NCBI RefSeq assembly: GCF_037042905.1
Contig: NC_087247.1
Span: forward strand, 20,026,001 to 20,090,000
DNA: 64,000 nt
Origin: Lytechinus pictus
Taxonomy: Eukaryota
Reading direction: 5' to 3'
The translations under genes were made by a program, and so were the position numbers. The notes below the pieces were generated by a model. That model had not been told where the DNA came from. It worked only from the letters and a program-made list of their open reading frames with translations, and ran no database searches. Shown here piece by piece: positions 1 through 64,000 of the stretch (the first letter of the stretch is position 1; each line of letters begins with the position of its first letter).

Positions 1-665
1 AGAAAGGATCTCATCTTTAGTTTTGGACTTGGTCTTCTCAAGTCTCACCGCCATCGAGACATGTTACCCCCCACACGTCAATCTGTTTCGCGACACAGTT
101 CGGCCCTGCGTAATGCGCATCTTCTGGACTTACCGCGCTGCAGAACTCAGAGATACAAGAACTCAACGATCCCTCATGTCACAGCATTATTGAATGCTGC
201 TCAGTGATATGTCGAAATTGGCTATTGCTATGTATGTGCCTCTGTATATGTCATTGAACTCCATGTCAACCCTTGTTCATGTTTGTATATAATTTGTGTG
301 TAAAAGTATAAAATTGTTTTCTTCCCTTCACCTCCTTTTTCATAATTTACAAAAGGTTTTTTCCTCCTCAGTTTACATTGAAATCAATCAACATAATACA
401 TATCCCCATATTTTTGTGTGTTTTTATCGGTCATTCTATTTTATCTTTATATAGCATTATCCCCTTAATGATATTTATGTAATGTGTACAACCTCGAGTG
501 CAATATATAATCTTACTCTTATGTTCTTATTATATTTTGTTAATTCGTAGGTATATAATTTAATGTATTTTTCCTTGTTTCTGTTAACTTTGCATGTGTC
601 AGTCTTCGGACAGTTTTACAATGTCTTTTCATAATAAACCGAATTGAATTGAAAATGAAGTGAAA
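1..665 (+). mobile_element. 3' end of an L2-group (L2/Crack/Daphne-like) non-LTR retrotransposon: ORF2 C-terminus (1-207), 3'UTR and (ATTGA)-type tail
   Basis: Frame 1 reads RKDLIFSFGLGLLKSHRHRDMLPPTRQSVSRHSSALRNAHLLDLPRCRTQRYKNSTIPHVTALLNAAQ* (TGA 205-207), matching the typical 'RTxRYKNSxIP...LLN' ORF2 end. AATAAA at ~633 is followed by gaattgaattgaaaatgaagtgaaa. Confidence 0.8.
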
Positions 666-786
666 TCATTAAAAAATATTTGATGAAACGAAGGGGGGAT
701 TATTTATATATTCCCCAGTTAGGTATACATATCAATAATATATTATAATTTTTCGCGCTTATTGTGATCTAGATGCACAATGCATA

Positions 787-1011
787 CACTCTAAAAAGAA
801 AAAAAGATTTACCAAATAATGGGTAAAATGGGAACGTGCATTATAGATGGGTAAAAAGATACCAAATATTTTATTAATTTTACGCAAAGTTGCGTTGAAA
901 TTTACCCTTTAAACATGCATTTTGCCCAATATGGGGTAAAAAAACCCAGCAAACATGCATGTTCTTTTTATCCCAAATATTGGGTAAAATTTTACTCAGT
1001 GTTTTAGAGTG
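787..1011. mobile_element. MITE with CACT...AGTG termini and TA flanks
   Basis: TA|CACTCTAAAA ... TTTTAGAGTG|TA; internal repeated TGGGTAAAA/TTTACCC motifs; a related reverse copy lies at 46077-46261. Confidence 0.85.
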
Positions 1012-4000
1012 TACAGAGTTAGAAATATCATGATGATATTGATTTCTCAAAATGTATTCGCTTACAAAATACATTAAGCAGTCTTCTTAGAGATAATGCA
1101 GCGATTATGTGACGTAACATAATGGAAGCTTAACATAGAAAAAATTAATCTAAACTTCTTCTCCCAAAAAGTGATGACCGGAAATCTAAGGAAATAAGAT
1201 GTAAATAATTCGACATTTTGCGATTCTCCTCAACAAGGCAGATATGAAATAGACAAGACTTTTGTGGCATTTTACCTCTTTCTTTCACGAAGAAAATATG
1301 CAGTTGTCAGTCGTTTATTTGATATGTCAGTGATTTCCGTCTTCTAAGTTTTAAATAAACAGAATTAATACAGAAATTATAATCAATGAACGCTCAAATT
1401 GCATGGAGATATTAACACGTGGTTTAAGTATATGGATGAAATTTTCCTTTGAAATGGAATTGTGTCTTTTTTTCAGGAGTTGCACATTATTTTTCTTCCT
1501 TGAATTGATGAATGACAAATTCCTGATTATAATTGCAATTTATTACCCTGATTCTGGTGATGATGGCTTTGGTGATACGGAAAAACAATCGAAATTCCCT
1601 TTTTTTTTTATTAAATCGAACTATGAAAACATGAAACACGTCAATAGTTATTTTAATTAGTTTTATTCTCTAACAGTACAAATTATGTAACTCGACAGTT
1701 TTAACATCTTATTTAACATAATAAGATACATATATTTCATTGGCATATCTGAGAGAAAAATCAGCGCCAGGGATAAATTCAAGTCGTTCCTAGATGAATA
1801 TTCGCTCTTGAGGTCAGTCGCATATACAAAATTAGATCCACCACATGATTGGTTCACTATTTTGAAAAGTTTTAAAAGGTTCCCGAAAATCCTATGTAAT
1901 GGCGATGATTACCGTGGAATTTAAGAATAAACGTTGATAGAACATTTCCGGTGTTAAGAAGTGGTATCCAGAAAATTAGATGGCTAACTGTCCGCTGACG
2001 GTCTTAACTTTACCCATAATTGATTTATTTATTAGTTATTGAGTAGTTTATTGTTACTGATTGAGTGTTCATTTTACTACAGCATACATGATACACATAT
2101 TTCTGTTTTTTTCTTGATCAGTTTTCCAAATAAATAGAAAAGAAATATTACGTTATCATCATTAAGCTGCAGCGCCTTTATCATCTTAATAATGGTCAAG
2201 AAAATGATTATATGACCCTTTTCAAGACAACATGGAATATTGAAGACAAGTTTAAAACAGATTTTACAACTTCATCAACGGTAAAATGCCGGCAATGTTA
2301 TCAGTCACACCGGAAAGATTGAGCAAAGCTCTATTATAATGACATGCCGTCGGTGTGTTTAGAGTTGGATGTATCGGTTTGACTGTATCATGAAGGCAGG
2401 GCTGACATCTGCCAATATTTCTGTTGCACTTTCACATCATTTGCCACAGTAACACCCATGAAACCTACTCCAAACCGACCGATGTTATGTCATTGGTATA
2501 TAAAGTTATTGTTTTCGTCAGTATGGAGTCGGTTTCACGGTTGTGACCGTAGCACTGCCAGTTTCACATCTTTGGTATCAACGCTCAAAGCATTTTGTCC
2601 TAACACAATAGGCTCTACAGAATACTCCCCCGCAGTTATATCACAAAACATGTAAAAATTAACCGTTCGGTATTTGACCCACTTGCAGGACAGGTGCACT
2701 GGAGATTTAGAGCTAATCGCCGGGAAATATCGGCAATTATATCACCACCATATATCGTCAGTGCCAAAGCCGTTCCTTATTTCCCGCACAAGGATGCAGC
2801 CGGTCAGAATTATAAACCTCTTTCCTTTATATTTTTTGTTAAATGATTTCATCGTAAAAGCAGGCATGTAGCTGTTGTTTGTTTCATTTAACATCATACA
2901 ACACAACAAAAGAGTTTCCTATCACTTTTGAAATTGAGGCTGCCCGTATGACATTAATAATAACAATTCGAAATGACATCGGCGGGTGATGATAAATAGA
3001 GTCTAATCAGGCATATGAAGCCAAGAATAATCACCAACACACATTTACGTTCAGGTCAACTGTTACTTTCTTACTTAGATGCATTTTTCTCGTAATTAAA
3101 GCCTGACGCTTGCCATATATTTGATGAATTAGTCTGGATATATGAAATGGAGAAGTTCGCTATACGTGAATTTTGACTTGTTTACTTATTTTTTTCTTTA
3201 CCTTTCTGCTAAATGAGTTATTGCTGAAAGGCATACCGAACTGAACAACGTTGACTTCCCACTGCCGTTATGCTTATCTTTCAAAGAGAGTAATTTCTAC
3301 CGCCATTCACTCATATAGAATTAAGAACGAATTCTAAACAATTAAAAAGACACCTGTGAATATGATATACCAATAAGTTGTTGAAGTTATGTAACATGTT
3401 TCTTCTCTAATGCTACAGATATAATATGAAGTAATATAATGTTGTATGTTCGCACCTTCATGAGAACTATCGTTTAATAATTTTCTTTAAATCTTTATCC
3501 ATCCCTATTAGTTTTCTAACCATAGCCCAGCTGCAATCTGAATAAGTTAAAACATTTCCTCTCACCCACCTTTGATTAAACAAAAGACGTCGCCAGGGGG
3601 CGATTTCGCTTCCATTCCGAGAAAAACGAAAAAAATTGTGAAATCCAACCTAGATACAACCAGAACCCACAAGACTAACTGCCGCACGATGTTGGTCTCG
3701 AGCTGTCTTGGTCTTTTGGGCATTATTAATGATGGCACTTGGAAAGGATACAGCTAATGCCGTGGGCCATATTTCCTGGTAGGTAGCCATTTTGTTTTTC
3801 ATTCATTTTGACCAAAATTGATACTCTAAATAATTATGCCGTTAAAAGACACCTGATGATATCGATTTTTATATTGTTAACTTCAAGCAACTACTAATCG
3901 AGTTAATGATGATTTTTCATGGATATTTTATTAAATATTGGTCATATATACCCTGCTTCCATTTTACCAGCTTATAGTGGGCGATCATTTAAGATTACTT

Positions 4001-4121
4001 ATTCGCTCTCATATAAAAAACACAATCAATACGTGTTATTCCAGGGGAAGTTCCATAACTATCTTATTTGATGCACTTAAAATCAAATTTTACTTGTCAT
4101 CCTGTTTCATAAAAACAAAAA

Positions 4122-4180
4122 GTAATATATATATATATATATATATGTATGTATATATATATCTATATATATATATATAA
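4122..4180. repeat. (TA)n microsatellite
   Basis: Run of TA dinucleotides. Confidence 0.95.
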
Positions 4181-4263
4181 AGGCGTTATTTGCCAACGAT
4201 TAGTGGAACTCTATAAAATAACTTTTTACTTGATGAGATTAACATGAAAAGAACTGTGTCCTG

Positions 4264-4420
4264 GGGAGCGTTTCATGAAAGGAATTGTCGGACGTTTTAT
4301 CGACAAGTCCTATTTCATCCGACAGTTGCCACTAGTAGCAGTGCTTCTCAGCTTATCAAAATTGAATGAAAATGTCAGATCCGACAACTTGTTGGACAAA
4401 AATGCTGATGAAGCTTTTCC
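4264..4420. mobile_element. Short PIF/Harbinger-like MITE
   Basis: CTG|GGGAGCGTTTCATGAA ... GATGAAGCTTTTCC|CTG: 3-bp CTG duplication and imperfect TIRs. Confidence 0.65.
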
Positions 4421-6339
4421 CTGGTCATCGTTTCCAGTGGTGAAATCATTTCACATCTACCGTAGATTAATGTACGACGTTACGTCAAACATTCTGGATG
4501 CACCGGAATTTCATGTCTTTGTATTATTGTTGTCAAAGTTAAAAGAAAATCGTATTTGCAGGTAATCAAATACATACTTTTGGCCTTTGTCACCAATTGC
4601 CTAAAATAGTGACGGGTGAAATGTTCGTATTGATAACTATTTCGCCGCATCAATTCTTACGACATATTGACCAATCCTTTCTTTAAGATTCTGATGTAAT
4701 GTGTGGCTGGTGTTGAATTCAACTCTTTGAACACAGTCTTTATTTTATCAAATAAGACAAAGGGTATTCTTGACGACAAATACACTGTATCATTGGTAAT
4801 GGAGATCTAATGGTACATTTTAAGCATGAGCCTATGCAGGCGTAACATATCAAACAGTTCCGAGCTCTTTTACTGTCCCAAACGGTGCAAAATGTAAAGT
4901 CCGTCGTGAGCTGACTATACCTCCGTGCTTAAAACTGTAATTTAACACAAATTTTGAAGCCCAATAAAATGTTCACACTGTAGCTCCATTGGAAGAGCCA
5001 GCACCATCCCGGGTGTACTTATGTTCCTAGCGAAAACAACATTGCCCGTTTGGTTGAAGTCATTTCACATATCGAAACAGGTTTTGATCTAAAAGAAATC
5101 TGATCACAATAAAAGAATTAGAATAACCATAGGTGATTTATCAGTGCTCCTCACTTTTGAAAAATGGCACTCTCTTTCGAGACTTGAACACGATACTGCA
5201 ATAATTCTATTGAAATCCTACATGGGACTTAACAAAGCCACAAATAAGACGATAACCCACTTCTACAAGGTTCGCAGTACCTCGTTCCATTACGTCTCGA
5301 CCACTTCATTTACAGATATAAAATAGCCAATGTACCTAAAAGAGAGATAAAATTGAAACCTTATAGTTACAGATTCCATTCTGTCAAGGTATTACAGGAA
5401 CTCGGTCACGATGATCATGTTCAGTCGATTCTTTTTCATTTGGGAATCGTTGCTCAATCTTTGATGGGATACAACACTACTATACTTTCAGACTACATTA
5501 AAGATGATCATCAGAGGTATTCGAGTGGTTTTCATCTGTTCATATTGCCACTTCGTCTAGTGTTGCTAATGACTGCGAAGCCCGCGGTAAAATCACGATG
5601 AAGTGGAGACAATGAAAGGAAATATCTTTCGAGTGCAACCAACATTCCATTTTAAATATGTCTCATGACTATTATGATCTTCAGTCGTCTTAACGCGTTA
5701 TTTGAATCGAAACAGAGCAAATCAATGAGTACACACCGTTCTCACTAGCATAACGGATATACAGTACATGAACAGAAAGGTGTATTACTGAGGAATTATT
5801 GCATATGATTCATTGTAATAAGTAGCCCACGAAAAAGAAGTTAGTGAGGTACATGCTGTCAGCTATATCCCTCGCAGTTACATGTATATGTATATAAGCG
5901 GTAAAAGAAGAAACAACACTGGTAGCACCAACTAGAGCAGCAACATATAGCCTATTACAGTTGAAAACTTCATATACTAATATTCTAAAAACCGATTGGC
6001 CAAAATTCCATCATAATTAACTAATGTTGGATTTATGCCTTAATGGGCTGAGTGAACCAAAAAAAAGTTAAACTTAGAAATGGGGTTAATTGCCAACAGC
6101 TTTCGCACGTTCAGTCATCAAACTTTGTATACTAATGCGAGCGATGATGTTGCTACCACTTGAATAGATGCAGACAGCAGTTAGCTTCTGAGCAGCAACA
6201 ACTTCCATATTACTATTCTATCTTCTTTTATTGCTTTATATAATTTTATTTTCATTCTTTGATAGTAGCGCCTTTTCAAGATCTGCGGATAATGGGTCCT
6301 TGTCAATCCATTCATTCTCTATGTAAAAAGCTATTGAAA

Positions 6340-6560
6340 ATTCATTATTATTATTCATCAATCTAATTTTCATTTTCGATCAAACCATCATAATCATGAT
6401 AACCATCATTTAAAATGTATTATAATTATTGTTTTTATCATTTCTTTTATTGTTATTGTTTTTATTATTTTCATTATTGTCATTATCGTCATTATTACGA
6501 TTGTACAACAAGCATAATCATCAGTGTTATTATTCCTATACATGACAATTGTATCATCAT
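6340..6560. repeat. Degenerate (ATT/ATC)n low-complexity tract
   Basis: Imperfect trinucleotide repeats; explains the Y/C/I-rich spurious ORFs. Confidence 0.85.
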
Positions 6561-7054
6561 TAGCATTCAATCTACACGCCAAATATCGGCCATTGGCACT
6601 TTGGCAGTATATGACCACAGACTCTTGCGAAGGACTGGGATCAAATACGGCGAATCGCGATGCTTCGTCGATGCATCAGAAGAATATCACCTACCATAAA
6701 CCCATCGTCGCCTCATGAAAACTGAAAGATGACACCAGAGAGTAATAAGGAAAGGCTTTCAACTGGACAATGATATGGTTTGCAAGCGATTATCTTTGGG
6801 ATAGCCTTGGATTGTTCTAAGACCCCAGGCCCGATGGCTAACGATTCAATTCGTCTTGAAAATAATAATTGATTGGTCTCGTAGGTGATCTGTCTGGTTA
6901 AACAGTTCTTACTAAAAACAGGAAGAATACAACAATATGAGAATGGACGTTATTAAGATGTGAACCAAAAGACAGTTATTAATTAGCATCGATGCCTTTG
7001 GGTCCATGAACCTTAATATACCATTCACTTTCATTCATGCAAAAGGCAATTTAA

Positions 7055-7648
7055 AGGTCAAGTCACCCCAGAAAAATGTTGATTTGAATCATTAGTGGAA
7101 AATCAAAGTAGCAAAATGTCATAAAAATCGGATGTAAATTAAGAAAGTTATGACATTTTATAATTTCGCTTATTTTTCACATAATAGTGCTATGCATAAC
7201 TCAGTGACATGCAAATGAGACAGTCGATGATGTCCCTCACTCACTATTTCTTTTGTTTTTTATTGTTTGAATCATAAAATATTACATTTTTCACAGATTT
7301 GACAATAAGGACCAACTTGACTAAACCATATAGTATTAAACAATGCTAATTACAGTCATGTTCATGAAGGAATTAATCGCTGTTTCACTTGACAATGAGA
7401 AGAAATTTAGAATAATCCATATTTCATATAATACAATACAAAAGAAATAGTGAGTGGATGATGTAATCGGTCTCTCATTTGCATACTGACCAGGATGTGC
7501 ATATAACTATTTTGTGAAATTAAGCGAAACTTAAACATGTCATAACTTTCTTATTTTACATCCGATTTTGATGAGATTTTCAGTGCTATGCTCATTGGAT
7601 TTTTGTCTTTTTATTCAAATCAACTTTTTGTTGGGGTGGACTTGTCAT
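7055..7648. mobile_element. Kolobok-like MITE copy 1 (TTAA target site, AGG...CCT-type ends, long TIRs)
   Basis: TTAA(7051-54)|AGGTCAAGTC-ACCCC ... GGGGTGGACTTGTCAT|TTAA(7649-52); the arms are inverted repeats over ~200 bp; removing it restores the LINE frame KGNL|NATW. Confidence 0.88.
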
Positions 7649-8755
7649 TTAAATGCCACGTGGAACATAATAAACAATTGATTAACGCAACCACAAAGCA
7701 ACACTGACAGTCTTAAAATAGACAATGAAGAAATATCTCAACCGGCTAAAATCGCACAAGCATTCAACCGTTTCTTCACAAACATCGGTTCCAATTTAGC
7801 TTCCAAGATAGTGACAATAAGAATTTTAGAGAATATCTCACCCAACCAAATCAAAATACAATGTATTTTACTCCCACCATGGACCAACATGAAATAATCA
7901 AAATAGTAGAAGCTTTAAAGCTTTAAATAGATTTAACATCCAAAAAGTCAACAGGCTATGATGAAATCAGTATGAGGTTATTAAAGCAAATTATGATTAA
8001 TATTGTTTCTACATTGGAACATATCTTTAACTTATCACACTCCAATGGATGATGCTTCCCTGATCTGTTAAAAATAGCCACAAAGTCATTCCAATCTATA
8101 AAAAATGATTCTACCCAGGTTGCAAATTATCGGCCTATTTCCCTCTTGCCATGTATATCAAAAATATTAGAAAAACATTTTTTACAAAAGATTTGATTTT
8201 GTTTGTCATTATTTCACAAGCCCAAATCGGATTTAGAAAACATTTCACTACCGATTTCGCAATAACCAATTTATTAGACAAAGTTGTAAACTCACTTTCC
8301 CCCCAAAAAATCACGTCATTGCTTTATTTATGGACCTGAGCGAAGCATTTAATACCACTGATCATGATATTTCACTTCATAAATTGTATAATTACGGGGT
8401 AAGGGGCATTGTTTGGTCACGGATAAAATAGGCAACAATACGTTTCTATTGATTATTTCAAATCTCCAATATCGATTGCAACCTCATTTGGGGAATAGAT
8501 GCAATACTAGACTTAATCATATACTTTTATTGCAAAAGAAAGCGGTTAGAATTTGTTCCAAATCTTTCTTATACAGACCCTCTTTTTTATTGTCTGAAAA
8601 TATTCAAGATAAATGATACTAATACTCTACAAATAGCTCTTTTTATGCATACATATAATTATGAATTGCTTCCCCCAGTATTCACAGATTTATTTTCATA
8701 TGATAGCAATTTGCATTTATAACCAACTAGAACATGCAACAAAAAATACACTTAA

Positions 8756-9335
8756 AGGACAAGTCCACCCCAACAAAAAGCTGCTTTGAATAGAAAGAGA
8801 AAAATTTCATCAAAATCCGATCTAGAATAAGAAAGTAATGACATTTTTAAGTTTTACTTAATTTCACAAAACAGTTATATGCACATCCTTGTTGGTATGC
8901 AGATGAGGGGACCGATGACATCACTCACTCACTATTTCTTTTGTATTTTATTATGTGAAATATGAAATATTTTAATTTTCTCCTCATTGCCATGTGAAAA
9001 AAAAAATATTCCTCCCTGAACTTGTGGGATTCCATTGTTTTAACATTTTGTGGTTCAAATAAGAGGGTCCTATTTGTCAAATACGTAAAAATTGAAATAT
9101 TGTATAATTCAAACAATAAAAAACAAAAGAAGTAGGGATTGATTGACATCATCGACTCTCTCATTTGCATATCACTGAATTGTGCATATAACTGTTTTGT
9201 GATAAATAAGCGAAACTTTAAAATGTCATAAATTTCTTATTTTACATCCGATTTTGATGAAGTTTTCAGCGTTATTCTTGTTTGATTTTTCTCTATTTAT
9301 TCAAATAAACTTTTTTTCTGGGGTGGACTTGACCT
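8756..9335. mobile_element. Kolobok-like MITE copy 2, inverted relative to copy 1
   Basis: TTAA(8752-55)|AGGACAAGTCCACCCC ... GGGGTGGACTTGACCT|TTAA(9336-39); removing it restores LINE HL|NNPRT. Confidence 0.9.
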
Positions 9336-11877
9336 TTAAATAATCCCAGGACATTTTTGCACATAAAACACTAGACATCATGGACCTGATATTTGGATGG
9401 CATTGCCAGATTCACTCAAGCAGACGAAATAATTTATTAATTCAAACGAGCCATAAAAGAATTGCAATTATAAACTAATACCTAGCAAATTAAATGTTAT
9501 TATTTTGTCAATGTATTGCCTTTTGTCTAGAAGATGCATACTTCTTAAAAGAAAACAGTAAGAACACTTATTATTTTCTAAAAATATTATCCTAAGGACC
9601 AAGCATCTCCCTTGCCCCCCCCCCCCCGCTCCCAGTTCCTTCATGTATTTGCTCGTTTTATGACAGCAGATAATTATTCTGGATATTTTCCAAGGCTGTC
9701 ACGCCTTCAAGCTTTTCTTTTGTGACGACCCTTGCAACCGTCGTATTTATTGTGTTAAAGAAAATACCGCTTAAATGTTTTATGTATGATACATTTGATG
9801 ATTTATAAACAAAATTATTTGTTTATTATCTTTGTCGAATTCTAGATATGTATTTTCTTGTCGAGATTTTTGTTATGAAAAATGTTACAAAAACCAGTAA
9901 TGAAATGAAATAATTTTTACACTAGCTGGCTTCATGATGAGTTAGTAAGCTTTCCAATTATGTACATATTTGATAGATTTATTACTTCAATCATTCGTTC
10001 ATGCACTTACCCTCTGTTATTCATGCATTTCAAGTTTCACTAAGCTATTATATCATCCTTGTCAGTATATAAATATTCAATGCCCTTTTTCCATGTCTAT
10101 TATAGTTCAATGTCTGCTTTCAATGTGATAACACATGGTGAAGTGTTATGATGACTTTTAAGCATCAACCAATTGCATATTTCATACATCCAAGAATGGA
10201 ATGAAAGCGAGCTTCTGGATTACCATTTGCCATCTATCACTATAGCAATGCATGGGATCGTACCAACTCGGCCATGAATGAGGGAAATTCAATCACCTAC
10301 GTCAGTTTCAATTTCCTCGTTGCAATACAAAGCACCAATATTTACTGACAGATTTTCGTTCTCTTTCATGAGATCATCTCGATCTATATTGGCTAGAAAC
10401 AAAATCCAAGTTGATTAGAATATAACCTAATGATACCCTCGTAGCGAGCAACGAACGGTAGGTGAATATATTATTTATAGTGTTAGCTTATTTAATGCGT
10501 CATGCTTCGGAATACTGATGGGACGGCTTTAATGGCTGAACTTTTCTTTCCAGCCTGTAGCACCCGATCCACATTTCATGAGATTGGTGTCCGAAACTAT
10601 CCCTATGGCTTGCATGGTTATCATCTTTAACCCTGCCATTATGTGTAAACATGGCTTAATAATGAAAATCTGCGCGCGAGAATACTATAGATTTAACGAT
10701 AACTGTCATTTTCGGAATGTCCATAGAAACAACTTCTGTTGAAGTATAAGTGTCGTTCCCCATTATTGTGATTATCAAGTGACATTGGGTGCGTACCCCC
10801 TATCCCGTAGCACTGTCAGTTTTCCAGTTTCGCTTGTATAATTACCTCCTGCTCTCTCATACAAATATCTGTGTGTGGGTGTGCGTTGTAAGTGTGTGTG
10901 TGTTTATGTTTCCTAATGTTCACCCACTAGTTTGATATTCATGACAGAGATTTAAAGAGTGAGAGCTAGAAGTAATAACGGAATATAAGAATTTTCCTTT
11001 GAAATATGCAAGACGTTCCATCACACATTCCTCTGACATAATGTAGTTATGGGTCTTGATTAATGTATAAGCATTTAAGGACACTGCCCTTATTAATCAA
11101 AGTCTGATGTAGGCCTATATGGAAACTTTGGTGACTAATGGCTCAAAACATTGTCTGGAACAAAGAAGGCATCTAGCAAGGTTCAAGCAAGTACAAGGGC
11201 GGATCTAGGATTTACCAAAATACAGTCTTTTGACAAGTATATGAACAAAATAAAGGAGGTATTACACCATTCACGGGGAGCATTTTCCGTTACAGTTTTT
11301 ATCACAAGCAGAAAAGGTGTGTTTTGGTGGTTGGGTAAGTCCGCTTTTTACTCCTTTCTCTGAATCCCCACATTTTCATTTTTAAATCAATTTTGAAATT
11401 AAAGAAAGACTTTATTATGGGATATTGAAATCCTCAAATTTCTGTAACTTCTTCAAATATTTTTTCACCACCCCGATAGCGATCATCCCCGAAAAAAAGC
11501 AGACTAGCACGTATGAAATGTTTCCCGATAGAATTCATGGGAATAATATCCCAAGGAGAATGAGGCCAGTTGAATATCTATCATTTCCTGTCACTCTTCT
11601 TGTGTTTAAATGCCACTTTCCTGCCCACTCCATCAAATTTTTTTCTTGCTAATCTCGTACAGACAACTTCCTCCTAGGGGTGATATGCAACTAGTTCTTA
11701 AACATAAATGTTCTGCGGGGAGAAGGGGCCTTTAGTAATCTTTGCCATTATAATGTTCGAAGATCAGCGAATTTACAATCTAAAATTTATTATTTAGTAA
11801 TTGAAGCATGAAGACATGAACTATATAATGAATCATATCGATAGAAATGAACAATAACTAAGTATGGAATACATAAT

Positions 11878-11904
11878 GATGTATGTATTTATGTGTGTAT
11901 ATGT

Positions 11905-11938
<34 letters not shown>

Positions 11939-12066
11939 ATATACATGCACGCATACGTCCAACCTCACACACACACACACACAATATATATATATATATA
12001 TACATATATGTGTGGGTGTGTGTGAGGGTGGGTGTGTGTGTGCGTTTATTATACATATACCTATAT
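11878..12066. repeat. Compound (TA)n/(CA)n/(TG)n microsatellite
   Basis: Direct reading; accounts for several overlapping spurious ORFs. Confidence 0.95.
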
Positions 12067-12719
12067 AGGACAGACATGGCTGAAATTCATGCTTTTTCCG
12101 ACACCCTCCTACACAAACCGTATGCAGTATAATACCGTCCATTTTTTAGTTCAAGTCCAGATCTGCCATTTTAAGTTAATCCATTACAAGTCTTGGAACC
12201 ACAAGGGAATGTGAATACGAATATCAAGCGAGAAGGAGGATATTGAGGATTTATTCACAAGGCTTATGGCTTGCTGAAATCTTGTCGCCTGGTGGTGGTA
12301 GGAAGAAATCGGATCTTGAATGTTAAATGCTAAGATTATCGAGTTTAATGTGGAAAGGAAACGTTAGATTCTGTCGCCTTTGCTTCCACGTAATATAAAA
12401 AGTAATACAGACCTGTGGAAAAGGAGGAGGAAGTAACACAACGAATGAATGGAGAAGGAGGAAAGCGTAGAAAGAAAGATAAAGACAAACCGAGAGGGGG
12501 TACAGAAAATGAATAGGAAAAAAAGTTGGAAGACACCTCATTATTATTTTGTTATTTCATCTGTAACCCACCTGAAAACTTCGACTAAGATTCATTATTG
12601 ACTCTACAAGACCAACATGAAACATCTATCAACCTACTACATTTCTGTAAATTGACATGTATTTGCCACACTGAAGTTGTTGAAGATCGCTGACTGAATA
12701 AACATGTCTAGATGTCCTG

Positions 12720-12848
12720 GGTCCCGTAACTCAAAGGTTAGCGATTGATCGCACGCTTGATTTTTACGATTGATTGCACATTGTATTCAATGGAATCAAT
12801 CGTAGAAAAATGTTTTACGATCATTGCTAAGTTTTGTGTTACGGGCCC
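12720..12848. mobile_element. PIF/Harbinger-like MITE
   Basis: CTG|GGTCCCGTAACTCAAAGGTTAGCGATTGATCG ... CGATCATTGCTAAGTTTTGTGTTACGGGCCC|CTG: ~30-bp TIRs and a CTG target duplication. Confidence 0.85.
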
Positions 12849-13842
12849 CTGGAGGAGATAATAGGAAGTTTCGCTTCCACTACGCAGAACGCCCTAAGTT
12901 TCGGAGACGACAAAAAAAAACCCAGATATGTCGTTTGTCCAGAGTCCAGGACGAAACTGCGGTTTTTTCGACAAAGGCTTCTTGGTTGCTGATTGTCATG
13001 AAGGGCTTTAACAGTACATTTCCCATGTTCTTAAAAGCGTTCTGCGTCGCCATGCGAAATCTCCGTAATGATAAGATCCACCAGCAATGAACCATTACTG
13101 GTTTGTGTTTATGATGGATTTGCAAGATGGAGTCATACTGTGTATTGAAACTGTTGCGTTGTTAAATGATCGGTTTCTAGTAGGATTTGCAGTGTGACAG
13201 GAGTGTTGCAGGGAGAGAGGGGGGAGGCAGACACACAGACATGACAAAGAGACAGTGGGAGACAGGGAGAGTCAGGAATGGGGAGATGAAGAGATATAGA
13301 TGGAGTGTCCTGGGGAAAGTCTAAGCACTCGGTAATGTGAAAGGGTGTATTGAAGTGTTTGTATCCAATCGAATACCACTCACCTCTCGTCTTGGCTACG
13401 TGTGTTAATAATCCGTTCGTCCACGCGCAGGGGCATGATCGACCTGCCTCTGGTGAGTTCTTAGATCAATCAGAACTCATCGCCCATATCACCTAGCTAG
13501 CGATCATATGATACCCCCATACCTTCATTAGATAGCCAATGACTTGTCCCCAGAGGTTAAAAGGCAGATGACCCCTAAAGGTGCGTCTTTGTAATTGGTT
13601 CCTTGCAAGGCCTCCATTTGAAATTCAAGTGACCTGGACGTCCACGTATACGCCACAACGCAGAGGCGAAAATCATGATTTGAAGGTTGTATGAGTTGGG
13701 AACTAGAGCATACACTTTGCGATTAAACAAATCCGACAAGCAACAGACAAGCAACAAATTTAATTCATGAATGGGTGGTTACTCGGTAGAAAATCGATTT
13801 GATGATTCCTTTGTGATCTATAGAAATAGTAAAAAAAATAAT

Positions 13843-13975
13843 AGGAACGTTTCATGAAGCATCTTGTCAATGACCTCGATTAGTTTGTTCTGAGCCAATC
13901 AGATGCCAGGATTTCAGTAGTTTGTGACCGTTGTCAATGAAAATCAGTGACTATTTGTTTAATGAAATGCCCCCT
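13843..13975. mobile_element. Decayed Harbinger-like MITE
   Basis: GGAACGTTTCATGAAGC ... GTTTAATGAAATGCCCCC termini resemble those of 4264-4420. Confidence 0.5.
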
Positions 13976-16606
13976 CAACCTCGTAGCAGATGTTAGCGGT
14001 GGCGTGAAGACTCATGATGCTCAAACATGTCGCTTTACTCGTGTTTTATATTCATATATATTAAAAAGTTAATGTTTCATATTTCATTTTTCAAGGGCAA
14101 TTAATAAATATTTGAGATTTTTTTTCAATTTCAATTCATTTTATTCAGATTAAAGAATTTCATGCGTGGGTTTATGTTCCTCGAAAGCCTGAGGGCCGAT
14201 GTTAATACCATGGCGGACTTTGATCTATAGTATCAATATACCGTATATGACGACATTCAAGTTACTCTTATACAAAAATGTTTAAAAGATGGTTTTAAAC
14301 ATTGCTTGAGGTATTCATTTGAAAGAGATGCATTCTCTTGACTTAAATGATAAATCTGCACTTAAGTTGTCATGCACTAGCTCAATGAGCATGATGAACA
14401 AAATAACGATACTCTGAAGACGGTCCTTGAATTTCGTTACGTTTTGAAAGAAAGCCGCTCATTTATATTGATAAGTTAGGGTTCGGAGGGGAGTTGAAGT
14501 GATCTTAAATAAACATGAAAGCCGAGTTTAAGTATTCTTGCCACAAAGATTGAAGAATGAAAAATGTAAATGAAAGAAAATCGAAGAGGCGAAAGAAAAA
14601 CATGGGGATGAACGATGACAAGAGGGTTGGATATAGTCCCTTTGAGTTATGAAGTCATTGTTCTTTGTTCAGAGAGAAAAGAAAAATCACTCCATCTCTT
14701 CAGATCCTCTTTCTCTCCTCTCTCTCTCTCTCCTCTGTAGTAAACAAACTTACGATACAAAAGATATCTTACTAACGACTAGCGTATAATATTGGATCAA
14801 AAAGTAATCCCTCTTGCACGTGGATGCACGCGAATACACCACCCATCACTCACATATATAGACTGGACCGTCGATCTTTTTTTGAGGGGGGAGTGAAAAA
14901 AAATCAAAAGAGAGCCAAAAATAATAAAATAGAATTTTGCGAGCAAAAGATACAGCAAGTTTTGTATATTTTTTCCTCATTTTTATGCCAACTTTAAAGG
15001 GGTGATAGTATCTTTCAATGCCTTTTACAACATGTTTGCATGGCATATTATTTTCAAGTTGTAAAAATTATTGAGGGATCACTATATTTTTTCAAAAAAA
15101 AAAAATACTTGCGGAGATCGGCCCTGCCATCTATAGATTATCATGAGTGGATATAAATCTGTAGACATATCTACAGTTTTACAGTGACGCCACAACGACT
15201 AAGCTAATTTTATCGATAGCTTTTATTATTTTAAATGGATTTCACAAAAGCCTCATTAATGTGCTGCTCTTATTTCTCTGCTTTCAAAGCTAACATGTCA
15301 GGATCAACTCTACCTTCGAGTCACGTAATATAACGATTACAAATAGAAGAATAGAAGAAATTTCGTATTATCTTTAATGTAATAAGAAACGCAGTCCCAG
15401 CATACATTTCTGAAAGAGAAAAGGTGGTCCATTCAACCTTTGGCCGGTCAGTGACATGCATCTTTAAAATAGGGGAATGCATGCGGGATCGTTAATGTAT
15501 TTCAGCGGCCTCAATATATCGATCCACATCTCAAGTTGTTCCGAAGATGGTATGCAAGAGCAAATTGACGACACCAACTAGCAGCCGATTAGGAATTCTT
15601 CTTGGACAAGTTTACAACCATGCCCACACGTCACCTTATCCTGTTACCCATCTTCTTGTAGTAGGTCCGTGGGAGTATTTTTCCGCATATCAAACCCTTA
15701 TTTCAGTTGTAGTTTTTGGAAAGAGTGGTCGGATTTTAATAGATTTTTTTAACCTAGTACGCAGACAGATTGAGGGCAGCTTGACCATTGTGCATGAAAG
15801 AATCCCACCCTCCTCATAAGAGTAAACAAACCCTTAAGCTCCGAAAGAAACTATGGAGAGGTCACCCCCCCCCCCCCCGCTGTTGTTTCAGTTATCCTTG
15901 TGAATTCGGGATTTCATGAAACACACATTTAGTCTTGAACTGAAAAACAATTACTTGAACATGGAGGGCTATTATGTGTATCAAGCTTTTTACAATGCTT
16001 TCCTTCACTTTTTTTTTCTGATTTTAGCTTTTTAATATTTTATTATCTACCCGACTATAGATCTTGAAGAATTAAAGTTATTTCGTTTTCTCTAGAATCA
16101 AGTACTTGAATATACATGTACAGCTCAATGTAAAGGTACAGAATTTCAAATAAATATTCGACTTAATACCTTCAAGCTATTCAATGCACGTGTTGTCTGT
16201 GAAAAAAAGTGGAATGGTTGGTAAAACATATACTATCTCTACAGTCATATCTAATACATAAATGTCATTATTCTACCGTTCAATTACATAGGACGAATTC
16301 CGGATTGATTGATTTGGCATTTTGGTGGTTTTAATGACAACGAAAACGAATAGGTGGAGGGAATATCATACAGCAGGAAAGCTTAATGAATTCTCCGGGG
16401 GTGATGTTGCTTGATGAATCGAAAATTGAAGGGTCGTTGTCCTGAACATGTGTGCCAAGATAATGAATTGCAGAACGTAGTAGACATGTATCATCTTTCT
16501 ATAATATCGCTTCTAGCTTTGAGCGTTTAACACACGTACTTTTGTTTCGGTAAATTTAAAGGCTGATGAGCGTTGGGAGAATAAAATGCTAAATGTTTTA
16601 GAGCAT

Positions 16607-17489
16607 GACTTGTGACTATCATCTGCGTTCGCGGAGCGGGGATAGAGCGGAGATGGCCGCAATCTTTTGAGGAAAACCGGGGGAGCTTTTTTCGAAAGTG
16701 TGGGTTGGGGGAGGGAGTCAAATTAACCCACTTTTTCGAGACAACCGGGGGAGCTTATCAACGAAAGGCTGTGTTAGTCGTTTTCTGAACCAGTCTTTTT
16801 TTGAAAATTATTTATCGAAATAACAACAGATTAACGATCAAAAGAATTTGAGGGGGCAAGATAAGGCGTATTGGGCAAAATTTATAAAAAGTTGGGAGCG
16901 AGCAAAAATTTAGATATTTTCATTACAAAAAATCCCATTATGACATAATATTCAGAAAATTATATCATACTTCACACTTCTCTCATTCCTTTCGTCTTGT
17001 TTTTTCTTGGTCGTGAAAATTCCTGGGGGAAAGCGCCTCCAAGTCTCCCTCCCATGTGCACGCCATTGAAGCAAATTAATTAAAAACTGGCTTTCCATCG
17101 CAAGCTGCTAATATAGGAGTAGTATAATAGTTTGCATGTACGGCCGGTCGACGCGCATGCACCGCCGAGACTATTGAAAATAAATAAGCCTAAAATGAAA
17201 ATGCACATAAATATTTGACTTTTCCCCTTTTTTCCTTCCTCAGTTACACACAACCACCTCCCTTATAGGACTCCATGCCCTCATGAAAAACTACACAGAA
17301 ACACACATAAACTACTGCTACAAGAGACTTCTCAGATTAGCCTTTCGTGAAAAGCTCCCCCGGTTGTCTCGAAAAGGTGCGTTAATTTGACTCCCCTCTC
17401 TCAACCCACCTTTTCGAAAAAAGCTTCCCGATTGTCTCGAAAAGGGTGCGGCCACCCCGCTCCGCGAACGCAGACAATCGTCACAAGCC
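16607..17489. mobile_element. Mutator (MULE)-like non-autonomous element with ~160-bp TIRs
   Basis: Arm 16607-16770 is the reverse complement of 17339-17489; G...C ends; 9-bp flanks TTAGAGCAT (16598-16606) and ATAGAGCAT (17490-17498). Confidence 0.85.
16827..17068. mobile_element. Decayed hAT-like MITE nested in the MULE (family of 44647-44920 and 62441-62696)
   Basis: Shares GGCGTAT.GGGCA.AATTT and TCTTGGTCGTGAAA with 62441-62696; ends GCACGCCATTG (compare GTACGCCACTG). Confidence 0.65.
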
Positions 17490-17720
17490 ATAGAGCATAA
17501 TGCTTTTTATTAAATTGATTAATGGGTTTCCCTACAAAAAATATAATTACAAAGAAAAAAAAAATTGACCTTGACCATGGTCATTTGACTTTATCGATTG
17601 AAAGGGGCAAGGAAGGGGGGGGGTAACATCTTAATGACGTTCTAAACACAACACTACAACTTAATACACTATATTTTAGAGTCAGAGTCCATTAATAAAG
17701 TTCAGATTGAACAATATATT

Positions 17721-18045
17721 AATAATAATAATAATATTCCGCATTTATATAGCGCTTAACACATCGGAACGACGTCCCTATAAAGCGCTTTACAGATATA
17801 TTATTACCCCGGTCACCGGATCCTTGCATGCCCGCATACAATGTATGCACCTTCTCCACTCCCTGGGGAGCATTCCAACAAGAGTTCCAAGACTCGATTG
17901 CTAGGCATACTACATAGGCTTTCGCATCCTATCGGGTACCCATTTAGCACCTGGGTCGAGAGTGGCAAAGTGTGGATTAACGCCTTGCCAAAGGACGCTA
18001 GGCCATGGTGGGATTCGAACACACGACCCTCTGATTACAAGGCGA
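17721..18045 (-). mobile_element. tRNA-derived SINE (Deu-type core, L2-like tail), 5'-truncated
   Basis: Minus strand: B box GTGTTCGAATCCC, core GGCAAGGCG...ACTCTCGACCCAGGTGCTAAATGGGTACC, 3' end TAAAGCGCTT...TAAGCGCTATATAAATGCGGAA and (ATT)n tail. Confidence 0.88.
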
Positions 18046-19494
18046 AAAACTCATCCGTGTCGACTAAACATCTCATCTAGGCACAACTGAACAGATTAAA
18101 GAAACAATGTGATTTATTTAAGATATATAGGAGCATATTTCATTAAAAGAAAGAGAGCTATATAATAAAAAGTTAGTAAAGGAACACTAATTTGTAAACG
18201 TAGTAAAATAGGATGCACGAGAATCAACGTAAGCTGTGGAGAACAACCAATTTTACACCTTCAAGGAAGCAACGCGGATCATCACGGATCTCATTTCGCG
18301 GTAATCGGGGTGCCAAATTGATATTTCCTTGGCATTGCCAGAGTGAATACGGCTTATACTGGATATAAACGGAATTGTACAAAAAAATGTGCCGCGGTGT
18401 CTTCAACGATAGACATGGTAGCTATTAGGGTTCTTGCTTGATAGCTCAAAGGAGCAAACACGGACTACAAGGAGGGGAACGGAGGTTACTGGGTCCTTAC
18501 ACGGACCTCCATGGCGGCTTACGCTCTCTACTGTGATATCTCAAGAGTAGTGGCCAAGATTGCAGTTTCTTTCCTTTTTGAAACATTCTGAAGCATGCAC
18601 GTGCATGCCTATGAATATGATGAACACGGACGATTGTTAAGGTACGCAAACAATAGAAAATGTCGATCCTGGATATAGCCGGTTTTACAAGGGCCTACTG
18701 GCTCGGACACGGGGCCTCCTTGATGACTCGGTATAGCTACACGGGTGTACAAGGTTGATTTTGTGGCGAAGGTAAAATTATCTCGCTATACATTATCACA
18801 CATTTTGGACTGGAGAAAATGTCTTACGAACGTCGAGCTAATGCTACAAATGCCACTTTGCATTCATCGAGACCCAGGGAGCGATAAATGATTTCATAAT
18901 GGTGCAGGAAGTCAAGGAAAAGACCCGTGTCCCAACCCTCACCATCGGCATCGTATGTCTAGACTTTATGCAACACATTAACCTTTATATTATTTTGTCT
19001 AAGCTACATCGCCATCAACGAAACAATCCCCTTTGGTAAAACACGATCTAGTTGTCTCGACCGACTCCCCCTCCTTCTCCTTTTAACAAAGTTTAATATA
19101 AGGCATTATCTCTTAAGTTTAAAGGAAGTCATATCGTCTAATGGGAAAATGGGGGGGGGGGGTAGTGAAAAGGTCAACTAAATAAATAAAGTTGATTTCA
19201 TTTTGTAATACTGGGAATATGATTCGTGTATGGGGCAGGATGGGATGCAATAAAAGCTTTGAAATACATCTGAAGAGAAAGAGTTTTACTATTATATGTG
19301 TGTATTATGAAGATAGATATGACGTTTGGATAAATACATTTGGTTGTTAACGTTATGGTAGATTGAATGTTACACTGGACAATATCAGCCTATAATCTAC
19401 AACGCATTCACTAGTAAGTTTTCTACATTGACTTTGAGGTGATGTGTGTATCATTATCATGCCTTCTTCATTAGTGTGTGGGGAATATACATAT

Positions 19495-21205
19495 ATTATA
19501 TAAATAGTGTACAGTCTATTGTACGATATACTGGATTATATGTACGACAAATATGAAATTAGCCCCAGTGCAGGTCGAGGTGAAATAGACCTGCACGAGG
19601 GATAATTTTATATTTGGAGTTCATATAGTCCAGTAGTATTGTATGATAGAACGTTCACTATTTATTATAGTAAATTGTACAACAACGCCTACTTAGCTTG
19701 TTATATACGCGAGCAAATGGGAGGCTGAATGTCAAACATCCGTACCGTTGCACACGTACCAGGGGCAGATCCAGCTTTTGCCAATGTATTTTGTCCTGAA
19801 AATTGAACATTCTGAGCAATGATTGTGATCGTGACCAAGATGTGTAAGTAACTAAATAATTACTGCAATCGCGAGCAGAAATTTTTAATATACGTTCTGG
19901 CCTGATGGAAAACAGACCGTAAGGACTGTTTGCAGTTACCCATTAAAAACAATACATATTTTAACGATCAAATAATGCGAACGCGAAGCGCGAGCTGAAA
20001 ACTTTTGACGTTTTGACCTAAGAATTGGACATTCTAAGCACTTTTTGTAATCATATACAGGATAGGTATAACTCAACATTTCATGCGAGCGCGAAGCGCG
20101 AGCGAAAGAAATGAGATTTACACCTAAAAATGGGACACACTATTCATGTTTCGTAAATCACAAAAAGGATGACTAATTGGGTTTCTTCCTACAAAAATAA
20201 TGCGAGCGCGAAGCGCGAGAAGAAAACTTTTTATATTCTGATATGAAACTGGATAATTCAAGCACGTTTTGAATTAAGAACAAACTGTGTGTTTTTCGGA
20301 GATTTAGACCTAGAATCTGGGCATTCTAGATACAATTATTTTATTTTGAAAATCAATTAAGCGCAAGCGCGAGCTGAAAAAAAATTGATGGCGATCTGAA
20401 GAGGGTCAATTTAAGCACTATTTTAAGCATTGTAGGAAAATTGTGAAGTGGATGTGGATCGTACTTCACAAATGATGCGAGGCGCGAGCCGAATTTTTAA
20501 AATCATTATTTAGACCAAGCACCCGGGGAAATTGTAAGGACATTTTGTCATCATATGAAAATGACTTTTTTCCTATTCCTCTTCCTATTAATCGCAAAAT
20601 GAAACGTGTCGATATCGATATTCCATTCTGAAAAAAGGGACACATTCATTATTAGGAATTCATGAATCTGTTACCTTATTTTTCAATCTAATATTAATGA
20701 GAGCTTGAAATCTGTTGATATTAAGGCCTACTTGTGCACATATGGTAATCCTCCTATGCAGAGCTAATCGGCCGTTGATCAGTGCAGGAGAATGTCTTGA
20801 TGTGCGCAGTTGTTTACCTACATGTGAACTAACAGAATGCGGTGCCACTGCAAGTAGGCCTGTGGGGATCGGGCCGGCCGTTACGAGGCTGTAAATTAAA
20901 CATGGGTCTAATACCTCCTTTATACATTTTTTTTCTGTTTTTCAGCGTTTCTCTCAAGTTAAAAGGACATTTTTTGGGGGCTGCCCAAAAATAGGGGGGC
21001 GGGGCCGGCTCGTAAATTATGCAGACGCACAGGACTGAATAACTAAATGCGCATTGCCATTAATCGATATTCTCCCCATTCATTTACCCTCCAAAAATCT
21101 AAAGTTATATTGTACATATGTACAATATAACTTTTTGAAGGGAGGTCATGTGGTACCAATCCAGCCAATCACAGCTCGTATTTTACTACTACTATTTACT
21201 ATACA
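19495..21205. repeat. Unclassified palindromic repeat, split by a nested element
   Basis: Hairpin TAAATAGTG...CACTATTTA (19501-19664); TATAGTAAAT (~19666) is complementary to ATTTACTATA (~21193); palindrome TATATTGTACATATGTACAATATA at ~21107. Confidence 0.45.
19760..21010. mobile_element. hAT-like non-autonomous element with GCGAGCGCGAAGCGCGAGC arrays (one end truncated); reverse relative of 56364-58130
   Basis: Starts CAGGGGCAGATCCAGC; motif at ~19977, 20085, 20202, 20360 and 20477; G-tract near the end. Confidence 0.75.
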
Positions 21206-21224
21206 TATTTATATATATTCATGA

Positions 21225-21465
21225 TCTTTTTCTCCAAGCGCGCTATATACATTCATAACAGCATTTTGCGCACCTTGCAGCAGTTACCCTAGTCCCGCTG
21301 AGATCGCGCACGCTTTAATAAAAACAACTGTCTTTTAAACTTGTCACAATTCACGAATCTTCCCCGAAGAAGGTAGATGACTACCGAAAATTTGGAAAGT
21401 GAATAAAGAACTTGTTGGCATTGCAAACTTGCATTACTCGTGAATATCATTTGTTTGGCATTTCT
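21225..21465 (+). mobile_element. Penelope-like/retrozyme terminal-repeat fragment
   Basis: Contains a minimal hammerhead fold followed directly by AATAAA, the arrangement typical of Penelope-like terminal repeats. Confidence 0.5.
21349..21407 (+). ncRNA. Minimal type I hammerhead ribozyme motif (U4>C core variant)
   Basis: Stem I ATTCAC/GTGAAT plus TTCC/GGAA; core CCGAAGA (21364-70); stem II GGTAG-ATGA-CTACC; GAAA (21386-89); palindromic AAATTT in place of stem III. Confidence 0.65.
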
Positions 21466-22404
21466 GATATATATATATATATATATATATATCTATTTAC
21501 ATATATATACATATATGTATGTATGTATTGGCGCTTTGGGTGCTTCTGGAGTGCATGGCTGCCCTTTTGGAGAGCTATTTTTTGTTGTTGTGAAATTTTA
21601 ACTTCAATCAAGGTGCCATTACTCGTTGGGTTCCTAGAGTGTTGAATTGTCACTTTGTCATCAGAGTGTGGATACTGCTGTTTTTAATACTTATATGTAT
21701 TTTGCATCATGATATTATAACTTCATATGTTTTTTAAACTTGTTAAATCAGGACATTGATGTAAAACACCAATTCAGCTGATCTTTTTATCCTGTATAAA
21801 TATTTTCTAATAAATAAATATTAGATAGTATGTATTTCAATGTATTAGAATTTTTCGGAACATAATGGAAATCCACCCTGGTAAACCAAAGAAGGCTAAT
21901 GCATCTTTATTCCAATGTAAAAATTTAATATAGTATATTATTTGATAATATTCTTACCGGATTGTATTATGGCACTCAAACATAACTCGCCATCTTTACT
22001 GATGGATTTATTGACTATGCATTATGTAGTCCATACAATTACTTACCCCTAGTTCTAGATTCCCTTATCATCTTCTGATATCGATTAAGGCAATATGATT
22101 CGTAATAAATGGTTCGTGACCGGCGCATGAACTGAGTATAATAAAACGTTTCGTAGCGGTTACAATAAAGAACTTGAAAAGAGAGACAAAATTGAAGAAA
22201 AAAAAAATATCCGGCACAGACACGATTTTTGTCACGTTTCTGATATTTCATTATTTACATTACAATAACCATTGCGTACAAGAGAAATGTGATTAAGCAT
22301 ATATGGCAAGAAAATATAAAATAATGAAGTTTATTTTTTGTCCCCTTGTTATACTAAGCATACTCACCTTTTCAGTTATCATCTTTCGAAAAACTACTCA
22401 ATAA

Positions 22405-22622
22405 TATATTTATTATTCTTGCTATTATTATCATCATTATGATTATTATGCTTATTAATATTATTATCATTATTATTGTTGTTGCCGTTGCTGTTGTTGT
22501 TGTTATTAGTATTATTATTATCATCATCATCATCGTTATTATAGATACCGTTGTATTACTTGTAATATTATTGTTATCATTAAAATTTTCATCATTACTA
22601 TTATCATTACAATTATCATTAC
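22405..22622. repeat. (ATT)n/(GTT)n/(ATC)n compound microsatellite
   Basis: Direct reading. Confidence 0.9.
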
Positions 22623-25600
22623 GGTAAGGATAAATATTAAGAAGCGTCGAAAAGTAAAAAAATATAATACGTGACTACTTAGAACAATTTTCCTGACAAT
22701 GACCATTTTCATTGTTGATTGTGTTTACCCCCATCCCAGTCAGCACGTTTAATATCTCGCTACCCGCTCTTTATCTGTTTGAATGGTTTGTTCAACTGTT
22801 TTTCATAACATCTTAAAATCAATTTTATTGAGGAGGAGCTCAGAGGTAAATGCATACTTTAAGTGAGATTTTATTATTGTCAACAACGTCCACCTCATCC
22901 ATTATAAAACAAAAAATATAAACACCAATGATATAGTTCCAAGCACTGATTGCGTGGCAATTTGTACCTTGCATCAAATGGGCCTGCTATCTACGTGTTA
23001 CGAATTCGTTACTCTTTCTCAGTGGGGTCGCTTATATAATTGTATCGATATAGCTTTAATTGTTTTTTATAAAGGCTTTTTTTTATTTATAATTTTTTTA
23101 TACTTTATGTATGGTGATCTCGGTGATGGGTATCATTTTGCACCCGAGTTCAGTGACATACTCGGTCTTTCAATATCATTGTATTTTGTAGTATTTGTTC
23201 ACAACCTCATAAAAAAAGATATTTGTAATCTATGTCACGTTCTTACAAAAAGATATTGATGGGAGAGGACACTGTCTTCGCCAGTAAATCGATTTTTTCA
23301 AAACATGGTCAGAATACCAAATACTTGTAATTCCAGGTGAGCTTAATTTGATAATGTGTTTTCATCTAGAGTGATATACAGGGTGATAAAATAAATAAGG
23401 ATACTATCTGTTTTCTCACTTTATAAACCTTGTGCAACCCTCACGATCTGTTCGCGACCCATTTGAAAAATAAGAAAAATGTAATATGAAACTTCCAACC
23501 TGTGAAATCTTATCGATCATATTTTAGAACATTCGTGTAAATAGCAAAATAAATATTACGAGCCTCCCCGTAGGAACAAAAGCGAATTCAACTCATAATA
23601 TAAATCTTGCAATTGGGCTATATAGGATCAAAAGCGAATTTAGACTTTTTACCCTGACTACGAAACTTGGAGAAGAATCATGATTTTGGCATTACTAGCA
23701 TGATTAATAACCTCTAAAAAAATATATCTTTAATTATTCAAACTTTCATATTCATTACAAATTTGATTTGCTTAGAAATTGGGTCGCAGACGGATGGCAT
23801 AATTCAAAACTTTCCGCTCGGTCTCTCTGTGGCGTTGGCTAGTCATGATAATCAAAATATATTGCGCGGGGCAAGTGCCTACTTGCAACATCTGACGTAC
23901 GGTTTCAGTGCCTCCAATTCTTAACCGTTACTGCTTCCGTTTCATCAGTAACGGTGGCACATAATGGTTCATCCCTGTGTATAGATCTCATTTTAATTAT
24001 GTTAATAGGGGTGCACCTGTTAATACTTTTTTTCAAACGATATTGATCCCGAGTTTGGTTTTATAGCTAGAAGATAATCTCTTTAAATCCATTGCTACCA
24101 GTTGCAATAGGACCATTGACATATCACTGTTTCAAAGATTTTTTTTTCTCCCGCATAGGGCTTCGGTTAAGAGTTTGAAGAATCCGTAATCATTCTCCTT
24201 TTCTTGCTAGGTTGTTGATTAGAGGGGCTAATTCTATCAATCCTCAACACTACTATAATGACATTACGTTTTTACGTGTAACAACCTGTCAGAATTCTCA
24301 ATTAAAGAAGCTTCCTATTAGTGACCTTCCACTTTCTCAACAACAAAAAATGGAAGAACACGAAAGCGCATTTTCAATAAAACAGAGTGACCTTTTCCAA
24401 GAAATGCTTTTCATCACTTTGATCTTAATACGTTTATTTATATCATCCTACTTCTTCGCCAATGTTACATGATTCTTCTGAAACCCCAGTTAGGTACCTC
24501 ACCAATTTACCTATGAAGCGCCAAGGTGGTTTTTCTCTTAAGTTGGCAAATTGATTTCAGCGCATAACCTTTCAAGTTTGAATATGAACGACCACAGTCA
24601 TGACCACAAGGCAGTGCTCACTTTCTGCTTCAATTGCAGTGTTTACGTTGCCATGGTTCCTGATGACTGATGTTAGGTAAGGCTTGGTTGTATCTCTAAA
24701 CAAGTAGCCTGTAAACTTTATCAAAACAATTGAATTGAGATAATACATATAAAATGTCGTCATGGCAATTCTGAATCGCCGAATTATGAAGCGCCATACC
24801 ATTTTCATTAAAGTTTGAAAAGGGCTCTTCATATTTTCTTTAACGGAGCGATTTTGATGAGATATCTAAAGCTAGAATCGAACAAATTAAGGGTAGATTT
24901 AAAATAGATTAAATTCAGTTTTAATTCTTTTTCTAGCTCATATCCATTTAGTAAAATGAATCTTTCATATTGATGACGTAAAATTTCTGCCTTGATTTTC
25001 TAATTTGAACGAGTAAACCATGCCTCGGTCATTTCCGGCAAATTCTGACTTTTGAATAAATGTATATTCATAACGGTTATTGCTTAAATATATCACAAAT
25101 TAACCATTCAGAATGAAATAATCCGCAACAAGGTCACCGTTAACAGAGAAAAAATAACAAATTAACTCATGCCCCAGTTCACAGTGGGGATATATACAAA
25201 CCCGTCTACTCGAAATGACGTTTGTATGCTACTCTGTTCTTCAAAAACCGTAAACAGATATATCACTCAAATACTGAATGCAAGCATCTGTAGCTGCTTT
25301 GTATTTACATCTTTTACCGCCATGCCATCCGCTCATTTCCTTTTCCTGTTGATGAATATTACCTTATAGAGCGATTGAAAATATCAGACATACAGTATGA
25401 CCTGAAAATCCACATCACTGACGGTCACCTCTTGATATCATATTTGGTGTCTGATCCTATTTCATGAGTGATATGGGTTTTTTTCACTTTGTTTGAGCAG
25501 TTTGAGAAAAAAAAATGTTTTTTTCGTAAACGGATTCATCTAAATATTGATATATTCGTCCATAGGTTAGGAGGGGGCGTAAAATGGCAAGTAGTGTGGT

Positions 25601-28600
25601 ATTGTATTATTTTAAAATACTTAATTAGATTAAAGTTTTGGGGATCGACTGACTTGCTTGGATTCCATCTTGTGTTTTTTCTCTCTCTAAGGATTTGATT
25701 ATGGATGATTAAGCATTGAAATCACATTGTAAGCTAATAAAGCTATCCAATCCAAACTTCTTTCTCGTGTTTTCTTATTCTTTAATATTTATTACTCTCT
25801 TTCGCTCTCTACTGCTTCAGGAACCGTTTTGTCAATATTTTCTTTTTATTACTTTCAGGCGCACAAAAGGTCCAATGAAATTGGTGGTAATTGGGAGAGA
25901 GTGAGAGAACCAGATAGCTTCCCCCCGCCCTCCACCATCCCGTCTATCCAGGGTCGAAACCACAAGGCAGAACCGTTATTTCAATATAGGCAAGAATGCC
26001 AAACGATGAAAACGATGACGTAATTCTTTAATAGTAATAGCGTGGTTCATGCACATAGACCGATAGGACCACCTTTTTTTTCCTTTTTCCTTTATTTTCG
26101 TGATTTTTTCATGGAAAAGTGGCGATGTCCGGCCTCGAACTATCTTTCTTGCTCTATCTGCTTCACTCTCTTTCTCTTATTCTCGTAATTCCAGTCTATT
26201 ATTTTCCATCTTTATCCTTTTTTTCTAACCGAAGTCCTCCCGTTTGGCTGTTTCTATGTTTTTAGCCCTTTTCATTATATTGAGATTAATTTTTCGTAAT
26301 TTTTATTTTTCCCTTCTTCTACTTATTGTTAATTTTTGTTTGTTTAGCTCTTCTCTTTAAGATTTTCTTTCTGTTTTGTCAATCAGTATTATCATATTTC
26401 TTAGTTTAAATACTTTTCGTTCATACATTCATTTGCTTTTCTTTGTCAAAAGAAGTTCCTTTTGCTGTATGTAAAAAGAAGTTTATCTTTCATACCAGAT
26501 GAATTTTCTCGCACAGTTATCTTATGAAGATGTGAACACATTTTTCTTTATCTATATTTCATTCTCCTTTTATACATTGCATCCTAGAAAACAAAATTAT
26601 CCAACAACGACCCGTGACAAATGTCACTTCTTCGAAATCATCAGTTCATTCCCGGTATAGCATCAAGTTAGTTTCACTAATGAAATCTGTTGTCGGACAA
26701 TTACACCGTAAGCTTGAATGGTATTCAATAGCGGACTTCCTTCCTGTCTCCTAAATTCTCGCCAAAAAAGACGAGGGATCACGAGTATCGTCTGCTTGAG
26801 TCTTTGTTGAGACTTAGCTTGAAGACAGATCGTCTCTCCTTCCGTGTGTGCTTTAAAAAAATCGTATGGAGTATAAGAAAGCGGCGATTTTAAGTAAAGC
26901 TGCAAGACTTAATTAACAGCGTTTTCATGACCATCAATAACTGAATTTGTAATAACATTTGAGGTATTTAGACCTAAAATAGAGGGTCACTTAAGTAATT
27001 GATGTAGTTTCCTCCTAAAACATCAATCCAATATTTCAGGATCAAATCTTTCTTAATGTGGAATGGATTTAGTATTAAAACGTGATATAAATAGCGTTTC
27101 TATTTACACGATTCATTGAAACTGGAGGTGACATTTCTGTACATCTGTCAAAATGAAAAGATTAGCGCGCCAACTAAAGGAAATAATGACATACAAAATG
27201 GAAAGAAAATAATCATACTTTTAGACTATCTATTCACTTTCTTATTATATGTATCCTTATTCAACCATTATTCAAAGCAATTAAATTTATAGGGCAACAT
27301 GGTCAATTTACATGAGAACTATTAAAGATTAAAAATACCATCGTTATTCAGGCTGAATATTTAGAGGGCAAACGTATGGGGTGTGCGGAGAGATATAAGA
27401 AAAGAATATAATGCCTGGTGAATGAATAAGAGAACAAGAATAGTAAAAGTAATATAAATGGATGTTTCAGGTGAAAAGAGGAAAAGGTTAATACTGAAAG
27501 TTAGAGAAGAAGGGGTACGGAATAGAATACCAAAAATCTTACTTTACACAAGATGACGGAATAAGGTTTGTTTTTGAAAAAAATATGTTCATTGAAGGGG
27601 GCAGAAATGCCTTGAGAGAAGACAGTGGTCAGAAAAGGCGAAAGGAAAAACGTTCTAAAAAAGGACGTATTCTTAATTTCATGATAATCTTCTGAGTATA
27701 TGAATGCAAGGTTGATATTTTTTTCGTAATTTGATCAAGGCTGCAGATAATGCACTTCCACTGTTGGGTTATTTCATTTAACACATGGGTATGGTCTTGC
27801 GAAAGGAACTGTTTTTTTAAACACACCCCTCCTTCTGTGGTGCATAATCTTTTAATAAGATTGGATTCATCGTGTCAATCCTGCAATATACGATAAGCTG
27901 GTAATCCTATGTTCACCTGCTGTCACCATACAAGACAAATATTGTGGATGTTACACTTACAGATAAATCTTATTAACATCTTAATCATGCGTGCCATGAG
28001 CGATTTAGAAATATCCATTCAGCGGCGTATTCAGTCGTGAATTAGTTACCGGCTATATACGGAGGAGAAAGAAACAGGTTTTCAGATATACAAGGCGTCA
28101 AAGGAAAAAGACAGAGAGAAATAAACATGAGAAGCAAAGAAAGTAGGCCCTCTTTATTTGTCATTATTTTTTTCTAGAACACTTGGATATTTAGAATATC
28201 AAACGGTTAATCCAATAATTTTCGGTAAAATGCAAAAAAAAAGATGGAATATCTATTGGAATTTGTACTGATCATCTTTTAAGCAAAATATTAATGCAAC
28301 AATTATTTTGATTAGTCATTGAAACCTTGCAATTGCAAACACCTGCGTTACGGAGCCCTTGGGTCAATAAGAATAAATTCAAGACAGGTATTGAAAATAA
28401 CATAATGTCTATTAATCCATTCATTCATTTAATTGTAATTATTAATTGCTGTTTCTCATTAAAAAGATATAAACGAACATAACAAAGTAAAAGAATATAT
28501 ATATTTCAGGCAAGTTGTTCATAATATCAATCACGCAACAAGCTTGTATTGAAGGAAAGCCTATGGACACCCCACATGGAAATAAATTGGCGCGGCCCCT

Positions 28601-29551
28601 CTGAAGCAATGACATCTTACGTATTAAAGGTTAGATTGAATTGTACTACCCATGATAATTCGATGATAATTTGCCACCAACATCATTGCTTTCACACAAC
28701 AAAGGTTATTGAAAGACGCCTCGTCCCAGTTTGCCAACAGACCGGACTAAATCGAAACATCAAGGCTATTGGTGAAAGAAAGAACTTGACCTCTCTATCT
28801 CTATCGGGATAATAAAGATTAATTATGGTATGAACCAAATATATTTCATAAGGTTAGGAATGAAAAATCAATCATTCTATTTAGAACCGATACGGTACAC
28901 CTGCATTTTTTTTAAAGTTATATATAAGTTGAATGGCGCAATATAAAAGGGTGGAACGGGGATGAGGGGGTGGAGATACATCACATCACATCAGATCAGA
29001 TCGCGAAATGAAGCTATATTGAAATTTCATGAAAGGGAACTATGGCTCGCTTTTCCTTTAAGTTAAGCTCATTATCAACGATTAGCCTGTTGGTTTTTCA
29101 GTTAATCCTCAGTTCAGACAAAATATATAGATAAAAAAATCGTCTCCTAAAAGCGTGTAATCCCGGAAGGAGGTATAATCCAGAGAGAGAGAGAGAGTAA
29201 ATATGACATTAACCAGATATTCAGTCCTCCTGAGTGATTTCTTGAATACTTGCCACTGAAATTATGATTCCGAAAACATGCATGATCAAAACAAATCTGC
29301 TTAAAATGTTTTATCTATAAATTATGTACATGTAAATATCATTCTTGTTGTCTCGAGAACATTTTTCACTTTGATAAAAGAATGAATTATGCGCATAAAG
29401 ACAGCAAGAAAGAAAAAACAAATTTATGACGATGGTGAAAGAAATAAGTAATTAAGGGAGATATGAATTACAGAAAAACATGAATGAATAAGTAAGAGAA
29501 AGACAGAAAGAAAAAGGAAAGAGAGAGAATGACATTTTCGCTGTAACCTTT

Positions 29552-29725
29552 ACTCTTAAAAACGTTGGGCAACATATTGTCCACATATCAATCGGTTAAA
29601 TCTTTATCCATTTCCGGGTAGTTTTAAACCAATAATGTGTGCTTTGGGTGAGAACTACCTAGAGTTGGATGAATTTGTTAACCAATTGTTGTGTGGACAG
29701 TGTGTTGCCCAACATTTGAAGAGTG
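29552..29725. mobile_element. Fully palindromic MITE, CACT-type ends
   Basis: ACTCTTAAAAACGTTGGGCAACATATTGTCCACA ... TGTGGACAGTGTGTTGCCCAACATTTGAAGAGT. Confidence 0.8.
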
Positions 29726-30257
29726 CATATATATTCATTATAATCGTACGTTTGATTTTTTTTAAGATTGTGCAAACGAGAATTTTGGAAGATATACATG
29801 TGCACTGCCTTTGCAATATGTTTTGATAAGCTAGTTATTGATGCATGACACAATTGGGCCGCATGTTTGAACAGAGAAAATTTATTTCATCTAATCACGA
29901 TTTCCTTTCTTTGCCATTTTGACACGCTTGTCCTTGCACGCAAGACATTTCTGCATTGGTGATCTTCGGTTAGCATTTTAAGGAAATCATGTTGCATTTA
30001 TCCAAGAAAGCATGGATAATACATGAAGTGCTCTGCGGTATTTTTAGTTTATTCGGCTTCAAACAGTCAAGGTTTCATGATGTGAGGTAGAGGTGAAGAG
30101 ATGCACAAAGACGCCAGATACATTCATTTTTATGAAACCTTCTTCTGTTTTCACCTTGAATGTATTGATCCACCACCCATGATTTATTTTACCTCATCGC
30201 TAAGAAATATTATGTTCCAAGGTAGTGTGGCAGTCACACCAACAAATTAGACTCCAG

Positions 30258-30402
30258 GGGTCTGTTGTAGAAAGAGTTGCGTTTAAACGCAAGTCAAAAT
30301 ATCAAGCGCAAGTCCCGAATACGGGTGCTTTATTGGCTGAAAATCAAGTTTCGCAAGATTTTTTGAGATGCCTTTGATCGCAAATGTTTCTGCAACGGGC
30401 CA
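30258..30402. mobile_element. Harbinger-like MITE
   Basis: GGGTCTGTTGTAGAAAGAGTTGCG ... CGCAAATGTTTCTGCAACGGGCC inverted termini after CAG. Confidence 0.65.
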
Positions 30403-31789
30403 CAAGCCGATAAAAGACACTACGTTATTTTCAATAACATACAATCGGTTTGCTAGGACTTGGTTCCGTTGGTGGTTAAAGGAAAATGCTAGAAATCATT
30501 CCCATTTATTTAAAGGAATATTATCCTGACGTCAAGCAGAAAACGAGGGAAACATATTGACGTATTGACAAATGTTTGTCGAAAAATGTTGATATGAAGA
30601 CACATACATAAATATTTTTGTCATTGTAAAACGCCACATGCGAGGCCAGCTAGCTATATCATCATGTGTAATGTAAATCCTACATAATGTCATTTTGTCA
30701 GAAAATGTTGTCATGAAACATCTTATACCACACATGCTCTTTGTGAAAACTACTCCATTTATCGTGAGCCACAAAGAAATGGGAATGCATGGAATCTATA
30801 TTACATGAACAATTGGGCATCTAATTACATGTGACATTACGAAATAATTATTTTTTTAATTCACAACTCCATATACAGTATATATTTGATTTGCTATTAT
30901 TATCTATTTTTCCCGTTTTTTATAATTAACTTGTTTACAGGGTTGTCTACCTATTCCATGTAAAATATATGCTTTGAAATAGAGATTAGACTATTCTGTG
31001 CTATGTGCTCCACCACTGACGCTATTCATGGTTTGCCATAAAATGATGATTAAAAAAAAATCACCACTATATTATTTGTGCGTTAGCGGCGACCCCTCAG
31101 GAAGGGAGACCTGTCCGGTCCTCAGTCTAGAATATCACATTGTGTACAGCAGTTTACGAGAGAGGGTACCCCCCTCTATAGAATGTCCTAACTCTTATGA
31201 AATCAAACCCCATGATTATTTTACATTTAAAATTCGATCATTCTAATATGAGACCCAGGAATCTAGGGTGTCTCTGAATACCCCCCCCCCCCCAAAAAAA
31301 AAAATGATATTGCAAATTCACTTGGAGGGATAACAGACCCGCAAAATTGCCAACCAAAACAATGTGAGGATGGTGAATGTCCTTCTGCCGTTCTTGCCTC
31401 AGCTTCCGCCAATCAATACATTGCTTTGCTTTAATTAGTTTAGGACCAAATTGGACTTGCGTCAGGGTTCTTTTTTCTTTCTTAGATTTGATTGAGGAGC
31501 TTGACATTCAGGAGACAGCCGGTGGTTAACGCCCGCGAAAATTAGAACAATTTACTAGAAGCCAGAGGGCTACGAAGATGAGATATTTGCTTGCTAGAGA
31601 CTCACAACACACAAACGTTTGCTTCTCTGCTTTGGTATCTTGCCCATTTTCTCACAGCTCTTTGTCCAGCAAACTCGTTTATAACAATATTGATATTTAA
31701 CTATGTTTATCTCTGATCTGAGAGACTGAGTAGAGAAGGAAATAAGAAAATATCCAAAACTTTTTTTTCAATAATAATGAATTATTAAA

Positions 31790-31865
31790 CAGTGATGGTG
31801 CTGCTGCTGCTACTGCCGATGATGATGATGATGATGATGGTGATGATAATGACGACAACGATGAT
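31790..31865. repeat. (GCT)n/(GAT)n microsatellite
   Basis: Direct reading. Confidence 0.9.
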
Positions 31866-32422
31866 ATTTTTATATGGATGATAAAGGGGAGATGTAATAA
31901 TAATTACAATAGTAAAGATAATCATAGCCATGATAATAGCATATTGTCGAACGGACCTTTATATCATACAAAAATTGTACCCTCGGATAAACCCCCTTCA
32001 TGCCCATGCATTTCTCCTTTTAACATACCAAAGTTTTAGCCCCGAGCAAATTTTAAAAGTTAGAAAATGCATATTCAAATGAAGAAATCAATCTGGGTCG
32101 ATCGCCCACTGAAGCTGTGAAGAGCATGGCATTTTAAACAAATTTTATTTCCATACTGCACTCCTATTTGGGCGGAAATTTCCATCTTTATAAGCATCCG
32201 ATATCACAGACATATCGATCAAATTGATTGTAGGCCAGTTGAATTCCTTTCTTCAAAAGTTTGCATGCATCGGTTTTAAGATTATATTATATGGCGCACC
32301 TAGAATAATCGCAACAGACTTTTTGTGTGTGTGTTCAAGCAACAGGATATATTTTCTTTTCAATTATAAGATTGTACAGATAAATTATGTTTTATATTTC
32401 TTTCCTGATCAGGGAATATTCA

Positions 32423-33449
32423 TTTTTGTCTCGCCTGCATAGCAGAGCGAGACTAAAGGTGCCGCTTTTCTGACGGCGACGGCGGCGTCGCCAACATTGA
32501 AATCTTAACCAAGGTTAAGTTTTTGAAATTTCATCATAACTTAAAAAGTATATGAACCTAGTTCATGAAACTTCAACATAAGGGTAATCAAGGGTTACTA
32601 AAGATCATGTCTGAGTTTCAGGTCCCATGATTAAGGTCATAGGTCATTTAGGGTCAATAAAGTTAGACCGTGTTGGGGGAATCAATATCGAAATCTTAAC
32701 CAAGGTTAAGTTTTGAAAAGTCGTCATAACTTCTAAAATATATGGACCTAGTTCACGAAACTTGGACATAAGGGTGATAGTGTATTCCTAAAGATCCTGC
32801 CTGAGTTTCAGGTCAAAGGTCACTTAGTGTCAACGAACGTTGACCATGTCGGGGGTATTTGTGGAATTGTCATCATAACTTTTACATTTTATGGATCTAG
32901 TTCATGGAACGTAGATATAAGGGCAATTAAGTATCCCTGAACATCCTGTGCGAGTGTCAGGTCACAGGTCGTTTAGGGTCAACAAACTTCCATAATGTTG
33001 GGGGTATTTGTGGAATTGTGATCATAACTTTAAAGTTTATAGATCTAGTTCATGAAACTTGGGACATAAGAGTAACCATGTATCCCTAAATATCTTGTGC
33101 TTGTTTCTGGTCACATGACCAAAATCAAAGGTCATTTAGGGTCAATGAACTTTGGCCGTGTTGTGGGTATTTCTGGAATTGGCATCATAACTTAGAAAGT
33201 TTATGGATCTACACATGTAGTTCATGAAACATAGACATAAGGGTAATCAAGTATGACTGAATGTTTTGCACATGTCTTAGGTCACATGATCATGGTCAAA
33301 GGTCATGTTGGGTAAATGGACATAGTATTTTATTTTCATATAAGTGTTTCTTTTGTGAATAATTATTTAACAGCTGTTTTCCAAGTCAGCACTGCTGCTA
33401 TATCGAATCGCGTAAATGCAGGCGAGACTGCCAGAGGCGTTCCACTTGT
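32423..33449 (+). mobile_element. Non-autonomous Helentron-like (pearl/Tsp/DINE-type) element with an internal tandem array
   Basis: T-tract, then subTIR GTCTCGCCTGCAT (32428-40) matching ATGCAGGCGAGAC (33416-28); 5' hairpin 32428-53; (GGC/GAC) microsatellite; ~5 tandem units of ~150-190 bp (CATAACTT at ~32535, 32725, 32874, 33023, 33186); 3' short hairpin and ACTTGT. Confidence 0.85.
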
Positions 33450-33629
33450 GTTTAATATAGATTTTATGATAATTTGTAAATAGGAGTGGTTCTGAGTCAG
33501 GGAAAGCAACGGCGGATCTATAAAGGTGGGTTAGGGGCTTAAATCCCTACCTTGGGTTCCCTAAAAGAAGGGATAGGTCGATCAAGCTCCAAAACCCCAT
33601 TCCCTCCTTACGAGGGTGGCGCAAGCACA

Positions 33630-33748
33630 GCAGTGGCGGATCTACGGGGGGGGGGGGGGGGTAGGACGCAGTTCGTCGTAGCTCGTCGTCAATGGGTCAG
33701 ACGAAATGGTAATACTCTCCTCCTCGCGAAAAGCTAGATCCGCTACCA
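33630..33748. mobile_element. Short hAT-like MITE
   Basis: CAGTGGCGGATCTA + poly-G ... TAGATCCGCTACC. Confidence 0.6.
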
Positions 33749-34129
33749 GGAAGATAGTGTAGTGCGTCAAATAACATGTTCAAATACTTTAATGCCAAAT
33801 CAAATTTCAGGGATTTTTATAACAAAAACTGCATATCGTAACCACTGCATGAAAAGCCTAAAATTAAAAATTTTCACAATTTGACTCCGATTTGTAATGA
33901 TTAACTTTTCTCTGCATTGAAGATATTAATATGTTTGTCTCCGCTTGACTTTGATTAGAATGGCGCAGATACGCCCAGGCGCAGTCACTGCAATGACTTA
34001 GGACACCACGTCATAATATTGGCTGTCAAAGTGTCCCGTCAAATTCAAACAGGTTTATTTTGTATCTAGTAGGCCAACATCATGGCTATTTTTACTAACT
34101 TGTTCCTAGTCGATTTGGTTCGTCATTTC

Positions 34130-36330
34130 AATGACACTTGAATTTGTGTGGAACTATATCAATTACATCTGTGTCAGCCAGTCTCTGAATCGTTTCTATC
34201 TGGAAGGCATCCCTTCAAAATGTAGGTCCCACACTGCATCAGACAACGTATCGTGTGCATTTTTTCAACTTTGAAGAGTGGATCCGAAGATTCTGGCGGA
34301 GCATAAACCCAGATTTTTACTGGTTTTCTGACTGATGTTCGTAATGCCAGGGTTCCAGATCACGTCTGAGGTTAGAGTGAATCCCAATACGAGAATACAC
34401 CAGACGATGGCCTGTATTGTTTCCAGAAGAAGAATCTAGGGTTTTATAGGGTTGTGTGGTTTAGTCTGCAATTGTGGTAAACATTCTGCACGATTCCTCG
34501 CTACACGGACCAATCTTTGGTCCATTTGGCCAGTTTATAGAGACCCTTCTGCAATCGGTTGGTTTCATCCTCGTTTCTTCGACAGAGAAGATAACATGCG
34601 AATAAACTGCGTCAGGGAAGTGGTTGAAGTACAGGAGGAAACTGCTTAGCAAGAGGATGGATCCTTGTGATGTTTTGCATGTGGTATACGCCGAAGTCAA
34701 CGGTAAGCAATGCATGTGTTTTGTTCTGGGGAAAGCTGTTAATCCACTAGTTTGTTTCCCTCTTAATCCCTATGGAGAAGGCAGCTACAGTATAGTTGCT
34801 AATACGCTGATGGCTTTTCTAAGGTCAATAAAATGAATATCTGTTTTGACTAGGCATACTCGCAATCTTCATGATTTATAAACCTCTTAATTTCTCACTT
34901 GACTCTTGTATCACTCTTTCATCCGTGGCAACTTAAGCCATGTCGAAATATGTTACTCACTATTTATATACCAACAAATGAATCGATTTTCATTAATTGA
35001 TACGTTTATTTTAAGTCCGGATCGGATGTATTCGCAGCTGCTCAAACAAGAACCGGGTCCCACTCACTCCTTTCCTCCTCGAAGGCATTTCGGAAAGTGA
35101 TTAAGATGCTGCAGTATTCAGGATTACCCGTGTTCCATTCAAACGGTATTTTAATAGATCTATCTTAAATCTTATACGAGCGTTTCTTCAAAAGATGGTG
35201 ACGATCCTTTCCAGTTATTGTAGTTAGATTTAGATTTTTAAGAATTCTTTAGTGCTTATGTTGTCTCATCACAGTAGTTCTTCCCTGTCCTTCTTAATAT
35301 TATTTCAATTCTCATTATCAATGTGGGTGGCTGAAGATAATTGAAAATGTTTTGGAATATATTTATATATACATTTTATATAATTTAGTAATATCAATAA
35401 CTTAGTTTTAAGTCTGTTTTCCCCTCAGACTTTGTTATAATTTTCAGCTCCTTTCAGAGAACATTCGATGCTCCTGAAGGTGCAAGTTTATTGTACATCA
35501 AAACTCAAATGCAAATTGTAATTTGCCATTCGTTCGCTATTCAAATAATTCTTAAATATTTCTCATGCCCCTGAAAAGACACCCCACTCCATTGACATGC
35601 TTAAAATGGAATCTCACTGACGTGAAGATGGGTTGTTGCGAGTTTCTGTGTCCCGGAAGTCAAAGACTAGGGCGAGCTTGATCGCTTGTGTTGGGCACAA
35701 TAATTTCCCAGTCTTCAATGGGTCTCTGAGACGAAGCTTTTGCCCCTGTTGCATCGACGAACAGAGACAAAATATTTCTGTGACTATATGGGGAGACTGT
35801 TTTTTTTCCATCCCTGGACCTGGGGAAGCGTTTCGTTGAAGATCTTGTCCGATGTTGTATCCGACATAACCTGTTTAGCTGACAGTTACCATTGTATCAG
35901 TAAGATACTCTTTGCTTTCCAGCCGACCAAAATCTAGTAGAGTCATCGGATATGAAAATTTGCCAACAATGTAGATGCAACGCCCTCTTTTAATACGCAA
36001 GATTAACAGTGATCAAGGAGATTGCGCGAAGACGCCACGGAGACATGGCTAGTCAAGGTAAGTTGATTTTAGTTGATCTTAAGAATAGTTCATCAATACT
36101 TGGAACCCATGGGGCACAAAATTCCGATTTGTTTTGGTTGCCATCGTATACACCATACAGGCCAGTGTGTTGTCGGGTGTGCTTTTCCAAAAGACATGCG
36201 TGTGAGTGTGGGCGTCGTTTCTGTCTACTACCTTATACTAAAATGCACCTTGCCCCTGAAGAGAGGATTGCCATTATTGTTGTTCTTGATCTTGTCGCAA
36301 GCATGAGGAAATTGAGTAGTGTGAAGTCAT
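34130..36330 (-). pseudogene. Very old CR1-type LINE relic (APE endonuclease ~35620-36330; RT ~34130-34950)
   Basis: Degenerate minus-strand motifs in the correct order: GARCILV (GGGV), IYIVGKFSYP (GDFN), NTSDQ-LALVFD (SDH), TDIHFIDLRKAISV (LDFRKAFD), SQGSILLLSSFLLYFNHFPDAV (PQGSILGPLLF..YINDLP), LAKWTKDW, GFTLTSDVIWN, AVWDLH, QIETIQR. Confidence 0.75.
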
Positions 36331-38678
36331 AAATGCGAAATGAAACGTCGTAATTGCCAATTTACCTGACACGCCTCTCACATCTGGAATCCGATAAACA
36401 AACTTTTACATGATATTGTTTTAGCATTGGCCATGTGTTGTTCTGTTACTGATGGTATCATCTCGTCTCTGGTCCCTGTCTTTTATCACGTCTCTTGAAA
36501 TCAAGGACATAAACTTGTTTTTTATTCATCATGATAAATTGATGCTCTACACCCGTTTGATCATGATACATTCTTGTATAAGCAAGATTATGTTTTCATG
36601 GCGCAGCCTAGTGACTTCGAAGTATTTAGATACAAAATACTTATACGTTACCGGTATTGCCCCCGTTCCATGAAAATTGCTATCATACTATCATATAGTA
36701 ACTTTGTCAAATAACTGTATAATTCATGGAATTATTACATTACATCATATGTTCGTCTGTCTTTCTGTTCGCTTGCTTCTCAAATTTTCAATATATATAT
36801 ATATATTCATACATATATATTATATATATTTCTTTCCTCAATTTCGGATAATTTATTGTATGGAGGACTTTGAATAAATTACTGCTTTCGGATAATTTTA
36901 TTCATTTAATCACAGTAATCCGGTTGCGATGCCTTTGGCCACGGTTTGTGGTTGGAAAGTACGTGCATCCACCCACCTCCTCTTCCACCACAGTGCATGC
37001 GGTCAAAAACTTGGTCTACCATGGAATTTACCCTCCCGTGCAAAATGATTCACAATCTCTGGACATAAAAAAGGTAAATGCAGACGATGATACTGTAACC
37101 TTGGTATTTTGTAGGTTGTGTTTCACTCAGTGGGCGGAAAAACGAAATCTTTTCCACATTCCCCTGAGGTGCCATTATTGGAAGAAAGAGTTTCTCCAAA
37201 AGCCATTAGATCCGCTTCACAGAAATAATATAGGGTTCTCTGTATTAGACATCGTATTCACATATTATCATTTTGACATGCAGGAAAATTATCAGTTTGA
37301 CTATATCGTACTCAGTCACAAATCATTTCCCAATAAAATTGCTAATGGAACCACCGGAGCGACTTTTTTTTAAGTAACTGTATATCCATAGACTTGTTTT
37401 GATGTTATTTTGTTTTGATGAGTTAAATGCGAAGGTTAGATAGAGATTTTAATTTATATGTTATGCAGTCAAGAGATGGTGATTTTCAGACATAAAGTTA
37501 GCAATAACAAGGATTATTCCTGCAGTTGTATTTGTAAGATGACTGAACATGTTTGATCTTGGTCATATGACATTTGCTCATGTCCTGATAGCTCAGAGGG
37601 CATAGGGTTAGAGTTAGGATTGTGATTGAGTTTTTTTTTCTTCAAAATAACGTAAACATTATGATAAGGGTATTTTATTGTTAGATTTACGTTTGGATTA
37701 ACGTCGAGATTCTCCTTGGAAGCGATTGTATAGCCGGAGCGAATTTTATGGAACTTGATCCTTACTTAAGTAGTGGTGTGTGTTAAAATAAAAATCCGAT
37801 AAAAGCATTTAACTCTATCATCTTATTTTCCGTTCCTTATAAATTATAGGCCTGTGGGAAGGCAACCATTTTTGTCAAGCGGAAAAATAATTTGTATAGT
37901 ACATTTTTTTTACATATTTTCTGATCATGATAAGTTTATATGAAAGATGTTTACCTCCGGGAGCTAAAGAAGGATATCAACAGTTAAGTTATTTTGTAGA
38001 TGAAACATTTAGTTTGTACTTACGGTAATTGTTCATATCAGAAGCCAAAGGGATATTTTACCTGAGATCTACCTTCGACAATAACTATGATGATGATATT
38101 GACGTTTTTTATGAATAATAATCAAAGCAGAGATATAGCAATAGGCTAGACAATCACCTTTTTTTTCTTTTCGGCTAAGGGCGTCAGGGAACTTGTGAAG
38201 ACATCGACTTTCACCTCGGTATCCCCCTGTTGCCCCTGGTATGTCTTCCGGATGTGTTTGATGAAGATAGACTCGATACATGTGATCGTTCAGAGGCTTA
38301 TAGCATTCAAGGGTTCACCAACTTTTAGTCACGATGAAGTAAGAACATTTCGATGTGGGGCTAAAAAATAATAATTCCAAGGTAGAGAAGCTTAAACCCT
38401 CAATTAACTGTTTGGGCAGTCAAGCATCCAATGAATATACAAAAAGGTCATCGGTAGATATGAGAATACATAATAGCCCATAAAACATTCCCATGGTTAT
38501 TCGGATTTCCGATGGTTATCACAATTGATTTCGTCCAATGTTTCAGCCTTGAAATACAGTGGCATTGATATCATGTTCATCCGTTAAGTGAGGAAACTGT
38601 GAATATTTAAGCGCCGGTCTTTTTCGAAGCTGAGGGGAATGGGAGGGGATTCAGAGATTATTTCATTTCAAATAGATA

Positions 38679-38917
38679 CACTGCAAAAACTCCGGTGTTG
38701 ATTTAACACCGGCCCGGAATCTCTATGTCCACACCAGAGAAGTATTGAAACAACACCAGTTTGGAATCGAACCAATGCTGTTGTAATACTAATTGGTGCT
38801 GTATAAACACCTATCCGGTGTTAGACCAAAACCAAACTGGTGTTTTTCACACTTCTCTGGTGTGGACATATATAGATTCCGAGTTGGTGTTAAATCAACA
38901 CCAGAGTTTTTGCAGTG
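38679..38917. mobile_element. Palindromic MITE, CACTG ends, TA target duplication
   Basis: TA|CACTGCAAAAACTCCGGTGTTGATTTAACACC ... GGTGTTAAATCAACACCAGAGTTTTTGCAGTG|TA; ~85-bp TIRs. Confidence 0.92.
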
Positions 38918-39454
38918 TAAACACTTGATGCAACCTAAGGCTTTTTGATATTACATGATGAGAAAGAATAACGTTAGTAATTTCAAGCAAGCATGTACTT
39001 GTGGGTTTTTTTCATCATGCATAACAGAAAAGAAAGAATACAATGTTTCGTTGATAATTCCGATTCTGATTTTTAATTGAATTCCTATAACATTTACATT
39101 CGAAATATACATAATGGCAATAAAAATAATAGGAGCATCCGCGGCGATTTCGTGAGATATTTGTTCCCTCTAAAAAAAGGGGAGGGCAACCCTCATCCAT
39201 ATAGGGCGCTGTATACAAATTTAGAAATTTGAGAGAGACGCGCACTCCCATCATCCCCCTCCACCCCCACCCTCCGGGATCACCGCCAATGTTTAGAAGG
39301 AAAAGACACTGAAAGGAATTCATGTTGCATGTTGAAGGTTACTGTTAAGTTTTAATATGTCTTATAATGACGGCTTGAATAATACTCATAGCCATTAACA
39401 ACAAATAAACTATTACAAGAATAAGAGTAACAACATAAATTTTAATATCTTCCT

Positions 39455-39675
39455 GCTTTCTCTCTCTCTCTCTTTTTATCCCCTTCGCATAACGCATGAC
39501 TGCATGACTCAATCTCTGTCTCTCTTTTTTCTTTTCTTCCTATCCCTCTCCGTATGATTGTCTCATTCTTCTTATCATTCCCCCATTATCCCCTTCTCTC
39601 TCTCCCTCTCCCTTTCTGTCTCCCCCGGCTTCTCTCTCTGTCTCCCCCCAGCTTCTCTCTCTCTCCATCCTTCCT
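39455..39675. repeat. (CT)n-rich polypyrimidine tract
   Basis: Direct reading. Confidence 0.85.
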
Positions 39676-40104
39676 TCTAAATACATGGAGGACGCAGAGT
39701 TTAAAGGACAAACATTAAACTTTAAAGAAAAAAATCGTATTAATAGTTTTTCATTCTCCTTTTACTGTCCTAGTTGCTGGACTATTTTTCTTCCTCGCAT
39801 TGGAAATTGGAAGATGGATTTACCTCTGACATTTCATCTAAATGTAATGTGATATTCGACATCGATGTAAAACGAATTTGGCCTAAAAGGATATCATGAA
39901 GTATTCATGGAAAGGGAACTGTTTTGACCATTTGATCTAATGTGTATTTCTATTTGGTTTTAGCTTCACAGGTGAGCAAACAAATGAAGGTTAACTATAT
40001 TTGGTGGCACTTCTAAATTAGCATGTAATATTGATAGATACTTCATGGAATACAAACAAACAAACAAGTGACTGTTCTTTATACTTGTTGTTAAGATTGT
40101 ATGA

Positions 40105-40670
40105 TACAAATACCCAATTTAAGAAAAAATAACTCATGAACGCATAATCATTTATGGCTGGAAAGTCTATTTTTCTCCAAAATATTTTGATGCCATGTGA
40201 TATGCCTTCACGCTTGGATAATTATTTGCAGTGATGTAAATTTTGATTTGCGCTAAAGTAAGGCATGACTGCGATGAATGAATCCAGATGCCAATGATGT
40301 CATAATCCTACATGAGTTAGTAAACATATTTGCAAATCTCTTCTCAATGATATTATCTTGAGAACTGATAATAAAAAGTGTTTATTGAACAATTATGATG
40401 TAAATTATTGAAAAGGTGTTTTGAAATGGATTTTAATGCAATCCTTGTAGAATAATGACATCTTTGACATCTGGTTTCATTGATTGCAGTCATGCTTTAC
40501 TTTTGAGCAAACCGAAATTTACATCACTGCAAATAATACCTCCTGACCATTCAAGCATTAACACATACCACATAAATATGGTATCAAAATATTTGGGAGA
40601 ACATACTCGTTCAGGCCATATATAAAGAAGTATGTGTACATGACACATTTTCGCTTAATTTCAGGAATTG
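40105..40670. mobile_element. Foldback/MITE with ~250-bp inverted arms
   Basis: For example ATTATTTGCAGTGATGTAAATTT (~40221) pairs with AAATTTACATCACTGCAAATAAT (~40515), and GCATGACTGC pairs with GCAGTCATGC; termini are eroded. Confidence 0.8.
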
Positions 40671-43600
40671 TGAGGTGTTGATTTGGTTTTTTTACTTACA
40701 CGGTAGTTTGTCCAGGATGTGGATTATCGATGTGGGATTTTCTTTTTTTTTGTAAGTGAAAGCTATTTTAATTTTGTGACTGACGAGGTATAAGCCCTCC
40801 ATAAAAGAAAAACGTGTAGTGTCTCCATCAAATCAACAATGCAGCCTTTCAAGCAACAGTAAAAGTACCAAATTATTATCCTTTATTACTCCCCAAAGAA
40901 CATTTCCGTTTGCAAATAGCATATTTGTAAATTCAAGCATGAATATCTTATCTTATTAACATTAGAGAAGCCCTTACATATTTTGGAAAAGTTTTTTTTT
41001 TATTCTCTGCATATGTATATTCTAGGTCTTAACCATTTTTTTTCATAATGTTAAGCATTATGAATATTTTTATGTCATTTCATACATTACAAATATCCCA
41101 GAAATAAATGTATTAAAAACTATAATCACTGAAGTTTTTTTAGTGCCATCGTATAATAAACAACTAAAGGTATATAAAGTTATGTATAGAAATATGAGGA
41201 GACACAGGAAAACTGCCCACAGTTATGACAGCGAACCGCTCTGATTCAGTCTATATAACAACACCATGATGTATAGAATCAAGTTATTTTGAGAGTGAGA
41301 ATGAAGAATGAAAATTGAAATCAATGGCTGATATTGACTAGCCTGGGGAGGCCCCTTCGATAATGTCTTGTCATCAATCAAATGAAACACGATGTCTTCC
41401 GTGCGTGTATCCTGAAAGTTATATAGTTCTGCTTTCTACTGAACTTTTCCGTCATAAATCAAAGCTTACCGAGAATAAAGAAAACGAAGGAATGTATAAT
41501 GTTAATCCGTGAATTGGGTAATTACTGATCGAAATGATTTATGGAAAATCCTTAAATATGCTGACTATATAGTGTTTTTCAATCCAATGCATATCTGTCT
41601 CTTTGGGTGTGTCTCTCTACATATTTAAGAAAACACTTTAAAGATTTCAAAAGACTTACAGACGATTATTTCCAATTTTTGGATACAAACAATGACTTGT
41701 GTTTATTCCTTATATTCAGTCAATGAACTGATAATCCTTCTAAAAAGAAAGGAATTGTTAAAAATGGACTTGTCGAAATAGATCAAAGTCCCCCTTTTGT
41801 TTTTGGTTTGTCAGAAAATTTGAGTAACGGGTAACGACCTGTTTTCTTTCAGTCCCTCTCTTTTTCCTTTATTTTTTATTTTGGGGGGGGGAGTGTCTCG
41901 TCCGAAAGGGTTGCCAACCCCTGACAAGGTATGCCATGTTTGTTACAGATCCTATGATTGTGAGATCACTATTTTAGTTAAACTTATATGTTCATTCTCA
42001 CTATACGATTAGAGAACCTGAGTGAACCCCCGAATATGAAACTATTATCATGATTATTAAACAAATAGAGGAGAGAACGAGGTTTGACAAGCGTATTGTG
42101 AAATCCAAAGACAAATTTATTTTTAAACTTAAAGAGAGGTGACAATTGCCTGTATATCAGCTGCACATTCAGTTATTGTTTTATGACATAATTAGCGACG
42201 AGGAAAGGGAATCTACCATGATTTACCATGAGTGAGCTATAAATTTTTAAGGGTATCTATTTATATTCCCTTGATTCTTTCATGAGCCGATGAGTGTAGA
42301 CGCCCGATTAATCCTCGGGAGACCAAGGGGTCTTAGAACAGTTGAATGTTGAGGGAAAATTGTAGATTAATCTGATCCGAGACACAGACGCATGATCCGA
42401 AGTAAATTACCTCTCGCATGATGTCCTGTACTCACAGAAATTCGAAAATCCATCCCTCGATTAAATCCGTTATCATGGTTGCTATATAAAGTCTTATTTC
42501 CCCAAAGATTAGTAACAAAATTTAAGTCACAATCTAGGAATTATTAAGGTCTTTGGAGAATGCAAAGTCTATAAATCGGCAGTCACTGGGGTTTATGTAT
42601 GTATAATAAAAAATATATGTATAATGTCATTTGCATGGTATTTTTTTATTCACCCCTTTTCAAGTTTTATTAACTTTTACCATACAATATTGTCTTTTGC
42701 GTGTACAGAAATTCTACACAAGATAAATATTCTATCGATTACTACCGAATTGGTGAGCATTATTTTCTTAAATGAGGCCGCTTCACGACTGAAAAGATAA
42801 ATGATAAATGTATAGGACACGATTGCAATTATGAGAGAAAAGAAGAAGGCCTTTTATATTATGATGGCCATCAAGAATTTAAAGAAAAACCATACAAAAT
42901 AGAGACAAGAAATTGCAAAAACAGAATCTTACTTGGATTGCGAAGTTCTATGCGATATTGTTTTCGTTAGATTTGCAGTGCGAATTGCTGCAAGGCGTAA
43001 AGATGCACTAAAATGAACGTTTTTCCGATTTGGTAACGTGATACCACAGTCATTGAAATGGCAAATTTTCCACTACTCCAGAAAACTAAGCCATTAGGAT
43101 TTCAGCCTCCTCTTTGTAAGTTTTACATCTTGGATTTGATAATGTATGGTATCTTTGAAAGACAAATATGGCCTTGAATGGATCTTATTTGGAAGACACC
43201 TTGTACGGTGTACGCCTACATCTGGTAGAATAATAGAAAGATTGATCCGCCATTGAAACAGATATTCTAGGAAGCAAGGAAAACGGACTAGAAAAAAAAA
43301 ATGAACGTGTAATTCTATATCCGTATTATTTTCTGAAAGGCTGTCCCAAAATGTTTCATGCATTCAGATAATAGAAAATCAATATACAATGACTTTTGAT
43401 ACGGTGAAAATGTTGTTTTTTAACTGTATAATTGATTTTTTAAATCCTTATGCAAATTTCTCTCTAATTAAATATCGCAAAAAGAACGATGTGACCCAGT
43501 CCCATCATTGTGGAGAAATTGATTTAATAAGACATGATTCAGGAGTTTAGCTTGGCTTGGTTATGTTCTTGCGTGAAATGTTTTTAATATAAACCGGTGA

Positions 43601-43689
43601 AAAGTTTGGGAAAGGAAAGTTTGAATTAAAGGGGGAAAAATAGCTGCAATAAAAATAATCACGGAAGAAAGATCCTGAAAAAAAAACAT

Positions 43690-43998
43690 CAAGGAGAAGG
43701 AAAAGGAGGAGGAGTAGAAAAAGAAAAGAAGAGAAAGAAGAAGAAAAAGAAGAGGAAGGGTAAGAAGAAGAAGACAAAGAAGAAGAAGAAGAAAAAGAAG
43801 AAGGGTAAGAAGAAGAAGAAATAGAAGAAGGTAAGAAGAAGAAAAAGAAGAATAAAGAGAATGTAAACGGAGAAAAAAGAAGAGGAGAAAGAGGAAGAAG
43901 AGGAAGAACAACAACAACAATAAGAACTAGAACAAGAAAAAAAAAGAAGACGAAGCAGAAGAAGAAGACGGTAATGATGATGAAGAGTAGAAAGAAAA
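43690..43998. repeat. (GAA)n-rich polypurine tract
   Basis: Direct reading; source of the Leu/Phe/Ser-rich minus-strand ORFs. Confidence 0.95.
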
Positions 43999-44499
43999 GA
44001 TCATTATTAGATTTATGGTTTTATAAATGTGACGGTAAAAATGAAAGAGCACAAGAGCACTACGCTTCCTGGATGATAATCATCGAACCTAGTCCCTAGA
44101 CATTGTATGATGACGGGTATTGATGGACTTTGAGGCTTGCTATAACCAATCGAGGCAATTTGGGGGAGTCTTTTCCATTTCAAAACAACAAAATGTGAGG
44201 AAATATGAGATGCATCTAGCAGGCGACAATGACAGTTTCGATCAGGCTTGAGGCATTTATCTGTCATAAAGATGATGAGCCGTTAAGGTTTTATACAAAC
44301 TTTATAAAGCTCTATGGTGATGCTGATTAAGGAGGAGTCTACGAAGGGATGGAGTGGTAGGGAGTAAATAAAGGGTGAAAAGCATATGAGCTGTGAAAAT
44401 AGAATTCAGAAATAAAAATCTAATGCTTGATAGAGACCATATACTTCATGATAACGGCATGGACCTACGATTACGGTAACCATTTAGAATTTTAAAAAT

Positions 44500-44970
44500 G
44501 ACTGGGCGTTGAGGTGTGCGCCTGTAATCCAAGCTTCATGGGGAAGTATAATGTGGAGGATCGTGGGTTGGAGCCCCGATCATGTCCTTGGGATGATGAC
44601 GGTAAAAGTCAGACCCAGGAATAAATAATCATATCCAATTGATACACAGTGGCATACAGAGAGGGCGGGCTTTCCGGGCTCCCCCCACATTTTTCACGGC
44701 CGAGAAAAAAAAAGGAGAAAAGGAAAGAAAGGGAAATAGAGAATGGTGAAACATGGTATTATTTTCTGTATATTATGTCAAGATTTATCACAAATTTTGA
44801 TTTTGTAATAAAAATGTCGATTTTATTTTCGCTCGCTTTATTCGTTTGCAACTTTTTATTACAATTTTCTTGATACCCAATACCTGGCTCCTTCAAAATT
44901 GTTGGCTCAGTACGCCACTGTTGATACACGTCTGTAAAACTCAATCACACACACGCACACCCACACACAC
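44500..44970 (+). mobile_element. Chimeric SINE: 7SL(Alu-domain)-like head + B-box-like motif + MetaSINE-like core + (CA)n tail, interrupted by a hAT MITE
   Basis: GACTGGGCGTTGAGGTGTGCGCCTGTAATCCAAGCT..GGGGA..TGGAGGATCG resembles the 7SL 5' end; GGTTGGAGCCC (~44566-76); CCTTGGGATGATGACGGTAAAAGTCAGACCC (44586-616); sequence resumes after 44928 and ends in CA repeats. Confidence 0.65.
44647..44920. mobile_element. hAT MITE with perfect 8-bp target duplication
   Basis: TTGATACA(44639-46)|CAGTGGCATAC ... GTACGCCACTG|TTGATACA(44921-28). Confidence 0.92.
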
Positions 44971-46076
44971 GTTTCAGAAAATTTCCAACGCAGTAAACAG
45001 AAACCAGGGACAATGCAACAGGTTAATTACACTATATGATAAAATATCAACGATGATTTCTTGACGAGTTGTTATTCTGAAATTCTATGAATATGATTCT
45101 CTGACACGCTCAAAACTATAGCTAATTTTTCACTCCGCAACAATATTTTTACATTTTATTCAAACCATTCGCCATGATTAAAACGTGTAAATATGATTTT
45201 GGGCGAGTTTATGTAACTTTAGCAATTTGACGTTTTTTGATAATCTTATGAAGATGTGAACATGTTGTTTGTTTTTACTTTAAATTTGGTTTACAGTAAG
45301 TTCCTGAATTGATCGTGGGGGCGCTACAACTGTTTTGAGGAACATAGCAAGACGTTTGAATAACAGATGACATCCTTATTTCTTATGGCACATTTAGTAA
45401 CGAAATCATAGTGTACAATATCAATCTTAATTTCATGTAGTATCTGAAAAAAACTGAAAGTCATAAAGAATCTCAAAGCAAAAAAAAAGGAAGAAAAAGA
45501 TGGGGGAAAAAACCTATCAAAAAGGGATATAACTTTTGAATTCAGTTGTAATTCATGCATGCATAATTGGCTTCTGTTGCCAAAATGGAAGTATTTTTGT
45601 CATTAAGATAAAAATAATAAGACAGTAAATGTAGAAAAATAAATGTTAGACACATGTGTCGCCATTACTAGTCTCCAGTAAACATATCTGCAGTTATTTT
45701 ATTTTTCTATCCATGAAAGCTTTTATGTTACACTCCGTCATGCAGTGTCTTCCTATTTCATAAAGATAGAACCTGGAAATTCTATGCTTTCGATTTCCGT
45801 CGGATAGATTTGATTTACAATGATTGAAATATCATTATTCAAACTGCAGAAAGAGGTGTGTTAGGAGACTTATGAATAATTGAAAGGATATCGTCAAAAT
45901 CGAGAGGAAGAATATATGATTACTATTCGTTGTAAAATATTCGTCTATAACTCACAGTATGCATCTCAACTCTCGTCTATACTTTGCCAGTATAAGAAGA
46001 AAATGGGGCAAACAGTCAACTCTATTTGGTCTAGGATATTGGCCTATTACGTAATAGAAGAATAACATGCAACGTA

Positions 46077-46261
46077 CACTGAGTGAAATTTTACCCATTA
46101 TTGGGTAGTAAGGGAACATGCATGTTGGCTGGGTATTTTTTTTCCATCCCATATTGGACTATTTCCATGCAACACTGCGAAAGATTTACAAAATTTTGGG
46201 CATCATTTTACCCAACATGCCTGTTCCCAAGTTACCCAATATTGGGTAAACTTTTTTAGTG
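46077..46261. mobile_element. CACT/TA MITE, reverse relative of 787-1011
   Basis: CACTGAGTGAAATTTTACCCATTATTGGG...GAACATGCATGTTGGCTGGGT matches the reverse complement of ~940-1000; TA on both sides. Confidence 0.8.
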
Positions 46262-46739
46262 TAGTAGTAGCGTTTCTTTTTAATCAATAGCGTATTTTAG
46301 AAGTTCAGAATCTAATGAAAATGCCCGTCAAATCACAATGGACAGATAAGAGGTCATTGTCGAAAGTTGGTGGACCGGAAAAATACATCGGACAAAAAAA
46401 TCGCAAATTTGCCGTTTGTCCAGAGTCCAGGACGACACTGCTGTTTTGATCAATCGATTTTCGACAAAGGCTGATTTGTTATTATGATGGGCTTTTGACA
46501 AAAGATTCTCTACGTTTTAGAAAACGTCTACGAAGTGATTGCTAAAAATGCCTTAATGCTCTTTTTTACGACTTCATGCTTTGATGCTTTAGATGTTTTG
46601 CAATGATATCAAATAAGTCTTGCCTAAGGGCCTGTCTTATATACACTGCCGTCTTACCTTCGTCCTTACGTGGTGTAAAGTCACCGCAAATTAATTCAAA
46701 CCAGTCTCAAATTGAAAAATATTTGCACTGTCTGCCAAC

Positions 46740-47152
46740 GCGAGCTGTAAACCAGTCGATGAACAAATTAAAGAAAGTACACATTTATTATTTCGAATGT
46801 TCGAATACTTCAAAGGTTCGTTATTCCGAAACACACAGATTGCATTTACCATGATGTTCATAAATCTGGAAAGAAAAAAGGTTTGATACTACACAAATGA
46901 ATTCATTTTCATACCTTCGGAAAAACGAACTTCATTTCGTTTCCGGAGCAATCAACCTTTGGAAAAGCGATACGTATGATTTTTTTCAGATTAACTAACG
47001 AACCTTCGAATTATTGGAACTTCAGAATTACAAACCTTATTCCGTATTCAGATAACAACCATCCAAGAGATTAAGAAAACATTTGGACAAAAAAAAACAT
47101 TAGGAATATCGTACCTTTGGAGTTCAACTTTTGAAACAACGAGCTGTAACCG
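46740..47152. repeat. Decayed element with short AACCTTCGGAAT / ATTCCGAA motifs
   Basis: Recurrent CGAACCTTCG, ACCTTCGG and TATTCCG motifs; bounded on both sides by CGAGCTGTAA. Confidence 0.5.
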
Positions 47153-47234
47153 AACATCCCATGTTTCAGAGACTGTACTTATTGTATCGTTATAGAATGC
47201 AGTATGTGACAGGGCGTTTTTATGAAAAATACTA

Positions 47235-47378
47235 GGTCGCGTTTCATAAAGACTTCTTATAATACCAAATGCACAGTTTCTATAACAAAGTTACTATCAA
47301 CTAATCAGATTGAAAGACTTCATTAGCTTTAACTATTGTCGTAAATTTGTTACTATAACAAGTTTTATGAAACGGACC
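47235..47378. mobile_element. Harbinger-like MITE
   Basis: GGTCGCGTTTCATAAAGACTT ... AAGTTTTATGAAACGGACC followed by CTG. Confidence 0.7.
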
Positions 47379-48212
47379 CTGGTCTGCTGAGGGCGCCACG
47401 TATAGCCACAAGAAGGCTACTCTCGTTTGAAATTGGAAACAAAGATAGCCACAGTTCATAGCAAACTCTCTTCTTAATGTAGCAGGAATTTTCCAAGAAA
47501 TCTCTCTCTCATACATGCAACCTTCGAGGCATGCATTGTGTATGCTAGGATTACACCATTCATTTGTGGTTTTCTTTGCATAATTGAAAAAAGGTTGACT
47601 TAATCATGAAAGTAGAACCACTAAAAGCCAGTATCATCGAAGCTATAATGTTTTTTTTATTCGTTATGTGTTTACATCTTGCGAAATTCGCTGCAAACCC
47701 AGGAATGGCGAGGATCATCATTCCCATTATATTCATCCCTGAATAATTGATGAAGGATAAGGAAAAAATGGTTTGGTGAATCCAACAAAGGTGTTACCAC
47801 TCCTTCAGGGGAGTAGGGTCCCTATTAATGGCATTAATATCCCTTAGTGTATTATACTGAAACAGTAATTTTGATGTTAGATCTGAAGGGAAACCTTCTG
47901 TAGATAAGGGAGATTGCTATACAATGGTTAATTGGAACTCCACTTTTGCCATGATTATTTACAGTATAATCAGACTTTTTAGACAAAGTTCCATTTAAAA
48001 GATAGACAACAAATCTCTAAAGGCTTCAGGAGAGGTTTGAATGCTGGATATTTTGGTTTGTATGCTGAGATATACGCGTATTAAAATCCAATCTTAAATT
48101 GCCTTAGATATTGCACTCTTATATACCAATCTTCCACTATCTCAAATCGAGGGGAGCTCTTATTTACATTGTTAACATTGTGTCCATTTGTGGTATTTTA
48201 ACACTAACTGCA

Positions 48213-48441
48213 CTGGGGGCATGCAATATGTCTTTTTAAGGTTATTGTTAGCAAGTAGACAAGACTTGTTTAGGGGTCATATTCTGGCGACAACTTGTTT
48301 AGGGGCCAAAATGTGTAAATGAAGCCCGCGAAAAACTTGTTTAGGTGGGTATTTTGCACACATAGAAAAACGTGTTTAGGGGGTGTTTGGAAATAATTTG
48401 ATCACGCTTGTGTACAGCAATACATATGACTGACCCCCGGG
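48213..48441. mobile_element. MITE with GGGGG...CCCCCGGG ends and internal ACTTGTTTAGGGG repeats
   Basis: Four copies of (A)C(T/G)TGTTTAGG; termini GGGGGCATGCAATATG and CATATGACTGACCCCCGGG. Confidence 0.6.
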
Positions 48442-49146
48442 CTTGGATGCTAATTCAGCGACATAGAAACACAATTTTATTAGAAGAAAGGGTACCAGTC
48501 GTCGCGTAGCTCAACGAACAACTATGAAAAGGCCTCCCAGGAATTCGCGTTGAAACCGCACCCCTTCCAGCATTATTTTGACAACCGGAATTAGACTTGA
48601 AATCGCGCTCTTTTTCAACCTTATACACCAATAGCTTCTTTGCTTGCTCTTGAGATTAAACTATCGAGGGTTTATATCGTTTATTTTTCGCCATTTTGCT
48701 CACTTGGCTCTTTTACACTCCGTTAAAGCGATGCCCATGGGTCGCGTACCCTCTTGACCCCCCCCCCCCCGGGCGCGGATCTAGCCTGATAAGACACAGT
48801 AGTTTTGAGAGACAGACTATAGTGCAATATCAATATGGCCTCTAAAATGATACTGTCTAATCCGGCGCTGATTGAAACTTTGATGAACAAGTGGATTTTC
48901 ACAAAAGACTAGCCCAAATACCTTCTGTACACAAGTCAGTGGCAGGGACTTTAGGGGCTGTATATTTAGGCCTTTCCAATAACTCGAGTATCAGGGTTAG
49001 TTTATAGCAAACTAGACCAGCCCACAAATTCAAATTGAACTAGAATTATGAGGATCAATCTTTAACATCACCTTCTGAAAGACCACGACCTATGGCCATG
49101 ATAACGGAGCTTTTAACCACGAACTTGTTTCTGAATCAGTCTTGTA

Positions 49147-49550
49147 CGGAGCCCCTGAGGTGACATGACGTTTTTTTCCTACATATACTCGTTCCTTCGA
49201 CTTATATCCCGACTTAATAACCCTTTCCCATGACTTACACAGTTGTAGTTGTGGGAACAGGTTATGTAAGTCGATAGAACAGGTTATTATATAAGTAGAA
49301 GGAACGAGTTATATAAGCCGATGGATCGAGTAATATAAGTCAACATCGAGAAAACGGGTTATCATATAAGTAGAAAGAATGATTTATAAGTTGAGGGGAC
49401 GAGTTATATAAGTCGAGGAAACGGTTTATTATATAAGTCCAAGAAACGTATAAAGTCGAGGAAACAAGTTATTTTAAGACGATCGAGTTAGTATTAGCTC
49501 GTAGGAACGAGTTGGGAAAGAAATAAATATCAAATCACCTTACTGGTTCT
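49147..49550. mobile_element. MITE with internal ~21-bp tandem repeats
   Basis: Starts TA|CGGAGCCCCTGAGGTGACATG; about a dozen degenerate TATAAGTCGAGGGAACGAGTTA units, inverted on the left arm. Confidence 0.7.
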
Positions 49551-50927
49551 GGAGTTGTGTAACTTTTACAATACAGTTGGATTGCAGGAGAATGTCTCAA
49601 CGCCTAGTTATGACAATGATTTAGTTTCTTTCCACTGTGTTTATGAATAATACATCCATCTCCAGACTGGATTTAAGGAATACTTTGAATGTCAGGAAAT
49701 GCAGGATAGATAGAGATTACTGGGCGTGGGGACTAATTCAGAGAGAGGGAGAGAGAGGGAGAGAGGAGGAGGAGAGAATAAAAAGAGGAAAGGCAAAGTG
49801 AGCTTCTTATGGCAATTTGCTGATTGTATAATAAGCACCTTCAACATCTTCTATTCTATTGAAATGCAATTGATGAATAATATAAAATTGGCATTTACAC
49901 AACATCTCCGTGGGTAGATCCTTTAATGCCTCGTGACCTGGAGATAATGTACCTTCGCGACATATCCTGTACATATCATATATGCATACGCTATGTGTTC
50001 TCCCTTAATAATCATTTCTCATCATTTTGTTGTCAATTTGACTTTTTCCACAGTGGTATGGTAATAACCACATCTATTGGTGAAGTTTAAAACTAAAATT
50101 AGTTACTCTGTGTTGATTTTGAATATGCAACGCCCATCAAGCATTGTTAGTATTGATAGCCAGAATGGGATATCCGTTAAAGCAAAATATATTATCCAAG
50201 CCAAAGTTCCACCTTCACCCCCCCCCCCCAAAAAAAGACACTATTTTGACCAGTCTTCATTACCTTTAACATTTGAAAACTGTTATTCGCAAAGGGCCTG
50301 ACCTCTTTTATGAAGAATAATCGATTTTTGTGATTGCCTTTTCAAGTACCTCTCTAACGCGCATGGGAACGTGAAAGCAATAATAAAAACCTTGATAGTT
50401 TATGGTTACAGTTCATCTTAAATGCAGTAATAGTAAAACTTTACTATCTAAAGAATCAGATTATGGATGTAATTTGACTAGATTCCCGTCATCCCCTCAT
50501 GAAACAAAGAGAAGATGACTATGACCTTTTACCTCGATATATTATCCTGATGAATACATGGAGAAACGATGGGAAATTAGGGAGGGAGAAAAATATTCAT
50601 TGAATGGAAACAATGGTTATATGAAAGAAATAAATTCATCAAAGAAAACATTCATCGACAAAAGGATTTCTACCAAGTTCAGCTTCCTTGATCATAATTT
50701 TCACGTTCTTATACTGCAAAATGCAAGTTTATCTAATAATGATAATGCTTTAAACCATTTAAAACCAGGAAAATGTTTGGGTTCATACATGTATAGATAA
50801 ATTGCCAGAGAAGATGAATAGATCTAACAGACTGCGTTAATTTTGTTAAATTCATAATCATGGGGGTGTATTTAAAAAACAGTCTTCATCATGTTTGTGT
50901 CTATGAATGTTCTCAATTGTTCAGGTA

Positions 50928-51587
50928 AATAGACACGGCATTAGCGATGTTGTGTCTCGCCCACTTGTGAAAATGACCAGAAATATCGCGATTTACAAGG
51001 GCACGCAACAGAATTGTATCAAAAGTTCACTGTGAAATAACTGGGATGGAATAAAATTTGTCGTAAGGGTCTTAAACTTTGATGTTAACCTCAAAATGAC
51101 CCTTGACCTTACCATGTGACCTCCGAACAATGCAGGTCTCCTAAGACCTGCTAAGTACAGCTACAACCCAAGTTTGATTTGAAATTGACTTGCAGATGCG
51201 GAGTTATGTGTCATAAGAGAGTCTTGCATGTAAACTTAACGTTGACCTGAAAATGACCCTTGACCTTACCATGTGACCTCCGACTGCAGCATAACATGCA
51301 GGTCCATTAACTACATCTACAATCTTAGTTTGGTTGAAAAGAGACTTACGGTTGCAGAGTTATGTCATAAGAGAGTCTTGCATGTAATCTGTAACGTTGA
51401 CCTGAAAATGACCTTTGACCTTACCATGTGACCTCCGACTGCAGCATAACATGCAGGTCCCCTAACTTACATCTACCATCCAAGTTTGGTTGAAAAGTGA
51501 CTAACGGTTGCGGAGTTATGTGTCATAATGTTTGTGACGGACGGACGACGGACGACATTAGGATCAACTCTGGTGGGCGAGACAACA
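50928..51587 (-). mobile_element. Non-autonomous Helentron-like (pearl/Tsp-type) element with three ~156-bp tandem units
   Basis: subTIR GTCTCGCCCAC (50954-64) and GTGGGCGAGAC (51573-83); terminal hairpin AGACACGGCAT...ATGTTGTGTCT; (GACG)n at ~51536-55; units start at ~51083, 51241 and 51396. Confidence 0.85.
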
Positions 51588-53435
51588 ATATATACTGATC
51601 AAGTAAAACAAAATTGTCAATTGGATTTCCTTTTTTATAGTTTGGCCATCCTGGGGATGTATGTCAATTCGGTTTCGTTTAATTTAATGATATTTAACTT
51701 TTGAGGGGATGTTCATCTTATACAGTTTGTTCTGTTTTGTAGAGTGACAATATGACGTACTGAAAAGGATAGATAAAGGACACCACTGCACTTGAGTCCA
51801 AAGAGTTTAATTATTGAAAATGAATTTCTATAGAATTTATGAATCTGTTTCTGGGATATACTTTGCCAACACACAGGCTCGATGTGAGGACAATGTTTTG
51901 TAAATTATCAAGCGATTATATCTTTTTCATAAGCCAGGGTTACACTAAAACCAAATTCTGCCAGAATATGACCTGACTCGGATGGATTCTGTGGATTCGG
52001 AATCTATTCGTATCTGATTTGGGGAGCTCCCTGAGGAAAATTAGATTAATGTTCCAAACAAAAATTAAATGGTGAAGGTGAAAGGTAGTCATGAGAGAGA
52101 GGGGGCGGGCAGAGAGTGTTGGGGATAAAAAAGTGATGGATGAGAGGGCAAGAATGTCAGTTTATAAATCATCTCAAATCTATTTCCTAATATGTTATGA
52201 TGTAAATACGCGTGAAAGATATTATACTAAAAGCATTATGATTGAAAAACATTTCATTCCATTTACCAAAATGAATATCACATTTCCATTAGTCAACATG
52301 CGTCGCGAAGAAACAAAGCTCTGTTATCAAGAGCAATATAGTCCCTTGAAATGACATTGATTTGATGCCGTATATCACATGACAAAGTTTATTATGTTAT
52401 ACTTCTGAGAAATGTAGGTCGTGATATAGGAAGCACTATTGATCCCGACTACCTTAATTTCTATTGATGTCGGCTTTCGATTCCGATAGATATGGAAAGC
52501 ATTCATGACAATGACTTTTCACTATTGGTTCTCCGCTGTCCATGTCATAAAACGTTGATAAACTGTTTGCAAGAGGACAAATGAAAAGAACCGAAGGAAA
52601 TTATGAGGCGCTTCCATGGTTTCGTTTTAATATGAATTGAAGGTTATATTTATGTCACTGCTGCCTGGGAGTGCTTCGTTTGTAATTACCAAAATGATCG
52701 ATTCTGATAAAAGGCTACTTGAAGCAAACCTTGGAGGAAAGGTTTCTGTTTGAAGTCACCGAGCAAAAACAAATTGTGAAATATCATTAAAAAGGGAGAC
52801 TATTAAGATAGAACTGTTTTATATGCAGGGTGAAAGCAAGATGTAAAAATAGAAATGGATTAAGTTCGAAGGAGAAGACAGGATGGAAAACCCGTGTTAT
52901 ATAAACAGACGAGAACAGTCTGGGAATAAGTAACAAGGACACACGCATGAACAGGTGTATATTTGAATGTTTTTAACTTGATAAATATTTGTAATAACAT
53001 GTCCCTTATTGATTATTTCATTACAAGTACTCTTTCTGGAATTTCTTCATATTCTATCTGGAAAACAAAAATAAAGAGAAATGGTTAAGCCGAATTTAAG
53101 AATGTGGTGCATTATGCATTGAGGTCACTACCAAGTGATAAGGTCAATACAAGCTTGTGATAATTTGAGATTTACACAGAACGTATTGTCCAACTGTCGT
53201 CTACAAATATGCATAGTCTAGATCCTGATATGAAGCAAACGCCAAATACCTATTTTCCAATCAATCAATTTATTTCCTATCAGTGCGGGAACAATTTCAA
53301 TAAAGCGTCCTCCGATATTGGCTGTAGGGATGACCATCAAATTAGGGGTAAGGTTGACCTTGGTCTAGTCTGGCAGATTTCGACAGTGCTTGTTGCCATG
53401 ATGACGGTGAATACATCCCAAGAGACACAGGCAGT

Positions 53436-54271
53436 CAGATGCGGCGGAACTGGGGGAAGGGGGCACTTCCCCCCCCAAAAAAAAGTCCCTTTTTCAAAAT
53501 GGAAAATTCCCTTCTTTCAAAATAAAAATGTGCCCTTTTTCAAAATGAAATAACCTTTTTCAGGTTAAACATAACACATTTTCGGTTAAAAAATCACAAA
53601 ATTTTTGACTTGCGCTACGCGCTCGCACCAATTATTGTTTAGTAAGGTACTCATCTTGTTCATGGTTACAAGAATATCTAGTTTTCAGGTTGGAATATCA
53701 CAAATTTTCAGTTCGCGTTCGCATTATTCGATTAGTGAGATATCTTTCCTATTCATGAGTCATTAAATGTAGTCCTCAGTCACTTTTCTGGTCAGTATAT
53801 TACAAATTTCAGCTCACTCTTTGCACTCGTCTTAATTCTTTAGTTAGATACACATCTCTTTCAAGATTAAAAAAACTGTTTAATATTCATGTCTTATTAT
53901 ACATGAAAAGTCCAAAGTTTAAGCTCGCGATTCACGCTTGCAACAACTCACAATGATGCACTTTTAATTAGCGCCATAATTGACCAAAAATGAGTTTTAC
54001 AACTTCAGATTTGATTTTTTTCTCCAAACTGCACGGTCGTTACGCTCGCTCGCTCGCGGATGAGCCGAAATAGATATCTTTTCAATCAGATATCACTTCA
54101 AAGTGGCTTTGATCAACTTAATTACTACAAAACACACAACTACTTAACGCTGATGATAATCTCATGGTGAAAAAAAATCCGTTTGAACCAAAATGCCAAT
54201 TTTGACATATAAGTGCCCTTTTTGGCTTTACCACCCCCCCAAAAATATATATATACGTTTCGCCGCCACTG
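53436..54271. mobile_element. hAT non-autonomous element with perfect 8-bp target duplication
   Basis: CAGGCAGT(53428-35)|CAGATGCGGCGGAAC ... GTTTCGCCGCCACTG|CAGGCAGT(54272-79); internal GCGCTxCGCGCTCGC motifs. Confidence 0.88.
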
Positions 54272-54619
54272 CAGGCAGTAAATATATAGAGTGTTAACTA
54301 GATGATTGTATTCAACTCTCTCGTTAGGAGGGTTCAGGAAAGGGCAACATCTTCTTCTCTTTCACCTGTTATTTGATTTATATCACGACATTATTTGATG
54401 AGGGTGCCATTTGGGGAAGGGGCAAGATATTACCATGAAGACATATATCCATGTAAAACATAAGTCTGGCCGCAAAAAGGAACAAGATAATGTCTGGTTG
54501 CAATCGTTTGGATGTTATTACCACTGTGACGTAAGATTTGTGTATTTTAAGGGTGAAGGGCACATTGGTAAATAAAATTGTCGAAAATGCCATTTGTGAT
54601 TAACATAGTGTTTTGAGTG

Positions 54620-54760
54620 AAGATGGTGATAGTGGTGGTGGTGGTGGTGGAAGTGGTGGTGGTGATTGATTGTTGATTATTATGACGATGATGACGACGG
54701 TGATGATGATGATGATGATGATGATGATTTACAATGATTATTTATGATGATGATAATGAC
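54620..54760. repeat. (GGT)n/(GAT)n microsatellite
   Basis: Direct reading. Confidence 0.92.
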
Positions 54761-54875
54761 ATTTACGAGCAGATGGTAATAAAAAGAAATACAAAGATTT
54801 TAGGCTCAAAATAATATACACCTAATGTTAACTTTGGTCAATTCTCTTAATGAATCTGGCTTATGAAACTCCTAA

Positions 54876-54950
54876 AATGGCCATGACAGTATACGTAATC
54901 AAAAAGTAGAAGAAGATCATGGTCACTTGGACTTCCTGGACATTATATGA
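54876..54950 (+). pseudogene. Possible tiny Penelope-type RT fragment
   Basis: Translates NGHDSIRNQKVEEDHGHLDFLDII*, resembling the Penelope-type motif 'LN..H.SI.FT.E.E.NG.L.FLD'. Confidence 0.4.
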
Positions 54951-56363
54951 TCTATTTATCCCCTCGCATACCTCAAAACGAACCAATATACTTTAAACAG
55001 ATTGCTACCAATGCTCTGAATAACGCAAATCTAGTAATTAATGAGAAACGGCGTTGGAAACATATACCAGCGAGTCAGCCTCTCGCCAATCAGTAAATCA
55101 ATATCGATAGACATCTCGATCAGGGCACCGGGGTAAATTTGATTTACAAAGACGAGCGAAGAGAAACTTCTCTTTTTATTATGAAAATAAGTTCGCTCTC
55201 GTGTTAGAAAAGTCGAAAAGGAAGCAACATGAGTATGGCGATGTCAGGAATTCAAAATACGAAAATCAAATTTATCGAAGACATCGAGAAAGGAAAGACC
55301 GAAACAGCAGAGAGTAATGAAATTAAAAGGGAATATAAAATCATGTGTATCTAATTTGAAAAATGTTCGTTGAGAGACTTGTAACAGAAAAAAGGTGACT
55401 GGATGAAAATAAGAATGAATTTTGAAGTTTGGCGAACTGACATTTTTTTTATTCAGCTATGATCGCATACGGTTACACATAAATGATATTGGATGTCTTG
55501 GTGCGAGTGAAAACGATAAATCAAGTATTTTTTAAAGATAGTAGATAATTGGATAAAAGGACATCAAAGAGAAGTGGAGAAAATAGGCATAATAGGGAAA
55601 AGGGGAAAATAAAATATGAAGAGATAGTATCATGGCTTTGCGGTGCCCAAGTCGAAGCAGGCTGGAATCACACTTAGTGCAGTTCACATATGCACTCACG
55701 TGTGCAGTTATGGGGGAGGGGGTAATTCTGCTTTCATTCATGAATTTTGACAGGAAAATTATTTAACTGTCAAGAGAATAAGGGTACGATTTGAAGGCTC
55801 TATTAAACAAGAATAAGAATGAGAGAGAAAAAAAAGATCATTGAACAGAGGCCTGATAGTTAAATCGATGTGAATTTCGAAAGAAGAGGACCCATGAGCT
55901 TTTTGAGAGCCTAAAAATAAGCGCTGACATCTGTCTATTTCGAAATTTCTCCTAGAAAAATTTCATAATTTTGTGGAAAGAGGAAAATAAAACGTTTAAA
56001 GGGAGGAGAAAGAGATGCATGTAGCGGGGATTGGAGTTGTAGAACTAAGTTTTTTTAAATATTGTTCCATTGCCTAAACCAACTTTCAAAATACAGTACA
56101 TGAGATGGTTATAGTAAATCAAGTAATGCTACAGTCCCTTTTATTCAACCCACAACACTACAATGGATCACAAAGTGCCTAGCATGTTTGACACCAAATG
56201 ATTATCAACCATTTTTTTTTTCTTTAATGATGATGAAAATTATGAGGATGTGTGGACCAATTTCTATGAATTCAATCAACTGGATTACAATATTACCAGG
56301 TGGACCAATTGAGTTCTCATTGAAAGTTATAATTTTGAAATCAGTATTCATTGAATGATCTAC

Positions 56364-58130
56364 CAGGTGGATCCAGGGGGGGCGAGGGGCCCGGGCCTCC
56401 CCTATTGGCGGAGCTAAAAAAAGAAAAAAGGGGGAAAGAAAAAAATTGAAAAGATAGAGGAGGATGACGAGTGAATAAAATTAGCTGAGGGGAAGATTTG
56501 AAAATGATAATTTTAAAAATCTTTCATGTCACTATACAAATTTTTCGCTCGCACTTCGCGCTCGCATTAGGTGATTTACATGTCTTGCTCAATATATGGA
56601 GCTTGAATTATCAAATTTTGACGTCAATGTACAAAACACATTTCAGCTCGGATATCGAACTTTTATTATTTTGTTTGATTTACAAATTGATTTTCAAAAA
56701 GTGCTCTGTACAAAATTATGTTTTATGGTCTGAATATTAATTTTTTCTGCGCGCTCACAAAATTTGATTTGTCACTTACCTATTATTTTCCTGTATTCCA
56801 TAAAGTTCTCAAAATATCCCTATTCAGGTCAGATTGTCAAAACATACCAGCTAGCGCTGTACGCTCGAATTTTGATTGGTGCGTTATGTATATCTCAATA
56901 CTAATGTTATATACAAGCTACTTAAAATCCTCATTTAATGACAGTTTATCAAATATTTCGGCTCGCGATTTAAAAAAAATATATTATCTTATTCATGATT
57001 ACAAAAGTGCTTTAAATGTCAAGTTTACTGGCCATAATATTAACAGATTTCGCGCTCTCATTAGGCTTATCAGATTAATAGATTAATTTAGTAATCAAAT
57101 TGTCCCTTTTTCAGAATTGAATGTCGACACGTTTCATCTCGCGCTTAGGAAGAGAAATAGGAAGATAGACATCATTTTCATATGATGACATAAAACTCAA
57201 AGTAATAATAATGAAACATATCAGCTCTTTTTAACTGTGATCCATATCAACCTCACGATTTTCCGAATAGTGCTTAAAATACAGAGATTTAATTGACCCT
57301 TTTTCAGATCGGAATATCAAATATTGCTTTTTACGATAAAAAGGTATTTAGAATGCCCAGATTCTAGATCGAAATCTGGAAGACGCGCGCGCATGTTTAT
57401 TTAGATACACAGCTTGTTCTCTATTTAAATCATTATCCAGTTTCAGATCACAATATAAAACTTTTTCTGCTCGCGCTTTGCGCTCGCATTATTATTGTAG
57501 GAAGATTTCCAATTACTCATCCTTTTCATGATTTACAAAACATGAATAGAGTGTTCCATTTTTAAGGTGTAAATCTCGAATTTTTCCGCTGGCGCTTCGC
57601 GCTCGCATCAATTGTTTATACTTATCTTTTTCACGATTACAAAAAGTGCTTAAAATTTCCATTCTTCAGGTAAAAATGTCAAAATTTTCAGCTATCGCTT
57701 TGCGCTCGCATTGTTTGATTGTTGAAATATGTATCGTCTTAATGGCTAACTGCAAGCAGCAGCAGCAACATATCCTTTTTTGATCAGATCAAAACGTATA
57801 TAAAAAATATCTGCTCGCGCTTCGCGCTCGCAGTAATTATTCAGTTGGATACACATCTCGTTTAGGATCACAAACATTGCCCAGAATGTTTGAATTTTAG
57901 GACAAAGTACATGAAATAGAAGAAAAAAATTGCACGCGCTCGCACTATTTAATTAAGGCTTATATGATTACTTTATATTTTTTTATTTATAAGAATAAAG
58001 CTTAAAAGTGATTATTAGGACTAATCCTTCAAACAAAAAAAAATCAACTTCGAGCGGCCGATAGGGGAAAATGTGGCTGAAAAAAAATTCCGCCCCCCCC
58101 CCCTATTGGCGAAGGCTGGATCCGCCCCTG
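56364..58130. mobile_element. hAT-like non-autonomous element (~1.77 kb) with GCTCGCGCTTCGCGCTCGC arrays
   Basis: Ends CAGGTGGATCCAG and CTGGATCCGCCCCTG; CCCCTATTGGCG repeated near both ends; motif copies at ~56546, 57469, 57587, 57692, 57812 and 57934; no intact TSD seen. Confidence 0.8.
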
Positions 58131-58139
58131 ACTATCATC

Positions 58140-60090
58140 ATGTTACGAGGTGAGGTAATCATGTTGACCTCGATCTCTTCATCTGAAATTAGTCCTCCAT
58201 CTCCATACGATGTGTTATTATACAAGAACAAAAACTTGTACACATGGAGGGTAGAGACGGTTTTAATCATTGAATATTGAAACGCTCAGACCACCAAAAC
58301 TTATCGAGTCTTAATTTGAATACATCGATGGAGCCTGAGTCAATAACTTCTTGGGGGAGGCTATTCCAGTCATTCACTATACCCTGTTACTAAAAACGCA
58401 TTTGCGTATGTCGAGTCTAGATCGTTCTTTGAATATCTTTAACGTATGACCTCGAAGATTTGAACTTGTTGATGGCAAGAAAAAGTGACTTGAGTCCATC
58501 TTGACCATTCCTTTCAGTATTTTAAATACCATAATGGCATCTCCTCTCATTCCCTTATAGTACAGGGAGTGTAAATCCAATACCTTTAATCTATCTGTGC
58601 AGGGGAGTTCTTTTATCTCCTGCACCATCTTAGTTGCTCTTCTCTGGACTTTCTCAATTTTACCCGCATCTTCCTTCCATCGAGTGTTCCACAAGATGTT
58701 GCCATACTCTAGGTGTGGTCTTACCAATGTCTTAAAAAATCGATAGGGTCTTTGTGTCCAGTTGAGTGAAAGTCCGTCTGATCATACCAAGGAGCTGATT
58801 CCATACTTCCATTGATACATGCTCATGAAATTTGAGTTCTGAGTCAATCAATACTCCCAGCATCTTCTCTCTGGTGGATGAGGCAACTTCATCTCCATTC
58901 ATGTGATATCTATCTTTCTTGATATTTCTCCCAATGTGAAGAACTGTACACTTATTCTGGTTGAAAGGAAGTTGCATTTTTTCAGCCCACATGGTAAGTT
59001 TGGACAGGCCTGCCTGTAAGGCCAGGGATTCTTCATCATTCCCTACTGCTCTGTACATCTTAGTATCATCCACAAAGAGTAAGATCCTGGAGTTTATGTC
59101 ACTGGGCAAGTCATTAATAAAAATGACAATAGGATGAGCCCGAGGATACTCCCTTGCGGTATGCCATTCTTAACATCTGTCCTTGATGATGTCTCTCCAT
59201 TTATAGCCACTCTTTGCTTTCTACCTTTCAGGAAGGCTCTAATCCAGACAAGAAGAGGGTTCTCAATTCAATAAGCTTTCAGCTTCAATCTTTCATAAGG
59301 TACTGCATCAAAAGCCTTCCTGAAGTCTAGATATAACACATCAATAGGTTGGCTATCATCTAATATCCCAGTCCATTCTTCAATGACCCATAAAAGCTGG
59401 GTCATACACGACCTTCCATTAACAAAGCCGTGTTGACAGTCGGAGAGAAGGTTGTTCCTTTCCAAGAATTTTATCACGGCATCTTTAATGATGCTTTAAT
59501 GCTGCTTCCCAACAACTGATGCTAGAGTAACTGGTCTGTAGTTCTCCACAGCTTTCCGACTTCCCTTCTTGTGAATTGGCGTGACATTTCCTGCTTTTCA
59601 GTCCTCAGGAAGTTTTGCCTCTTCTAATGATCTGTTAAAAAGGACTGACATTGGTTCTGCCAGTTCTCTAGCCAGTTCCTTTAGAAGTCTTGGATGAATG
59701 TTATCTGGTCCAGCAGACTTGTTACCATTCAGGTCCCTGAGTTAATTTTCTACTATGTCTGGATTTACCATCACTTCCTTAATGACTGCCCCACCGTGAT
59801 TAATTCCTGTTAGATCAGGCAGGTAATTCAAATTTTCATTGGCACTGGTAAAAACACTAGCAAAGTATGTGTAAAGCCTCTGCCTTTCCTTGGTCTGACT
59901 GAATGGGACTCCCATCACCATTATTCAAGTCTCCAATTCCAACTCTTGCTTTTTTCTTTTGGTTAGCATAGTTCCAAAAACCCTTTGGGTTCGATCCAAT
60001 GTTACTGATGAGATTATCCTCATGATCCTCCTGAGCTGTCGTGTAAGACTCAGAAGTTCATTACTAACTTCTCTAAACCTGTCATAATAA
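58140..60090 (-). pseudogene. 5'-truncated CR1-clade LINE (RT domain, frameshifted)
   Basis: ORFs 59268-59477 (QHGF, LDFRKAFD), 58732-59109 (LFVDDTK, LPFNQNKC) and 58377-58727 (VRPHLEYG, IEKVQRRATKMV, LRGH); also KSAGPDNIHPRLLKELA, NYRPVTL, GIPQGSILG and C-terminal WNSLPQEVI..FKLRLDKFW (~58290). Confidence 0.95.
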
Positions 60091-60149
60091 TATCATCTAG
60101 AACTGTTGAAGATCTATGGCTTGGCATTGGTTTTACTTGAGTTATCATT

Positions 60150-60790
60150 CCCTGTCGTCCCCAGGACATGCTTCCGGAACAAATCGGAAATAAATCGAAA
60201 TGCAAGTAAATTTTATTTTTCTTGGATTTAGATTCTTTTGGAACAAAACCTTACTAAAATGTATTTTTTTTTGCCAATTTAAACATGTTTGATATTGGAA
60301 ATTGAACATGAAACACATAAATATGGCTAGCAGAATACATTTCACATCTTTTCTGATGTTTATCCATTGAAAATTAAAAAAAAAAAATGATATTTTGTCA
60401 ACTTTTCTAAGGACGGCGACTTTTCGATATCTAATTCCAAAAGGAGCTAAATCCAAAAATATTCATAAAAATTGTAAAATTTGCTATTTTCAGCAAAATT
60501 TGCATTGATGGTGTAAACTTGTATCCACATGTACCTAAAATATGAATGCATAACTTTATGTAAAATAGGGGAAAATAACCAATTTTGAATAACCGTATAG
60601 TAGTTTGAGCTCCTTTGGGAACAAAAGTGTTTTGGATTTAGCTCCTTTTGGAACGAAACTCAAATTTGCAATCAGTTTTTACCAACCTTTCCAAAAACAT
60701 TTCAAATGCGATATGTTGCATTGATTCCCACGTCTAAGATACAGTTGTATAAAAACAAAATCAATTTTGGTCAAAAGTGGATTTAGGAAT
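60150..60790. repeat. DNA-transposon-like remnant with a repeated TTGGATTTAGCTCCTTTTGGAAC motif
   Basis: Motif at ~60223 (+), ~60435 (-), ~60608 (+, partial) and ~60633 (+). Confidence 0.55.
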
Positions 60791-62440
60791 CAAGCTCTTC
60801 AAATATATGGGATATTATTTTAATTTTCATGTGCTCACGCATCATAAAAGCGATCCCCACAGTAAACCTTTGCAAGAGTAATGGACAGACTCGTAGAATC
60901 CAAAGAATTCCTACAACATTTTCGAGTGTCACCATAAAGCTATCAAAAAGGGCGGTGGCTGTACCACCTCTCGGGATTAAAATGAAAAGACGCCTAATTA
61001 ATTAAATAATAATAAAAATATAAGGAGAAAGTAAGAAAAATAAAAAGGGGGCATGGTTGGTAACGAAGATAATAAATATGATAAGTTTTACATGTTCAGT
61101 GTTCTGCATTTTTTGCTAATTTGATGTCAGTCTACAACTTCAAAATACAGCCCTTGGATAAAAAAAAAATGATTTTTTTTTTTTTGCGCAAGCAAGCTAG
61201 CGAAAAATTGACCTTTTCAAAATGAAAATCTAATCTACTGATAAATTCTAACGTAATATCAAGAAAATAATTTCTGTACCGTGAGCACTACCATACATTG
61301 GTCTAAGATTAAATGCAATCATCATAAAGACGTACTATGTAATATTTCATATTGTAGGTTATAACTCGATAACAATAAACGTGACAAAATCATATTTCTG
61401 CGACGGGGAAGAAAGCGGTAGACATGGTACAAACATAATTACTAGAGGTGGCGGCTTATATCGTTTTATTTTGGAACATAGTTTGAATATGAGAGATGCT
61501 CGACTTAACCATTACTTTCCTTTTCATTAATTGACTCGGGGAAACATGTTATTCCACCAGCGCGTGTTTGAGATTCTATATCTAATGGAGATTTGTGTCA
61601 AAGGAACTTTTAGTACTAGGAAGAGCAGAGGCTCAGAGACATGACCAATGGCATCACAACTGGACAATACTGGCTTGGAAACCTCGATCGCTTTGAAAGC
61701 GTTTATTATGATAAAAAGGTTTAAGGGGAAATAAAATAGTGTTTTATTCCTCCATGGGCTAAGGACTCAGATTTAATTAGTTTAGGAGCTGTGATAGCAT
61801 GTCGTTAAGGGAGAGAACCACACACAAATGTTGAATGTCAGCTGGTTATGTATGCTCAAATCTTTTACTTTTCATGGTTCAAAATATGGCGGGATATGGA
61901 CAATTTAATGAGTTCCAGTCGCAGAGTGGTAGTATGCCCTTATTAATTCACATAAATTATCTCCTCTACTCTTTGATTCTCAAAATAAACCTTTAGTTTT
62001 CTAGCCCCCCCCCCACACACATCCCTTTCTCTCTCTTTCTGTGTGTGTGTGTCCCTCCCTCTGTCTCTCTCGCTCTGTGACTCTCACTTATATGACACGG
62101 CTTGATTGATAAGGCTTTTCTCTAAATCGATACTTTTACGATGAGTCCATTCAAGGCGAACATTTTGATTATATTCGTACGTAATGCAAATTTCACCGTC
62201 AATGCGCAAGTGATGTACATCGACAGTGGTTGACAGACAATCAACTTCCGATATTTATTGAAAATATTTAGTATTCATTATTGTAAATATATAAATGTTT
62301 GTAAATTAAATGAATTGATAACCAACATGAAAATCGGAACAAAGGATATACAATGAACTTTAAATGTCTTCACTGACAATTGTTCATTGTTTGTTAGTTT
62401 GTTTTTTGGAGAGAGAGAATTAGCAATCCCTAAACAGTCA

Positions 62441-62696
62441 CTGTGGCGTAATAACTTTTTAAAAAAATGAGGGCCTGATAATGGCGTATGGGGCAGAATT
62501 TCTAAAAGGCGGACGAGCAAGCAGACATCTGGACCTTATTTGATACATAAATCTAATTTTGTAATAGATTTTTTGGTAAATAATATTCAGAAAATAGTAT
62601 CATGTTACTACCCCTTTCCTGTCCTTTTCTCCTTTTGTCTTGGTCGTGAAACTTTCGTATAGCCCCAAAGGCCCCCTCCCAATCTGGATGCTGGTG
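62441..62696. mobile_element. Decayed hAT MITE (family of 44647-44920, opposite orientation)
   Basis: Starts CTGTGGCGTA; internal CTTTCC..TCCTTTTCTCCTTTT.TCTTGGTCGTGAAA is the reverse complement of ~44692-44735. Confidence 0.65.
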
Positions 62697-62775
62697 TCAC
62701 TGAAAAAGACTGCTGTTCATGTCGGTCAACGCGTAGTAGCTTCATAGATCACCAGAAATTATTCGGAGTCCATAT

Positions 62776-63012
62776 CACTGTAAAAAATGTGGTGTTAAAA
62801 CTGACACCAGTTCGTGTTAATAGACGACCACACCCCGAGGTGTTAAAATTACACCCTAGAGATTGAACATAACACCAAATAGTGTAAATGTAACAACCAA
62901 AGGTGTTGTAATAACACCTATAGGTGTTAAACTAACACCATCAATTTAACACCGGAGTAAAATAACTGGTGTGGTCCTCTATGTACACCGGTTAACACCA
63001 CAGTTTTTGCTG
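62776..63012. mobile_element. MITE with CACTG-type end and many GGTGTT/AACACC motifs
   Basis: CACTGTAAAAAATGTGGTGTTAA ... TTAACACCACAGTTTTTGCTG; same architecture as 38679-38917. Confidence 0.75.
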
Positions 63013-64000
63013 TATAAATCTTAGATGTAATTCTCCTCCACCCACTACTCCCACTACTTGCCGCTATATGTACCTCGCGATGAAACCGTGCTAACGCGGA
63101 CTGGTGTTAAATCTTTGAGCTCCGTGTACTAACCGTGTTCGTACCTTAAAGGAAAATACGATTAACGAATGAGGCTAGGAAGCACGATATTAAGATGGAT
63201 CTTTCGGTGTGCTGATCAATGCAGGCACTGTATTGAGACCGTATAATTTAAGGAAGTCGGGAAATCGTGTGATTTCCCAAATATCGGATTCTTACAGAGA
63301 TCATGCTATTCCTGTTGAAGTCAAGTGACTGCATGATACCATTTATGATGTGTTCGAATGCTATATACGATCTTTTGATTTTGGAAATTTGTATAAATCC
63401 GCCCTCAACAAAATCGTAAAGGATACGGAGACGGTGAATCTGTCCGAAAATCGCCTAATGACATCCCAAGGACATCGTGCAATTAGAGGGATACGATAAA
63501 TTGCGGTCATCATACAATGATCGTAGACCAAAATGTTAACAAATCGGCAATGTGAAATTGACAAAGAGTTTTCATAATGTCTCAGATTTAAAGCCATATA
63601 AGTTATCTCGGAGATAGTGTGGATTGTGAAAAGGTGTCTATGATATCGACATCGTAAAATGATCCCCACAGTTCGAAAAAATTTTGATGACGCCCCAGCC
63701 CATATAAATAACCCAATCATTCCCATCCAAATTCACCAGTAATGAAGTGCACGCTACCTGACCGAGATGACCTCTAAAAACAATTATTGCATCACAATCC
63801 ATATCAATCATAATTAATTAATCACTGCCAAGCGAAGGAAAAATATATAGCATATGGCAATCAATCTGATGAACTTCATAGCTAATCAGGTTGCATTGCG
63901 AGACAGGGCACACCCCCCTCCACCATCGTATTATGGTTCAACATTCAAAGCACACCAAGCTAGCCGAAATTTATACTTTGAATGACTGAATTCAACATTT

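Follow-up and report, generated by a model that had tools for sequence, protein, structure and literature searches.

An ancient, interrupted copy of a dispersed sea-urchin SINE family with a 7SL-derived head

The window, that is, the whole stretch of 64,000 nucleotides under analysis (C3:20026001-20090000 of an 812 Mb genome), carries one SINE copy of ~180 nt, which lies at 44501-44646 and 44929-44970 and is divided by a MITE. Its features are the following:

44501-44547, plus strand: 7SL-derived head of 47 nt, equal to helices 2, 3 and 4 of the Alu 5' domain (placed by its matches to host 7SL, the family consensus and Rfam)
within 44501-44547, plus strand: A-box-like GTGGCGTGCGCC region, with two loop mutations in this copy
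44548-44565, plus strand: linker from head to B box, with a 6-nt deletion and several substitutions relative to the consensus; it contains TGGAGGATCG
44566-44576, plus strand: mutated B box GGTTGGAGCCC (family consensus GGTTCGAGCCC)
44577-44646, plus strand: SINE body up to the MITE insertion point, with the hairpin GTCAC...GTGAC and then the 5' arm of the predicted 3' stem-loop
44639-44646, plus strand: left copy of the target-site duplication TTGATACA, which belongs to the SINE and is single in uninterrupted copies
44647-44920, no strand assigned: hAT-type MITE of 274 bp with imperfect terminal inverted repeats (TIRs) CAGTGGCaTACaGAG and CAGTGGCgTACtGAG; related copies occur elsewhere
44921-44928, plus strand: right copy of the target-site duplication TTGATACA, read from the window sequence
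44929-44945, plus strand: remainder of the unique 3' tail of the SINE, in its old-subfamily form CGTCTGTAAAACTCAAT(C)
44946-44970, plus strand: degenerate (CA)n terminal repeat, from the window sequence and the alignment of copies

No convincing coding ORF was found between 38 and 52 kb of the window. Just upstream of the SINE, a CT-rich low-complexity stretch (43561-43920) yields a meaningless ORF of 119 aa.

The insertion that splits the SINE is a hAT-type MITE. It has the termini CAGTGG...CCACTG, its TIRs agree at 13 of 15 positions, the 8-bp TTGATACA stands on both sides of it, and uninterrupted copies of the family continue without a break across the insertion site. The initial annotation had read a hAT insertion with a TTGATACA duplication from the letters of the locus and had joined 44646 to 44929; the uninterrupted copies confirm the former and show that the join is exact. 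The MITE is itself multicopy, with relatives in the window and at four other loci (L024, L062, L064 and L075), of which the one in L075 is 1.4 kb long and has its own 8-bp duplication, CACGTCTG. It contains a run of five T.

DNA insertions within the same ~10 tail bases (TTGATACACGTCTG, SINE nt ~150-160) were seen in four of ~75 SINE copies (window 44639-44646; L075; L023:1654-1841; L076:1528-1700). Two of these four, in the window and in L075, are related hAT elements with different 8-bp duplications. This part of the tail looks like an insertion hot spot.

The head of the family is derived from the host's own 7SL RNA. The host has seven 7SL genes, scoring 272-283 bits, and the first 30 nt of the SINE are those of the host 7SL genes (30/30), with the SINE RNA starting at the same nucleotide as the host 7SL RNA. 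The letters GTTGTGGCGTGCGCC, in which the host 7SL genes differ from vertebrate 7SL, are carried by the SINE head. One host gene variant, L037 on C12, has ACT at its start and GGAAGT at nt 40-45, as in the SINE, and the helix-2 pairing is ACU/AGU in both, whereas it is ACC/GGU in the other six host genes. Over 47 nt, the consensus head agrees with L037 at 41/47 positions and the window copy at 40/47, the differences falling in the helix-4 loop; the window head and the consensus head share 42 of 47 positions.

A 7SL-like head had been proposed from 26 of 37 identities between 44501-44537 and the vertebrate 7SL/Alu 5' end, a count that is correct, and the likeness is also recovered by Rfam. In detail, Metazoa_SRP matches the window locus with 36.3 bits (E 4.8e-7), which is below the gathering score of 70. 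A clean, uninterrupted family copy scores 29.6 bits (E 2.7e-6) over 47 nt, at model positions 1-44 only, and helices 2, 3 and 4 are all paired in its alignment. The portion of the window match at 44548-44694 is spurious, as it has low posterior probability, extends into the MITE and is absent from the clean copy. A weaker match to mir-1268, a family of Alu-like hairpins, reflects this resemblance a second time. Folded alone, the head forms helix 3, a four-base linker and helix 4 arranged as at the host 7SL start, with an MFE folding energy no better than that of shuffles.

The 7SL part ends at nt 47. The family keeps a complete 5' domain, made up of the U-turn linker, helix 2 in its closed form and helices 3 and 4, and local alignment to the rest of host 7SL gave no similarity past nt 47 above shuffles: the score was reached by 613-640 of 1000 shuffles for the consensus (p ~0.6) and by 132-155 of 1000 for the window copy (p 0.13-0.16), and a 7SL homology extending to about nt 100 was rejected on this basis. 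The 7SL 3' region and helix 5, and with them the full Alu domain of SINE1 elements, are absent from the family. Of the Alu-domain fold that the initial annotation had looked to in the consensus, helices 2-4 stand, being paired in the Rfam match, and a full domain does not.

Its continuation of the 7SL match into TGGAGGATCG (44554-63) falls as well. At that place the consensus has GCAGAGGTTCG and the older relative L095 has CAAAGGTTCA, the similarity is at shuffle level, and TGGAGGATCG is a chance outcome of mutation in the window copy, not a remnant of 7SL. A subfamily carrying the TGGAGGATCG variant was also considered and rejected, as a 24-mer around it, searched genome-wide with up to three mismatches, occurs in the window copy only.

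The head could alternatively be a diverged tRNA-derived one, as in MetaSINEs, with a convergent or coincidental likeness to 7SL. The perfect tRNA-type B box and the T-arm-like stem that come after the head would agree with this, as would the tRNA heads described for sea-urchin MetaSINEs (PMC4824008). The data already contradict it, however, and leave it next to no probability: the identity with the host 7SL start is complete over 30 nt, the host-specific letters and the ACU/AGU helix-2 variant of L037 are present, the Rfam E-value is about 1e-6, and ARAGORN finds no tRNA in the whole window or in six family copies. On the question of whether the consensus head fits a tRNA better than host 7SL, which had been raised at the outset, the head is nearer to host 7SL.

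In the family consensus (~180 nt in all), the 7SL-derived head leads into a linker and a B box; these are followed by a body rich in hairpins, a stem-loop at the 3' side, a short stretch of unique tail and (CA)n. The B box of the consensus, GGTTCGAGCCC, is a perfect tRNA-type box without a counterpart in host 7SL and lies ~45-55 nt past the A-box-like region. It is single in one subfamily, and an 8-nt duplication precedes it in another. The B-box-like GGTTGGAGCCC first noticed at 44566-44576 is a mutated form of this box, in which the essential C has become G. The body has the hairpin GTCAC...GTGAC and then a predicted, interrupted stem-loop of 13 bp near the 3' end, and no run of four T occurs in the consensus. 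Owing to the C-to-G change in the B box and to the run of five T brought by the MITE, the window copy is unable to make a full Pol III transcript. The short 3' end and (CA)n tail recognized earlier are present, 44946-44970 being CA-rich.

A segment of the body may resemble the MetaSINE core motif, as the initial annotation proposed. No second family sharing this core was found in about 256 kb examined, except for one weak match at window 49051-49140. There, on the minus strand, lies a decayed element with the body-like motif GTCTTTCAGAAGGTGATGTTAAAGATTGATCC and a different front, which is single in the genome by BLAST; a genome search with 49030-49175 as query found only itself. This element may be what remains of an older, related SINE.

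The family is multicopy, and not the single copy that had been allowed for at first. A search with 44495-44650 gave 149 candidates in the genome, and among the scored matches 39 others were 77-79% identical over the whole query. The alignment included 29 further copies with their flanks (L002-L030), fetched with the window copy as query. Copies are sharply bounded, starting with (G/A)ACTGGGCG and ending in a (CA)n run of variable length, and their flanks are unrelated for nearly all 29, only L015 and L018 sharing theirs. With up to three mismatches, a 42-mer across the linker and the duplicated B box has 705 matches and a 42-mer of the body 1,406, and the reversed-pattern control gave 0 in each case; young copies in the genome number at least ~1,400. 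Each 42-mer has more than 100 exact matches, so that part of the family must be very young.

The 7SL head is not confined to the copies found first. Among 20 body matches sampled outside the first list, 17 have the 7SL head with a single B box, and the remaining three (L056, L059 and L060) are 5'-truncated near nt 80, with unrelated DNA upstream. These three were also considered as a LINE; the unrelated upstream DNA identifies them as 5' truncations. All three are young copies and begin at SINE nt 79-83, just before the GTCAC...GTGAC hairpin, and this position may be a preferred stop of reverse transcription. No LINE with the SINE tail was found, the tail patterns that excluded the SINE body giving only truncated or indel-bearing SINE copies.

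Target-site duplications, which the initial annotation had proposed to seek, are enriched about threefold over controls: exact direct flanking repeats of at least 7 nt are found in 19% of 59 full-length copies and in 5.7% of randomly paired flanks. Clear cases are L077 (about 30 nt), L009, L006, L021 and L051. That of the window copy is unconvincing, with at most about 5 nt. The dispersal, the short and variable target-site duplications, the variable (CA)n and the 5' truncations are marks of LINE-mediated retroposition.

Some copies have been carried along in larger DNA units. Five or more loci, namely L039 and L079-L082 (C18:1364626, C2:61992460, C4:9657048, C7:25357260 and C7:25365591), carry a SINE dimer, arranged head to tail, between flanks that are identical from locus to locus. 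An Alu-like dimeric SINE was rejected for these five loci, as their shared flanks place the dimers inside a larger repeat; L007 is an independent dimer, the second unit of which is 5'-truncated. A 34-nt fragment of the SINE tail lies in a block of at least 1.5 kb at L065, L066, L073 and L074 (C6:2.83-3.01 Mb), and this block is present four times in 180 kb, its copies being 94-97% identical. In the C10 cluster of 7SL genes, a SINE copy stops about 36 bp short of the 7SL transcription start, on its upstream side (copies at L031:877-1049 and 1290-1462, L035:1294-1466 and L036:1315-1466), where upstream 7SL promoter elements are expected, and the SINE-bearing unit of 413 bp is duplicated in L031. 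Near-identical SINE words are also contained in sequencing runs under three organism codes.

The dimers with identical flanks, the duplicated unit upstream of the C10 7SL genes and the four tail fragments in one C6 block would fit a spread that took place mainly at the DNA level, as a satellite or within larger duplicated units. Such copies are a minority, though. The almost entirely unrelated flanks of the 29 further copies (L015/L018 excepted), the threefold excess of target-site duplications, the varying length of (CA)n and the existence of 5'-truncated copies make a DNA-level spread very improbable as the main mode.

The window copy shows 89% identity to the young consensus over the head, 75% over linker and body (with ~75% for the body at 44577-44646 itself) and 87% over the tail. 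In total, 136 of 166 aligned positions are identical (78% by BLAST with gaps), which corresponds to a divergence of ~18-22%. Its tail has CGTCTGTAAAACTCAAT- where the young family has CGTCTGACAAAACTCAAAT-. A 30-mer of this old tail variant has 28 matches in the genome with up to three mismatches, about 24 of them of the old type, and the variant is also seen in L095 and L096. Given the decay of the copies, this suggests an old subfamily of about a hundred or more members. The window copy belongs to this older subfamily, which is a minor one and has a tail variant of its own. It is an old, dead fossil and not a source element.

L095 has the old tail together with a decayed 7SL head, and three of its differences from the young consensus are in common with the window copy. 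Because L095 pairs the old tail with the 7SL head, the 7SL-headed lineage has an older layer in addition to a young burst. Further decayed copies with 7SL heads were met in flanks (L063, L098 and L100). On the other hand, L096, L097 and L099 are old, heavily decayed copies without the 7SL head, which may have been truncated or may be what is left of a parent family. We also considered a sibling family headed differently and rejected it, as 17 of the 20 sampled body matches have the 7SL head and these three copies are too decayed to discriminate.

According to the literature, SINEs derived from 7SL are known only from supraprimates, hagfish and, since 2026, the shrew mole, and all those described kept both 7SL ends after a central deletion (PMC7245038, PMC13023118). 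SINE1 elements are defined by the outer regions of 7SL, both 5' and 3', which give a complete Alu domain including helix 5, and by a central deletion of about 183 nt. The sea-urchin family shares with them a 7SL head from +1 and is a dispersed, multicopy retroposon with target-site duplications. Since it lacks one of the two 7SL ends, we class it as a chimeric SINE headed by the 5' domain of 7SL and not as a typical SINE1. The independent 7SL-headed SINE put forward in the initial annotation is borne out by the host-specific 7SL letters, the dispersal, the target-site duplications, the variable (CA)n tails and the lack of a detected tRNA, and is narrowed to nt 1-47 of 7SL.

The hagfish SINE1-1_EBu (Kojima 2020, PMC7245038) is likewise independent and non-mammalian, with a head from host 7SL. 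It is an apparent chimera of 7SL and an older SINE, and its LINE-type tail ends in a short terminal repeat and not in poly(A). It keeps, however, the full Alu domain with a central deletion, has a known RTE partner and comes from the vertebrate side, whereas the sea-urchin family keeps only nt 1-47, ends in (CA)n and has an invertebrate host. Alu, B1, FLAM-PB1 and Urop of the shrew mole, the SINE1 elements of mammals (PMC13023118), also start at 7SL +1, are of Pol III type, reach high copy numbers and share the H2-H3-H4 module that binds SRP9/14 in those elements. They consist of 7SL sequence only, with helix 5, a 7SL-derived B box, poly(A) and L1 as partner; in the sea-urchin family, the B box is of tRNA type, the body does not come from 7SL, and the end is formed by a 3' stem-loop and (CA)n.

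Parts derived from 7SL and from tRNA SINEs are also combined in Tu types I and II of the tree shrew and in GarnAlu of the bushbaby (PMC7245038). These are fusions of whole monomers that go back to a single supraprimate SINE1 ancestor, whereas in the sea-urchin family, of independent origin, 47 nt of 7SL stand in place of the front part of one monomer. Closest by host group are the sea-urchin MetaSINEs SINE2-1_SP and SINE2-2_SP (Nishihara 2016, PMC4824008), whose general layout, a head, a conserved body in the centre and a variable LINE-type tail, is the same. Described MetaSINEs are recognized by a 66-bp Meta-domain, 61-86% identical to the published consensus, and begin with a tRNA-derived promoter (PMC4824008), in contrast to the 7SL head without a detectable tRNA found here. 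The family may already be in Repbase or Dfam under a tRNA-SINE name.

A counterpart of the retained piece comes from human cells. There, a 5' Alu domain of 46 nt is bound by SRP9/14 and is enough to support one round of Alu retrotransposition (Moldovan 2024, PMC11760393). This minimal domain (nt 1-46) and the 7SL part of the family (nt 1-47) both end where helix 2 closes; the former is an engineered deletion of human AluY in HeLa, and the latter is part of a natural element from another phylum, known from sequence. An SRP9/14 mechanism is plausible for the family, by analogy, since the kept piece coincides with this 46-nt SRP9/14-binding domain.

The best explanation of the locus, to which we assign a probability of about 0.88 as a whole account, is a very old and inactive copy from a SINE family of Pol III type, together with the following putative mechanism. 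The family has host-7SL nt 1-47 as its head, and behind this head stand a linker, the tRNA-type B box, the structured body, the 3' stem-loop and (CA)n. The A-box region of 7SL and the tRNA-type B box would jointly drive Pol III transcription, and the 3' stem-loop with (CA)n would be the handle for the reverse transcriptase of a stringent-type LINE. The 47-nt module may bind SRP9/14 and carry the RNA to ribosomes, as proposed for Alu. The window copy inserted early, its B box was destroyed by mutation, and the hAT MITE split it at a later time.

The main rival to the SRP9/14 mechanism is a role as promoter only, in which the 7SL piece replaces the 5' half of a tRNA head and supplies the A-box-like element and the Pol III start, with no part for SRP9/14 or the ribosome. 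The distance of ~45-55 nt between the A-box-like region and the tRNA-type B box is the normal spacing of a type-2 promoter, and helix 5 of the Alu domain is absent. Moreover, stringent-type LINEs would recognize the 3' stem-loop, and ribosome docking may then be unneeded. On the contrary, the break lies exactly after helix 2 closes and the whole folded 5' domain was kept, not the A box alone; the head differences between subfamilies lie in the helix-4 loop and none in the stems or the U-turn; and in human cells SRP9/14 binds an Alu domain cut down to 46 nt (PMC11760393). A role confined to the promoter is a possibility that falls well short of an even chance.

The SRP9/14 mechanism bears on what a 7SL-derived SINE needs. 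Helix 5 strengthens the binding of SRP9/14 in Alu and, to our knowledge, is kept in all other 7SL SINEs. Two successive subfamilies in an invertebrate would have retained the bare 47-nt domain, and we tentatively suggest, at slightly less than even odds, that such a minimal SRP9/14-binding module is sufficient to favour retroposition, and does so via a non-L1 LINE acting on a stem-loop with a (CA)n tail.

In primates and rodents, no mobile elements have been more successful than the SINEs derived from 7SL, and we know of extremely few independent origins of such SINEs. None with a 7SL head has been reported from an invertebrate in the literature searched, and the echinoderm lineage would be the first outside vertebrates. 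The older layer to which the window copy's subfamily attests indicates that this 7SL fusion was persistent and not a recent accident. The natural 47-nt piece gives an evolutionary test of the part of 7SL that is important, in combination with what would be another class of LINE. If the proposed mechanism is true, ribosome docking via SRP9/14 would be a general route of SINEs to reverse transcriptase, beyond Alu and L1.
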